A DNA stretch of 63,575 nt, the filler included, from Octopus bimaculoides (lineage: Eukaryota): the NCBI RefSeq assembly GCF_001194135.2. It is 6 parts of 3 records of this genome, joined end to end, with 100 filler letters (N's around TTAATTAATTAA, not from the genome) between each part and the next. Parts side by side here need not be neighbours in the genome. Positions count along the whole stretch, not along the records: positions 1 to 15,495 come from NC_069000.1; 5 more parts are not named here. One strand, 5' to 3'. Under the pieces are notes generated by a model. It was not told the origin of the DNA and searched no databases. It saw only the letters and a list, made by a program, of their open reading frames with translations. Position numbers and translations under genes: made by a program. Shown piece after piece: positions 1 through 63,575 of this stretch; position 1 is the first letter of the stretch, and each line of letters begins with the position of its first letter.

Positions 1-558
1 TATATATATATATATATATATATATATGTTCGTATAATTGCTTGATTTATATATTTGTGCTTTGTGCACCTAATTCCACTAATGATGTAGTGGATACAGA
101 GACAAAATGTTATGTATTATTGCTCGTGTCTGTGTCTTCAATTTGTTTTCTGAAGTCATTAGCAACAAATTTTCGAGCAAACCAGTCGCTAACAACAAAG
201 GCAGAAGTGACAAGAGTATTAAATAAATGTAATGGATGATTAAGCGATGACTCCTACAACGCTTCTCTTAGTCCCCCCCCCTTGTGTTATTTCGGTAGAT
301 ATTTCTATTGCTAATAATTTCGACAACAAAACTACACCTTATTAATGTGTTGACATATGAAGTGGTCCTTTATAGGAAATGCTCTCAAAAATGTGTAAAC
401 ACTATTTGCAAACATTAAAATTAGAAATAATGTTATTAACGGACAGAGGAAAATGTAAAATAGTTGAAAATGTAATAGATTTCTAATGATTTGATAGTTT
501 TGCGTTTTCCTTGTGTTTGTTTCAGCTCCATTTGAAATTTATGTATTTACATAAATAG

Positions 559-776
559 TACAGGGGTGCTGAAGAGTTTCTAGCTTTAAGGGTATTGCTA
601 AAGTCCTGGATGGAGCCCGAATCTCTGAATTATTTTACAGGGCTTAGAAAAACTGGAACACAGCTGCAATAAGTGCGTGAATCTTAGAGGAGAATGTGTT
701 GAATAAATTCATAATTAACTGATCCTCCTATATTTTCTTTTACCCAAAGCCAGGAACGTTTCAGCACAGCCTCATA
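559..776 (+). mobile_element. Mariner-derived MITE
   Basis: Imperfect ~29-bp TIRs (tacaggggtgctgaagagtttctagcttt / aaagccaggaacgtttcagcacagcctcata), TA ends, and a relic GLEKLEHSCNKCVNLRGECVE like the mariner transposase C-terminus. Confidence 0.7.
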
Positions 777-3452
777 CAAGGGTAGATAGAGATATATGTG
801 TAGGGTTTATTTGGAAACAATTTTGTAGAACTGACAACTGGAAAATATCGCTAAAACTGCCGAAGAAAGCAGGCAAGTCTTTTACATATCATACCTTTAA
901 GTGAAAGCTCTACTGAACAATATAGACGTAGAATGACCTAATAATTAAGAAGTTAACTTCACAGCCACAGGTTCCAGATTCGATCCCATTGCGTGGAAAA
1001 CCTGTATAAATGTCATTCTTCTTATCCTTCAGTCGAATCTAATTTTGTTAATGAAATAAGGACAACGAAATATGTAGCATAGAATCCCACCAGATAAACT
1101 GTACCTGAAATGCAAAACTACCGGCTTATCACAAACTGATTCATACTGATTCTACCTGAGAATCACGTGAAAGGGAAATATGTCTATAGAATATTCATAT
1201 AGTCGCAGGTTAATTCAGTGAGCAGAAAATTTACTTGCTTGAACAAATCAATATTCATCGTTGAACCGGAAAGAAATCATTTAATATTTAACAATATAAT
1301 AACTGGAATTACCACAACTCAAACACCTCTGCTCGGGCATATAATATTATAAGAAAAAAACAGCCGAATTGCCTCAAATAATCTTCATTTCAGTGTCATT
1401 TATATTATATATATATATTATATCGTTTGCGACAAATTACGTAAGTTTCATGTCAGGAGAAAGATGTCTGGCTTAGCTCAAGTCATGCCCTGGTCATCTT
1501 AAAACGGTAATTTTCAGGTTTTTGATAAGAGTAGCACCAGAAAATGTGTTACTAGAGAGTAATGCTTTCTTTTGTTAGAAAAGGTTTAAACTCAGTGTAG
1601 TAAACGCGAGTTACCTTTTACAACATAAAAACTATTTTCCTAAATAGTACAAAAAGTATTTTGAAAGCATATAGTGTTGTATTGAACTAATTCGAGTATT
1701 TACACGCATTATTGGTGCATGAGTTGAGGATGGTTGAAGTATTTAAGTATATTAACACCTTTTCTTAATGGGTTATTTCGATACTCCAAAATGTAGATTT
1801 TCAAAGTATAGATGTATGCATTAGATACTTGTATTTAGCATCTTTGTGCACACATTTAAATATACAAATGAAGGGCTAGCTAAGAGAATACAGTCCCCTA
1901 AGGACATACTTTCTAACTCGTTAAGATAAATCTTTATTGATGCATACATCTTGTTTAAATCTAAATTCTGGAATTCTGGAATTCAAATGGCTCTTCAGCT
2001 TCAGTAGCATGGATATTTTTTTCTGCTATTCAAAAGTTGCATATTTTTATCCATTCAAGTTCAACTTTGATCTCATATAGGAAACTTATTTGATATGAGT
2101 GATTTGGTAAATTCGTGACATGTTTTGTCAGTGTGCCTGAATGATGAATCGTTTTTACAAAATCATATTTTTAAGTTACTTTCGCGATATACCAAAGTAC
2201 TTTTCTTATTGGCCATTTTATTCTGTGTGCATCAGATGACTTCGACTTGAGATCTTAAGATGGGCCGAGTAAGCATGATTCAACATTTTCGTCCACTAGA
2301 TCAGGCATATATACCTTCTTAGACTATATTATATGTTATACATACACGCATACACATACAAAAACACACACACATGTATATATATATTATATGTGTGTGT
2401 GTGTGTGTATGTATGTATATGCATATGTAGATATATGACTGTATATANNNNNNNNNNATATATATGCATATATATACATGCATAAAGGAATAAATATCGA
2501 TTTAGATATAAATATAGATATGTATGCATATATTTATGACTGTATGTACATATGCACACACACACATACACAGATATACATATACGTTTTTGTTATATAT
2601 TTCCCCAAATGCGTTTATATATGGATGGAAGTAATTGAAAAAGTTATTCGTTCTGAGCGCATTTACACCTCACGTGTTCTTCAGACTTTTTATTCTTTGA
2701 CTGGTTTTCGTCGCATAAATGTCAGTTACAATGTCTTACACTGTTCTCTAAATGTTTGTCATTATGCCTGAGTATAGTTAAAATTATGCAGAAAAACATT
2801 TTTCGTGCCAGAAGCCATAAGACAAATTCTTGCATTCCATTAAGTGGCTTATAATTTTGTGTCAAAATGTATTTATTTGCCAAGTAAATATCACATTTTT
2901 GGCTGCTCTAGTAGAAGCTTTCGTAGACTCCTTGCAGACGGTTTTATTGCACTATTGTTTTCGGCCTTGTGTTCTGATGTATTCATTGTATTTCGTCTCA
3001 TAGAACGAAATAATGAGATTTTAAGCAATGGATTTTGACTGTATTTTCTTTAAAGATGATTTAGTATGCTTTGTTACCGATGTTTATTGTTAACCATTCA
3101 TTATAAAGTGGGCATTAATTCCAATTATTAACGTTAAGCGTGGCTTCTGATGTCGACAATTCTGGTTATATGCTATGACTGTGTAGCATTTCCTATGCAG
3201 ATCTAGCTAGCCTTTACTTTGATCAGGATAAATAAATTATAACATTTAGAATCCACACAAAGTGTTTATTAAGTTGTTCAAGAGGTTTTTATCACAATGT
3301 GAGTATGTTGTTCTCTACTACAAAGTGAGATAAACTATAATACATTTGTATTGTTTTCTCCTGATTATAGATCGTTGTGTTTGGGTATGAAATCGATTTT
3401 GTCTTCTATAGAAAGATACGTTTTCTGATTTATATTTTCCTTCTCTTTACAG

Positions 3453-3588
3453 CGGCAAGCTGGTATTGAATCTGTACAGCGTCAGAATATAGTTCAGACA
3501 TTAGACCGTGGTACCTTCACTGTTTACCGCCAACCAATTGCCTTAGACCGTTTGATAATGCACGAATTGACTCCATCAGAATCAATGT
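3453..3588 (+). CDS. PLEKHG7: RhoGEF PH-domain exon (RQAGIESVQRQNIVQTLDRGTFTVYRQPIALDRLIMHELTPSESM)
   Basis: Pyrimidine tract plus AG at 3451-3452 and GTAAGT donor at 3589. 136 nt, phase 0 to 1. The motif TVYRQPIALDRL resembles PLEKHG7 TVLDQPIPLDRL (recalled). Confidence 0.75.
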
Positions 3589-3790
3589 GTAAGTCTTGAA
3601 TTATAATATTGCATACGTAATTACAAAATCTACCTAACATTATAATTTTTTTTAGGATGTCGTCTTTTTAGTTCCAAGTTACTTTTCAACAAATGGACCT
3701 ACGACCATAAGGTATTTCAACCATAACCAACCGGTTATTTCAATCGTGCAGGGGTTAAGAATCGTACTCTGCAATTTGTTATTCTGTAAG

Positions 3791-4026
3791 AGGCGGCGAG
3801 CTGGCAGAAACGTTAGCACGCCGGGCGAAATGCTTAGCGGTATTTCGTCTGCCGCTAAGTTCTGAGTTCAAATTCCGCTGAGGTCGACTTTGCTTTTCAT
3901 CCTTTCGGGTTCAATTAAATAAGTACCAGTTATGCACTGGGGTCGATATAATCAACTTAATCCCTTTGTCTGTCTTTGTTTGTCCCCTCTATGTTTAGCC
4001 TCTTGTGGGCAATAAAGAAATAAGAA
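3791..4026 (+). mobile_element. Octopus-type tRNA-derived SINE family A (ggcggcgagctggcagaaacgttagc...)
   Basis: Near-identical copies at 28039-28266, 37780-38421, 45135-45345 and 56380-56496. Contains the B-box-like GAGTTCAAATTCC. Confidence 0.8.
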
Positions 4027-5805
4027 GCTGAAGTAGGATTTCATTCATATTTTGCTGTTATTTCAAGAAGATGGTCTGACACATTATGCCAGTATAGGTA
4101 TTTTTGACGTGGAGGTGCGAAGAAGGGGTTCAGATATCAGGTCCATCGTGTAATAATTTAGCAGAGAATTTATCACTAATCTATATATTCACATTGTTAG
4201 ATAGATCATTCGTATGCTAAATGATAATTAGGTAAATCTAAATTCCCCAATATTCTCTCTTTCTTTCTCTCGACCTATCTCTACGCCAGGCTCCTCCTCT
4301 TTCCTATTATTTTGTCTCTACATTTCTATGTCTTTGCTTGACCTTTAACTTGACCTTTATTTCAGAAACTCCATATTTATTTTAAAGTGGATATACAGAA
4401 ATACATCTGATTGATACTCACTGTTATATGAAGACACAACTTTTCTATACCTTTCTTGCTACTGCAATTATGTATATTGTTTCGAGAAATTATCATATAT
4501 CATATTGTCTTTTTCTGGTAAAATATCTAATAATTACTCTCCATGTATTTTTGTGGTGGAAGTTTTAGTACTTCGTGGGAGAAAGAAGGCTTTGATTAAT
4601 GATTTTTTTTTTGCTCTTCTCAACATCAAATGGTGGAGAAGCTTTTGTAAATGAAACGTGAAAAGGTATTTTAACCGTCCATCTCTGTATATTTATGGTG
4701 CAAATTGTTCAATATCTCTTACCTAAATATCACAATTTATGCAAGGCACAGAACCTTAACATTCGTTTCACTGAGAAACCATGACATATTAAAAACTCCT
4801 TCCAGCTTTAAACTGACGAATATTACTTAACTGATACTCTATATAATTACACCATTCCTAACACCTTACTGATTAACGCCTTACTGCATTGTGTCTCCTC
4901 AACTTGATGACTTCACCATTAATGCTTACACTATCTTTTGTCTTTAAGGCCATATAACTGGGAAAATGCACTAGCTACGCTACTGTTAAATTGAAAACAC
5001 CCCAGTAAATCCCCAGTGACCATATTTTCTCGGCTTAATGTTCCCATTATCCAATAGCAGCGAATCTGTTCCATAGTCAGTTTATCTCCTTTTTGCTTGT
5101 TAAGAAATATAAATGAGCATAACTGAACTTCGTTAATAAGTATCGATTACTGTACATGACTGGCCTGTATATGCGTCTATATTTAACGGAGATTCCACTT
5201 CGTAACTACCTACACACACTCATATACACACAGGCACACACATAGGCACACAGACACGCGCGCGCGTGCGCAAACACTTACACGCACACACACACACACA
5301 GCCATATGCACAAATCATACTCACTAATACGGAAACACACGTACGTTCCAGTTTATTGACAGCCATTATGAAACTACATCAAAGAAACCAAAGACAGATT
5401 GACTTTTGAAATACGGTAAAGCATTTTATTTTTCAAGTATATATATGTAATATATATATTCAAAGCTTACGATTCATTTGGCACCCGCTTTAGCGTTAAC
5501 ACTTCCCAATAAATATCACCAACGCCGTTATAACGTCTGAAATTACACAACGCATCATACATCAATACATTTTTACCCTTTATGTTTTTATTGTATTATA
5601 TGTTCTGCTTCCAACACCACTACTGTGACTGCCCCAAACATCTCTCAGATCATGCAGCTGCATTAATATGAAGCACAACAGAGATGTTTATTATTCGGGA
5701 TCTGTTATTTGTTTTTAGAATTCATTTCGTTTACTTTTNNNNNNNNNNTTTTTTTGTGGGGGTGGGGGGGCGTAAATTTATAATTTGTGTATTTGTCTGT
5801 GTGTA

Positions 5806-5837
<32 letters not shown>

Positions 5838-6228
5838 TGTGTTTGTGTGTGTGCGTGTGTGTGTTGTGTATGTATGTGTGTGAGGGAGAGAAATTGCGAG
5901 AGAAACAGAGAGAGGGGAAGAGAGAGAGAGAAAGCGGTAAAGAAAAAGAAAGAAAGAAAGTAAATATCGGCTGGTCAGAAATCGGCCATGTTACATGAAA
6001 TAGACTGTATATACGAAAAAAGACTGCACAACAGAAGATATATCAAAGGGTATAGATTGAATATTATCTAAGGGTAGTGACGTGAGTTTAGGGTAGACTG
6101 TTAATAAGGCCGTCTTCCAAGCATGTATGCACATACGCAGGTGCATGTAGATATTTATTCATAAATACATATGTGTTTATACATACGATATACACTTATC
6201 TATATATTTTATATTAATGCATGTAGAT

Positions 6229-6273
<45 letters not shown>

Positions 6274-6281
6274 TGGTGTGT

Positions 6282-6324
<43 letters not shown>

Positions 6325-7515
6325 CCAATATACATACCACTGGCTGCTAAGAGGGACTGCGGACAGGCTCAATTTGCTGTTATTACTGTAACTTTCATTT
6401 TAGCCCCAGTTAACTCTATGATAAAATACATTTTCGCCGTGTCCGTCTTATCCATATGTGCAGCATTCCCATGATCCCATTAGCTAACGTATGTTGTTAA
6501 AGGGTTATGGTTTGATTTATGGTACATTCAGCTACTTTCAACTTGCCGAGCAAATACATCGAGGCTCTTTTATTGGCTTCAACAGAGATGGCGGTTGTAT
6601 CTGAATGATAAAATGAAGCAAAAATATATTTAAAGCGGGTTTGTGTTAATACAGAACGAATTTATTCAAATTCGAAATTTATTTCTTTATTGCTCACAAA
6701 AGGATAAACATAGAGGAGACAAACAAGGACAGATAAAGGGATTGAATCGATTACATCGACCCCANNNNNNNNNNNNNNNNNNNNNNNNNNNNNNNNNNNN
6801 NNNNNNNNNNNNNNNNNNNNNNNNNNNNNNNNNNNNNNNNNNNNNNNNNNNNNNNNNNNNNNNNNNNNNNNNNNNNNNNNNNNNNNNNNNNNNNNNNNNN
6901 NNNNNNNNNNNNNNNNNNNNNNNNNNNNNNNNNNNNNNNNNNNNNNNNNNNNNNNNNNNNNNNNNNNNNNNNNNNNNNNNNNNNNNNNNNNNNNNNNNNN
7001 NNNNNNNNNNNNNNNNNNNNNNNNNNNNNNNNNNNNNNNNNNNNNNNNNNNNNNNNNNNNNNNNNNNNNNNNNNNNNNNNNNNNNNNNNNNNNNNNNNNN
7101 NNNNNNNNNNNNNNNNNNNNNNNNNNNNNNNNNNNNNNNNNNNNNNNNNNNNNNNNNNNNNNNNNNNNNNNNNNNNNNNNNNNNNNNNNNNNNNNNNNNN
7201 NNNNNNNNNNNNNNNNNNNNNNNNNNNNNNNNNNNNNNNNNNNNNNNNNNNNNNNNNNNNNNNNNNNNNNNNNNNNNNNNNNNNNNNNNNNNNNNNNNNN
7301 NNNNNNNNNNNNNNNNNNNNNNNNNNNNNNNNNNNNNNNNNNNNNNNNNNNNNNNNNNNNNNNNNNNNNNNNNNNNNNNNNNNNNNNNNNNNNNNNNNNN
7401 NNNNNNNNNNNNNNNNNNNNNNNNNNNNNNNNNNNNNNCACCAGAAGGAATTGGACGAAATACCGCTATATATTATATATATTAACACGGTATATGTTAT
7501 TTTGCCTCGTTTCAG

Positions 7516-7613
7516 CGTGCGGTTTAAAAAACACGTTTATGTTGCTGCATATCAGTCGATTTCAACAGGTGATTGGAGTTTATACTCTCCAGGCTTGCAA
7601 TGAAACTTCCAAG
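7516..7613 (+). CDS. PLEKHG7: RhoGEF PH-domain exon (SCGLKNTFMLLHISRFQQVIGVYTLQACNETSK)
   Basis: TTTCAG acceptor, GTAAGA donor, 98 nt, phase 1 to 0, in frame with both neighbours. Resembles PLEKHG7 GLRNAFLIQHENRYRQCIAAFLLQA (recalled). Confidence 0.8.
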
Positions 7614-8096
7614 GTAAGAAAAAAAAACTATTCTTATATGCATATTCGATAGATACGTCTGTGTGTATGTGCGTGTGTTTGTGCATGCGGTAGTGTGTGT
7701 GTGTGTGTATAGGTTTATATATCTATAAGTGTGTGTGCTAACAAACTATATCATTAAACAAAGTGGCGTGACTGAGTTATTTGTAAGATCGATAACCTTG
7801 CCTCTCTCCACAAGTGCGCGATGTGGATAACATTTGACGCCATAACGTGCATATCTGATGGACATACTGTATGAATCATACGTGAAACTTGGAGTCATGA
7901 TGCACGACTTTTACTTCTTCAATTTTTAGTATGATCGTTGTACATTAGATGCATTCATTAGACACCCATATTAAAAGTCTTCATAAAATTTTTCGTAGTT
8001 GACGGTTTTATTTGTGGAAATCACAACCAATCAAATATATATGTGTGAGTGTCTCTCTCTCTCTCTCTCTCTCTCTTTCTTCTTCTCTCTCTCTCA

Positions 8097-8180
<84 letters not shown>

Positions 8181-8199
8181 GTATATATATATATATATA

Positions 8200-9262
8200 T
8201 ATAAATTCAATAATAGGATGAATTGTTTTACAAGAATTTATCAAGTAGCTAGCGTGAAAAAAACCTCATAAGGGAAAATATCCATCATTTATTCCCAAAA
8301 TATATATTTATCTATATAAGGGCATTACTATACAATAATGCCTTACGCTATGGAGGACTCTAAGGTCAGACTACCATAAAAAACACATTTTTACCGAACG
8401 CGAGGAAATGCAACTCTCAAAGCCAGCCCCTTAAAAACAGACTGAATTATAGATCATGATTTCGCATTTATTGTAGTATTATACAACCTCTACTCGTTAG
8501 TATAATATGGTCAAAATAAAGAGAAGTAAACAGAAAATCAACATACCAAACGAACACCGTGTATCCAGTAAAGTACATAGAAGACTGTTTATCGCTATTT
8601 ACCTATATAAGTGGCAGGGATTTCGAATTGCATCTCGGTACATGTGTTTTTTTCAGAATAAATTCAGCACTGAATATATTCTTGTTATATATTTCAATTC
8701 AATAATAGGATGAATTCTTTTACAAGAATTTATCAAGTAGCTAGCCTGAACAAAACCTCATAAGGGAAATAATCCATCATTTATTCCCGAATATATATAT
8801 ATATAATAATGCCTCACGCTTAGAGGGACTCCATAAGTCAAAACTACAAAAATAAGCACATTTTTACTGAGGGAATGCAACTTTCAAAGCTAATCTCCTA
8901 AAAACTTTTAACTTAACGGTAAACCAATGGTTTCATAATTAATGCAGTAAACTGCATCTTTTATTCATCAGTACACGTATGGTCAAGGCACATAAGAATA
9001 AACAAGAATCAACATACCCTGACGAACACTCCATGTATTCAGCATAGTACATAGACGATTGTTCATCCCTATCTATCCGTGAAAGAGGCTGGCTTCTTTT
9101 GGTAGTTTTGACTTATGGAGTCCCTCTAAGCGTGAGGCATTTTTGTATAGTAATGCCCTTATATAAATTAAATTATATATATTTATGGAACAAAATGATG
9201 TTTTTTTTTCCTTATGAGATTTGTTCACGCTAACTACTTGATAAACTGTTATACATTTTTAT
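8200..9262. mobile_element. Foldback element with a tandemly duplicated left arm
   Basis: Two ~490-bp direct copies start near 8200 and 8695, followed by an inverted copy of the arm at ~9100-9262. Confidence 0.6.
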
Positions 9263-10099
9263 CCTAATACTGTATGATATATATATATATATATATATAC
9301 ATTCGAAAATCAATTCTATTCAAAAATATAGCTCGTTTTCCTGTCAAAATACAATAATAATAATAAAATGAATGTATATATATCGACTAACAATAAATAT
9401 CAAATGAATNNNNNNNNNNNNNNNNNNNNNNNNNNNNNNNNNNNNNNNNNNNNNNNNNNNNNNNNNNTATATATATATATAACTATAATCATCATTATAT
9501 GTACTCGCAGAAATACCGCTCTCCGGGTTGTTTTTTGCTACTCACTCGATAATTTTTTCACATTTGATTCCCAATTCTAATAACTTTTATAATATTTTAC
9601 GTCTAATTAGTTCTTTGTATAATAGTGCTTAGTATAATAGTGCTCAGCAGTAAATACTGGTTTCATTATTTTATCAGTCATAATCCCTCTTTTTTAAAGA
9701 GTCAATCTGTTATATATATTTATCATTAATAACTGGCAGAACTGAAATATGTGTGCATAGATAGAGAGATAGGTAGATAGATAGATAGATAGAGAGATAG
9801 ATAGATAGATAGACAGACAGATAGAGAGAGAGACACACACACACATACACAAAGCTTTGGTGCTGTGAGAACACATGGGAATGACGTTTCCTTACTTTTT
9901 CAAATATACCCAAAAGTAAAATGATCTAATATAACGATATCATTCATTCGGCATGTGTTGAAATATGCCAAAGCAATTTAATTCCACACAAATATATGCT
10001 ACTTTACATATAATTAATTTGTGTTAATTCTATTTACTGAAACTTGCTAAAAATCATATTTTGCTTTAAAGTAGTATCTCCTTGTAGACACAATTGTCA

Positions 10100-10900
10100 G
10101 TAATCATACTATTTCCATTTCTCATCCAATATTAGCCTTCTTTCGAACTCTAGATAATGCAACCTACAGCTGACCATGTGAGAAGAATTGTCTCGGAAGA
10201 TATATTCCAATCTGTTCAAAAGTCTGTCCCTCTGCCTTATTGCACGTCAAGACAAAAGCTGGCTTGAGAGGAAATTGTTTGCATGTAAATGGAAATGGAA
10301 ATTCCATCTCTTGAGATACATGTGGTATTCTTGGGATTAGCAGAGTTGATCCCGCACAAGGACCAGAAGCAACCTTAGCCTCAATAACATGATCATATAA
10401 ACTGACAATGATGTAGTGTGTGCCATTGCAATGTCCATTAGTAGCATCTACATTTTTCAGAAGCATTATGCATCGTTTTTTCTTCAGTTTGAGGATGTGT
10501 GCTGTAAACTCTGATGGTATTAGCATGTTGATGAACTCGATTGAGTACAGAGTTTCATTATCAGCTGTATCTGAGCCTCTGTATAGTTTTAACTTACCAG
10601 GGATCCTGGCCAACAGAAAATCAGTCACAAAATGTGCTGTTTCATTTGTTGTAGCAATGGTGGTTCTATTTGCAAGCCACACAGGGATTGTGAAGTTATT
10701 TTTGAGATCAACACATACAAAATCACTTAGATCTGAAAGAATACCACTTTCAGGTCAATGGTTATCGGGTAGTTTCATTTTGAATTCACCTAAGTTTGGT
10801 TCAACAGAAATGTTACCATTTCGTACATCAAGAAGGTAATTAGCAAACTCTCTTTCATCAGAATGACCTTCTATAAGAAATCTTAGATTGGTTTGTCAAC
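10100..10900 (-). mobile_element. Helitron PIF1-like helicase C-terminal relic
   Basis: IMLLKNVDATNGHCNGTHY, QFPLKPAFVLTCNKAEGQTF and FSHGQL*(V)ALSRV helicase motifs, with an internal stop. Confidence 0.9.
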
Positions 10901-11959
10901 TCCACAACTTCCACATAATCGCAAAGAAAAGATCTTTTTAGTGTTGCATCAACAATTTGTGATCTGACACCATTATTTTGTGCAGTGGAAACACAATCAT
11001 GTCTACGTCTCGGTGCATATTCAGGCATCTGATTCAATCTCTTTGCCCTGGTTTCCTCTGATTCAGTTGCCCGTCTTTTTCTCTGCCATTGTGCCTTTGC
11101 TGCTAAATTTTCTTTTTCAGTCGCATATTACATATAAATGAAAGTTCGTTAAAAACTATCTTGTTCAGCGTGCTAGAAATAGCAGCGACCACATAGTTAT
11201 TATTGTAAGGCTTATAGAGTTCCAAATATCCATACCAACAAAATGACTTCTTCATTAAAAAAAAAAAAGAATTTTCATTTTATCAAAAATATTCATTTTA
11301 CAAACTCCAGAAACTGATAATATTCTGGAAATTGTGCCTCGTATCAAGGTTACACAGCTATTTTGTGTAATAGCATGCATTCATTCAACACAAAATCCCT
11401 TAAAAATTATACCGGTATATTAAAAATATTCACTTCATCAAAAATATTCATTTAACAAACTTCGGAAACTGATGATATTCTTGAAATTGTGTTTCGTATC
11501 AAAGCTATAGAGCTAATATTAAATTATCATTAATGAAAACAGATGCGAGCGAGAATTACAAATTGTCGCAAATACAAACATAAAATTTTGCCTGCAACGA
11601 ATTAATAATGTTTACTATTAAACATTAAAATCTACTCCGCAGTGAATGCAATGGATATTTAAATTTAGGAAGAATTGAACGCAGTGAATCCAATGAATAT
11701 GTAAATTTGCGAGAATTTGGAGTTTATAAATCAATAAAATTCAGAAATCGAAATTATATGCAATTTCTTAGAACATGAATTTTTTTACAGACAGTCAAGT
11801 TGTAATATTCCTTCCTTTTATAACTTTTAGTAAATGTTACATACCTTATTAATAAGCAGCCTTCTCCATTATAGTATAGATATGATATATATATATATAT
11901 ATGTATATGTTCGTACTTATAGGCATATGTGTATTATACATACGCGCACGCTGAGCGCG

Positions 11960-12010
<51 letters not shown>

Positions 12011-12484
12011 NNNNNNNNNNNNNNNNNNNNNNNNNNNNNNNNNNNNNNNNNNNNNNNNNNNNNNNNNNNNNNNNNNNNNNNNNNNNNNNNNNNNNNNNNC
12101 ATGCATATATACATGCATACAAAATACACAATACACACACACACACACACAAACAGAAGAGAAACCGCCCTCAAAAGCCATTACATCTTCAAAAAACACC
12201 AGCAACCGAAAGATCTCAAAAACAGAAACAACAACAGATCTTTGTGGCTAATGTTAACCTGTAATCAATATTAGTGAATTTTCTAGTATTATGTTTATAA
12301 TAGTTTTGCTTCCGCGCAATATAACATTTTAAATTTAAAACTTGTTTTTTATCCCTCTGTTGTGTTTTATACATCTGTTGCAATTTGTGGAGACTGGTTT
12401 TCTCTTCAATGTTTTTAAGAAATTTTGTTGTTTTTCTTCTCATTATCCTTAATATTAAGCTTATCATTTGATTTTATTCTGCAG

Positions 12485-12682
12485 AGCCAATGGCTGACAT
12501 CATTGAAAGATGCCAAAGAAAAGTACGCAGATAAACACGGGCAAAACCCAGAAAACAGTGACAGAACCAGTACAGAAGCAACGTCACTACGGTCTGAACC
12601 GTCTTCGGAGAAATTTCCTGATTGGACATCGCTGAAATGCAATCATCCCAAGTCGAAATCAATGGACGTTGTGCATTTCTGA
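12485..12682 (+). CDS. PLEKHG7: Terminal coding exon up to the first stop (SQWLTSLKDAKEKYADKHGQ...SMDVVHF*)
   Basis: TTCTGCAG acceptor, phase 0. Supplies the PH C-terminal helix Trp (KSQWLTSL). TGA at 12680-12682. Confidence 0.75.
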   Translation, partial: SQWLTSLKDAKEKYADKHGQNPENSDRTSTEATSLRSEPSSEKFPDWTSLKCNHPKSKSMDVVHF

Positions 12683-12907
12683 CAATTACCACCCGCTGTT
12701 CAGCGAAATCAAGGGAAGCCGAACAGCATTTTCTACCAAAAGCAATTCCCTGATCCAATCGAAGAAGGAAAAAACACACCCGAAGAAATGGATGTTATCT
12801 CTAAGTTTGATAATATTGACGGAACGGATTCTGAAACCAAAAACGTTGCAATAGACGAAAGTGAACAAAAAATTAGTATTGATAAAGAGGAATCCCGTGA
12901 AATATGA
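12683..12907 (+). other. Putative readthrough extension, 74 aa (QLPPAVQRNQ...KISIDKEESREI*)
   Basis: Same frame stays open for 74 codons after TGA-CAA-TTA until TGA at 12905-12907. 17 of 74 residues are D/E. Confidence 0.5.
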
Positions 12908-12994
12908 ACGGCCATTATCGTTATTATCACCATATTAATAATATAAATAATATGGATAATATTAATATGACTATTGATAACAATAGTATCAGCA

Positions 12995-13080
<86 letters not shown>

Positions 13081-13159
13081 NNNNNNNNNNNNNNNNNNNN
13101 NNNNNNNNNNNNNNNNNNNNNNNNNNNNNNNNNNNNNNNNNNNNNNNNNNNNNNNNNNN

Positions 13160-13204
<45 letters not shown>

Positions 13205-14452
13205 ATTCTTATATGCCAATATAACTTTACTGATTGGAATATACATATATAGATATATAAATGCATATATACATGTGCATATATATTTTGTAAAATACCT
13301 TAAACATGTATGTTTTAAAACCACATACACTATGGCTGTGTTGACTTTGTACACCATTCTATACAAATTATTGTATACACTTATATCTACAGATTTACAC
13401 CAGATAATTATTTTATACGAATAAAATCTACGTATACGAATACATATAGTCCCACAGAAATAATTTCAAGCACACGGATACACAAACACACACACATTAT
13501 AATGCATTAACAAATATATATATATATATNNNNNNNNNNNNNNNNNNNNNNNNNNNNNNNNNNNNNNNNNNNNNNNNNNNNNNNNNNNNNNNNNNNNNNN
13601 NNNNNNNNNNNNNNNNNNNNNNNNNNNNNNNNNNNNNNNNNNNNNNNNNNNNNNNNNNNNNNNNNNNNNNNNNNNNNNNNNNNNNNNNNNNNNNNNNNNN
13701 NNNNNNNNNNNNNNNNNNNNNNNNNNNNNNNNNNNNNNNNNNNNNNNNNNNNNNNNNNNNNNNNNNNNNNNNNNNNNNNNNNNNNNNNNNNNNNNNNNNN
13801 NNNNNNNNNNNNNNNNNNNNNNNNNNNNNNNNNNNNNNNNNNNNNNNNNNNNNNNNNNNNNNNNNNNNNNNNNNNNNNNNNNNNNNNNNNNNNNNNNNNN
13901 NNNNNNNNNNNNNNNNNNNNNNNNNNNNNNNNNNNNNNNNNNNNNNNNNNNNNNNNNNNNNNNNNNNNNNNNNNNNNNNNNNNNNNNNNNNNNNNNNNNN
14001 NNNNNNNNNNNNNNNNNNNNNNNNNNNNNNNNNNNNNNNNNNNNNNNNNNNNNNNNNNNNNNNNNNNNNNNNNNNNNNNNNNNNNNNNNNNNNNNNNNNN
14101 NNNNNNNNNNNNNNNNNNNNNNNNNNNNNNNNNNNNNNNNNNNNNNNNNNNNNNNNNNNNNNNNNNNNNNNNNNNNNNNNNNNNNNNNNNNNNNNNNNNN
14201 NNNNNNNNNNNNNNNNNNNNNNNNNNNNNNNNNNNNNNNNNNNNNNNNNNNNNNNNNNNNNNNNNNNNNNNNNNNNNNNNNNNNNNNNNNNNNNNNNNNN
14301 NNNNNNNNNNNNNNNNNNNNNNNNNNNNNNNNNNNNNNNNNNNNNNNNNNNNNNNNNNNNNNTATATATATATATACATGTATATACATATATATATATA
14401 AGTGAATGTATATATATACATATATATGTAAACGAATATATACAACCATTGT

Positions 14453-14483
<31 letters not shown>

Positions 14484-15145
14484 TTATATATACATATATA
14501 CCGTATACGTGTCAGTTTATATATGTATATATTTGTATATATACGCAAATACACATTTGTATGTATATGTATATGTACGTATTCACATACGTATATATGT
14601 ATGTATATAAATATATATTAATATATACACACATATATATATTCATATATATATCTGCGCCTGTGAGTGTTATTTGTATATTTACGATGGACATTTTATT
14701 TATTTCACCATATGTAAATATTATAGAAATCCGTGTGTTTGTACGACGCGCGGTTTGTGCATTTCTTATTTAATACATGCATACATACATTTATTGATAA
14801 CATACACACCTACACAAACATATACATACAGGTGCATATAGATATATAATATTCATATTTATACACATACATACATAATCACCCATAAAACGCACGCAGT
14901 TACACAAACACGCCTGTATGTAACGTATGCGAATGTATATATTCTTATATATATATATATGTATATATATATATGTGTGTTTATATATGTATATATATGT
15001 GTATATATATATGTATGTATACATATATGTATATACGTATATGTGTCTATATTCGTACATATTTATGCATATATACGTAATTATACATGCACATATACAT
15101 ATGCATACATATATATATGTTTGTGTGTGAATGTATATATAGATA

Positions 15146-15200
<55 letters not shown>

Positions 15201-15449
15201 GTGTATACATATGAATAGATAGATCTATATACTAATATATACACATATATGCGCACTTACATTTATATATATTTGTGTGCATGTGTATATTGTACATGTA
15301 TACATGTATACATGTATACATATATATATGTATATGCACATACACAGATATATATTTGACTTTTCTTATGCATACATATATGTATATAAATATATATACA
15401 TATATATACACATACACATATATATATGTATGTATATATGTATATATCT

Positions 15450-15495
<46 letters not shown>

Positions 15496-15595
15496 NNNNN
15501 NNNNNNNNNNNNNNNNNNNNNNNNNNNNNNNNNNNNNNNTTAATTAATTAANNNNNNNNNNNNNNNNNNNNNNNNNNNNNNNNNNNNNNNNNNNN
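15496..15595. other. Artificial scaffold linker N44-TTAATTAATTAA-N44
   Basis: The identical structure recurs at 43995-44094, 53074-53173, 56497-56596 and 61442-61541. Confidence 0.95.
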
Positions 15596-16190
15596 GCTAC
15601 CATGGGTAGGACGATTTGACTGAGGACTGGTGGACCAGGTGGCTACACCAGGCTCCAATCTGATTTGGCAGAGTTTCTACAGCTGGATGCCCTTCCTAAC
15701 GCCAACCACTCCGAGAGTGTAGTAGGTGCTTTTACGTGCCACCGGCACGAAGGCCGGTCAGGCGGTACTGGCAATGGCCACGCTCGTACGGTGCTCTTAG
15801 TGCTCCACTGGTACAGGTGCCATCACGATTTCGCTTTCGCTTGCCCCAACAGGTCTTCGCAAGCCGAGTTTAGTGTTCAAGGAAAGAGACGTTAACATGG
15901 GTGCCAGTCTACAAATTTAGTTCGATTTCGATTTCATTTGCCTCAACAGGTCTTCGCAAGCGGAGTGTAGTGTCCAATGAAAGGAATGTTACGCATAAGG
16001 CCTTGGATTTTGGTCTCACTTGGCTTGCCGGGTCTTCTCACGCACAGCATATTTCCAAAGGTCTCGGTCACAAGTCATTGCCTCGGTGAGGCCTAATGTT
16101 CGGAGGTCGTGCTTCACCACCTCTTCCCAGGCCTACTTGGGCCTGCTTCTTCCACGGGTTCCCTCAACAGCTAGGGTGTGGAGGTGTTTG
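15596..16190 (-). mobile_element. RTE-clade LINE 3' end
   Basis: Minus-strand VEGTRGRSRPK*AWEEVVKHDLRTLGLTEAMTCDRDLWKYAVREKTRQAK*, then a 3' UTR also seen at ~36730, 37010, 50200-50890 and 52215. Confidence 0.8.
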
Positions 16191-16239
16191 TGATGCTAGC
16201 TGGTGTGATTTTATGGCTTACTGATATGCCGAGAGAGAT

Positions 16240-17270
16240 CCAGCTCTGTTTCTCATATTTTCTAAGCACATCTACCTTTGCTCTTGACTCATATGTTCTC
16301 GATTCTGTTGATCTCTATCTCTCTTATTTTGAAAATACACTTCTCTTCGGTCCTGGCTCACTTGTTCTATCCTCGGCTGATTTCTTTCCCTCCTATGCCA
16401 TAGGATACGCTCCCTCTCCTCTTGGCTTATTTCGTTTCTTCTCTGTCTCATCCTCGCGCGCTTTCGATTCCTTATTTCCTCCCACTGTTCCTCGCGCAAT
16501 CGTTCTCGTGCTACGTCCCTCATGCGATTATCCATATTTTAAAACTTGTTATTAAAACAATAAATCTCCAGAATGATTCAGAGTGTTTCAATTGAAAAAC
16601 ATATACGAATGTATCAGACAGTTTTTGTTTAAAAGTTTAAAATATTTCTGAAAAACTCATCTAATATGCAAGGACATAGTATATAGGATGCCGTAATTAA
16701 TTATATTGTAGGAAAATAAAAAGTAGAGGGAAAAAATAGAATTAATATTTTTGATTTTGTTCGGCTCTATGAATTTAATTTTTTTTAATACTTTCGTTAA
16801 TTGCTTGATACAAGAAAAAAGAAATTGGAAAAATCCTGACCAAAACAGAAATTCTAACTTAACAAAAAAATATAGAAAGAGAAAGATGCGTTTATTTCCA
16901 CCACATGACACTTATTATCGCACACACATACATACACACATACATTCAAGTGTGTGTGTATTTTAGTTTTTGTTTACTTATACACATCAACAAATGAGCC
17001 AATTGAACAACTCTGTGTGGTTGTTCAATTTGCTAGAAATAACAGACAAATCTGTCTCATACTATGCTCTTGTATCTCATACTATTAAAGAAAGGGAAAA
17101 AATAGAATTAATATTTTTGATTTTGTTCAGCTCTATGAATTTAATTTTTTTTTATGCTTTAGTCCATTACTTGATACAAGAAAAAAGAAAAGAAATTGAA
17201 AAAATCCTGACCAAAACAGAAAGAGAAAGAAAAGGTTGTATTCGAAAGCCAAAAGATGTTCTTTAGCTGA
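16240..17270 (-). mobile_element. Helitron-like 5' relic with an R/E/Q-rich STPR-like ORF
   Basis: ORF 16272-16535 (RERLREEQWEEIRNRKRARMRQRR...) and an internal ~150-bp direct repeat at ~16730 and ~17095. Confidence 0.5.
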
Positions 17271-18354
17271 GGTGCAATTTTATAATTAAAACAAATTCAA
17301 AGTTTAAATTTCGGAACATAAGACTTAACATGTTATCTGGTGTATGGCCAATTTCAAATGGGTTGAAGACCTAAATCAAATGTGTGTGTGCGTCTGTCTG
17401 TCTATCTGTGAGTGTGTGGTTGGGCCTTTAATAGCCAGGGGTCAATATCNNNNNNNNNNNNNNNNNNNNNNNNNNNNNNNNNNNNNNNNNNNNNNNNNNN
17501 NNNNNNNNNNNNNNNNNNNNNNNNNNNNNNNNNNNNNNNNNNNNNNNNNNNNNNNNNNNNNNNNNNNNNNNNNNNNNNNNNNNNNNNNNNNNNNNNNNNN
17601 NNNNNNNNNNNNNNNNNNNNNNNNNNNNNNNNNNNNNNNNNNNNNNNNNNNNNNNNNNNNNNNNNNNNNNNNNNNNNNNNNNNNNNNNNNNNNNNNNNNN
17701 NNNNNNNNNNNNNNNNNNNNNNNNNNNNNNNNNNNNNNNNNNNNNNNNNNNNNNNNNNNNNNNNNNNNNNNNNNNNNNNNNNNNNNNNNNNNNNNNNNNN
17801 NNNNNNNNNNNNNNNNNNNNNNNNNNNNNNNNNNNNNNNNNNNNNNNNNNNNNNNNNNNNNNNNNNNNNNNNNNNNNNNNNNNNNNNNNNNNNNNNNNNN
17901 NNNNNNNNNNNNNNNNNNNNNNNNNNNNNNNNNNNNNNNNNNNNNNNNNNNNNNNNNNNNNNNNNNNNNNNNNNNNNNNNNNNNNNNNNNNNNNNNNNNN
18001 NNNNNNNNNNNNNNNNNNNNNNNNNNNNNNNNNNNNNNNNNNNNNNNNNNNNNNNNNNNNNNNNNNNNNNNNNNNNNNNNNNNNNNNNNNNNNNNNNNNN
18101 NNNNNNNNNNNNNNNNNNNNNNNNNNNNNNNNNNNNNNNNNNNNNNNNNNNNNNNNNNNNNNNNNNNNNNNNNNNNNNNNNNNNNNNNNNNNNNNNNNNN
18201 NNNNNNNNNNNNNNNNNNNNNNNNNNNNNNNNNNNNNNNNNNNNNNNNNNNNNNNNNNNNNNNNNNNNNNNNNNNNNNNNNNNNNNNNNNNNNNNNNNNN
18301 NNNNNNNNNNNNNNNNNNNNNNNNNNNNNNNNNNNNNNNNNNNNNNNNNNNNNN

Positions 18355-18654
18355 TTGGGGTTTGAATAATTCACCTTTGGAAACATGGGTGTTTTGTTCA
18401 TTATCCTTAAAACAAACCTTATTCAGGGACCTTTTGAGCGGGATGGGCTACTCGACCTGAAGAAAATTCTAACTGGGCCCCACCTGCGAGGTCATGCACT
18501 GTTTATCTTGATATGAGATCGCCATGTAGCGCACATATGGTTGTGATGCATGTGCCTGGTGTACCCTTATCAGATGGGTAGTCATGATGGGTATATTGGG
18601 CTTTGTATATTTTACCCCAGTGTCACTTTGATGGCATGCACTGCTCTCTCACTC

Positions 18655-18660
<6 letters not shown>
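18355..18660 (+). mobile_element. Dispersed retro-like repeat ending in (TAA)n
   Basis: A second, more complete copy lies at ~45390-45810 with the same (TAA)n tail. Confidence 0.7.
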
Positions 18661-18706
<46 letters not shown>

Positions 18707-18959
18707 GTGATGATGGTGATGATGATGATACTAATAGCAACAACAACAACAAATATCTACGCCCTAAGCACTATCAAAATAATTTAACAACTGAAGTGTG
18801 ATTCTTGATCAATAGAACTTATGATATATGTATGATAGTGATGTGTGGTTAATGTCTCTCACATGAGTGGGTCTGAATTGATAATTTGAGCTCTTTTCAT
18901 AAGATTTAAAGATATATTTAATTGGAGATGTTTCAATGTTTTCTTTTATACTATACATT

Positions 18960-18992
<33 letters not shown>

Positions 18993-19905
18993 AACAAACA
19001 CACATACATGTACACACTCTCGCTAATAAAGATAAAAAGCAAAAGGCATAGTCATTTTGTAAGACATGAAACAAAAACGTCAAACGTGTTTTTGTGCTTG
19101 AATATATTAAAAAAAAATGAGCGTCTGAGTTTCCTTGTACATGTGTGTGTNNNNNNNNNNNNNNNNNNNNNNNNNNNNNNNNNNNNNNNNNNNNNNNNNN
19201 NNNNNNNNNNNNNNNNNNNNNNNNNNNNNNNNNNNNNNNNNNNNNNNNNNNNNNNNNNNNNNNNNNNNNNNNNNNNNNNNNNNNNNNNNNNNNNNNNNNN
19301 NNNNNNNNNNNNNNNNNNNNNNNNNNNNNNNNNNNNNNNNNNNNNNNNNNNNNNNNNNNNNNNNNNNNNNNNNNNNNNNNNNNNNNNNNNNNNNNNNNNN
19401 NNNNNNNNNNNNNNNNNNNNNNNNNNNNNNNNNNNNNNNNNNNNCTAAGAAAGAAAAGATTCGAAAAAGCAACTAACGTGAGAATGAAGCTGGGTGGAAA
19501 AAGAGTCACTGGTAATCCGTCGGTTACGACGACTATGGTTCCAGTTGATCCGATCATCAGAATAGTCTACTCGTGAAATTAGCGTGCAAGTGGTTGAGCA
19601 CTCCACAGACACACGTAGCCTTAACATAGTTTTCAAGGAGATTCAGCGTGACACGGAATTTGCCGAGGCTGGCCCTTTGAAATACAAGTACAACTCATTT
19701 TTGCCAGCTGAGTACATTGAAGCAACGTGAAATAAAGTGTCTTGCTCAAAGAGACAACGCATGGGCGGGAATCGATATGAATCGAATACCCTAATCCCTA
19801 AACCACGCGTTAGGCTATTCGGCCCAATGAAAGAAAATAATGCAAAGTCTCAAGGATTGACAGAATTGGGAGAAGGAGAAGGAGAAAAAGAAAGAGAAAG
19901 CACAT

Positions 19906-19947
<42 letters not shown>

Positions 19948-20267
19948 GAACGGACTTAAAGAAGGGGGAACAGGTGATGAAAGGAGAAAGAGAGGGAGAG
20001 AGAGAGAAAGGTTCGAATGATAGAGATGTTAGACTTTATTGTAAAAATATTGCCATGAATAATTTTAGACATGTGAGCAGAGCAATTAAGAAAACAGAGA
20101 GATTAAGTCATTTGGCGAGGTGTGGGGTCGGTGAGACTCGAAGCAAATATGCTATAAATAACAGCGTTTAAATATCCGAGTAACACCGTCCCCCCACACA
20201 AAAGAAAACAAGAATTATTTCATGTTCTCTCGAAGTTTCCAAATTCTTATGACGTCAACAATAGAGA

Positions 20268-20712
20268 TTAAGTATTTAATATGAGAAAGAGAAGGGTAGG
20301 TCTAGCTAATAAAAGAAAGATGAAGCGGGACAGAGAAAGAGGAGGAAAGAGAGAGGAAGAGGAGAGAGGAAGAGGAGAGAGGAGAGAGGAGAGAGGGAGA
20401 GAAGAGAGAGGGAGAGAAGAGAGAGGGAGAGAAGAGAGAGGGAGAGAAGAGAGAGAGAGAGAAGAGAGAGGGAGAGAAGAGAGAAGGAGAGAAGAGAGAG
20501 GGAGAGAAGAGAGAGGGAGAGAAGAGAGAGNNNNNNNNNNNNNNNNNNNNNNNNNNNNNNNNNNNNNNNNNNNNNNNNNNNNNNNNNNNNNNNNNNNNNN
20601 NNNNNNNNNNNNGAGAAGAGAGAGGGAGAGAAGAGAGAGGGAGAGAAGAGAGAGGGAGAGAAGAGAGAGGGAGAGAAGAGAGAGGGAGAGAAGAGAGAGG
20701 GAGAGAGAGTGA
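20268..20712. repeat. Purine-rich 15-bp minisatellite (GGAGAGAAGAGAGAG)n
   Basis: Directly visible, interrupted by an N gap. Confidence 0.9.
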
Positions 20713-20879
20713 CAGTATGAGGCAGAAATGATTACAGAAGGAAAACAAAGCAAGTGGAGAAAGTATAGATAGCGATGTATTTTTGATTGGAAACAAAGAA
20801 CTTGTATTTTAGGGGAAAGGGGAATAGAAAGTGTGATGTAAGTGAAGTGAAATTACTTCAATCGGGAACTGACATCGTT

Positions 20880-21385
20880 TGCAGGAATTACAATTAGTCT
20901 GACTTCTAATACGAATTATTATTGTTAGGTTTTTTTCTCGAACAGTCGCGACTGCAAGAACTGAAGATAAATACTTCCTTGATATTTTACTTGGAGAGGA
21001 ATCCTAAGATAGAGGGAAAGGTATAAGGTGATGGCCTTCCCTCGCAAATCTATTGAAAAATGTGAGAGGGCGGATATGATCCGAGTGAACTGGCTAACTC
21101 TAAGGAAATGACAAATAAGAAGAGACATTTGCCCGAAATATTCAGACTAGTTTGGGATGTGTGAGGTTCCTTGATTGGACCTAGAAAGCATTTCCCTCCA
21201 ACTGAGAATTTACTTTGCTCATTTTTATTTTGTTATCCTTCTTGCTTTGTTTTTTCTCGTCTTCCAGTTTACGTGCGTTCTATGTAAACGTTCCTATTTA
21301 TTGTAACCTATCCTGTTCTTTGTAATGTATCACGTTTTTTTTTCTGCTCTTCTGGCAAATAAAGAATCGTCGTCGTCATCATCCA
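20880..21385 (+). mobile_element. Degenerate LINE-like 3' end
   Basis: Stop-riddled ORF remnant, T-rich UTR, then AATAAAGAA and a (TCG/TCA)n tail. Confidence 0.4.
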
Positions 21386-22182
21386 GCGTAACGAACATGG
21401 TTTCATTCTTTGAATCATGTATGAAACCAACATTTTTTTAAATTCTACCAAACTCTGGCAAACTCGTTAACATTTAAAAATCGTATATTCTCAGATGTAC
21501 CCTTTTTCCATTTTGGATGAAGAATCTGTAAAGAAAATGTTAAATTTTGTACATGTTATTTGGTTTTCTTTAAAGGCATTTTAGATATCGACTTAACTAG
21601 CCTGTAACTGTCAACAGCAGTGAAACTTTGTTTAAAGAAATAGACATGCTTTAATACAAAGTTCGTTTTCCGGTATTCTTCTATAATATATTCCAGACTA
21701 TCACTGCCAACACCGGGTCTGTACAATCTGCCACTATCGATATTGGTCCTCATGTTCACATTGCCAAACCTTATTAAGTCCCAACTGAATATCATATTTA
21801 TCGTGAATACAATTTTCAAAACTCAATAATTGATTAGCCCAAAATAGGATTATATCTGAAGTCCCTGTTTAATGTGAACTGTTAATTAATAATTATCCTT
21901 ATAGTTATGTATAAAGGCATTTCATTTGATGTGTTTGTGTGTGTGTGTGTGTGTTTATGTACGAGCACTAAGTATGAAATAATTTAGAGAAAATAGAATT
22001 CGAATACCAAAGGTAGAGTTAATTAATGAGTTTTATTGAAACTGAAAATCTTCACAAACCATTCTCCGCGTTTGATGCAATCAATCTTCAGACAGAAGCC
22101 TTATGATTTTTATATTCTGTTTGATACTCATTTACATAAAACTCGGTGTAACGGTTTGTGAAAATTTTCAGCTTCTATAACA

Positions 22183-22273
<91 letters not shown>

Positions 22274-22394
22274 ACTAGCCCTCTATCAATCTACCTCTAC
22301 ACAGACAAATAAACAAATATTTGTGTGTGAGCATGGGTGCGCCTGTGTGCATGTGAGGGTTTGTATATGTATGCATGTATACATACACGTGAGT

Positions 22395-22431
<37 letters not shown>

Positions 22432-22758
22432 CTTTCCTGTTTGGAGTTTCTCTGCTAACTGAAATTCCTTTCAAATTCTTCTTCTAGCCAATATTCCTCC
22501 CATTATATTTTATTTTTCTCCCTGGTCAGCCGAATACCTCCGACATTAGAAACTACTGACTAGTTCCGTTGACTTAATCGATTCCTATACTTTTCCTAAC
22601 ACCTTACCTATCGAAATAAATAAAAGACGTGGTAAAGTTGATCTTGGGTGGTATTTGAATTCAGAAAATGAAGAGATGCATTCCAGTATGTAAGAAACAA
22701 TATATCCAAAGAATTTGTTCAGCCAGCTCAGTACGTTACGACAAATCTAAGCAATACA

Positions 22759-22796
<38 letters not shown>

Positions 22797-23358
22797 TATA
22801 TACATATACATATATACATATACATATACATATATATATATATACACATACATACATACATACATACATACATACACACATACATACATATATACATATA
22901 TATATATACACACACACACACAAACTCACACGTACATGTATACATACATTATCACTCAACGGAATAATATCTTTATTGTCATCTGCTCCAGCATGACCAC
23001 AGTGAAATGAGTGAAACAAGTAAATAAATAAAAGAGTAAAAGAATAAATCGATCAGACAGCTTTTACTTCATGTGTATGTGATTGTGCGTGTATGTGTAT
23101 GTATGTATGTATGTATGTATGTATCTATGTGTGTGTGTGTATGTATGTATGTATGTATGTACGTATAATATTTTCGCGAACTAACAAAAACAGCCCTGCT
23201 TAAATCACCATTTAGCTTACTAACACTAGCTCTTCCCCTCACCTTAGTTATTCCTTCCATCCTTATATTTCATTGTCTGCTCGCCTGATTGCATGTCTCT
23301 CCAGCATTCTTATTACGGATGATTCCCACTCTTCTTCTCTCGCTCTCTCTCCCTCCCT

Positions 23359-23414
<56 letters not shown>

Positions 23415-24033
23415 GACTCCTTTGTATGTACGTCATTATAAAACTCGACAAATCACAAATTAACTTCTACCATATTTATAATACTAATCAAGTATGTCAT
23501 GAAAGGAATAACAATCTATTTGATTTATAAATACATCGGAAATAATTTGAGTGTTAAAAATTAAAATTTGTCTTTCACTTGAACGTAAAAAATTTCCAAT
23601 ATATGTCTACATACGTGTATATATATATTTGTGTGTGTGTATGTATGTATGTATGTATGTATGTATGTATGTACCTACATAGTATATATACATATATACA
23701 CACACACATATACCCGTAGTGTACATCTGTATATGTGTGTTTGTGTGTTTTCAATACATTTCAATAAAACAATTACGAATTTATCTATGAGCTGTGAATA
23801 AATATCAAAAAACACTAGCATTTGAAGCAGCAAACGGCAAGTAAAAGCGAAAGTAGTTGAAATACTTCAACTATATGAATGTGTAAGTGCGGACCGGGGA
23901 GGGTAGGCGGAGTGTAAGTGAATGCTAGCGTGTTTAACGCCAATGTATTGGAATAATTTCTAATATTATTTCCAGTGTTCAATAACAATTACAAATCGAA
24001 GCTACATACTTATGTACACACTTACATATGCGC

Positions 24034-24071
<38 letters not shown>

Positions 24072-24116
24072 TCATGCATGCATATATAGAGATAGATACA
24101 CATACACTCTCTCTCT

Positions 24117-24171
<55 letters not shown>

Positions 24172-25019
24172 TCTCGTTTTATTTTGTGGGAAATCACTTC
24201 AATCTTTAATTTCGTCTTCTAAGTGTTCTCTTATATAATTGCACATAGAAAACATCTCCCAAACCAGTGAGTAAAAAGGTTTTTTGAACTTCGTGTGATT
24301 TTAACACCTTTTTTCCGTTCTTTTCTCTTTCCGTATTTTTTAATTCTTTTTTTTTTTTTTTACTATTATTATTTCTAAAATGAAAAATAAAAACAGTTCA
24401 AAACAATTTAATCTCAGTTAAGGTTTGTTTTAACATACAAATATATCGTTACTTGATTTCCTATCGTTTACATACGAATGCGTTTCATATATAGCCCATT
24501 TTGAAAGTCGGGGAGGGAAAAGGCAGCTTTCCCCTCACAAAACCGTTCGTACCAGAAGAACCAGACAAACGAGGTATCCCCTTGGTAAAACGAACAAAAC
24601 CAGAGCACCACCCATATATCTACAACATATGTTTATGCCAATCTAGCATATTACTCTTTCCTACAGTGAAAATCAAGTAAGTGAAAAAGCTTCGCCATTA
24701 CAACATCACTTGACTTCTGTTGTCGGAATCGTTGCGTGTCGTACTGGCTATACTCCATCAAACTCGGTTCGTCGCTTCAATGAACAAATTTGTGACCAGA
24801 TAGGAAATTTTCCAACTATCCGTTGAACATGGTTAGAAACTCAGTTGGTGTTAAATACGTCCTTTTAAAAGTTCTATATCAATGCACAACATGGCTGTTT
24901 TACTAGTCACCAGAGGGCATTACAGTCGCGTTAATTCGCCGAGACTTCGGAGAAACCGAATGTTTAAGTGTACAAGTATGCGTAGGCTTGTGTGTGTTCA
25001 TGTGTACATGCGTGTATGT

Positions 25020-25056
<37 letters not shown>

Positions 25057-25228
25057 TGTGTGCATGTGTGAGTATAGATATACAACGAAATAGATGTTTA
25101 TCACTCAACGGAATAATATCTTTATTGCCATCTTACCCATACAATCGATCAGACTGTTTTTACTTAATGGTGGCGTATCTTTCCCCTCACTTCCCAACTC
25201 TCTCTCTCTTTCTTTCTCGCTCTCTTTT

Positions 25229-25287
<59 letters not shown>

Positions 25288-26223
25288 CTCTCTCGCTATA
25301 TATGTGCATATGTGTGTGTATACACGTGTGCGCGTGTCTGTACGCATGTGTATGTGTCCGCCATAGCACTATACTTTCCCCCACTTCAGACGACAAAAAC
25401 GACTAAATGATGAGGTATGTTCCGATGTCTGGTTCTAATCGCGATAGATAGATGTGATAACGTTGACACAATTAATTTCAACAAAAGTTCAGCCAAATAT
25501 ATCGCAAAATCACTTTCTTCCCTTCTTTCCATTCCCAATCATTTTGTTTTTTGGAACAATATCATCTATAGAAGCCTTCTTTTCTCTAGCTTAGCTTCAC
25601 ACATCTCTAGCAGAAACGCACGTAATTACCGTGTTATAATACTAATATAGCTTACTAAATTGATTGATTCGTTTATTTTTATCTATTTAGTTTTATTAAC
25701 CAGCATCCTCTGACACTGATTGCAGATAAAGTTATTCCGGAGCGAGTAAAACTGTTTTTAAATTGGGTTGATTATCCGTAGAATAAGGCAAATATATTAA
25801 CAACAGAAGGTTAATATGCCAAATTGATCGTCACACGCACGCATACATACACACACACACACACACACACAATCGTACACATACTGGCACACACAACCAT
25901 ACACACACGTGTACACGCACGTATATATATATATACGCATTCTATATGTATATATACATATATATGAGTGCACGCACACACTCCTACTTAGACATATATA
26001 AATACACACAAGCACAGACACACATGTATGACATATAGAATGCGTATATATATATACATGCGTGTGCACGTGTGTATATATANNNNNNNNNNNNNNNNNN
26101 NNNNNNNNNNNNNNNNNNNNNNNNNNNNNNNNNNNNNNNNNNNNNNNNNNNNNNNNNNNNNNNNNNNNNNNNNNNNNNNNNNNNNNNTATATATATATAT
26201 ATATATATATATACCTACATACA

Positions 26224-26254
<31 letters not shown>

Positions 26255-26815
26255 GTATATATATATATGTGTGTGTGCGTGTATAAATACATATACACAC
26301 ACATATACGTGTATATGTATATTTGTGTGTGTGTGTGTATGTAACATAAATAACTGAATCTATATTCTATCTTTCACTCTTTCTGTCTCTAGATATATAA
26401 AAGATATGACTATTTCATTTCAAATTCACATTGCCAAAATTAAAAACAGATTAATGTTCTAAAGGAAAATACTTCACATCCACATAACTGTTTATCTGAT
26501 GTTCCGTATTTCTGAGTGGAACTGTTCTGTCACACTGATATGCTCCTTATCTGAACATATCTTCGTGGTTGCTTCCTACTGGGCAAAAATCAAACACAAA
26601 CTAAACGTATCTTCTCTATAGGAATACCTACTGTGTGTATTAAACGGGCCAATAACTCATGTATTGGTCTCGTGTATGTTATACCCAGAGGACAAGGATA
26701 GTACACACGTTTTTTTGCTTGTTTTATTCATTCTCTAAATCTGCAGTCTCTTGATTATCAACTGGAAATTTTAACAGTAAGTCAACTAACAGTCATTAGA
26801 TGTAGTGAGCGCATG

Positions 26816-26887
<72 letters not shown>

Positions 26888-28502
26888 CAGGCAGAGAGAA
26901 AAAGAGGGACAGTATGTGTGTGGCTTTAATAAGGTGTATTGCATACCTTTGTTTCACAGTGTTCGCCAGATACATTTCCGCTATTTACATTGATCTACAT
27001 TACAGAAAGATAGTTATAGTAACAAGTCCCATTTCACAGTTCAGTTGAGCGATGTTTGGATGTGCGTCAACCTATGAAAGGTATCCCCAATGATCCAACG
27101 ACGAAACATTTACGTGTTCACTTGACCGATTAGAAATAGCTACCACGTCACAAAATACCTTTAAAACAGAGGACACCTTCGATCAAACGGGCACTTAGAC
27201 ATTAGACTCCTTTAATGTACATGAATATATATATGTATATATATATATATATATNNNNNNNNNNNNNNNNNNNNNNNNNNNNNNNNNNNNNNNNNNNNNN
27301 NNNNNNNNNNNNNNNNNNNNNNNNNNNNNNNNNNNNNNNNNNNNNNNNNNNNNNNNNNNNNNNNNNNNNNNNNNNNNNNNNNNNNNNNNNNNNNNNNNNN
27401 NNNNNNNNNNNNNNNNNNNNNNNNNNNNNNNNNNNNNNNNNNNNNNNNNNNNNNNNNNNNNNNNNNNNNNNNNNNNNNNNNNNNNNNNNNNNNNNNNNNN
27501 NNNNNNNNNNNNNNNNNNNNNNNNNNNNNNNNNNNNNNNNNNNNNNNNNNNNNNNNNNNNNNNNNNNNNNNNNNNNNNNNNNNNNNNNNNNNNNNNNNNN
27601 NNNNNNNNNNNNNNNNNNNNNNNNNNNNNNNNNNNNNNNNNNNNTATATATATTTGATAAACAAAAGTTTGTTTATATCATTTTGTTTATACCATTTGTT
27701 CTCTACGTACGTTTCACTATAGTGATGGAACCCCTGCATTGGATATTCCAAGTGCAATTGGATGCTTAACCACAACAGATAAATAACCAGGGGAACATTC
27801 TATTGCAATATGTTAAATAAATCAAATGCATCCGATTGTACTTGGAACATCCAATGTAGAGGTTTCAAACAGCCACAACGGTGAAACGCACGTTAAAAGA
27901 TGCAGGTTACCAAATTGCGAGAGTGTCAGATTTTTAAAATAATCACCGCCAAGCGAAAGAAGTGTAAACGATAGAATTGAAATTGCACTCATTCATCGTT
28001 AAAATGTTCTTTCTGAGCCGATAGCATTATAGTCTCGGTAGAAACGTTAGCACGCCGGGCGAAATGCTTAACGGTATTTTTTTCTGTCTTTACGTTCTGA
28101 GTTCAAATTCCGCCGAGGTCGACTTTGCCTTTCATTCTTTCGGGGTCGATTAAATAAGTACCAGTTACGCACTGGAGTCGATATAATCGACTTAATCTGT
28201 TTGCCTGTCCTTGTTTGTCCCGTCTGTGTGTAGCCCCTTGTGGGCAGTAAAGAAATAAGAAACGTTTATACCAACATTATATGTGTGTATGTCTGTACAC
28301 ACGCGAACATGTATAGAAACAGACAGACATAGACACACACGTGTGCGTGTGTCGCAAATATTGGATTGAAAACCTCCTTTTGAATAGAAAAAGACAAAGG
28401 CTCCCGTGGTACTCGAACCCACATTTCCTATAGACATGACAGGTGTTCTGTCATTGGACGCAACATTAATTTCTTTCTCCATTTTACAAACTTCATTCTT
28501 AC

Positions 28503-28766
28503 CAGCGAGAATTGTATGTCGTTGACGTCATAAGAATTTTTCAAACTATCGAGAGAACGTGAAATAACTTTTTCCTGTAATAGCGAATTTCGAAGCACAT
28601 ATAGCTGTAAACAATAGCGTGTAAATATTAGGTCGAAAGCTCTTTTGGAAAGAAAAAGTCGAAGGATGCTCATGGGAGTCGAATCCACACCTGTAGTAAT
28701 GACAAGCATTCTGTCACTGGACCAAAGCAATTCTTTGAATTTCTCCTGGGCAGCCTTCGGTTTTTT
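28503..28766 (-). CDS. Candidate orphan exon, 88 aa, product unknown
   Basis: AG acceptor, 88 open codons and a GTAAGA donor in unique CpG-rich sequence. No recognised homology. Confidence 0.3.
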
Positions 28767-29033
28767 CTATCTGGTTCGGGAGTCAGGGAGATTAGAAAGA
28801 TGACAGATAGACAAGTGTGTTAAAATGTGGTCCAACATAACCCAGACGTTCCCTGAGTGGATCAGTGTTGATAGACATTGATAGAGAGGGATTTATTGTC
28901 GGAAGGTGTTGAAATTATAATGATCTTATGAACTTTAGTTGACAACTGAAGAAGGTAATATTCTGAAGTACAAGAAGGATATGGAAAAAATATGTATGTG
29001 TATACATGCATATATGTGTGTCAGTGTATGTGA

Positions 29034-29101
<68 letters not shown>

Positions 29102-30199
29102 GGTATGAGTTAGAGCTCCAGATAGATTATCATTATCCAGCCAGCTTCCAGCACAGTGGTTATTCTACCGCTGTACTTAACAATGTTACTAGTTATGATA
29201 CATAAAGCATATGTAGTGGGATATTAACGTGTGTGTGTGTGTGTGTATGTGTGTGTGTGTGCGTGCGTGCGTGCGTGTGGAGCCAACAGATGAGATACAG
29301 TGATTCTAAGTATAGAAGACACTTAATAGTGCCCAAAAGATGTCTTTACAGGGTCTCGATTCCGCAAGGTAAAGAATAGCTGTCAGAGGGATCAAGTTGA
29401 GCAGATATGGAGGCGATTATGCGGATAAACAAATTAGACACTTTAAATATATTAGGTTGGGTATGAGATACAAAATATGTATATAAGTATACGTGTGTAC
29501 GCAAAACCAGAGAAAACAAAAGGTGGAGACTTCCAGATGATGATTTTTTAAGTATAAATATACAGATATTGTGTATGAAATGCAAAATATGTATATATAT
29601 TCTTTTTAACTCAAATTTTGTCGGAACTCCTGGAGACCTGCGTGTGTAGCGGGCTTGCTGCCTGCAGCCTATGGTACTATGCTGTCTGTTCTTTTCAATT
29701 ATCTAATACTTCCCTGGCCGTAAAAAGGAAGCAAACCTTTTGTAAAGGTTTTATTGAGCACTCTAATCTGATTTTCTTCTGATACCTTCTAATACTGTCC
29801 CCAAGGACCCAACAATAATTGGCATTATCTTCACCTCCATTTTCTATAGCCGGGCTATAGTACTTTAGAGGATTGTTTATATCTTTTATTTTTTTTTGCC
29901 TTCCTTCTTGAATCTTCGTGGGTCAAAGCGGCACGCAACATTAATTATATAGTACACGTGATGCACTTTGTCCATTATTATTAAACTATTATCACCACAT
30001 AACTTTTGCTAAGCTATATGTAAAAATAACCACAAACGAGGATGTGTTGTCGTGTTTTAAACATCTACAAAGGGTGAGACAGAGTGATCCACCATAAAAG
30101 CTCGGGTCTCTTTCCAGCGTGGCCGGAAGTCCCTTTTCTGCCAACAACTTTCATAGCTAGTCTACAGTAAAGGTTCTCGTCTACAGTTCGTGTCTTACG

Positions 30200-30510
30200 A
30201 GTTCATGGGCCATGCTCTACACGTTCCTCTATTTCAATATCCTTCAGCCTCTTAGGAAGCAGTTTGTGTATTGTGCCGAGTGCACGCTTTACCACAGGAA
30301 TAATTGTCACTTTTGTCTTCCACAATCTCTTCTTCCCCTCTCTCACTTTCTTTTTGTCTCTCTCTCTGGCGAGGTCAAGATATTTCTCAATTTTCGCAAT
30401 TCCCTTGACATCCAATTACTACCATATGATATTGCAAGGTCTATGATCATACACTACGATCCTATTTGGTCTCTTTTCTTCCATGGTGTGGCTTGTCTTA
30501 TGGAGAAATA
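30200..30510 (-). mobile_element. R4/Dong-like RLE retrotransposon C-terminal relic
   Basis: KIEKYLDLARE...RLWKTKVTIIPVVKRALGTIHK matches the EKxxKYxDL...LW...xxPIVIGALG endonuclease tail. Confidence 0.7.
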
Positions 30511-30899
30511 AAACTAAGCATGTTAGCCGTGAAGAAGCTTCGAATATTAAATGTTAAAAAGAAACAGCCTTAAGACAAATGAAAATTTGAAAGACAATAT
30601 ATGTTGAGATTCGTTTCACAGTAACTTTCAGTAATTGTTACTCGGATTTTCATCGCTTTACAATACATCCAATATCAGTGACGAGCACCTTAAGAGAATG
30701 AAATATTGTATATCAGTTAGTTAAACTCTCGGCTTAGAAATAGTACATAGTTGGCTCTTTCAAACCCACCACAAAGCCAGTTCTGCTTTCTTTTGTATTA
30801 ATTGGTATCAACGATTGCAAATATAATTTCAATTATGCAACTCGTATTCTTAGGGGATTTCTTACTAAACATTAACAGTTCACCAGAAAACTTTTTTTT

Positions 30900-31387
30900 T
30901 ATGGTCCATAAGTATACGCAAGAGTTGCACCTTTGAGCTGCCTTTTCATCTTGGGGAAGAGATAGAAGTCTTCAGGTGCTAAATCTGGCGAATGGGGTGG
31001 GGGTGGAAGCGATACCATGTTGTTTTTGTCGAGAAACTCACAAGTGAGGAGAACTCGGTGACAGGGTGCATTGTCGTCGTGATGAGTCCAATTCTTCGCG
31101 CTCCACAGATCCGGTCGCTTTCACCGAATGTCCTCCCTCAAACGCTTCAAAACGTCACAGTAGGACTCTCGATTGACGGTTTAGCCCTGGGGGGCAAATT
31201 CTCGATGCACAATACTGCGTGATCACAAAAACACAAATTTCACAACTTGCGAAGTAAACACAGAGATGTCACTCAGATCACTGCTTCATGAAGGTCGCTG
31301 CTAGCTCTCACTGCGCATGCGACTGTGTGCTGCCATCTGTTGGCGTGCTACAGAATTAGTCCGTGAATTTGTGGGTACCACCTCGTA
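30900..31387 (-). mobile_element. Mariner (DD34D) transposase relic with one terminus
   Basis: Minus-strand HHDDNAPCH...PHSPDLAPEDFYLFPKMKRQLKG, ending in cctcgTA. Confidence 0.85.
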
Positions 31388-34300
31388 TATAAGTGTGCAT
31401 TCATATGTACATATATATATATATGTGTGTGTGTGNNNNNNNNNNNNNNNNNNNNNNNNNNNNNNNNNNNNNNNNNNNNNNNNNNNNNNNNNNNNNNNNN
31501 NNNNNNNNNNNNNNNNNNNNNNNNNNNNNNNNNNNNNNNNNNNNNNNNNNNNNNNNNNNNNNNNNNNNNNNNNNNNNNNNNNNNNNNNNNNNNNNNNNNN
31601 NNNNNNNNNNNNNNNNNNNNNNNNNNNNNNNNNNNNNNNNNNNNNNNNNNNNNNNNNNNNNNNNNNNNNNNNNNNNNNNNNNNNNNNNNNNNNNNNNNNN
31701 NNNNNNNNNNNNNNNNNNNNNNNNNNNNNNNNNNNNNNNNNNNNNNNNNNNNNNNNNNNNNNNNNNNNNNNNNNNNNNNNNNNNNNNNNNNNNNNNNNNN
31801 NNNNNNNNNNNNNNNNNNNNNNNNNNNNNNNNNNNNNNNNNNNNNNNNNNNNNNNNNNNNNNNNNNNNNNNNNNNNNNNNNNNNNNNNNNNNNNNNNNNN
31901 NNNNNNNNNNNNNNNNNNNNNNNNNNNNNNNNNNNNNNNNNNNNNNNNNNNNNNNNNNNNNNNNNNNNNNNNNNNNNNNNNNNNNNNNNNNNNNNNNNNN
32001 NNNNNNNNNNNNNNNNNNNNNNNNNNNNNNNNNNNNNNNNNNNNNNNNNNNNNNNNNNNNNNNNNNNNNNNNNNNNNNNNNNNNNNNNNNNNNNNNNNNN
32101 NNNNNNNNNNNNNNNNNNNNNNNNNNNNNNNNNNNNNNNNNNNNNNNNNNNNNNNNNNNNNNNNNNNNNNNNNNNNNNNNNNNNNNNNNNNNNNNNNNNN
32201 NNNNNNNNNNNNNNNNNNNNNNNNNNNNNNNNNNNNNNNNNNNNNNNNNNNNNNNNNNNNNNNNNNNNNNNNNNNNNNNNNNNNNNNNNNNNNNNNNGTA
32301 TGATTGTGTATAGAGGAATATATTATTTTGTTTAAAAGAGTTCCAACACTGTCTGTTTTTTATGTTTTATTTATATTCCTGCAAAACCAATGTGGGATAT
32401 AGAATATGGAATATACAATATATAATATAAAATAAAAATGGATGGTACTATGAAATAAAGTATTGAATGTCTTATTGAATATATGGAATATGTCTTATTG
32501 AATAGATGAAATATTGAGTGTTCAATATAAAGGATTAAATATATAAATATATAAAGGCGAATATGTATTTTCTATACCTTGTGGTATTTCATCATGGCCG
32601 GTTAAAGTCTGTCATACAACTCCAGCCGAGACGGTGTTGTCATTGTTCCAAAAATAGCTTAGATCCTGACCTTTTCATCTCTGCTGGCTAAAAACAAATT
32701 CTTTACTATTATTATCATCCCTCTCCCTAGTATTGCTACTTCTACTATTCTCATTATTATTGTTAATATTGTTAGTAAATGAGCTATAAATCTATCATAT
32801 AATTTGCTAATTTTACAAGATGGCAGTGTGGTCAAAGATCGATGGATGATGGCAAAGGGAGATAATCACCTAGGGTTTTACCCTTAAAAACGAAACTTTC
32901 CCCCTCCATATTTTAAAGAGGTCTCAGGCCAGCAGTGTTTGGGGTCTGAAGATACGCCGTAAGGCTAAACTCCTTATGAGCAAGAAACCCAGGGTAACTC
33001 CTTAAACCAGCCTAGCCCACTATAAAATTAACTGCTCTACATCTTAGAGTGTGCTTCTCCTCTAGATTTATGTATTTCTACAAACGATATATATATATAT
33101 AGTTTTAGGGAAAATAACCAATTATCAAGAACTCATCGATGAAAATCCACTATCACATATAGAAAAATTAATAATTAAAAGCACAATAAATGAGTATAAT
33201 ATAAAGTAAAGTAAATATCATAAGATAAATATAATAAAAAGATTACACGTGTTTCATAACCAATTTTCAAATGGAAAAGAAATTTAAATCGATTAAAATC
33301 AATTGAAATTATCGAAAAAAAGTTCTATTCAAAAATATAGCTACTCGTCAGATCGTAAGTAGAACAATAATTAGATATATATCTCAACCAACAATAAGTA
33401 CCAAATGAATTAATATGAAATACTTATTATATAAAGATAGAAAAATTATTTAAAAAATATCATAATATCAAAATAATAACNNNNNNNNNNNNNNNNNNNN
33501 NNNNNNNNNNNNNNNNNNNNNNNNNNNNNNNNNNNNNNNNNNNNNNNNNNNNNNNNNNNNNNNNNNNNNNNNNNNNNNNNNNNNNNNNNNNNNNNNNNNN
33601 NNNNNNNNNNNNNNNNNNNNNNNNNNNNNNNNNNNNNNNNNNNNNNNNNNNNNNNNNNNNNNNNNNNNNNNNNNNNNNNNNNNNNNNNNNNNNNNNNNNN
33701 NNNNNNNNNNNNNNNNNNNNNNNNNNNNNNNNNNNNNNNNNNNNNNNNNNNNNNNNNNNNNNNNNNNNNNNNNNNNNNNNNNNNNNNNNNNNNNNNNNNN
33801 NNNNNNNNNNNNNNNNNNNNNNNNNNNNNNNNNNNNNNNNNNNNNNNNNNNNNNNNNNNNNNNNNNNNNNNNNNNNNNNNNNNNNNNNNNNNNNNNNNNN
33901 NNNNNNNNNNNNNNNNNNNNNNNNNNNNNNNNNNNNNNNNNNNNNNNNNNNNNNNNNNNNNNNNNNNNNNNNNNNNNNNNNNNNNNNNNNNNNNNNNNNN
34001 NNNNNNNNTATATATATATATATATATCAAAATGTAACCACATGTAAATCATTGGCAATTTTCTTCCTCCGTCTTCCTTTTCATTGGACTTTCCCCTGTT
34101 TCCGAAGAAGAGCGTTTGCTCAAAACGTTAAACCATCTTTCTTTTCTTCTCTGAGCGTCTGCTAACACTTTACATGTACCACGTCCTCACGTTGTTGTTT
34201 TTTGTGTTTGTTCTTCTTTTTGGGATTTACTCTGTGTGTGTAAGTATATGCTTCAACAGATAAACAGGTATAGAGCAAAATTCAATAAGTAAAAAAACAA

Positions 34301-34580
34301 CATAATAAAAAAATAGCTTAATTTATTCATTTATGTACAATGAATGAAGGCACATAGCTTGAGAGCTCAATTCTTGGACTGGGCAGCATGTTGTATTTTT
34401 GAGCAAAGTACTTTTATTTCACATTGTACCAGTACTCTCTGTTGAAAATGGGTAACAAAGGCACCTGGTGGTTAACCTGCAATAGACAAGTGTCCCATTC
34501 AGGCATCAGTCTTGAACACTCAGCCTAAAATGCTTTTAAAAATGCAAATAAGCCCTGGAACCATGGGCTCAAAACAGATT

Positions 34581-35040
34581 TTATGTATAGTCACTATGAT
34601 GGATGTATCGTCTTAAATGATGACTTATTGATGACACAACATCAGGTTTGAGCAGACATTTCAAAAATGTTTCCTGGTTAACATTGAGCAATTCTTCAAT
34701 CTTGTCTTTATTATCTTCCTCAAATGAAACCGAGTGCAAATCTTTTAAACAATGACGCTTCCGGCATTGCTTTTCCCAAGATCTTTGTTGAAGATTATCT
34801 AAAAAACCTTCCAGGGAACTTGGAGATAGTTTATATATACGCGGAGTCTTTTCTGTAACATCAAGCTTCAGTTTTTTAGGAATCTGTTCTCCCTCTAGAG
34901 ACAGTTCAGCTGACTTGCTGAATGTGTGTGAAACAAGAGCGGAAGTATCTTCAAAGTTTTTCTTGGAATCCTGATCTGAAGGAGATATTTCAAGATTTGT
35001 GTTCTTTGGGTTCTTGTGAGTAATGCTATGTTGTGATTGG
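34581..35040 (-). CDS. HSPBAP1: Terminal exon (QSQHSITHK...FLKCLLKPDVVSSISHHLRRYIHHSDYT*)
   Basis: T-rich TCTAG acceptor, phase 2, 153 codons to TAA. FLKCLLKPDV resembles the HSPBAP1 C-terminal LLDCLVNPQV block (recalled). Confidence 0.85.
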
Positions 35041-35751
35041 CTAGAAAAAAAAAGGAAATATTTACAAATATAAATTAGACTGAAATGTGAAATTATATGG
35101 TAGATGAGGGATCTAGTTGGTTTGGCTGCCAGCATCAATTCTGTTCGAATTGATTTCATATTCAGTGTAATGATACACACTTTTATAGGCTAATGAATGA
35201 CTTGAAAATGATTTTCGTTATAAATCAATAAATAAAGAATTATTAGCAATTAAAGTTTGAAAATTTTTGGTAATTTTAGTCAATCGTAAGCCACAGACAC
35301 ACTCGTGCCTGTTTCCAAGTAACAAGCAGAACATGAGAACTCTTTTGTCTGTGAAAAAGCATGTATTGACAGATATATTAAAACCACTTGTTTTACCTAT
35401 CTGTTGATAACAGAGCATGTGAATTTATGAACAGGTCAACAAAATGTTTGCTTTTTAAAAATATTTAATTTGTAATGTGTTGTTCATCAAATTTGCATTA
35501 AATGCATATTGAATGCTTAAAACTACTTTTTACTCGTTTCTTTGTTTCTTTTAGTCATTGAGGTGGTTGTGCAGTGTGCTAAAAATAACAGCTAAATAAC
35601 GTGTTTTGGATAAATCTTTTAAATTAACATAAACATTTATTTACATGAAAGAAAATTACCGGAGAACTTTCATCTAATTCTTCCAAATCTTTCCGTTAAA
35701 ACTATTGAAACCATTTGTGGAGAAAAATGTGTGCATGTATGTATGTATGTA

Positions 35752-35828
<77 letters not shown>

Positions 35829-36269
35829 GAGAGAAGATGCACAATAACAGAGAGAGGCCAGAGATATGTATGGGTGAATACACTAAGTGCTTCATTGGCA
35901 GATATGAGAGGACATTCAAGGGAAATAGGTATATGGAGTTGTTTGCTTCCAGTTTCATGCATAAAATGAAATAGTTAAAGATGATGTTCAGAATGCAGGA
36001 TGGATGGCACATGAAGTGATTGTAAGGCAAAGGGTAACTGGTAGCACAAAAGGGATATGAAATATGAGCAGTTCTGCACTTATATAATTACAGTAGCTGA
36101 GAAAACGGTGCCATAGTTAGGAGGGTGAAAGTGGGACAGATATTATGAAGATGAGTTGTGGGGAAGAGTTGTCAGGTACAGACTGAGTGTGGCTTTTAGG
36201 CCTTCATTCTTGAGCACAGCTATTGTTAGGTGAAGAAGGCATGAGGATCTACAGAAAAAAAGTACTTAC

Positions 36270-36493
36270 AGATTTTCAATCTTCCCACCAACTATATTCC
36301 ATATACAGTTTGAGAGATTTTGAAGATGGTTAGGCAATTTCATATGAAATGGGTTATCAGTAGATTCCTCTTCAGAAATATTGCTGCTAGATTCAACACT
36401 TAAATCTATGGAAGTAGCCCTCACAGATGAATCAGCTGCCATAAACAGTGCCTGTGATAAATAACCCAAGTTCACATTTTCTGGTTCCAAATC
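36270..36493 (-). CDS. HSPBAP1: Exon (DLEPENVNLGYLSQALFMAADSS...IVGGKIEN)
   Basis: TTTTCAATAG acceptor, GTAAGT donor, 224 nt, phase 0 to 2. VNLGYLSQA parallels VNCCYLNAA (recalled). Confidence 0.85.
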
Positions 36494-37308
36494 CTATTGA
36501 AAAAATAACAACATACAAAACTATTAAATATTGTTTTTAAGACATTATATACATTTAAAAGCACAGGTGTAACTGAGAGGATATGGAGTGCATTTTGTTC
36601 CTCTCTTCCCTCATGTTTTATCCCACCACATTGCACTTCGGATAAGTGTCTTCTGCTGTAACCTTGGGTCAATCAATGCCTTGTAAGTAGAACTGGTAGG
36701 CAGAAACTGTACAGAAGCCTATCATATCATCATCACCATCGTTTAATGTCCGTCTTCCATATTGGCATGTGTTGGACGGTTTGACAGAAGCCAGCCAGGT
36801 AGTAGACTACACCAGGCTTCTGTGTCTGCTTTGGCATGGTTTTTACGGCTGGATGCCCTTCCTAACACCAACCACTCTGTATACACACACACACGCACAT
36901 ATATATGTATATGTGCATGGGTGTATGCAATATATGTGTGTGTGTCTGAGTGTATGCGTGTATATGTCTATTTATGTACGTATGTATGTGTGTGTTTTGT
37001 AAATAATCTGCAGAAGTTACAGAGTGACTCAAGGGCCAAGCGCTCGTGCTGGTGTCACATAAGAGTACTCATGGTGATGCCATGTAAAAAGCACCTGGCA
37101 CACTCTGTAAAGTGGCTGGCATTAGGAAGGGCATCCAGCCCTTGAAACCAAGCCAAACCAGACAGAAACCTGATGCAGCTCTCCTGCTTCCCAGCTCTGG
37201 TCAAACCGTCCAACCCATGACAGCATGGAAAACGGACATTATAGGATGATGATGATGATGATGATAAACATAAACATACACATATATATGTACACATATA
37301 TACGTGAA

Positions 37309-37615
37309 GGCAAATGGCTCAGTGGTTAGAGCATCGAGCTTACGATCGTGGGGTTGTGAGTTCAAATCCTGGACCGGGCTGCGTGTTGTGTTCTTGAGCA
37401 AGACACTCAGCTGTAGAAATGAGTTGCGACGTCACAGGTGCCAAGCTGTATCGGCCTTTGCCTTTCCCTTGGATAACACTGGTGGCGTGGAGAGGGGAGG
37501 CCGGTATGCATGGGCGACTGCTGGTCTTCCATAAACAACCTTGCCCGGACTTGTACCTTGGAGGGGAACTTCCTAGGTGCAATTCCATGGTCAGTCATGG
37601 CCGAAGGGAGTCTCA
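37309..37615 (+). mobile_element. tRNA-headed SINE family C
   Basis: A-box-like TGGCTCAGTGG and B-box-like GAGTTCAAATCC. Confidence 0.7.
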
Positions 37616-37864
37616 ACACATATATAATATGATGGCTTGTGCATAGTTTTCCATCAACTAAACTTCATTTCCAAAGACACTTGTTTAAGGCGAAGTGACA
37701 TGCAATGAGATTAGAACCTAGAAGCACATGGTTAAGATGCAAATTGCTTAACTCCATTCCTCTGCATGTATCTATATTCTTTTCTACTCTAGGTACAAGG
37801 CCCAAAATTTTTGGGGAGTTGAAGCAGTTGATTAGATTGGCCCCAGTACACAACTGGTACTTAC

Positions 37865-38421
37865 TTTATCGACCCCGAAAGGATGAAAGGTAAAGTCAAC
37901 CTCGGCGGAATTTGAACTCAGAACGTACAGACAGATGAAATACCGCTAAGCATTTCGCTCGGCGTGCTAACGTTTCTTATTTCTTTATTGCCCACAAGGG
38001 GCTAAACATAGAGGGGACAAACAAGGACATAAAAAGGGATTAAGTCGATTACATCGACCCCAGTGCGTAACTGGCACTTAATTTATCGACCCCGAAAGGA
38101 TGAAAGGCAAAGTCAACCTCGGTGAAATTTGAACTCAGAACGTAGACAGACGAAATACCGCTAAGCATTTCGCTCGGCGTGCTAACGTTTCTTATTTCTT
38201 TATTGCCCACAAGGGGCTAAACATAGAGGGGACAAACAAGGACATAAAAAGGGATTAAGTCGATTACATCGACCCCAGTGCGTAACTGGCACTTAATTTA
38301 TCGACCCCGAAAGGATGAAAGGCAAAGTCAACCTCGGTGAAATTTGAACTCAGAACGTAGACAGACGAAATACCGCTAAGCATTTCGCCCGGCGTGCTAA
38401 CGTTTCTGCCAGCTCACCACC
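37865..38421 (-). repeat. Head-to-tail 215-bp tandem array of SINE family A
   Basis: The marker taagtcgattacatc occurs at 38041 and 38256. About 2.6 nearly identical units. Confidence 0.9.
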
Positions 38422-38550
38422 CGTCTGCATGTATCTATATTGCAACAGAAAATGTTTAAAAATTGAAACTGTAAAAAAATACAAGAAAGTAGAAACAGTA
38501 GAATCAAATTTATTTATGAAAGAAGAAAATAGTGAAAACAATTCTCTAAC

Positions 38551-38652
38551 CTCCTTTGGGTTTATTCTGAAATCTTGTTGGCAATCTTGAGACCATTTGC
38601 TAAAAATCAATCTTGTAATGGCTTCATCTACTCGACTTTCATTATCTTCATG
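38551..38652 (-). CDS. HSPBAP1: Exon (HEDNESRVDEAITRLIFSKWSQDCQQDFRINPKE)
   Basis: TTATAG acceptor, GTTAGA donor, 102 nt, phase 0/0. RVDEAITR matches RVEEAITR (recalled). Confidence 0.9.
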
Positions 38653-39349
38653 CTATAAAATAGAGAAAATAGTGAAGAAACTTATTAAAAAATTGATGTC
38701 TCTATGAGGTTAGAATATATTATTGTTACTTATTGAGATTTATCAATGCAATATTCTGTGAGTGGATACCCTTCCTGTTGCTAATCATTGCTAAGCTAAG
38801 ATTAAGTAACCAGCAAAGCAAATGTGCCTCTGTGTAGCTACAAGAGATAGTAGCTACAAATGCTACACCCTTCCATCATGTAAAGACATTGCTGTATTGT
38901 AAAAATACAGTCATTGAACAACTATGTCTGATATACAAAAAAACAAAACAGGATGAAGATTTGAATGACTTATCACAAGTCTGTTTGATCACCATCACTA
39001 CCACAACAATGACAACAAAAACAACAACAGCAGCAGCAACAACAACAATATTTTCTAAAGTCTGTAACTTATTTCATCAGACCCTTTTGCCAAACTGCTA
39101 AGTTACAGGGTATGTAAACAAAGTAGCACTGGTCTTCAAGTGGTAACAGGAGACAAACACACTGACATACACACACACATGTTTACAAGCTTTTTTCAGT
39201 TTCCATGTACCTAATCCACTCACAAAGCTTTAGTTGGCTTTGGGCTGTAGTAGAAGACACCTGCCAAAGGTATTGCACAGTGGAACTGAACCCAGAGTTA
39301 TGTGATTGGGAAGGAAAATTCGTACCACATAGATACACCTGCACCAATA

Positions 39350-39386
<37 letters not shown>

Positions 39387-39634
39387 ATACAAAGAATATA
39401 TATACATGTATACACACATATATGTACATACTTACATCTACATGTGTATATACATGCATATCAGGGTACAGGACGTTAGAACAATAAACTACAGACAACG
39501 GAACGAACACATAGGAAAACGGAAAGCCCCTTGGAATATCCCTTCATCAGCTGTCTCTATTCTATCTAGACGTTTCGAAGACCAGACAGGACGTACTCTA
39601 GAATAGTCTCTTCCTGAGTAGTGGATATATATAC

Positions 39635-39675
<41 letters not shown>

Positions 39676-39936
39676 NNNNNNNNNNNNNNNNNNNNNNNNN
39701 NNNNNNNNNNNNNNNNNNNNNNNNNNNNNNNNAGTCAATTACATTGACCCCAGTACTTGACTAGTACTTACTTTGTCAACACCAAAAGAATGAAAGGCAA
39801 AGATTCGCCTCAGCAGAATTTGAACCCAGAACATAAAAGACATATGAAATGTCGCTAAGCATTTTGTCTGTAATGCAAACAGTTCTGCCTGTTTGCTGTC
39901 TTATGTTGAGTCTTAATAAAAACAATTTAACATTAA

Positions 39937-40201
39937 CCCTTTAGTGTTCAGATTACTCTGTTAAATGTAATACTTTTTCACTCAAATTGTTTTGAATTAA
40001 TCATGCCTTATCTTATAGCTTTGAGGTTTCAATGATGTGATTGTTTATTTTTAGAATGTCAATGTAGGTTAGGTGTGAGAAGATAGATATCGCCAGTTTG
40101 AATATAAAACATGTAGAATATCTGGGCCAGATATGGCCTGTTTGAATATAAAACATGTAGAATATATCGGTCCGGATATGGCCAGTTTAAATACAAAACG
40201 G
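39937..40201. mobile_element. piggyBac-like MITE
   Basis: TTAA on both sides (39933, 40202), CCCTTTAG left terminus and an internal ~45-bp tandem duplication. Confidence 0.55.
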
Positions 40202-40593
40202 TTAAACTGAAGAATTAGTCAATACTTTTCCATAGAGTTCATATTTATTGTGAAGGTGTATGGCCTGGTGGTTAGGCTGTTCCAGTCACAATCTCATGAG
40301 TTCAATTCCCTGGTTGGGTGGTGTGTTGTGTTTTTGAAAAAAAACACTTCACTTCATGTTGCTCTAGTCCCCACTTTCAATCAGTGGGGAATGTTAGCCT
40401 CCTCGCCTTGTCAGCAGAGTGGCATCATTTGATGGTTAAAACAATACAAAAACACATTGTGACCATCGATGTGTAACAACATCCAATAGCCTGGTCAGTC
40501 ACGTGATCACATATTTATTACACTTTAATTTTGAAGTCACTATCAAACCTTTTCTTGTATGATAAAGATTTATGTAGAGAATTTTTTTTTTAC

Positions 40594-40713
40594 CATTTCT
40601 ACCCATGTATTTGCACTGATGGACAGTTCTAGACACTCTACAAAATGCCACCAATGTCGAGGAACATACAGCACTTGACCAGCTTCAAGAGTGACCACAT
40701 ATGGATGGCAGGC
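40594..40713 (-). CDS. HSPBAP1: JmjC exon (ACHPYVVTLEAGQVLYVPRHWWHFVECLELSISANTWVEM)
   Basis: TTACAG acceptor, GTAAAA donor, 120 nt, phase 0/0. VPRHWWH carries the distal His ligand. Confidence 0.95.
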
Positions 40714-41104
40714 CTGTAAGAGAGAAAGCATAGATTAACATCAGTGTATTTGAACAGAAACAACTGTGCCATTTGGAGGAGGAGAGAAGGCGAAGTGGTG
40801 GTGGAAGAGGAGGAANNNNNNNNNNNNNNNNNNNNNNNNNNNNNNNNNNNNNNNNNNNNNNNNNNNNNNNNNNNNNNNNNNNGGTGGTGACATCAAAAGT
40901 AGCAGCAGAGGAGGAAGAGAGAGAAGGAGTGGAAGATGGAGGAGATGGTGGTGGCAGCAGAAGTGGAGGGAGGAGGAGGAGATAGGAGGGGGTGAGGTGG
41001 AGGTGAGGAGGATAAGGCAGATCAGGAAGAGGAGGAGGAGGAAAGATATAAAAAGCAATGTTGTTTTTCCAAAACTCAAATAAAAACTAATGAGGAACCG
41101 TTAC

Positions 41105-41237
41105 CTTAAATTTTGGATGCTTCCAGATATCAGGCATCTTTATATTAACCTCACTGAATACACTGGATTCTTCATAAGGAATTCTTGTTGGATACAGCTT
41201 GTCACTGTCTTCAGGAGGAAACAGGATCCAACGCTTT
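41105..41237 (-). CDS. HSPBAP1: JmjC exon (RKRWILFPPEDSDKLYPTRIPYEESSVFSEVNIKMPDIWKHPKFK)
   Basis: CTCAG acceptor, GTAACG donor, 133 nt, phase 2 to 0. LYPTRIPYEESSVFS is the HSPBAP1 signature. Confidence 0.95.
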
Positions 41238-41344
41238 CTGAGATGAAACAATTACAAGTTAAATAAACGACTGTTCCTTCATCAATGTCACAGAAACTAA
41301 ACTTCAATAGAAATATTTATCTCTTCTCTTTTATTATCATCGTG

Positions 41345-41699
41345 GAGGCGCAATGGCCCAGTGGTTAGGGCAGCGGGCTCGATTCCCAGACCGGGCGTTG
41401 TGAGTGTTTGTTGAGCGAAAACACTTAAAGCTCCACGAGGCTCCGGCAGGGGATGGTGGCAAACCTTGCTGTACTCTTTCACCACAACTTTCTCTCACTC
41501 TTACTTCCTGTTTCTGTTGTGCCTGTAATTCAAAAGGCCAGCCTTGTCATACTCTGTGTCACACTGAATATCCCCGAGAACTACGTTAAAGGTACATGTG
41601 TCTGTGGAGTGCTCAGCCACTTGCACGTTAATTTCACGAGCAGGCTGTTCCATTGATCGGATCAACTGGAACCCTCGTCGTCATAAGCAACGGAGCGCC
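41345..41699 (+). mobile_element. tRNA-headed SINE family B
   Basis: An inverted near-identical copy lies at ~47277-47648, with a relative at ~19510-19780. Confidence 0.8.
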
Positions 41700-41755
41700 A
41701 ACATTTATTATCATCATCATTTAACGTCTGTTTTCCATGCTGGCATGGGTTAGAT

Positions 41756-42028
41756 CAGTGGTTTCCAAAGTGGGCAGTACTGCCCCCTGGGAGCAGTGGA
41801 AAGTTCTAATGGGCGCTGAAGAAAGGTGGGACGATAATGGGGTAACGATTCATGTAAAAATAACAAAACAATGGGTACATTAGGCTAAATTTTATTTGTG
41901 AAATACGGTTGCTTTGAATTTGCTTGAGAAATAGGTCTATGTTTGTGATGGTTAGTTGGAGTGGGGGTGCTAGGAATGTGGCCTGCGTGTCAAGGGGGCG
42001 ACAGCCCAAAATTGTTTGGGAACCACTT
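41756..42028. mobile_element. hAT-like MITE nested in an RTE-tail repeat
   Basis: TIR cagtggtttccaaa / aagtggttcccaaa; 8-bp TSD ggttagat / ggttggat. Confidence 0.75.
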
Positions 42029-42564
42029 GGTTGGATGGTATGACTGAAACTGGTAAGCCAGAGAGCTGCACTAGGTTCGAATCTGATTTGGCATGGTTTC
42101 TACAGATGGATGCCCTTCCTAATGCCAACTACATTATAGTGTGTGGTGGGTGCTTTTTATGTGCCACCAGCATGAATGCCAATTACGTGACACTGGCATC
42201 GGCTACAACAGTGCTGTCACTTGGCTTGACAAGTCTTTTCAAACATGCAGTCATTGGACTGTGGTCATGCTGGTGCATTACTCTTCAAATCAAACAAATC
42301 AGCCCCAGCACTTATTTTATTTTTTAAAAGTCTGGTACTTATTCTATCAGTCTCATTTGCCAAGCTGCTATGTTATGGGAGATGTAATCAAGCCAACATT
42401 GGGTGTCAAGTGGTGGTGGTGGTAGTTGGACAAACACAGCTACAAAGAACCCACACATCAATATACATACATACATCGTGATCGGGAGCAGAGAAAGTGT
42501 ACAACTATGAGGTATATCTAATCCTGTGGGTGGTTGGTAGGTAGATATATACATGCATATACAT

Positions 42565-42656
<92 letters not shown>

Positions 42657-42862
42657 GTATGTAGCTTAGTTTTTCCTTGGGGCTGGCCAGCAATATCGAG
42701 AATAACTAGCCAAAATTGCAAGGATAATCTGGATCTCGACTGAAGAGAGAAAACTCCGAATGACCTGTCCGTTACATATCTACGTCGGCTCATGTCTCAG
42801 CCTTTTAGCTTTTATACATGTAAAATGTAGAATAATTATACAAGTGGAAATAAAAGACTAAC

Positions 42863-42999
42863 CTTCCATGAAGCTGTGCCACAAGGTTGAAACCATAAGT
42901 GTCATAATGGCAGCAGGTGTGAGCACCTCTGGTGCCAATCCATAAAGTGGACTGGTAACCATCACGTTCACCAACACCAAATTGACTCCAATCAAAAGC
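42863..42999 (-). CDS. HSPBAP1: JmjC exon (AFDWSQFGVGERDGYQSTLWIGTRGAHTCCHYDTYGFNLVAQLHG)
   Basis: TTTAG acceptor, GTTAGT donor, 137 nt, phase 0 to 2. Contains the HxD iron-binding motif and matches HSPBAP1 STLWIGSLGAHTPCHLDSYGCNLV (recalled). Confidence 0.92.
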
Positions 43000-43058
43000 C
43001 TAAACAAAGAACAATACACAATTGTGTGTTAAAAACATGAAAGCAAATATAGGCACAG

Positions 43059-43440
43059 ATGTGGCTGTGTGGTAAGAAGTTTGCTTCCCAACCACATGGT
43101 TCTGGGTTCAGTCTCACTGCGTGACACCTTGAGCAAGTGTCTTCTACTATATCTTCAGGTTGACCAAAGCCTTGTGAGTGGATTTGGTAGATGGAAACTG
43201 AAAGAAGCCATCTACCAAATCATATATATATATCTGTGTGTGTGTGTGTCCCAATCACTGCTTGATAACCGGTGTTGGTGAGTTTACATACCCATAACAT
43301 TAGCAGTTCGGCAAAAGACACCAATAGAATAACTACTAGGCTTAAAAGAAATAAGTCCTAGGGTCAATTTGTTTGGCTAAAAGCCTTCAATGAGGTGCTC
43401 CAGCAGGGCCACAGTCAAATGACTAAAACAAGTAAAAGAG
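43059..43440 (+). mobile_element. tRNA-headed SINE family D (gtggctgtgtggtaagaagtttgcttccc...)
   Basis: Many copies, e.g. ~39060-39345, 46370-46640, 47985-48540, 59822-60064 and 60965-61335. Confidence 0.8.
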
Positions 43441-43666
43441 TAAATATATACCTTTTAATTGTTTCATCCATTGGACTGTAGCCATGCTGGAGCACCACCT
43501 TGAAGGGTTAAGTCAAACAAATCAGCCCCAGTACTTATTTTTTAAAGCCTTGTACTTATTTTATAAGTCTCTTTTGCTGAATTGCTAAGTTACTGGGACA
43601 TAAGTAAACCAACACCGATTGGCAAAGCACTGGGAGACAAACACAACACAGACACACACATGTATG

Positions 43667-43699
<33 letters not shown>

Positions 43700-43709
43700 C
43701 TGTCATACC

Positions 43710-43749
43710 GGCCATGACGAAGGGAAATAGCCCTGAAACTCGAGTCGCC
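43710..43749 (+). ncRNA. Degenerate minimal type I hammerhead motif (Penelope-like)
   Basis: GGC-CAUGACGA-AGGG AAAUAG CCCU-GAAAC UCGA GUC-GCC. One extra A in the core. Confidence 0.45.
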
Positions 43750-44224
43750 TTTATATATTTATATATTTGATCCTTTATATTGAACACTCAATATTTCATC
43801 TACATTCAATACTTTCTTTCATGGTGCCATCCATTTTTATTTTATTTTATTTTATATTGTAAATTGTATATTATATTATATATTGTATATTCCATATTCT
43901 ATACCCCACATTAGTTCTGCAGGAATATAAATAAAACAAAAAAAACAGACAGTGTTGGAACTCTTTTAAACAAAATAATATCATCATCATCATCNNNNNN
44001 NNNNNNNNNNNNNNNNNNNNNNNNNNNNNNNNNNNNNNTTAATTAATTAANNNNNNNNNNNNNNNNNNNNNNNNNNNNNNNNNNNNNNNNNNNNACAAGG
44101 TTAAAAAATACCCAATCTTTCTGCTGTGCCTGATGAGTTAGGTTCAATGAATGAGCCTACAAGACATTAGCTTACGGAGAATAGGGAGGGCATGAAGCCA
44201 TAAAAAAAACCCTGTCGAAACAGA

Positions 44225-44391
44225 GGCATAACTACAGGGTTTTACCCCCCAGACTTTGGGAGGTCATAACTTTCAGAAAAATGAATATTTTTTAATGAAA
44301 TTTTCTATGCATATAGTATTTACTATGTAGAATCAGAATATACAAAACACGACCTCCCAAAGTCTGGGGTGTAAAACCCTGTAGTTATGCC
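44225..44391. mobile_element. MITE with 41-bp TIRs starting GG and a perfect 8-bp TSD (Merlin-like)
   Basis: TIRs differ at 1 of 41 positions; TSD gaaacaga at 44217-44224 and 44392-44399. Confidence 0.85.
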
Positions 44392-44527
44392 GAAACAGAC
44401 ACAGAAGTTTGGTGCAGGTTTCTGCCTGACCGGCCCCCTGTCAAACTGTCCCACCCATTAAGATGGACGTAATTAATGCCGCCAAGCATTTTGCTCTGCA
44501 TGCTAACGATTCTGCCAGCTCGCCGCC

Positions 44528-44584
<57 letters not shown>

Positions 44585-44585
<1 letters not shown>

Positions 44586-45104
44586 AACAGGCATGATAGA
44601 GCTGCACAATATATTCACTGGGTAATATGCAAAAACCTGGACTTGCCCCATGATAAAAACTGGTGGGAACACAAACCACCCCCAGTACTTGAAAATGATC
44701 ACATTGCACTCCTCTGGAACTTCACCATTCAAACTGACAGAAAGATNNNNNNNNNNGAAAACAATACCTATTGTCATAGGTGCCCTGGGAATGACAGCGA
44801 AACGGGCTGATTACTACCTAGCTCAGATACCAGGAAACCCCAAAATGGCTGAAGTTCAAAAGATAGTGCTCATGGGAACTGCCCATATCCTACGTAAAAT
44901 ACTGTCTATGTGATCTCAAATTTTAAAGCAAACATAATTTTCTTATGGTTTCTTAAACATTCACTTGAACAAAATTGTACAAACCCAAATATATGGTACC
45001 CTAGGCATAACACCTACATGAACTTCTAACTTGTTGTCTCTTGAGGTCTCTGGGTGAGACTTGGATCCAACTTGTACAAATGCAAAACAAAAGTCAAACA
45101 TAAA
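44585..45104 (+). mobile_element. 5'-truncated R4/Dong-clade LINE in a (TAA)n tract
   Basis: RHDRAAQYIHWVICKNLDLP...LLWNFTIQTDRK...PIVIGALG...LMGTAHILRKILSM*, with (TAA)n on both flanks. Confidence 0.85.
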
Positions 45105-46244
45105 ATAATAATAATAATAATAATAATAAACCTTTCTACTATAGGCACAAGGTCTGAAATTTGGTGGGAGGGAGCTAGTTGATTAGATATGACCCAGTAC
45201 GCAACTGGTATTTAATATATCAACTCCGAAAGAATGAAAAGCAAAGTCGACCTCGGCGGAATTTGAACTCAGAACGTAAAGACACACGAAAGACCACTAA
45301 GCATTTCGCCCGGTGTGCTAACGTTTCTGCGAGCTCACCGCCATAATAATAATAATAATAATGATGATTTTAATAACAACAAAAATAATAACAGGTTTGC
45401 TTGTCAGTTGTTTGACCTTAACCAGTTGAGCATGTCCCTTGGTGGCTGACGATATGTGCATCTCTGATCACTAGCAGAAGTGGTGGGGGAGCATCATAGC
45501 CATGTGTTGAGAGGAGTTCTTTGGGGTTTGAATAATTCACCTCCGGAATCATGGGTGTCTTGTTTCATCCCTAAACAACCCTAATTCAGGAACCTTTTGA
45601 ACGGGATGGGCTACTTAACCTGAAGAAAATTCTAACTGCAAGATCATGCACTATTTATCTCGATATAAGGTCACCATGTCGCGCACGTATGGTTGTGATG
45701 CATGTGCCTGGTGTACCCTTATCAGACGGGTAGTCATGATGGGTATACTGGGCTTCGTATATTTATTACCCCAGTGTCACTTTGATGGCATGTGTTGCTC
45801 TCTCACTCAATAATAATAATAATAATAATAATAAAATATGCTTAGATGAAGTCATAATTTAACTGTGAGACTGTACAAACACGAAGCAGACTGCTGTGTA
45901 AATGTATCAATACTATGAGATATTAAGCTCGGTGTAACTGTACTAGAAATTAGATACAGTTGAAGCCAGTCAGCCGGTGGAGCTAGCTATATTGGTCACT
46001 GTTGATTACTAAAAGAACAATATTAACACTGTTGATAATAATAATAGTAGTAGTAGTAAAAATTAGCCAATGAGAGGGGAGTTTTGGTGTTAGTAATCCT
46101 TGAAGTATGTTCCGGATAAAAAAAAGAAAGAAAGAAAGACCTTCCAAAGTTCTCTAAGATTTGGGATTGGTTAAATGACATTTGGAAAAATGTATCATAC
46201 ATGTAATATACACACAAATATACACCTACACAAACATATACATA

Positions 46245-46290
<46 letters not shown>

Positions 46291-46478
46291 CGTGTATGTG
46301 TGCGCGCGCACAAATACACACGCTATTATATTCTTATGTGCTTTTATCTGTTANNNNNNNNNNNNNNNNNNNNNNNTTCTATCGGGCTCTTTTTGCCAAA
46401 CCGCTAAGTTACGTTGACGTAAACATACCACCAGCATCGGTTGTCAAGCGATGGTAGGGAACAAGTAGAGACACACAA

Positions 46479-46536
<58 letters not shown>

Positions 46537-48244
46537 ATACATACATATGAAGGGCTTCTTTCAGTTTCCGTTTACCAAATCCACTCATAAGGCGTTGGTC
46601 GGCCCGAGGCTATAGAAGACAGTTGCCCGCAGGCAAACATACACAAACGTATATATGTATACACATATGACTAACCCGTGCCAACACGGAAACGGACGTT
46701 AAATGATAATATATATATATATACATGTGTGTGTGTGTGTGTGTGTGTGAACATCAATCGTGCATCTATATATGTATGTGTGTACACATACATAGATATA
46801 CAGGGTGTCCACAAAGTCTGGGTACAGGGAGTAAATAAAATCATAACATAAACAATTAAATATAAGAAATAACAATTTCTTGAAGTATGTGTTAATCCCC
46901 GTGTACACCTTGACGTTCTGAGTTCAAATTCTGCTGAGGTTTGACTTTGCCTTTCATCCTTTTGTGGGGTCAATAACTTAATAGTGGAACACTGGGGGGG
47001 GGGGGGTCAATGTAATCGATTAGTCCCCTCGCCACCAAATTTCAGGCCTTGGGCCTTTAATAGAAGGGATCATTTATAGCTTTATGATAAGTAGAAGCTA
47101 CAGAGAGATAGATAAATGTGATAAGGTGCCCAAGTGGCCCCTCTCTCTCTACCTTGAAGATATGCCCTGCCCAATCTTCACTACTACCATCTCTCTCTCT
47201 CCTCTGATTAAGGTAGTCAAGTAAGTAGCTTATCCCTTGCAAGATACCTGTTCTTGTCCATCTTGTTGTTGGCACTCTGTCGCTTATGACGTCGAGGGTT
47301 CCAGTTGATCCGATCAACGAAACAGCCTGCTCGTGAAATTAACGTGCAAGTGGCTGAGCACTCCACAGACACGTGTACCCTTAACGTAGTTCTCGGGGGG
47401 ATATTCAGCATGACACAGTGTGTGACAAGGCTGACCCTTTGAATTACAGGCACAACAGAAAACAGGAAGTAAGAGAGAGAGAAAGTTGTGGTGGAAGAGT
47501 ACAGCAGGGTTCGCCACCATCCCCTGCCGGAGCCTCGTGGAGCTTTAGGTGTTTTTCGCTCAATAAACACTCACAACGCCCGGTCTGGGAATCGAAACTG
47601 CGATCCTATGACCGCGAGTCCGCTGCCCTAACCACTGGGCCATTGCATCTCCACCCTTGTCCATCTATTCATACCTTAAAGCTCACACCACCTGGCACAA
47701 AGCAACCTTCCCCAACAGCACTCCCCAACTCAATCAGTGGGGGAGGCCGTTTTTGTCTGGCAAGTTCCCTGTTGCTTTCACTGATGCTGGAGTCTTAAAA
47801 AGAGCCCAGTTACACACTGTAAAATGGTTCGTATTAGGAAGAGCAACCAGCCATAGAACCATGCCAAAACAGGCAGAAGAACTCGGCGCAGTGTTCTGAC
47901 TCGCCAGCTTTTGTCAAACCAGCCAACTCATGCCAGCATAGAAAAGAGGACATTGAATAATGATGGCTCTTAATGCGTGCATTTATTCTTTTACTACATG
48001 TTTCAGTCATTTGATTGTGGCCATACTGGAGCACCACCTTAAAGGATTTTTTAGTTGAAGAAATCGACCTCAGGACTTATTCTATCGGTCTATTTCACTG
48101 AACTGCTAAGTTATGGGGACGTAAACACACCAACATTGGTTGTCAAGTGATGGTGAAGAGACAAACACAGACACATACAAATATATATATAAATATGTGA
48201 TCTTCTTCTAGCACATTAACAGTCCACCTAGTGGTCTCCTTTAT

Positions 48245-48286
<42 letters not shown>

Positions 48287-48792
48287 GCAACAGGCTTTTT
48301 TCAGTTTACACACAAACATATATATATATATATATATATATATAGGACAGGATATATATATATATATAATATATATATATATGCAACAGGCTTCTTTCAG
48401 TTTCTGTCAACCAAATCCACTCACAAGGCTTTGGTTGGCCCAAGGCTATATAGTAGAAGAAACCTGCCCAAGATGACATGCAGTGGGGCTGAACCCAGAA
48501 CCACGTGTTTTTTGGAAGCAAGCTTCTTACCACGCAGCTAAACCTGTGCCTGATATGTGTTCTATATCTTTTTTTTTTCCTTTTTGTGAATCATTAAGTT
48601 ATGCTAATTGAAGCTTGACCAGTTTGTTTTTAACGAACGCAGTCAAGGACACTAAGGCAGATACACACATAATTTAACACAATATGACATCTGGACCAGA
48701 ACAAACACTGATCGAGAAAATACGTCAACAAGTATATTCCTAGTCGTAAACATTCACAGACGCAATAATAACTTTTTTTTTATACTTGTTTC

Positions 48793-49394
48793 GGATCTTT
48801 TTTAAAACGGGGGCCACATTTTTCATTAATGTTTTACGTAGTGTTTTTGGTACCGAAAGACTTTCAAACTTCGTATACTTATCTATTTTGTGTTATAGAA
48901 CAGAAAAATATTTTTGTATTCGAATTTATTTCATGTAAAAAATTGTCTTATTTCGATAATTTCAACCAATCACTGACGTCCATTCAGCCGATATACATTA
49001 AGTGCCGACTACATAAACAAACGATTCTTCGTTTTATTTGCTTTTTTCATTTTAAATTTGCTTTAACCCTAACCCTAACCCTAACTCTAACCCTAACCCT
49101 AACCCTAACCCTAGGGTTAGGGTTAGGGTTAGAGTTAGGGTTAGGGTTAGGGTTAATTGTTTCAGAATCGTTTGTTTATGTAGTCGGTGCTTAATGTATA
49201 TCGGCTGAATGGACGTTAGTGATTGGTTGAAATTACAGAAATACGACAACTTTAACATGGAATAATTTATGGATTTCTTTTTTTTTTAAGAAGACTAAGA
49301 GAAAAAGATGTTTTATATGACACATTCTACCAGTGTTCCAAGTTTCAAAGTGTTTCGTTAATGAAAAATGTGGCCCCCGTTTTAAAAAAGATCC
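48793..49394. mobile_element. Foldback MITE with a palindromic telomeric-repeat core
   Basis: ~37-bp TIRs (ggatcttttttaaaacgggggccacatttttcattaa), perfect TSD cttgtttc, a ~72-bp inner inverted repeat, and (TAACCC)8-TA-(GGGTTA)7. Confidence 0.9.
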
Positions 49395-51542
49395 CTTGTT
49401 TCAGCCATTGGACAATGGCCATGCTGCAGCACAACCTCAAAGAAGTTTTAGTCAAATGAACTAACCCTTGTAATTATTATTTTTTTTAAAGCCTGGTACT
49501 TCTTTTATTGGATCATTTTGCCAAACTTGCTAAGTTATGGATTAACACACCAACACCGGTTGTAAGGCAATAGTGAGGAACAAACAGAGACACACACATA
49601 CGTTCATTGACAAAAACTACACATTCACACATTTATATATATAGGGCAGGGAATCGTCAATTAGTAATAAAATTAATAATTAACAATTTTGCCGGGTAGC
49701 TCAGTATGAAAAAACCTTTATCGGTAAAACCATTTATAATCATAAATATACAGGGATTAGCAGAAGCCTGCTTCTCCAACATACTGAGAATTCAGAAATA
49801 GCAGTCAAAGAACTACTGATTCCAAACTATACATTTTTTTTCTCTAATGGATGGCGATATTTATGGCACACACAGAACAAAAAACAGAAGAGAAGAGTAA
49901 AAACAAACCTGCCTTTAGTTAATTGGGTACGACATTTCACGGTTAAGGGTATGAATTCCCCTATTCCGATCTTCAGCCTCAGTATTCGAATAAATTTGCT
50001 AATGTCTAAATAACTCACGTTAATTTTGACCATGCGACATCAAGACCACGTGAGGCAGACACTAAGAAATTTATCGGCCAGTGAGTTTAAAACCTCTCCC
50101 CCAATGATATTTGGTTGTGTCTGGGGAGAATCATTCTGTTTCAATGCTTTATCAATTAACCGGTGGAGCACTAAGAGCACCGTCCGAGTGTGATCATTGC
50201 CAGAGCAGCTGTCTGGCTTCCGTGCCAGTGGCACGTAAATAGCACCATTCGAGCGTGATCGTTACCAGCTTCGCCTTACTGGCACATTAAAAAGCATTTG
50301 AGCAAGATCAATGCCAGTGGTGCCTGACTGGCTCCTGTGCAGCAGGTAGCACGTAAAATACACCATTTTGAGCGTGGCCATTGCCAGTACCGCCTGACTG
50401 GCCTTCGTGCTGGTGGCACGTAAAAGCACCCACTACACTCTCGGAGTGGTTGGCGTTAGGAAGGGCATCCAGCTGTAGAAACTCTGCCAGATCAGATTGG
50501 AGCCTGGTGTAGCCATCTGGTTCGCCAGTCCTCAGTCAAATCGTCCAACCCATGCCAGCATGGAAGGCGGACGTTAAACGATGATGATGANNNNNNNNNN
50601 CGTCCAACCCATGCCAGCATGGAAGGCGGACGTTAAACGATGATGATGATGATGAATTAATTGTTTATGTTATGATTTTATTTACTCCATGTACCCACAT
50701 GGGGATTAACACATACTTTAAGAAATTATTATTTCTTACTCTCTGAGTGGTTGGTGTTAGGAAGGGCATCCAGCTGTAGAAACTCTGCCAGATCAGATTG
50801 GAGCCTGGTGTAGCCATCTGGTTCGCCAGTCCTCAGTCAAATCGTCCAACCCATGCCAGCATGGAAGGCGGACGTTAAACGATGATGATGACACACACCA
50901 GTTTGATTTCGACTAGTTTACTTCTATTTTTTCCTATAATTTTCATTGCTTCTTGCAACCTCTTCAATAGTCATTGACTATCCATTATTGGAACTGCTTT
51001 CTTTCTGTTTGTTTGTGTGTGTGTGTGCATTAGTATGCATGTGTATACACATATGTATGTATATATGTTTGTATGTATGTATTTTGCATATTCAGGTGTT
51101 TGTATGTGTATTCATGTGCATACCTCTTTCTCTTTGTGTGCGTGTTTGAGTGTGGCTATATACATGGGTCTTATGTATGGATGCGTGTCTCCATGTGTTC
51201 ATGTGTGTGTGTGTGTGGAGAGTGTGCATGTATATGTGGTCATGTGTTTCTGTCTCCTTTTGTGTGTGTGTGTGTGTGTGTGTTTGTCTGTATTACCTAT
51301 GTACCTACCTATCTAATTACATAGCCATTTACCTACCTATGAATTTATATATATATTAGCCTACATAAATACAAAAACAAAGTGTGCATGTGTGTGTATG
51401 TGTCACGGAATTTTGTCAGTGAACAGGTCACGGTGTCAAAGCGGTGAAAATATTTTGGCAAATTAAATTTAAATGTTGAAGTGAATCTAACAGTCTTTGT
51501 GTGTTATTTTAAATAGCTTATAAACACCTCCCACGCTGCAAT

Positions 51543-51575
<33 letters not shown>

Positions 51576-53864
51576 NNNNNNNNNNNNNNNNNNNNNNNNN
51601 NNNNNNNNNNNNNNNNNNNNNNNNNNNNNNNNNNNNNNNNNNNNNNNNNNNNNNNNNNNNNNNNNNNNNNNNNNNNNNNNNNNNNNNNNNNNNNNNNNNN
51701 NNNNNNNNNNNNNNNNNNNNNNNNNNNNNNNNNNNNNNNNNNNNNNNNNNNNNNNNNNNNNNNNNNNNNNNNNNNNNNNNNNNNNNNNNNNNNNNNNNNN
51801 NNNNNNNNNNNNNNNNNNNNNNNNNNNNNNNNNNNNNNNNNNNNNNNNNNNNNNNNNNNNNNNNNNNNNNNNNNNNNNNNNNNNNNNNNNNNNNNNNNNN
51901 NNNNNNNNNNNNNNNNNNNNNNNNNNNNNNNNNNNNNNNNNNNNNNNNNNNNNNNNNNNNNNNNNNNNNNNNNNNNNNNNNNNNNNNNNNNNNNNNNNNN
52001 NNNNNNNNNNNNNNNNNNNNNNNNNNNNNNNNNNNNNNNNNNNNNNNNNNNNNNNNNNNNNNNNNNNNNNNNNNNNNNNNNNNNNNNNNNNNNNNNNNNN
52101 NNNNNNNNNNNNNNNNNNNNNNNNNNNNNNNNNNNNNNNNNNNNNNNNNNNNNNNNNNNNNNNNNNNNNNNNNNNNNNNNNNNNATATACACTTACGGAG
52201 GAAAAGTGGCTGAACTCCTTTTAGTGTTGGGCCTCATGGAGGGAATGACCAAGACCTTTGGCATTATGTTGTGCCAAAGAAGACCCATCAAGCCAAGCAA
52301 AATCACAGTGGTGGCAGATAGTGATGTCACACATATTGGCACCCATGCCGGTGGCACATAAAGGCACCCATTACACTCTCAGGGTGGTTGGTGTTAGGGA
52401 AGGGCAGGCATCCAGCCATAGAAAACCACGCCAAATCAGACTGCAGTCTGGTGCAGTCTCCCAGCTCACTAGCTCTGGTCAAACCGTCCAACCCATGCCA
52501 ACATGAACGATGGACATTAAATGATGATGATAATAATGTACACACACACGTGCACACAAACATATATACACACATATGCACACAAACATATATACACATA
52601 TATGCACAAATGGACAGAAACCATCATAGGTAACACATTTTATTATAAGCATATATATTTACATTAAAAATATGCTAGTTTCTCTGTAGCTATTTCTGCA
52701 TGGTTGTGGTCGAGGTGAGAGCTGTATGGGTGGGGAATTCTTTCTCTTAAAACTGCTATAAAATGATGTGCCGAATGTTATGAAGCTCCATGTCTGTGAA
52801 TATTTCTCGACTAGCAGAAAGATAAGACTGTCTGCAGGAGATATTGCGATGCTGGATGGATGGTGATGTTTCTCTGATGTATGCAGTGAATATGTTTTTA
52901 GCTCCAGCCAATCTAGGAACATCTTTAACCATCCAACAACACCCAAATATCTCCAACAGACCATGTTATCTTTCTCAAAATAGACAAATATTCACAAACA
53001 CACACAAATTCTCTACAATGGCACATCATACACAGATATATATATATAGATAAAACTATATATATATATATATNNNNNNNNNNNNNNNNNNNNNNNNNNN
53101 NNNNNNNNNNNNNNNNNTTAATTAATTAANNNNNNNNNNNNNNNNNNNNNNNNNNNNNNNNNNNNNNNNNNNNAGAGAGAGAGAGAGAGAGAGAGAGAAA
53201 CCGCTGCATTTATTGAGTATATGAATAGTTTAGCTGCTTTGTTTCTCTGGCGACTGTCAGAATAATGTAGACGCCTGGTATTTACAGAACTTAGCGGGTC
53301 GACAAGACGCCTGGTATCTACAGAATCTAGCGGTTCGCCAAGAGATAACGAGAGAATATGTACTGGGCTTACAAAGAATAAGTTCGACTAAAGGCGGTGC
53401 TGCAGCATGGCCGCAGTTAAATGACTGAAACAAGTAAAAGAATAAAAGAATGCATGTGTGTGTGCGTGAATGTGGACGTGCATACAATTATCACTGGAAT
53501 TGTACATTGGATTTAATTCATTGTAAACTGAGCTTTTATAGATTTATTAGCCATATAATAACCAGCTTGTCTTTTGTAGTACAACTCTTTGTCTTTTATT
53601 AAATTCGAAAAGATTTAAAGTGAAGTAAAATTCTGATCTTCTGTAACTTTTTTTTGCAATATATGAGTTGAAATAAATTTTACGGAATCGCATTTCAATA
53701 TCTGAAAATCAAGTTATCTTACAATCAGACATTATTTTAAACCAGTTATATATACACAAGAGAAAAACTTTTATTTTTCTGGTTTGATATCAAGTTACCT
53801 TAAATGATTAGCAAACAATTGAAATTATCTCTTTTTCTCTGACCACCTTCCTGTTTCTCTGTCT

Positions 53865-53869
53865 ATGTA

Positions 53870-53943
<74 letters not shown>

Positions 53944-53944
53944 C

Positions 53945-54010
<66 letters not shown>
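53865..54010. repeat. (TATC)n microsatellite, one of many (TA)n, (CA)n, (GA)n, (TAA)n and (TACA)n tracts
   Basis: Directly visible. Confidence 0.95.
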
Positions 54011-54012
<2 letters not shown>

Positions 54013-54074
54013 ATATATATATATGCATGTATATATATACATATTTACATATGTGTGTCTGATGTGTATTGTAG

Positions 54075-54176
54075 TACGAATATGGAATCCTAAATGACAG
54101 TGATCTCAAAGAATTCTTCCAAACGAGTCAGAAGGATCCATATGAGAGAATGTGGCTCCAGATGCAAAGTGATGAG
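54075..54176 (+). CDS. Ionotropic glutamate receptor / IR family S2 exon ([34 protein letters not shown])
   Basis: TTGTAG acceptor, GTAATA donor, 102 nt, phase 0/0. Aligns with the iGluR YGTLxxGSTKEFFxxSxxxxYxKMWxxM segment. Confidence 0.85.
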
Positions 54177-55331
54177 GTAATATTCCTTTTACATTTAAAG
54201 TACACAGATTAATGTATTGATTGCCATTCATAGGCAAGCATGTCCGCGAACACTGATAGACGCATATGCACGCACATTCGCGTCACTCATATACTACTAG
54301 TATCTCTCGATCTTAAAATTGCCTTTAGCAGCAATCCAGAATTTGTAAACACTAGGCATATGATATCAAAGCAAGAGCGTTGTAAAAAATCTTTCCAGGA
54401 TCTTTTGAGCAATAGAATATCACTCTAAGTAACATTGATACATTTATGCATATCTGAAGGAGTTTGTAATAGGCACATAGTGGTTGGAAACGATCTTCTG
54501 GTCGTCCAAGGAAACTATTTTCCATTGTTTTTTTCATTGCTGATGCTATGTTTCGGTCGCATCTCCTAAGAGGTGTTACCATTCTTTCTTTACTGGTGAC
54601 AGGAGGTGAAATTTCACCTGAAAACCCACAGAACTGAATCAGACGCGTTAAAAATCTCACTCATTCACAGCCCTTAACATGTACCTTATATATCAACCCC
54701 GAATGAACGAAGAGCAAAATTAACCTTCTATCCGATACTTTAATCACATTGCCAAATATCCACTGGCTACCTTTTGTAACATGCAGGAATTAACCCCTAG
54801 ATATTACGCATTATATTTGCTAAAAACTATCAAGGTGCAAATAAAATTTATACTAAAACGAACTTCTGTTCAGTTTCATAAATTATCAGCTTCTTACATT
54901 TGTAACAGTTGGATCTGTACCTGCGCATATATTTTTTCGTGCAGTGAATCAAGCCCAAAGTAAAACTTTAATTCTTAATGGCCTTTTCAGAAAATTTTGA
55001 TCATTACAAGTACCTTTCTTTTTCATAAGAATAAAGAATACGTGTATATTGCCTAAAGCAATCTAATTTTATTATGCAGTGAATAGTAGAGAGTAGGAAG
55101 TTTGTTCAGTATAATTTTGATTCATCCCTTTTTAATTTAACTTACTTTTCTTATATTCTGGAACAAGATTTGAATATTAACTGACCTAATTTTCTTTTTA
55201 CTTCAAGCTGACAACGTTTGACAATGCAAAATATATCAAATTTTAATTATAAACCTTCTAAAATGATTCGATTCGAATGATATATATCGTGTTACTATTT
55301 ACTTGAACGATGTCTGTCTTCTTTTTTGTAG

Positions 55332-55576
55332 TTAATAATTGACAAAATAGAGAATGCAATTGAGAAAGTTCGTAAAAATAATTTTGCCTTAATAAATGAC
55401 CAAATTGTCAATGAGTATTATGCTGGAAAAAACTGTGAACTAGAATCCCACACGCAACCCATAAAAGAAAAATCATATGCTTTTGCCTTCCCTAAAGGCG
55501 CTCCTTATCGTGACGAAATTAATCGAGTGTTGTTAGAATTGAAAGAAAATGGTACTTTGGATAAAATAAAAAACGA
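55332..55576 (+). CDS. Ionotropic glutamate receptor / IR family S2 exon (LIIDKIENAIEKVRKNNFALINDQ...SYAFAFPKGAPYRDEINRVLLELKENGTLDKIKN)
   Basis: TTTTTTGTAG acceptor, GTAAGT donor, 245 nt, phase 0 to 2. Typical YxxAFPKGSPYRDxINxxLLxLKExGxLDK motif. Confidence 0.9.
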
Positions 55577-56650
55577 GTAAGTTTTAAGGAATTTGAAGTA
55601 TTGTTTTTTTCTGAATAATTTCGCATTGTACGTGCGTACATTCGAATTTAACAAGTTTGAAATTCTAAAATTCCGCCATAACAAACATCAAATCACAATG
55701 AATAGTTATATATTACATTTCTATACTTAAAATTTTCTTTTCCACCGACAAATTTTTATACAATGGTAAACTAGAAAAGATGCTGTTAATCTTGAATAGC
55801 ATACATATTTTCATCAAGTTTCATTTTATACTCGTTGAGAGCTTATCTTTTTTTTTTCACAATGCACGTTCAAAGAATACTTACAGTTTGGAAATTGATT
55901 TGTGATATTGCTAATGACGTTGACAATGTTTCGAAGTTTTAAATAATTACACATTTCCGTACCCTAGACAGAGAAGGTCAAATGAGTTCAAAGCATGTCA
56001 GGAGTTGTCTTCGTACTTGTCGAAAATCTCAACAGAATATTGTTTAGTATTACTTGGTCCTTACTGCATAATAGTTTTTTATTCCATATAGATAATGCTA
56101 TATGCATTAAATACGTTAGCACGAGCTCAGCTACTCAAGTTCGGTGAAGTGAAAATTTCAGTTTCGTCTTCAGTCAGTAACTGATTATCGTTAGTATTCT
56201 AGAGGGTGGGGGTATCATAAGATTTTCACACTATTCGAGTGCTATTTTCTGTGGAGAAGACTACAGCTAACTATGAGTTGTTTGAAGCTGGAATTATTTC
56301 ATGAAACATTTTATACTATCAAACCAGTCGGCTTTAACAGTAGTGATTTTAGTTCACTTAATATTTATATATCAAATAAGGCAGCGAGCTGGCAGAAACG
56401 TTAGCACGCCGGGTGAAATGCTTAGCGGTATTTCGTCTGTCTTTACGTTTTGAGTTCAAATTCCGCCGAGGTCGACTAAGCGTTTCGGGGACGATANNNN
56501 NNNNNNNNNNNNNNNNNNNNNNNNNNNNNNNNNNNNNNNNTTAATTAATTAANNNNNNNNNNNNNNNNNNNNNNNNNNNNNNNNNNNNNNNNNNNNTATA
56601 TATATATATCTATGACCACAGCTCATGAGCTGAATGAAAAATGAAAATGA

Positions 56651-56687
<37 letters not shown>

Positions 56688-59600
56688 CACACACATATCT
56701 ACACACGCATATATTTCGCTAGAGCTGATGATTCACACTGTTGCTATTCACAGTCTCTTGTTACATTCGATCCTTCAGGCAATATAAAGATGAATGGAAG
56801 AACTTGGTTAGGAGTTCAGTGATGTAAGTTACTGGAATTATTGAATTATTTTGATTATTCGAATTTCGTTGGCTGGCTTTGATCAGGTGATAAAGCGTAC
56901 GGTAATGGGATTATGGCGATTCGGAAATGGACGAAGGAATCCCTGTGGAAAATTCACAGTTTATTTGGTAATTACATTGGAAAGGTGAGATTTTCCTTGG
57001 TTGGTCCAAGTGAACTGAGTATTACTATACAGAATTACGATTGTATGACACTAACGGGTACTTATTGATAATGATCTGTAGAGGAAGTGTTATGAATCGT
57101 TAACAAGTTTACAGAGGAAAGCTTTTTNNNNNNNNNNNNNNNNNNNNNNNNNNNNNNNNNNNNNNNNNNNNNNNNNNNNNNNNNNNNNNNNNNNNNNNNN
57201 NNNNNNNNNNNNNNNNNNNNNNNNNNNNNNNNNNNNNNNNNNNNNNNNNNNNNNNNNNNNNNNNNNNNNNNNNNNNNNNNNNNNNNNNNNNNNNNNNNNN
57301 NNNNNNNNNNNNNNNNNNNNNNNNNNNNNNNNNNNNNNNNNNNNNNNNNNNNNNNNNNNNNNNNNNNNNNNNNNNNNNNNNNNNNNNNNNGGATATTAGC
57401 GTCAAAACTCTCATTTAAATTTTTGATATATAACCAAGGAGATCGATCCTTAAGGAGTCTACTTTAGACCTTTGGGGAGAAATCTCTTGCTATATTGGTA
57501 GCGATTACATGTTTATCTCATCAACACATTGTGGAGATATCATCATATGAACATATATATATATATATGTATAGTTTAGATTCAGGTGAATATGGTACTT
57601 AAGTTTAGGCACCAGAATTAAGTATGGTATTATCCATACAGTTTCAAAATAGGGTGATTAAAATCAAAATAAGCAACAAGGATATCCAAAGGTAATGCAG
57701 TACGATCGTTTCATGCGACTCCATTTAATTGAGCAATGTAAACATTATATCAAATATAAAATGTAGAGCAATCTTCAGCTGCACAAAGATATAGAAATTT
57801 AATGAAATTACATTTAAACAGAAGGACATATTTTTATAATTAAATCTAAACTCTCCAAGCAGAAATGAGGAATACAAAAAACCAGTTTGACTTAGCCAGA
57901 CCATACAGGCTAGTATGTATGTATGTATGTATGTATGTATGTATGTATGTATGTATGTATGTATGTATGTATGCATGTGTGTATATGTGTATGTATTATG
58001 TATGTATGTGTGTGTCTATGTGTGGTGAATACATATATTAGTGTTATGTGCGTTTGCATGAATATATGTAGGTCCCTGAACATTTATTTGTTGTTTTATC
58101 AAAATAAATAAATAAATAAATAAATAAATAAAGTGACAGATTCTCGGAGTTTTATAAAATATGGAATCCAAAGAAATTAAGTTGTTTGGTTTTCGTCGTA
58201 TAAGTAATCCAAAAGAAGAGAATCACATCAGAAATGAAACAAAGTATATGAAACTGCATGGAAAAGGAACGAACAAGGCATCGACATTTCATGCAAAACC
58301 TCTTTATGAAGATAAATTAGAAAAAAATAAATAAATAAAGGAGAGAAAAGGATTGTCTGCGTTTTATTGTCTTTGGTCGTGATGGTAATGGTTGACATAA
58401 AATGGGTATGTGGTTTTTTAGCAGATGAAAGCGGTAATGCACTGTGAGGAACACATCGGCCACGCGCAAAGGAAAGAAAGAATGAATGAATAGCAACAGC
58501 TAGTTTGTATTTGTGGGGTGGAGGATTAGCAGACTTCTGTGTGTGAGCATGTATGTGTGCGCGCGGGTGGGAGCGTGAGCTTGATGTGAATATACGTGCG
58601 TTTGCGTAAAAGGATAAAAGAAGCTAGAGGAATACTAATTGATTATTAAATTCCTTCGAAAAGTGAAGTTCCCAAGTGAAAGATCAATCGTTGTTCATGA
58701 AGAAGTCGGGTGGCGAGTGTCCGCCTTTATGGAGAAGTCTCCAGTCGGCAAAATCGTAGTATGTGTAACCATAAAGTTGAAACGGTGTTTTAGTTAAGAC
58801 GGCACTAGGCGTTTGTGCTTATGTGAAATTTTGTGTGTATGTGTATGTGCGTATGTGTAAAAGTATGTGTATGTATGCATATATACACTCACATACACAT
58901 ACACATTGCATCCATGAACGTATGCATGCGTTTATGTATACAATGCGTGTATATGTATGAGTGTTCTTACTGTAGTGTGTAAATGTGCGTTCTGGGCGGC
59001 TGAGTGCCACCCTCCTCCCTCCACAAATACAGACGAAACCACCACCCCGACAGATTCAAATAGCGTTCTGGTGTGATGATGGCCTGTATAGTTCACTTCA
59101 CATAACCGCAAACAAATTAATAGACAGCGGGAGGGAGAGAGAGTAGGAGATGGATAGAAAGGGGTTGAGAAATAAAGAGAAAGAAAACGAGAATGAGAGA
59201 CACAGATGCACACACATATAGCGGCAAACGTAGATATACACATACACATAGATCTATAGAGAGTGAGGAGAGGGAAAGAGAATGATAGGAAAAAATGAGA
59301 GGGAGAGTAAAAGAGTAAATGAATGAAAGGGAGTAAGAAAATGAGAGGGAGAATGAGACAAAAAAAATAGTAACATTCTCGACTAAGAGACCCTCACACA
59401 CATAAATTTCGGTGAGTGTGACATATGAGTGTACAGCAAACAGACGGTAGTCTCCTAGGCAGTTGATAAATGATGACATGGCAATAAAGGTAAAGGGGAG
59501 CAAATCGTGTTATACGTTTGATGTATAACTGTAGTAGTGAGATGGGTAGGGTGGTTGTTTGGGCTGGGTTGGTGTGAAAGTGGTGATTGTCATAATATAT

Positions 59601-59688
59601 ATAGATATTAATGGACGGCTTGGCCATTTCCTGTTTCAATACCAATGTTTGCGTCTCTCTCTCTCTCTCTTTCTGTATATATGTGTCT

Positions 59689-59726
<38 letters not shown>

Positions 59727-61550
59727 TTAAATATGCAGGAGAAGTGTGCAGTGATTTAGTGTGACTGTGAGATAGCTGATAAACAAGGAAAATTATATCT
59801 ATAACTGTATATATATAATTCTTTTATTCTTTTATTCTTTAACTTGCTTCAGTCATTTGACTGCGGCCATGCTGGAGCACCGCCTTTTTAGTCAAACAAA
59901 TCGACCCCAGGACTTATTCTTTGTAAGCCCAGTACTTATTCTATCGGTCTCTTTTTGCCGAACCGCTAAGTTACGGGGACGTAAACACAGCAGCATCGGT
60001 TGTCAAGCGATGTTGAAGGGACAAACACAGACACACAGACACACAAGCACACACACACACACACNNNNNNNNNNNNNNNNNNNNNNNNNNNNNNNNNNNN
60101 NNNNNNNNNNNNNNNNNNNNNNNNNNNNNNNNNNNNNNNNNNNNNNNNNNNNNNNNNNNNNNNNNNNNNNNNNNNNNNNNNNNNNNNNNNNNNNNNNNNN
60201 NNNNNNNNNNNNNNNNNNNNNNNNNNNNNNNNNNNNNNNNNNNNNNNNNNNNNNNNNNNNNNNNNNNNNNNNNNNNNNNNNNNNNNNNNNNNNNNNNNNN
60301 NNNNNNNNNNNNNNNNNNNNNNNNNNNNNNNNNNNNNNNNNNNNNNNNNNNNNNNNNNNNNNNNNNNNNNNNNNNNNNNNNNNNNNNNNNNNNNNNNNNN
60401 NNNNNNNNNNNNNNNNNNNNNNNNNNNNNNNNNNNNNNNNNNNNNNNNNNNNNNNNNNNNNNNNNNNNNNNNNNNNNNNNNNNNNNNNNNNNNNNNNNNN
60501 NNNNNNNNNNNNNNNNNNNNNNNNNNNNNNNNNNNTGGATGTTGATCTGCATGAAAGAACAGGTCATACTAGTCAGAAAACATATTGAAAATGAAAATGC
60601 ACTCAGCTGTTATAGGCTTATGCATAAAAATAAAGAAAAAAAAATCAAGAATTGAAACGAATATCCCTTTTATGAAAAAAGCAACAAAAACGTTTGTTTT
60701 TGTTGCTTTCTTGCATATGTTGATGCAACTCGTAAAACACAAAATTGCATTTAATTCATTCCTTTATGTATATTGATGTTTTTCAAATGTTCAAATGGTG
60801 TTTTTCGTAATATTTTTTCAGAAAATTTATAAAATTTAGTAATTTTCAAACTCTAGACATTAAACGGTAATTTTATATGCGTTTATATATTCGAATACTG
60901 TGATGTGCTATTGCAGCAAGCATTGCCTGCAGTAATCGGAATAATATACATACATATATATACACACATATACTCTTTTACTTGTTCCAATCATTTGATT
61001 GCGGCCATGTTGGAGCACCGCCTTTAGTCGAGCAAATCGACACCAGAACTTATTCTTTGTAAGCCTAGTATTTATTCTATCGGGGACGTAAACACACCAG
61101 CATAGGTTGTTAGGCGATGTTGGGGGGACAAATACAGACAAATAAACATACACACACACACATATATACATACATACATACGACGGGCTTCTTTCAGTTT
61201 CCGTCAACCAAATTCACTAACAAGGCTTTGGTCGGCCCGAGGCTATAGTAGAAGACACTTGCCCAAGGTGCCACGCAGTGGGACTGAACACGGAACCATG
61301 TGGTTGGTAAGCACACTACTTACCACACAGCCACTGTAGTCCAGTTCGTTAACCAAATTGTTCGTTACATTGGGTATTTGAAATAGGAGTAATCTGTTTC
61401 AAGCTACTTGTTTATGTATATATATATATATATATATATATNNNNNNNNNNNNNNNNNNNNNNNNNNNNNNNNNNNNNNNNNNNNTTAATTAATTAANNN
61501 NNNNNNNNNNNNNNNNNNNNNNNNNNNNNNNNNNNNNNNNNGAGATGGAG

Positions 61551-61623
<73 letters not shown>

Positions 61624-63473
61624 TGCATGTATGTAGGCATATGTGTATACATGCAGCTATTTGTGTATGCATTTATGTACGTATGGTAATATACGAAAAG
61701 CAATATTTGTGATATTCCAATTAGGCTACAGTTAATTTATATAACAGAATCAGCATCTAAATTGCTTAATCAAATATCTAATACAATAACATGTACAGAG
61801 ATATAGATGACTAGATGACATTAGTAATAGTATAACTGAAGTAGATATATGTTGGCACCATTTACATTCCACATATATGCAAAGCATATAATCGTGACAA
61901 ACTCTGTACCGGAACGTAAATGAGCAGAAATTATAGAAAAACTGGAAAAAAATCCCAAGCTGAATGTTATGGCATAATGATACGTTTGCAATTGTGAAGG
62001 ACAGAATTATATTTATTCTGTCCTATAAAAACAAATGAATTACGTAATCTCGTTACTAGAACTAGCATTAGCAGTACGTTATACAATGTTCTTATGAACT
62101 GCAGACAGACGGCACAAATGAAGGATAATGATGCGTTGTCTCTGACAGTACTATGAAATGTAGTGTACAAATTTCAATTATCCTATTATTGCTTAGTAAT
62201 GTCAAGAAGGTATAAAACGATTTGCCATCTTTTTCCAGGAATGAACGAACGTAAAGGGTATGCAAAAATTTGCAGATTATCTCGTAGATGAGTAGACAAT
62301 AAATAAAGCGCGTAAAAATACTATTTTGCCCAGAACTTTCATGTTTCTTTCTCTCACTATAAGTATCTACTATAAAATTACATCTCATTGAAAAGATTAC
62401 TCACAATTTATAGACATGTTTCATCGCAAATACAACAGCTTCTCCCCAGCCCCCGGTCACATGCTAATATAACAGAAGCTCCTATAACTATGGCGTATAG
62501 AATCACTTTCAAACAAAGATTCCGGTAAACTTCTTCCTAACGATGCAATCTCTAATTCAAATATCGTATCTACTTATCACTTTCACAAATATATCGATAT
62601 CAAATGTTTCCATAAAATATGCCTCTGGTTTTCAAAAGCTGAAAGAAGGAAAACGGATATATGTGTATAAAACAAACATGAACGCAGGCAGACGTACATG
62701 CACATGTGAGTACATACATACATACATTTACTCACATAGATACATGCTTACACACATACATACATACATACATATTAATACATACATACATACATATTAA
62801 TACATACATACATACATATTAATACATACATACATACATACATCCATACATACATTCATACTTACTTGATGTCTACAAGTCGATTTCGAGCAATGTCATC
62901 TTTTGACTGTTCTCTCCTACATGAGCAGCACGGATAAGGCTTCTCAAACCTGCTAGGTATCTACACTCTTTTGCGCACATGTGGCAGTGATAAGCGCCTT
63001 TTTTGGTGGGTATTCATTGAGATTTATCCTCACGCTGACGAGTGACTTCATTCCATCAGTTAATTTTGCATCGAATGTTCTACTTCCTTTCGCTACGACC
63101 AATCATAGAATGCAACGCATAATGTAGATGCTAAAAGTCAATCAACGGTTTACATGAAAATATGGAAATGCGAGACACCCTGCAGAAGTCCAATACCACT
63201 CTCGAGACCACAGACGAATTTGCCTGCCAGTATCAAGTACTCAACATCATCGGATACAAAAGAAGTCGCAGTTGCTACTGCGAGATTAGGGCTCTCTCCC
63301 TCCTAAAAGTTTATGGTCTTTGACTCTACTGAGTAAATGCACGTTTTCGCCGGTTCTCTCCTTCGTCCAACAAGAGTGCTCAAAGGCAGTAAACATCTCT
63401 ACCGAGCGTGGTACTCATTATCATTAAGGTCACTGCCTGGAATCGAACTGGGAATCTTGGGGTTAATAATAGT

Positions 63474-63477
63474 AACC

Positions 63478-63575
<98 letters not shown>
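63474..63575. repeat. (TAA)n microsatellite
   Basis: Directly visible to the window end. Confidence 0.95.

What the first reader, a model, noticed from the sequence alone, without database searches (positions are those of the whole stretch)
12680..12907. Candidate programmed stop-codon readthrough in a PLEKHG7-like RhoGEF
Seen: the terminal exon frame hits TGA, followed by CAA TTA, and stays open for 74 codons of acidic, protein-like sequence ending EESREI*. Twelve nt after the stop, GCTGTTC (12695-12701) pairs perfectly with GAACAGC (12721-12727). Known: CAR-YYA (CAAUUA) is the TMV-type leaky-stop context, UGA-C is the leakiest stop, and 3' stem-loops stimulate readthrough. Recalled and unverified: human PLEKHG7 ends AESSEI, which resembles EESREI, so the extension may carry the ancestral, possibly PDZ-binding, tail. 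Inference: one mRNA yields two GEF isoforms switched by readthrough. A-to-I editing of UGA to Trp is an alternative but less favoured because the A has a 5' G.
Basis: partly seen in the sequence, partly recalled or inferred. Interest (0 to 1): 0.85.

Follow-up and report, generated by a model that had tools for sequence, protein, structure and literature searches.

The report
Conserved coding extension past a stop
In the last exon of an octopus-like gene, a UGA stop is followed by the classic "leaky stop" signal CAA-UUA and a hairpin. The roughly 70 codons behind it evolve like protein-coding sequence in a second species, so a longer protein is probably made by reading through the stop, although RNA editing or an alternative splice site could also produce it.

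Summary

One related species was found, as three genomic contigs from three sequencing runs. It has the same TGA-CAA-TTA.

The extension evolves like coding sequence:
- dN/dS is 0.13-0.14 in the extension and 0.11 in the upstream coding part. It is above 1 in the other two frames.
- Synonymous divergence is near the intron rate.
- There are no indels across the exon, while both flanks are full of them.
- Conservation stops where the open frame ends.

So the TGA is real and the downstream frame is under purifying selection.

The mechanism is not settled. Translational readthrough fits best (about 0.47), because UGA-CAAUUA gave about 15% readthrough in human cells. Two rivals remain: an in-frame alternative 3' splice site at 12703/12704, and A-to-I editing of UGA to UGG.

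The EESREI tail is not conserved; the relative ends ...KEND. The "PLEKHG7-like RhoGEF" label could not be tested, because no DH or PH exon is detectable in the window.

The parts
12466..12484 (+). 3' end of a long intron (over 12 kb in the window): T-rich tract and CAG acceptor
   Evidence: Sequence. Pyrimidine fraction is 0.74 and the AG is conserved in L001-3. Identity to the relative jumps from 0.5-0.7 to 0.9 or more exactly here.
12485..12679 (+). Annotatable coding part of the terminal exon: 65 codons, SQWLTSLKDAKEKY...MDVVHF. The start looks like the C-terminal helix of a PH domain (inference only).
   Evidence: Translation. 90% identity, no indels, dN/dS 0.11 and dS 0.40-0.44 against L001-3.
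12680..12682 (+). First in-frame stop codon, TGA (UGA)
   Evidence: Identical in the window and in three contigs of a related species.
12683..12688 (+). CAATTA, an exact match to the CARYYA leaky-stop hexanucleotide
   Evidence: Invariant in all four sequences. Chance of CARYYA is 0.3%. UGA-CAAUUA gave about 15% readthrough in HEK293T cells (PMC4132726).
12695..12727 (+). Hairpin 12 nt after the stop: 10-bp stem 12695-12704 with 12718-12727, 13-nt loop
   Evidence: Energies are -13.0 (window), -17.7 (L001, perfect stem) and -13.2 kcal/mol (L002/3); z = -3.0 to -5.2. 28 of 30 cells are paired, 8 pairs are invariant, and there is no covariation.
12683..12904 (+). In-frame extension of 74 sense codons (QLPPAVQRNQGKPNSIFYQKQFPDPIEEGK...IDKEESREI). 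The first 69 residues align without gaps to the related species, with 9 substitutions.
   Evidence: 88.5% identity, no indels, dN/dS 0.13-0.14 (0.06 in the first 43 codons), dS 0.45-0.50. The other + frames give dN/dS above 1 and contain stops. The antisense frames show the same pattern: in 12683-12882 each has stops and gives 9/11, 4/18 and 2/19 synonymous/non-synonymous changed codons, and the one antisense frame that is stop-free over 12733-12882 gives 2/15. Randomisation gives P = 5e-4.
12905..12907 (+). Second in-frame stop, TGA. Conservation ends here.
   Evidence: Identity falls to 0.53-0.59 from about 12880, and a 19-nt indel after 12888 gives the relative a different end (...KEND*).
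12701..12703 (+). CAG that could act as an in-frame alternative 3' splice site (exon start 12704). This is a feature of the rival explanation and lies inside the 5' arm of the hairpin.
   Evidence: Same phase as the 12485 exon start, pyrimidine fraction 0.68, conserved AG. A CTGAC branch-point-like motif overlaps the TGA (sequence).

Best explanation
This is programmed translational readthrough of a leaky UGA.

Most ribosomes terminate at UGA 12680-82 and give a protein ending ...MDVVHF. A fraction insert a near-cognate amino acid instead: Trp, Arg or Cys, as known from yeast reporter systems. Those ribosomes continue for 74 codons (71 in the related species) and add an acidic, probably disordered tail. 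The first 43 or so residues of that tail are strongly conserved.

The signal would have three parts: the leakiest stop-plus-next-base combination (UGA-C), the full CAAUUA hexanucleotide, and possibly the 10-bp hairpin that starts 12 nt downstream.

Shown: the stop and its context are conserved, and the extension evolves under purifying selection in that frame.

Inferred: ribosomal readthrough is the route, the hairpin stimulates it, and the two isoforms differ in function.
For: 1. TGA-CAA-TTA is identical in the window and in three contigs from a related species.
2. The extension shows a coding signature.
   - dN/dS is 0.13-0.14 against 0.11 in the upstream coding part. dS (0.45-0.50) is about the intron divergence (30% mismatches).
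   - Differences by codon position are 4/5/14. The other five frames show no synonymous bias or contain stops.
   - The chance of so few amino-acid changes from 23 base changes is 5e-4.
   - Both polymorphisms among L001-3 inside the extension are synonymous in this frame.
3. There are no indels in 12454-12887, against 9 events in 385 nt of intron. The first indel comes at the very end of the open frame. The conservation plateau ends where the frame ends.
4. The context is experimentally validated on animal ribosomes.
   - UGA followed by CAAUUA gave about 15% readthrough in HEK293T cells, with all six bases contributing (PMC4132726).
   - CARYYA also works with UGA in plants (PMC3542737).
   - UGA-C marks 32% of Drosophila readthrough genes (PMC4615788).
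5. The hairpin is far more stable than shuffles (z -3 to -5) and keeps at least 9 of 10 pairs in every haplotype.
6. No SECIS was found. No in-exon intron with a decent donor could remove the stop.
Against: - There are no RNA, ribosome-profiling or peptide data. Only two lineages are available, of unknown species and divergence.
- The hairpin shows no covariation. It starts 12 nt after the stop, further than the roughly 8 nt typical of known stimulators (PMC3542737), and its predicted probability depends on the context folded (0.07-0.85).
- An in-frame CAG with a pyrimidine-rich tract lies 21 nt after the stop. Alternative splicing could therefore explain the same coding signature.
- The organism appears to be a coleoid cephalopod, a group in which A-to-I recoding is pervasive.
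- CARYYA is not known to me as a natural signal in any animal cellular gene.
Confidence: 0.47

Rival explanations
1. Alternative 3' splice site. The upstream exon is sometimes joined to CAG|CGA at 12703/12704 instead of 12484/12485. The two sites are 219 nt (73 codons) apart, so the frame is kept. This isoform skips the 65 codons and the TGA and ends with RNQGKPNS...EESREI. The 'extension' would then be ordinary coding sequence of a second isoform.
For: - The in-frame CAG has a pyrimidine fraction of 0.68 in the 19 nt before it. Its AG is conserved in all sequences.
- A CTGAC branch-point-like motif lies about 20 nt upstream.
- The two changes between the TGA and this CAG (A>G, T>C) also preserve a pyrimidine tract, so they do not discriminate.
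- This model explains the coding signature from 12704 onward equally well.
Against: - It would delete SQWLTSLKDAKEKY, which looks like the last helix of a PH domain (inference). A broken domain is an unlikely target of purifying selection.
- It leaves the exact, conserved CAAUUA match (0.3% by chance) unexplained.
- The CAG is sequestered in the 5' arm of the 10-bp hairpin.
- The tract is weaker than the T-rich tract of the real acceptor (0.74).
Confidence: 0.2
2. A-to-I RNA editing. ADAR deaminates A12682 so that UGA is read as UGG (Trp), and the edited share of transcripts encodes the long form.
For: - Coleoid transcriptomes are massively recoded. Stop-loss editing events are handled explicitly in coleoid editome pipelines (PMC8382921).
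- A12682 is predicted to pair with U12653 (p = 0.72) in a short local hairpin.
- This model explains the conserved TGA and the coding signature as well as readthrough does.
Against: - The 5' neighbour is G, the least favoured for ADARs (established knowledge). The stop-loss events described for coleoids are UAG>UGG.
- The local duplex is only about 8 bp with a bulge. The 201-nt region is not unusually structured (z = -1.25).
- Synonymous sites around the stop diverge at the neutral rate. Conserved coleoid editing sites usually show depleted variation around them (own knowledge of Liscovitch-Brauer 2017, which is not held in the library).
- It leaves the CAAUUA match unexplained.
Confidence: 0.15
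3. No extended protein is made. The region after the stop is a conserved 3' UTR element, or the open frame and its substitution pattern are chance.
For: Only two lineages were compared. The number of differences is small (23). The finding was picked from many windows.
Against: - UTR constraint does not produce a 4/5/14 codon-position pattern, dN/dS of 0.13 in one frame only, a neutral synonymous rate, or an end of conservation that coincides with the end of the frame.
- Randomisation gives P = 5e-4. The expected number of indels is about 4.8 and none is observed.
Confidence: 0.08
4. A nonsense mutation truncated an ancestrally longer protein, and the tail has not yet decayed.
For: Both species share the TGA, so the mutation would predate their split.
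Against: If the TGA predates the split, the tail should have evolved neutrally in both lineages since then. That predicts dN/dS near 1, about 30% divergence, indels and stops. Instead dN/dS is 0.13, and there are no indels and no stops.
Confidence: 0.03
5. UGA encodes selenocysteine.
For: The codon is UGA and it is conserved.
Against: - No SECIS family matched anywhere in the 15.5 kb, even at E up to 10.
- There is no Cys or redox motif next to the site.
Confidence: 0.02

Closest known systems
Tobamovirus-type (type I) leaky stop: stop codon + CAR-YYA (Skuzeski 1991; reviewed in PMC3542737)
   Same: The six bases after the stop are CAAUUA, the textbook form of the motif. The motif is known to work with UGA as well as UAG, and on mammalian ribosomes (about 15% in an OPRL1 reporter, PMC4132726).
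   Different: Natural cases are plant RNA viruses and mostly use UAG. This is a nuclear gene of an animal, with UGA, and with an additional downstream hairpin that type I signals do not need. Its function here is untested.
Conserved readthrough genes of animals found by coding signatures beyond the stop (Drosophila kelch, hdc and about 280 others; mammalian OPRL1, OPRK1, AQP4, MAPK10, MDH1, VDR)
   Same: The kind of evidence is the same: a conserved stop, UGA-C, a protein-like substitution pattern and no indels up to the next stop, and sometimes a 3' stem-loop.
   Different: The known mammalian signal is UGA-CUAG, not CAAUUA. No case is reported from cephalopods or other molluscs in the searched library. 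Here only two lineages support the signature, and there is no experimental evidence.
Type II viral readthrough: UGA-C(GG/UA) plus an extended stem-loop about 8 nt downstream (alphaviruses and others)
   Same: UGA followed by C, and a stable stem-loop shortly downstream.
   Different: The spacer is 12 nt rather than about 8. The stem is only 10 bp and the triplet is CAA.
Stop-loss A-to-I editing in coleoid cephalopods (STOP>W)
   Same: It would yield the same Trp-containing extended protein from a conserved genomic stop, in the animal group where recoding by editing is commonest.
   Different: The events described are UAG>UGG, with a favourable 5' U. Here the A follows a G, and there is no extended duplex around it.

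Membership tests
Programmed stop-codon readthrough gene (comparative definition) | The stop codon is conserved as a stop across species | tested here: met
   TGA is present in the window and in three contigs of one related species. Only two lineages were available.
Programmed stop-codon readthrough gene (comparative definition) | Protein-coding evolutionary signature between the first and second stop, in the frame of the upstream coding sequence | tested here: met
   dN/dS 0.13-0.14, neutral dS, no stops and no indels. The other frames fail. P = 5e-4.
Programmed stop-codon readthrough gene (comparative definition) | Alternative routes to the same frame (splicing, editing, selenocysteine) are excluded | tested here: inconclusive
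   There is no SECIS and no in-exon intron that removes the stop. An in-frame CAG acceptor candidate at 12701-03 and editing cannot be excluded without RNA data.
Programmed stop-codon readthrough gene (comparative definition) | Extended protein or ribosome footprints observed | not testable with these tools
   No transcript or protein from this gene is in the searched protein collections.
CARYYA (type I) readthrough signal | The hexanucleotide CAR-YYA lies immediately 3' of the stop | tested here: met
   CAATTA at 12683-12688, invariant in four sequences.
CARYYA (type I) readthrough signal | The hexanucleotide raises readthrough in the host's translation system | not testable with these tools
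   Shown only for plants, yeast (CARNBA) and HEK293T cells in the literature.
ADAR stop-loss editing site | A-to-G difference between RNA and genomic DNA | not testable with these tools
   No RNA data could be reached.
ADAR stop-loss editing site | The target A is embedded in an extended RNA duplex | tested here: inconclusive
   A12682 pairs with U12653 in a duplex of about 8 bp. The region's z-score is -1.25.
ADAR stop-loss editing site | Favourable neighbours (5' U or A, not G) | tested here: not met
   The 5' neighbour is G and the 3' neighbour is C.
Selenoprotein gene | SECIS element in the 3' UTR | tested here: not met
   No SECIS match at E up to 10 in 15.5 kb. The 3' UTR is interrupted by assembly gaps.
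PLEKHG7-like Dbl-family RhoGEF | DH domain followed by a PH domain | tested here: inconclusive
   No Pfam match in the + strand frames of 1 to about 5200 and 7441 to about 11970, or in the 140-residue C-terminus. The stretch from about 5200 to 6764 was not scanned. No PDB sequence match. The upstream exons seem to lie outside the window.
PLEKHG7-like Dbl-family RhoGEF | Orthology of the C-terminal tail (EESREI against the recalled AESSEI) | tested here: not met
   The tail is not conserved even between the two octopus-like sequences (...KEESREI* against ...KEND*). The human sequence could not be checked.

The most novel reading that the evidence does not exclude
An animal nuclear gene uses the plant-virus-type signal UGA-CAAUUA, helped by a downstream hairpin, for conserved programmed readthrough. 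It would be the first such case in a cephalopod or mollusc. It would show that coleoids extend proteins by ribosomal recoding as well as by RNA editing.
Probability: 0.4. Interest if true: 0.65.

Novelty: new member of a known kind. Interest (0 to 1): 0.55.

Why it matters
Conserved readthrough is documented in insects, nematodes, mammals and viruses. I found no report from cephalopods, where A-to-I editing is assumed to be the main source of protein recoding.

This locus offers a clean test that needs only one amplicon and one reporter. The same conserved UGA could be bypassed by the ribosome, by ADAR or by the spliceosome, and each route makes a distinct prediction.

If it is readthrough, it would show that the CARYYA hexanucleotide is used naturally by an animal gene. 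It would also add a C-terminal isoform, with a conserved segment of about 43 residues of unknown function, to a signalling-type protein.

If it is editing or splicing, the case is ordinary for this clade.

Tried and rejected
- **Assembly error or private allele:** rejected. The TGA is present in three samples of a second species.
- **The 'W' in the database protein P0001:** not evidence of a sense codon. The gene caller read both TGAs as Trp, and the DNA has TGA.
- **More species:**
  - The word-indexed protein search found only P0001.
  - The exhaustive HMMER search of 1.84 billion representatives added only an unrelated repeat protein, P0002.
  - Two metagenome scans found nothing.
- **Species of the SRR11869385/91/94 runs:** not identifiable. 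The literature search on the accession prefix hit an unrelated paper.
- **Selenocysteine:** no SECIS.
- **Antisense gene:** the wobble-coincident minus frame has stops. The minus frame that is open over 12733-12882 (stop at 12730-32) gives 2 synonymous against 15 non-synonymous changed codons.
- **In-exon intron ('exitron') removing the stop:** no conserved GT donor scoring at least 7 of 9 with an in-frame AG.
- **Poly(A) signal inside the extension:** none in 12485-13090.
- **Gene identity:** Pfam on the translated + strand frames of 1 to about 5200 and 7441 to about 11970 and on the C-terminus gave nothing, and neither did PDB sequences.
- **Editing-site lists:** the Liscovitch-Brauer 2017 and Birk 2023 papers are not held. 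The Shoshan 2021 supplements have no PLEKHG entry.
- **Covariation in the hairpin:** none can be shown with three distinct sequences.

Full report
**1. What is in the sequence**

The window is AT-rich, full of microsatellites and broken by assembly gaps, as expected of a draft animal genome. On the + strand, a T-rich tract and CAG (12466-12484) precede an open frame that starts at 12485. It reads SQWLTSLKDAKEKYADKHGQ...KSKSMDVVHF and ends at TGA 12680-12682.

The next bases are CAA TTA. The same frame stays open for 74 sense codons (QLPPAVQRNQGKPNSIFYQKQFPDPIEEGK...IDKEESREI; pI 4.35) up to TGA 12905-12907. GCTGTTC (12695-12701) and GAACAGC (12721-12727) are exact complements.

Chance estimates:
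- An open run of at least 74 codons: 0.3-0.6%.
- CARYYA directly after a stop: 0.3%.
- A perfect 7-bp stem starting within 20 nt of the stop: 1.8%.

**2.

A search of 5.8 billion proteins with the 140-residue conceptual product returned one cluster, P0001. It is carried on three short genomic contigs from three sequencing runs (SRR11869385, -91, -94; loci L001-L003). P0001 shows a W at the stop position, but that is an artefact. The gene caller used a code in which TGA is Trp, and the DNA reads TGA CAA TTA exactly as in the window.

The contigs align through the upstream intron, so they are orthologous or at least syntenic copies from a related species. I could not identify that species.

Identity to the window by region:

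| Region | Identity | Indels |
|---|---|---|
| Intron | 70% | 9 events in 385 nt |
| 65-codon coding part | 90% | none |
| Extension | 88.5% | none |
| After about 12880 | 53-78% | 19, 1 and 3 nt |

The conservation plateau starts at the acceptor and ends where the extension's frame ends.

**3. The extension evolves as protein-coding sequence**

- Nei-Gojobori estimates for the extension in the frame of the upstream coding sequence are dN/dS = 0.13-0.14 and dS = 0.45-0.50. The upstream 65 codons give 0.11 and 0.40-0.44.
- The first 43 codons of the extension give 0.06.
- The other two + frames give 1.2-2.7 and contain stops.
- Differences fall 4/5/14 on codon positions 1/2/3.
- Placing the same 23 changes at random gives nine or fewer amino-acid changes in 0.05% of trials.
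- The antisense frames do not explain the pattern. The wobble-coincident one has stops. The one that is open over 12733-12882 (stop at 12730-32) gives 2 synonymous against 15 non-synonymous changed codons.
- The two polymorphisms among L001-L003 inside the extension are both synonymous in this frame.
- dS is about the intron divergence, so synonymous sites are not under extra constraint.
- From the intron indel rate, about 4.8 events would be expected in the extension. None is seen.

I conclude that the TGA is real and at least as old as the split of these two lineages. I also conclude that the sequence behind it is translated often enough to be under purifying selection. A shared ancestral nonsense mutation followed by decay is contradicted by the same numbers.

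**4. The end of the extension is not conserved**

After codon 69, the related species has 19 extra bases and ends ...ISIDKEND*. The window ends ...ISIDKEESREI*. The proposed ancestral, PDZ-binding EESREI tail is therefore not supported. The conserved part is the first 43 or so residues, which match no Pfam family.

**5. The hairpin**

- In L001 it is perfect (-17.7 kcal/mol, z = -5.2).
- In the window it has one A.C mismatch (-13.0, z = -3.0).
- In L002/3 it has one C.A mismatch (-13.2).

Of 30 cells, 28 are paired. Eight pairs never vary, and there is no compensatory change, so the structure is conserved but not proven. Its predicted probability swings from 0.07 to 0.85 with the length of sequence folded. 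The wider 201-nt region is not unusually stable (z = -1.25).

**6. How the extension is reached**

Readthrough is the best fit.
- UGA-C is the leakiest context in eukaryotes and marks 32% of Drosophila readthrough genes (PMC4615788).
- CAR-YYA is the tobamovirus signal and also works with UGA (PMC3542737).
- When CAAUUA was placed after the UGA of an OPRL1 reporter, readthrough in HEK293T cells was about 15%. All six bases contributed (PMC4132726).
- The hexanucleotide is invariant here in four sequences.

Two rivals remain.

First, the CAG at 12701-12703 is in phase with the 12485 exon start. It has a 68% pyrimidine tract and a CTGAC branch-like motif upstream, and it is conserved. An alternative 3' splice site there would make the 'extension' ordinary coding sequence. 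Three points count against it:
- It would remove what looks like the last helix of a PH domain.
- It lies inside the hairpin arm.
- It leaves the CAAUUA match to chance.

The two substitutions between the stop and this CAG fit both models.

Second, A-to-I editing of UGA to UGG is plausible in a coleoid, but several points count against it:
- The A follows a G.
- The stop-loss events described for coleoids are UAG>UGG (PMC8382921).
- The only predicted duplex around the A is about 8 bp.
- Synonymous variation near the site is not depleted.

Selenocysteine has no support, because no SECIS matched even at E up to 10. The 3' UTR is interrupted by gaps, however. No in-exon intron can remove the stop.

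My estimates: readthrough 0.47, alternative splice site 0.20, editing 0.15, no extended product 0.08, decaying truncation 0.03, selenocysteine 0.02.

**7. Gene identity**

Pfam searches of the + strand frames of 1 to about 5200 and 7441 to about 11970, and of the 140-residue C-terminus, found nothing. PDB sequences gave no match. The preceding exons seem to lie beyond the more than 12 kb of intron in the window. 'PLEKHG7-like RhoGEF' and the recalled human tail remain unverified. The motif QWLxxLxxA at the exon start resembles the C-terminal helix of a PH domain, but that is an inference.

**8. Novelty and limits**

Full-text searches found no report of stop-codon readthrough in a cephalopod. 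A second search adding other mollusc terms returned nothing relevant, but its 2-of-6 term setting did not require the readthrough term. As a conserved readthrough candidate, this is a new member of a known kind. Natural use of CARYYA by an animal gene would be the unusual element.

The evidence rests on two lineages and on no expression data. Further relatives could not be reached. One RNA-seq alignment would separate the three live explanations.

Noticed in passing
window 10164-10682 (- strand): A 172-residue ORF with a Pif1 helicase 2B domain (PF21530, E 6.6e-11). It is probably a remnant of a Helitron-like or Pif1-like element inside the long intron.
   Followed up: partly
window 8194-8299 and 8686-8791: A 106-nt direct repeat at 92% identity, 492 nt apart, next to long (TC)n and (TA)n runs. 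It is probably two copies of a short interspersed element.
   Followed up: partly
window 2448-57, 5739-48, 6765-7438, 9410-67, 12011-12099, 13081-13159, 13530-14362: Runs of N (assembly gaps), most of them directly beside a microsatellite: (CA)n before 12011, (ATT)27 at 12998-13078, and (TA)n after 13159. The 3' UTR of the gene is therefore incomplete, which limits the SECIS and poly(A) searches.
   Followed up: yes
window 2316-2590, 14362-15494 and others: 128 sub-threshold Rfam matches were returned, the higher-scoring ones to microRNA families (mir-297, mir-466, mir-3149 and others). The high-scoring miRNA matches lie in TA/CA microsatellite sequence and all are far below gathering score. 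They are low-complexity artefacts, not miRNA genes.
   Followed up: yes
L001 387-797 (P0001): The public gene call on the related species' contig reads two TGA codons as Trp, so a TGA=Trp code was chosen. In effect, the caller preferred the read-through frame as the best-scoring gene. Such calls can masquerade as 'sense codon in the orthologue'.
   Followed up: yes
window 12719-12721 / L001: The only amino-acid change in the first 30 codons of the extension (CCG Pro > CTG Leu) is also the change that turns the A.C mismatch of the hairpin into an A-U pair in the related species.
   Followed up: partly
window 12888 / L001 about 775-793: A 19-nt indel, not a multiple of three, lies six codons before the window's second stop. 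It gives the two species different C-terminal residues and different stop positions (74 against 71 codons).
   Followed up: yes
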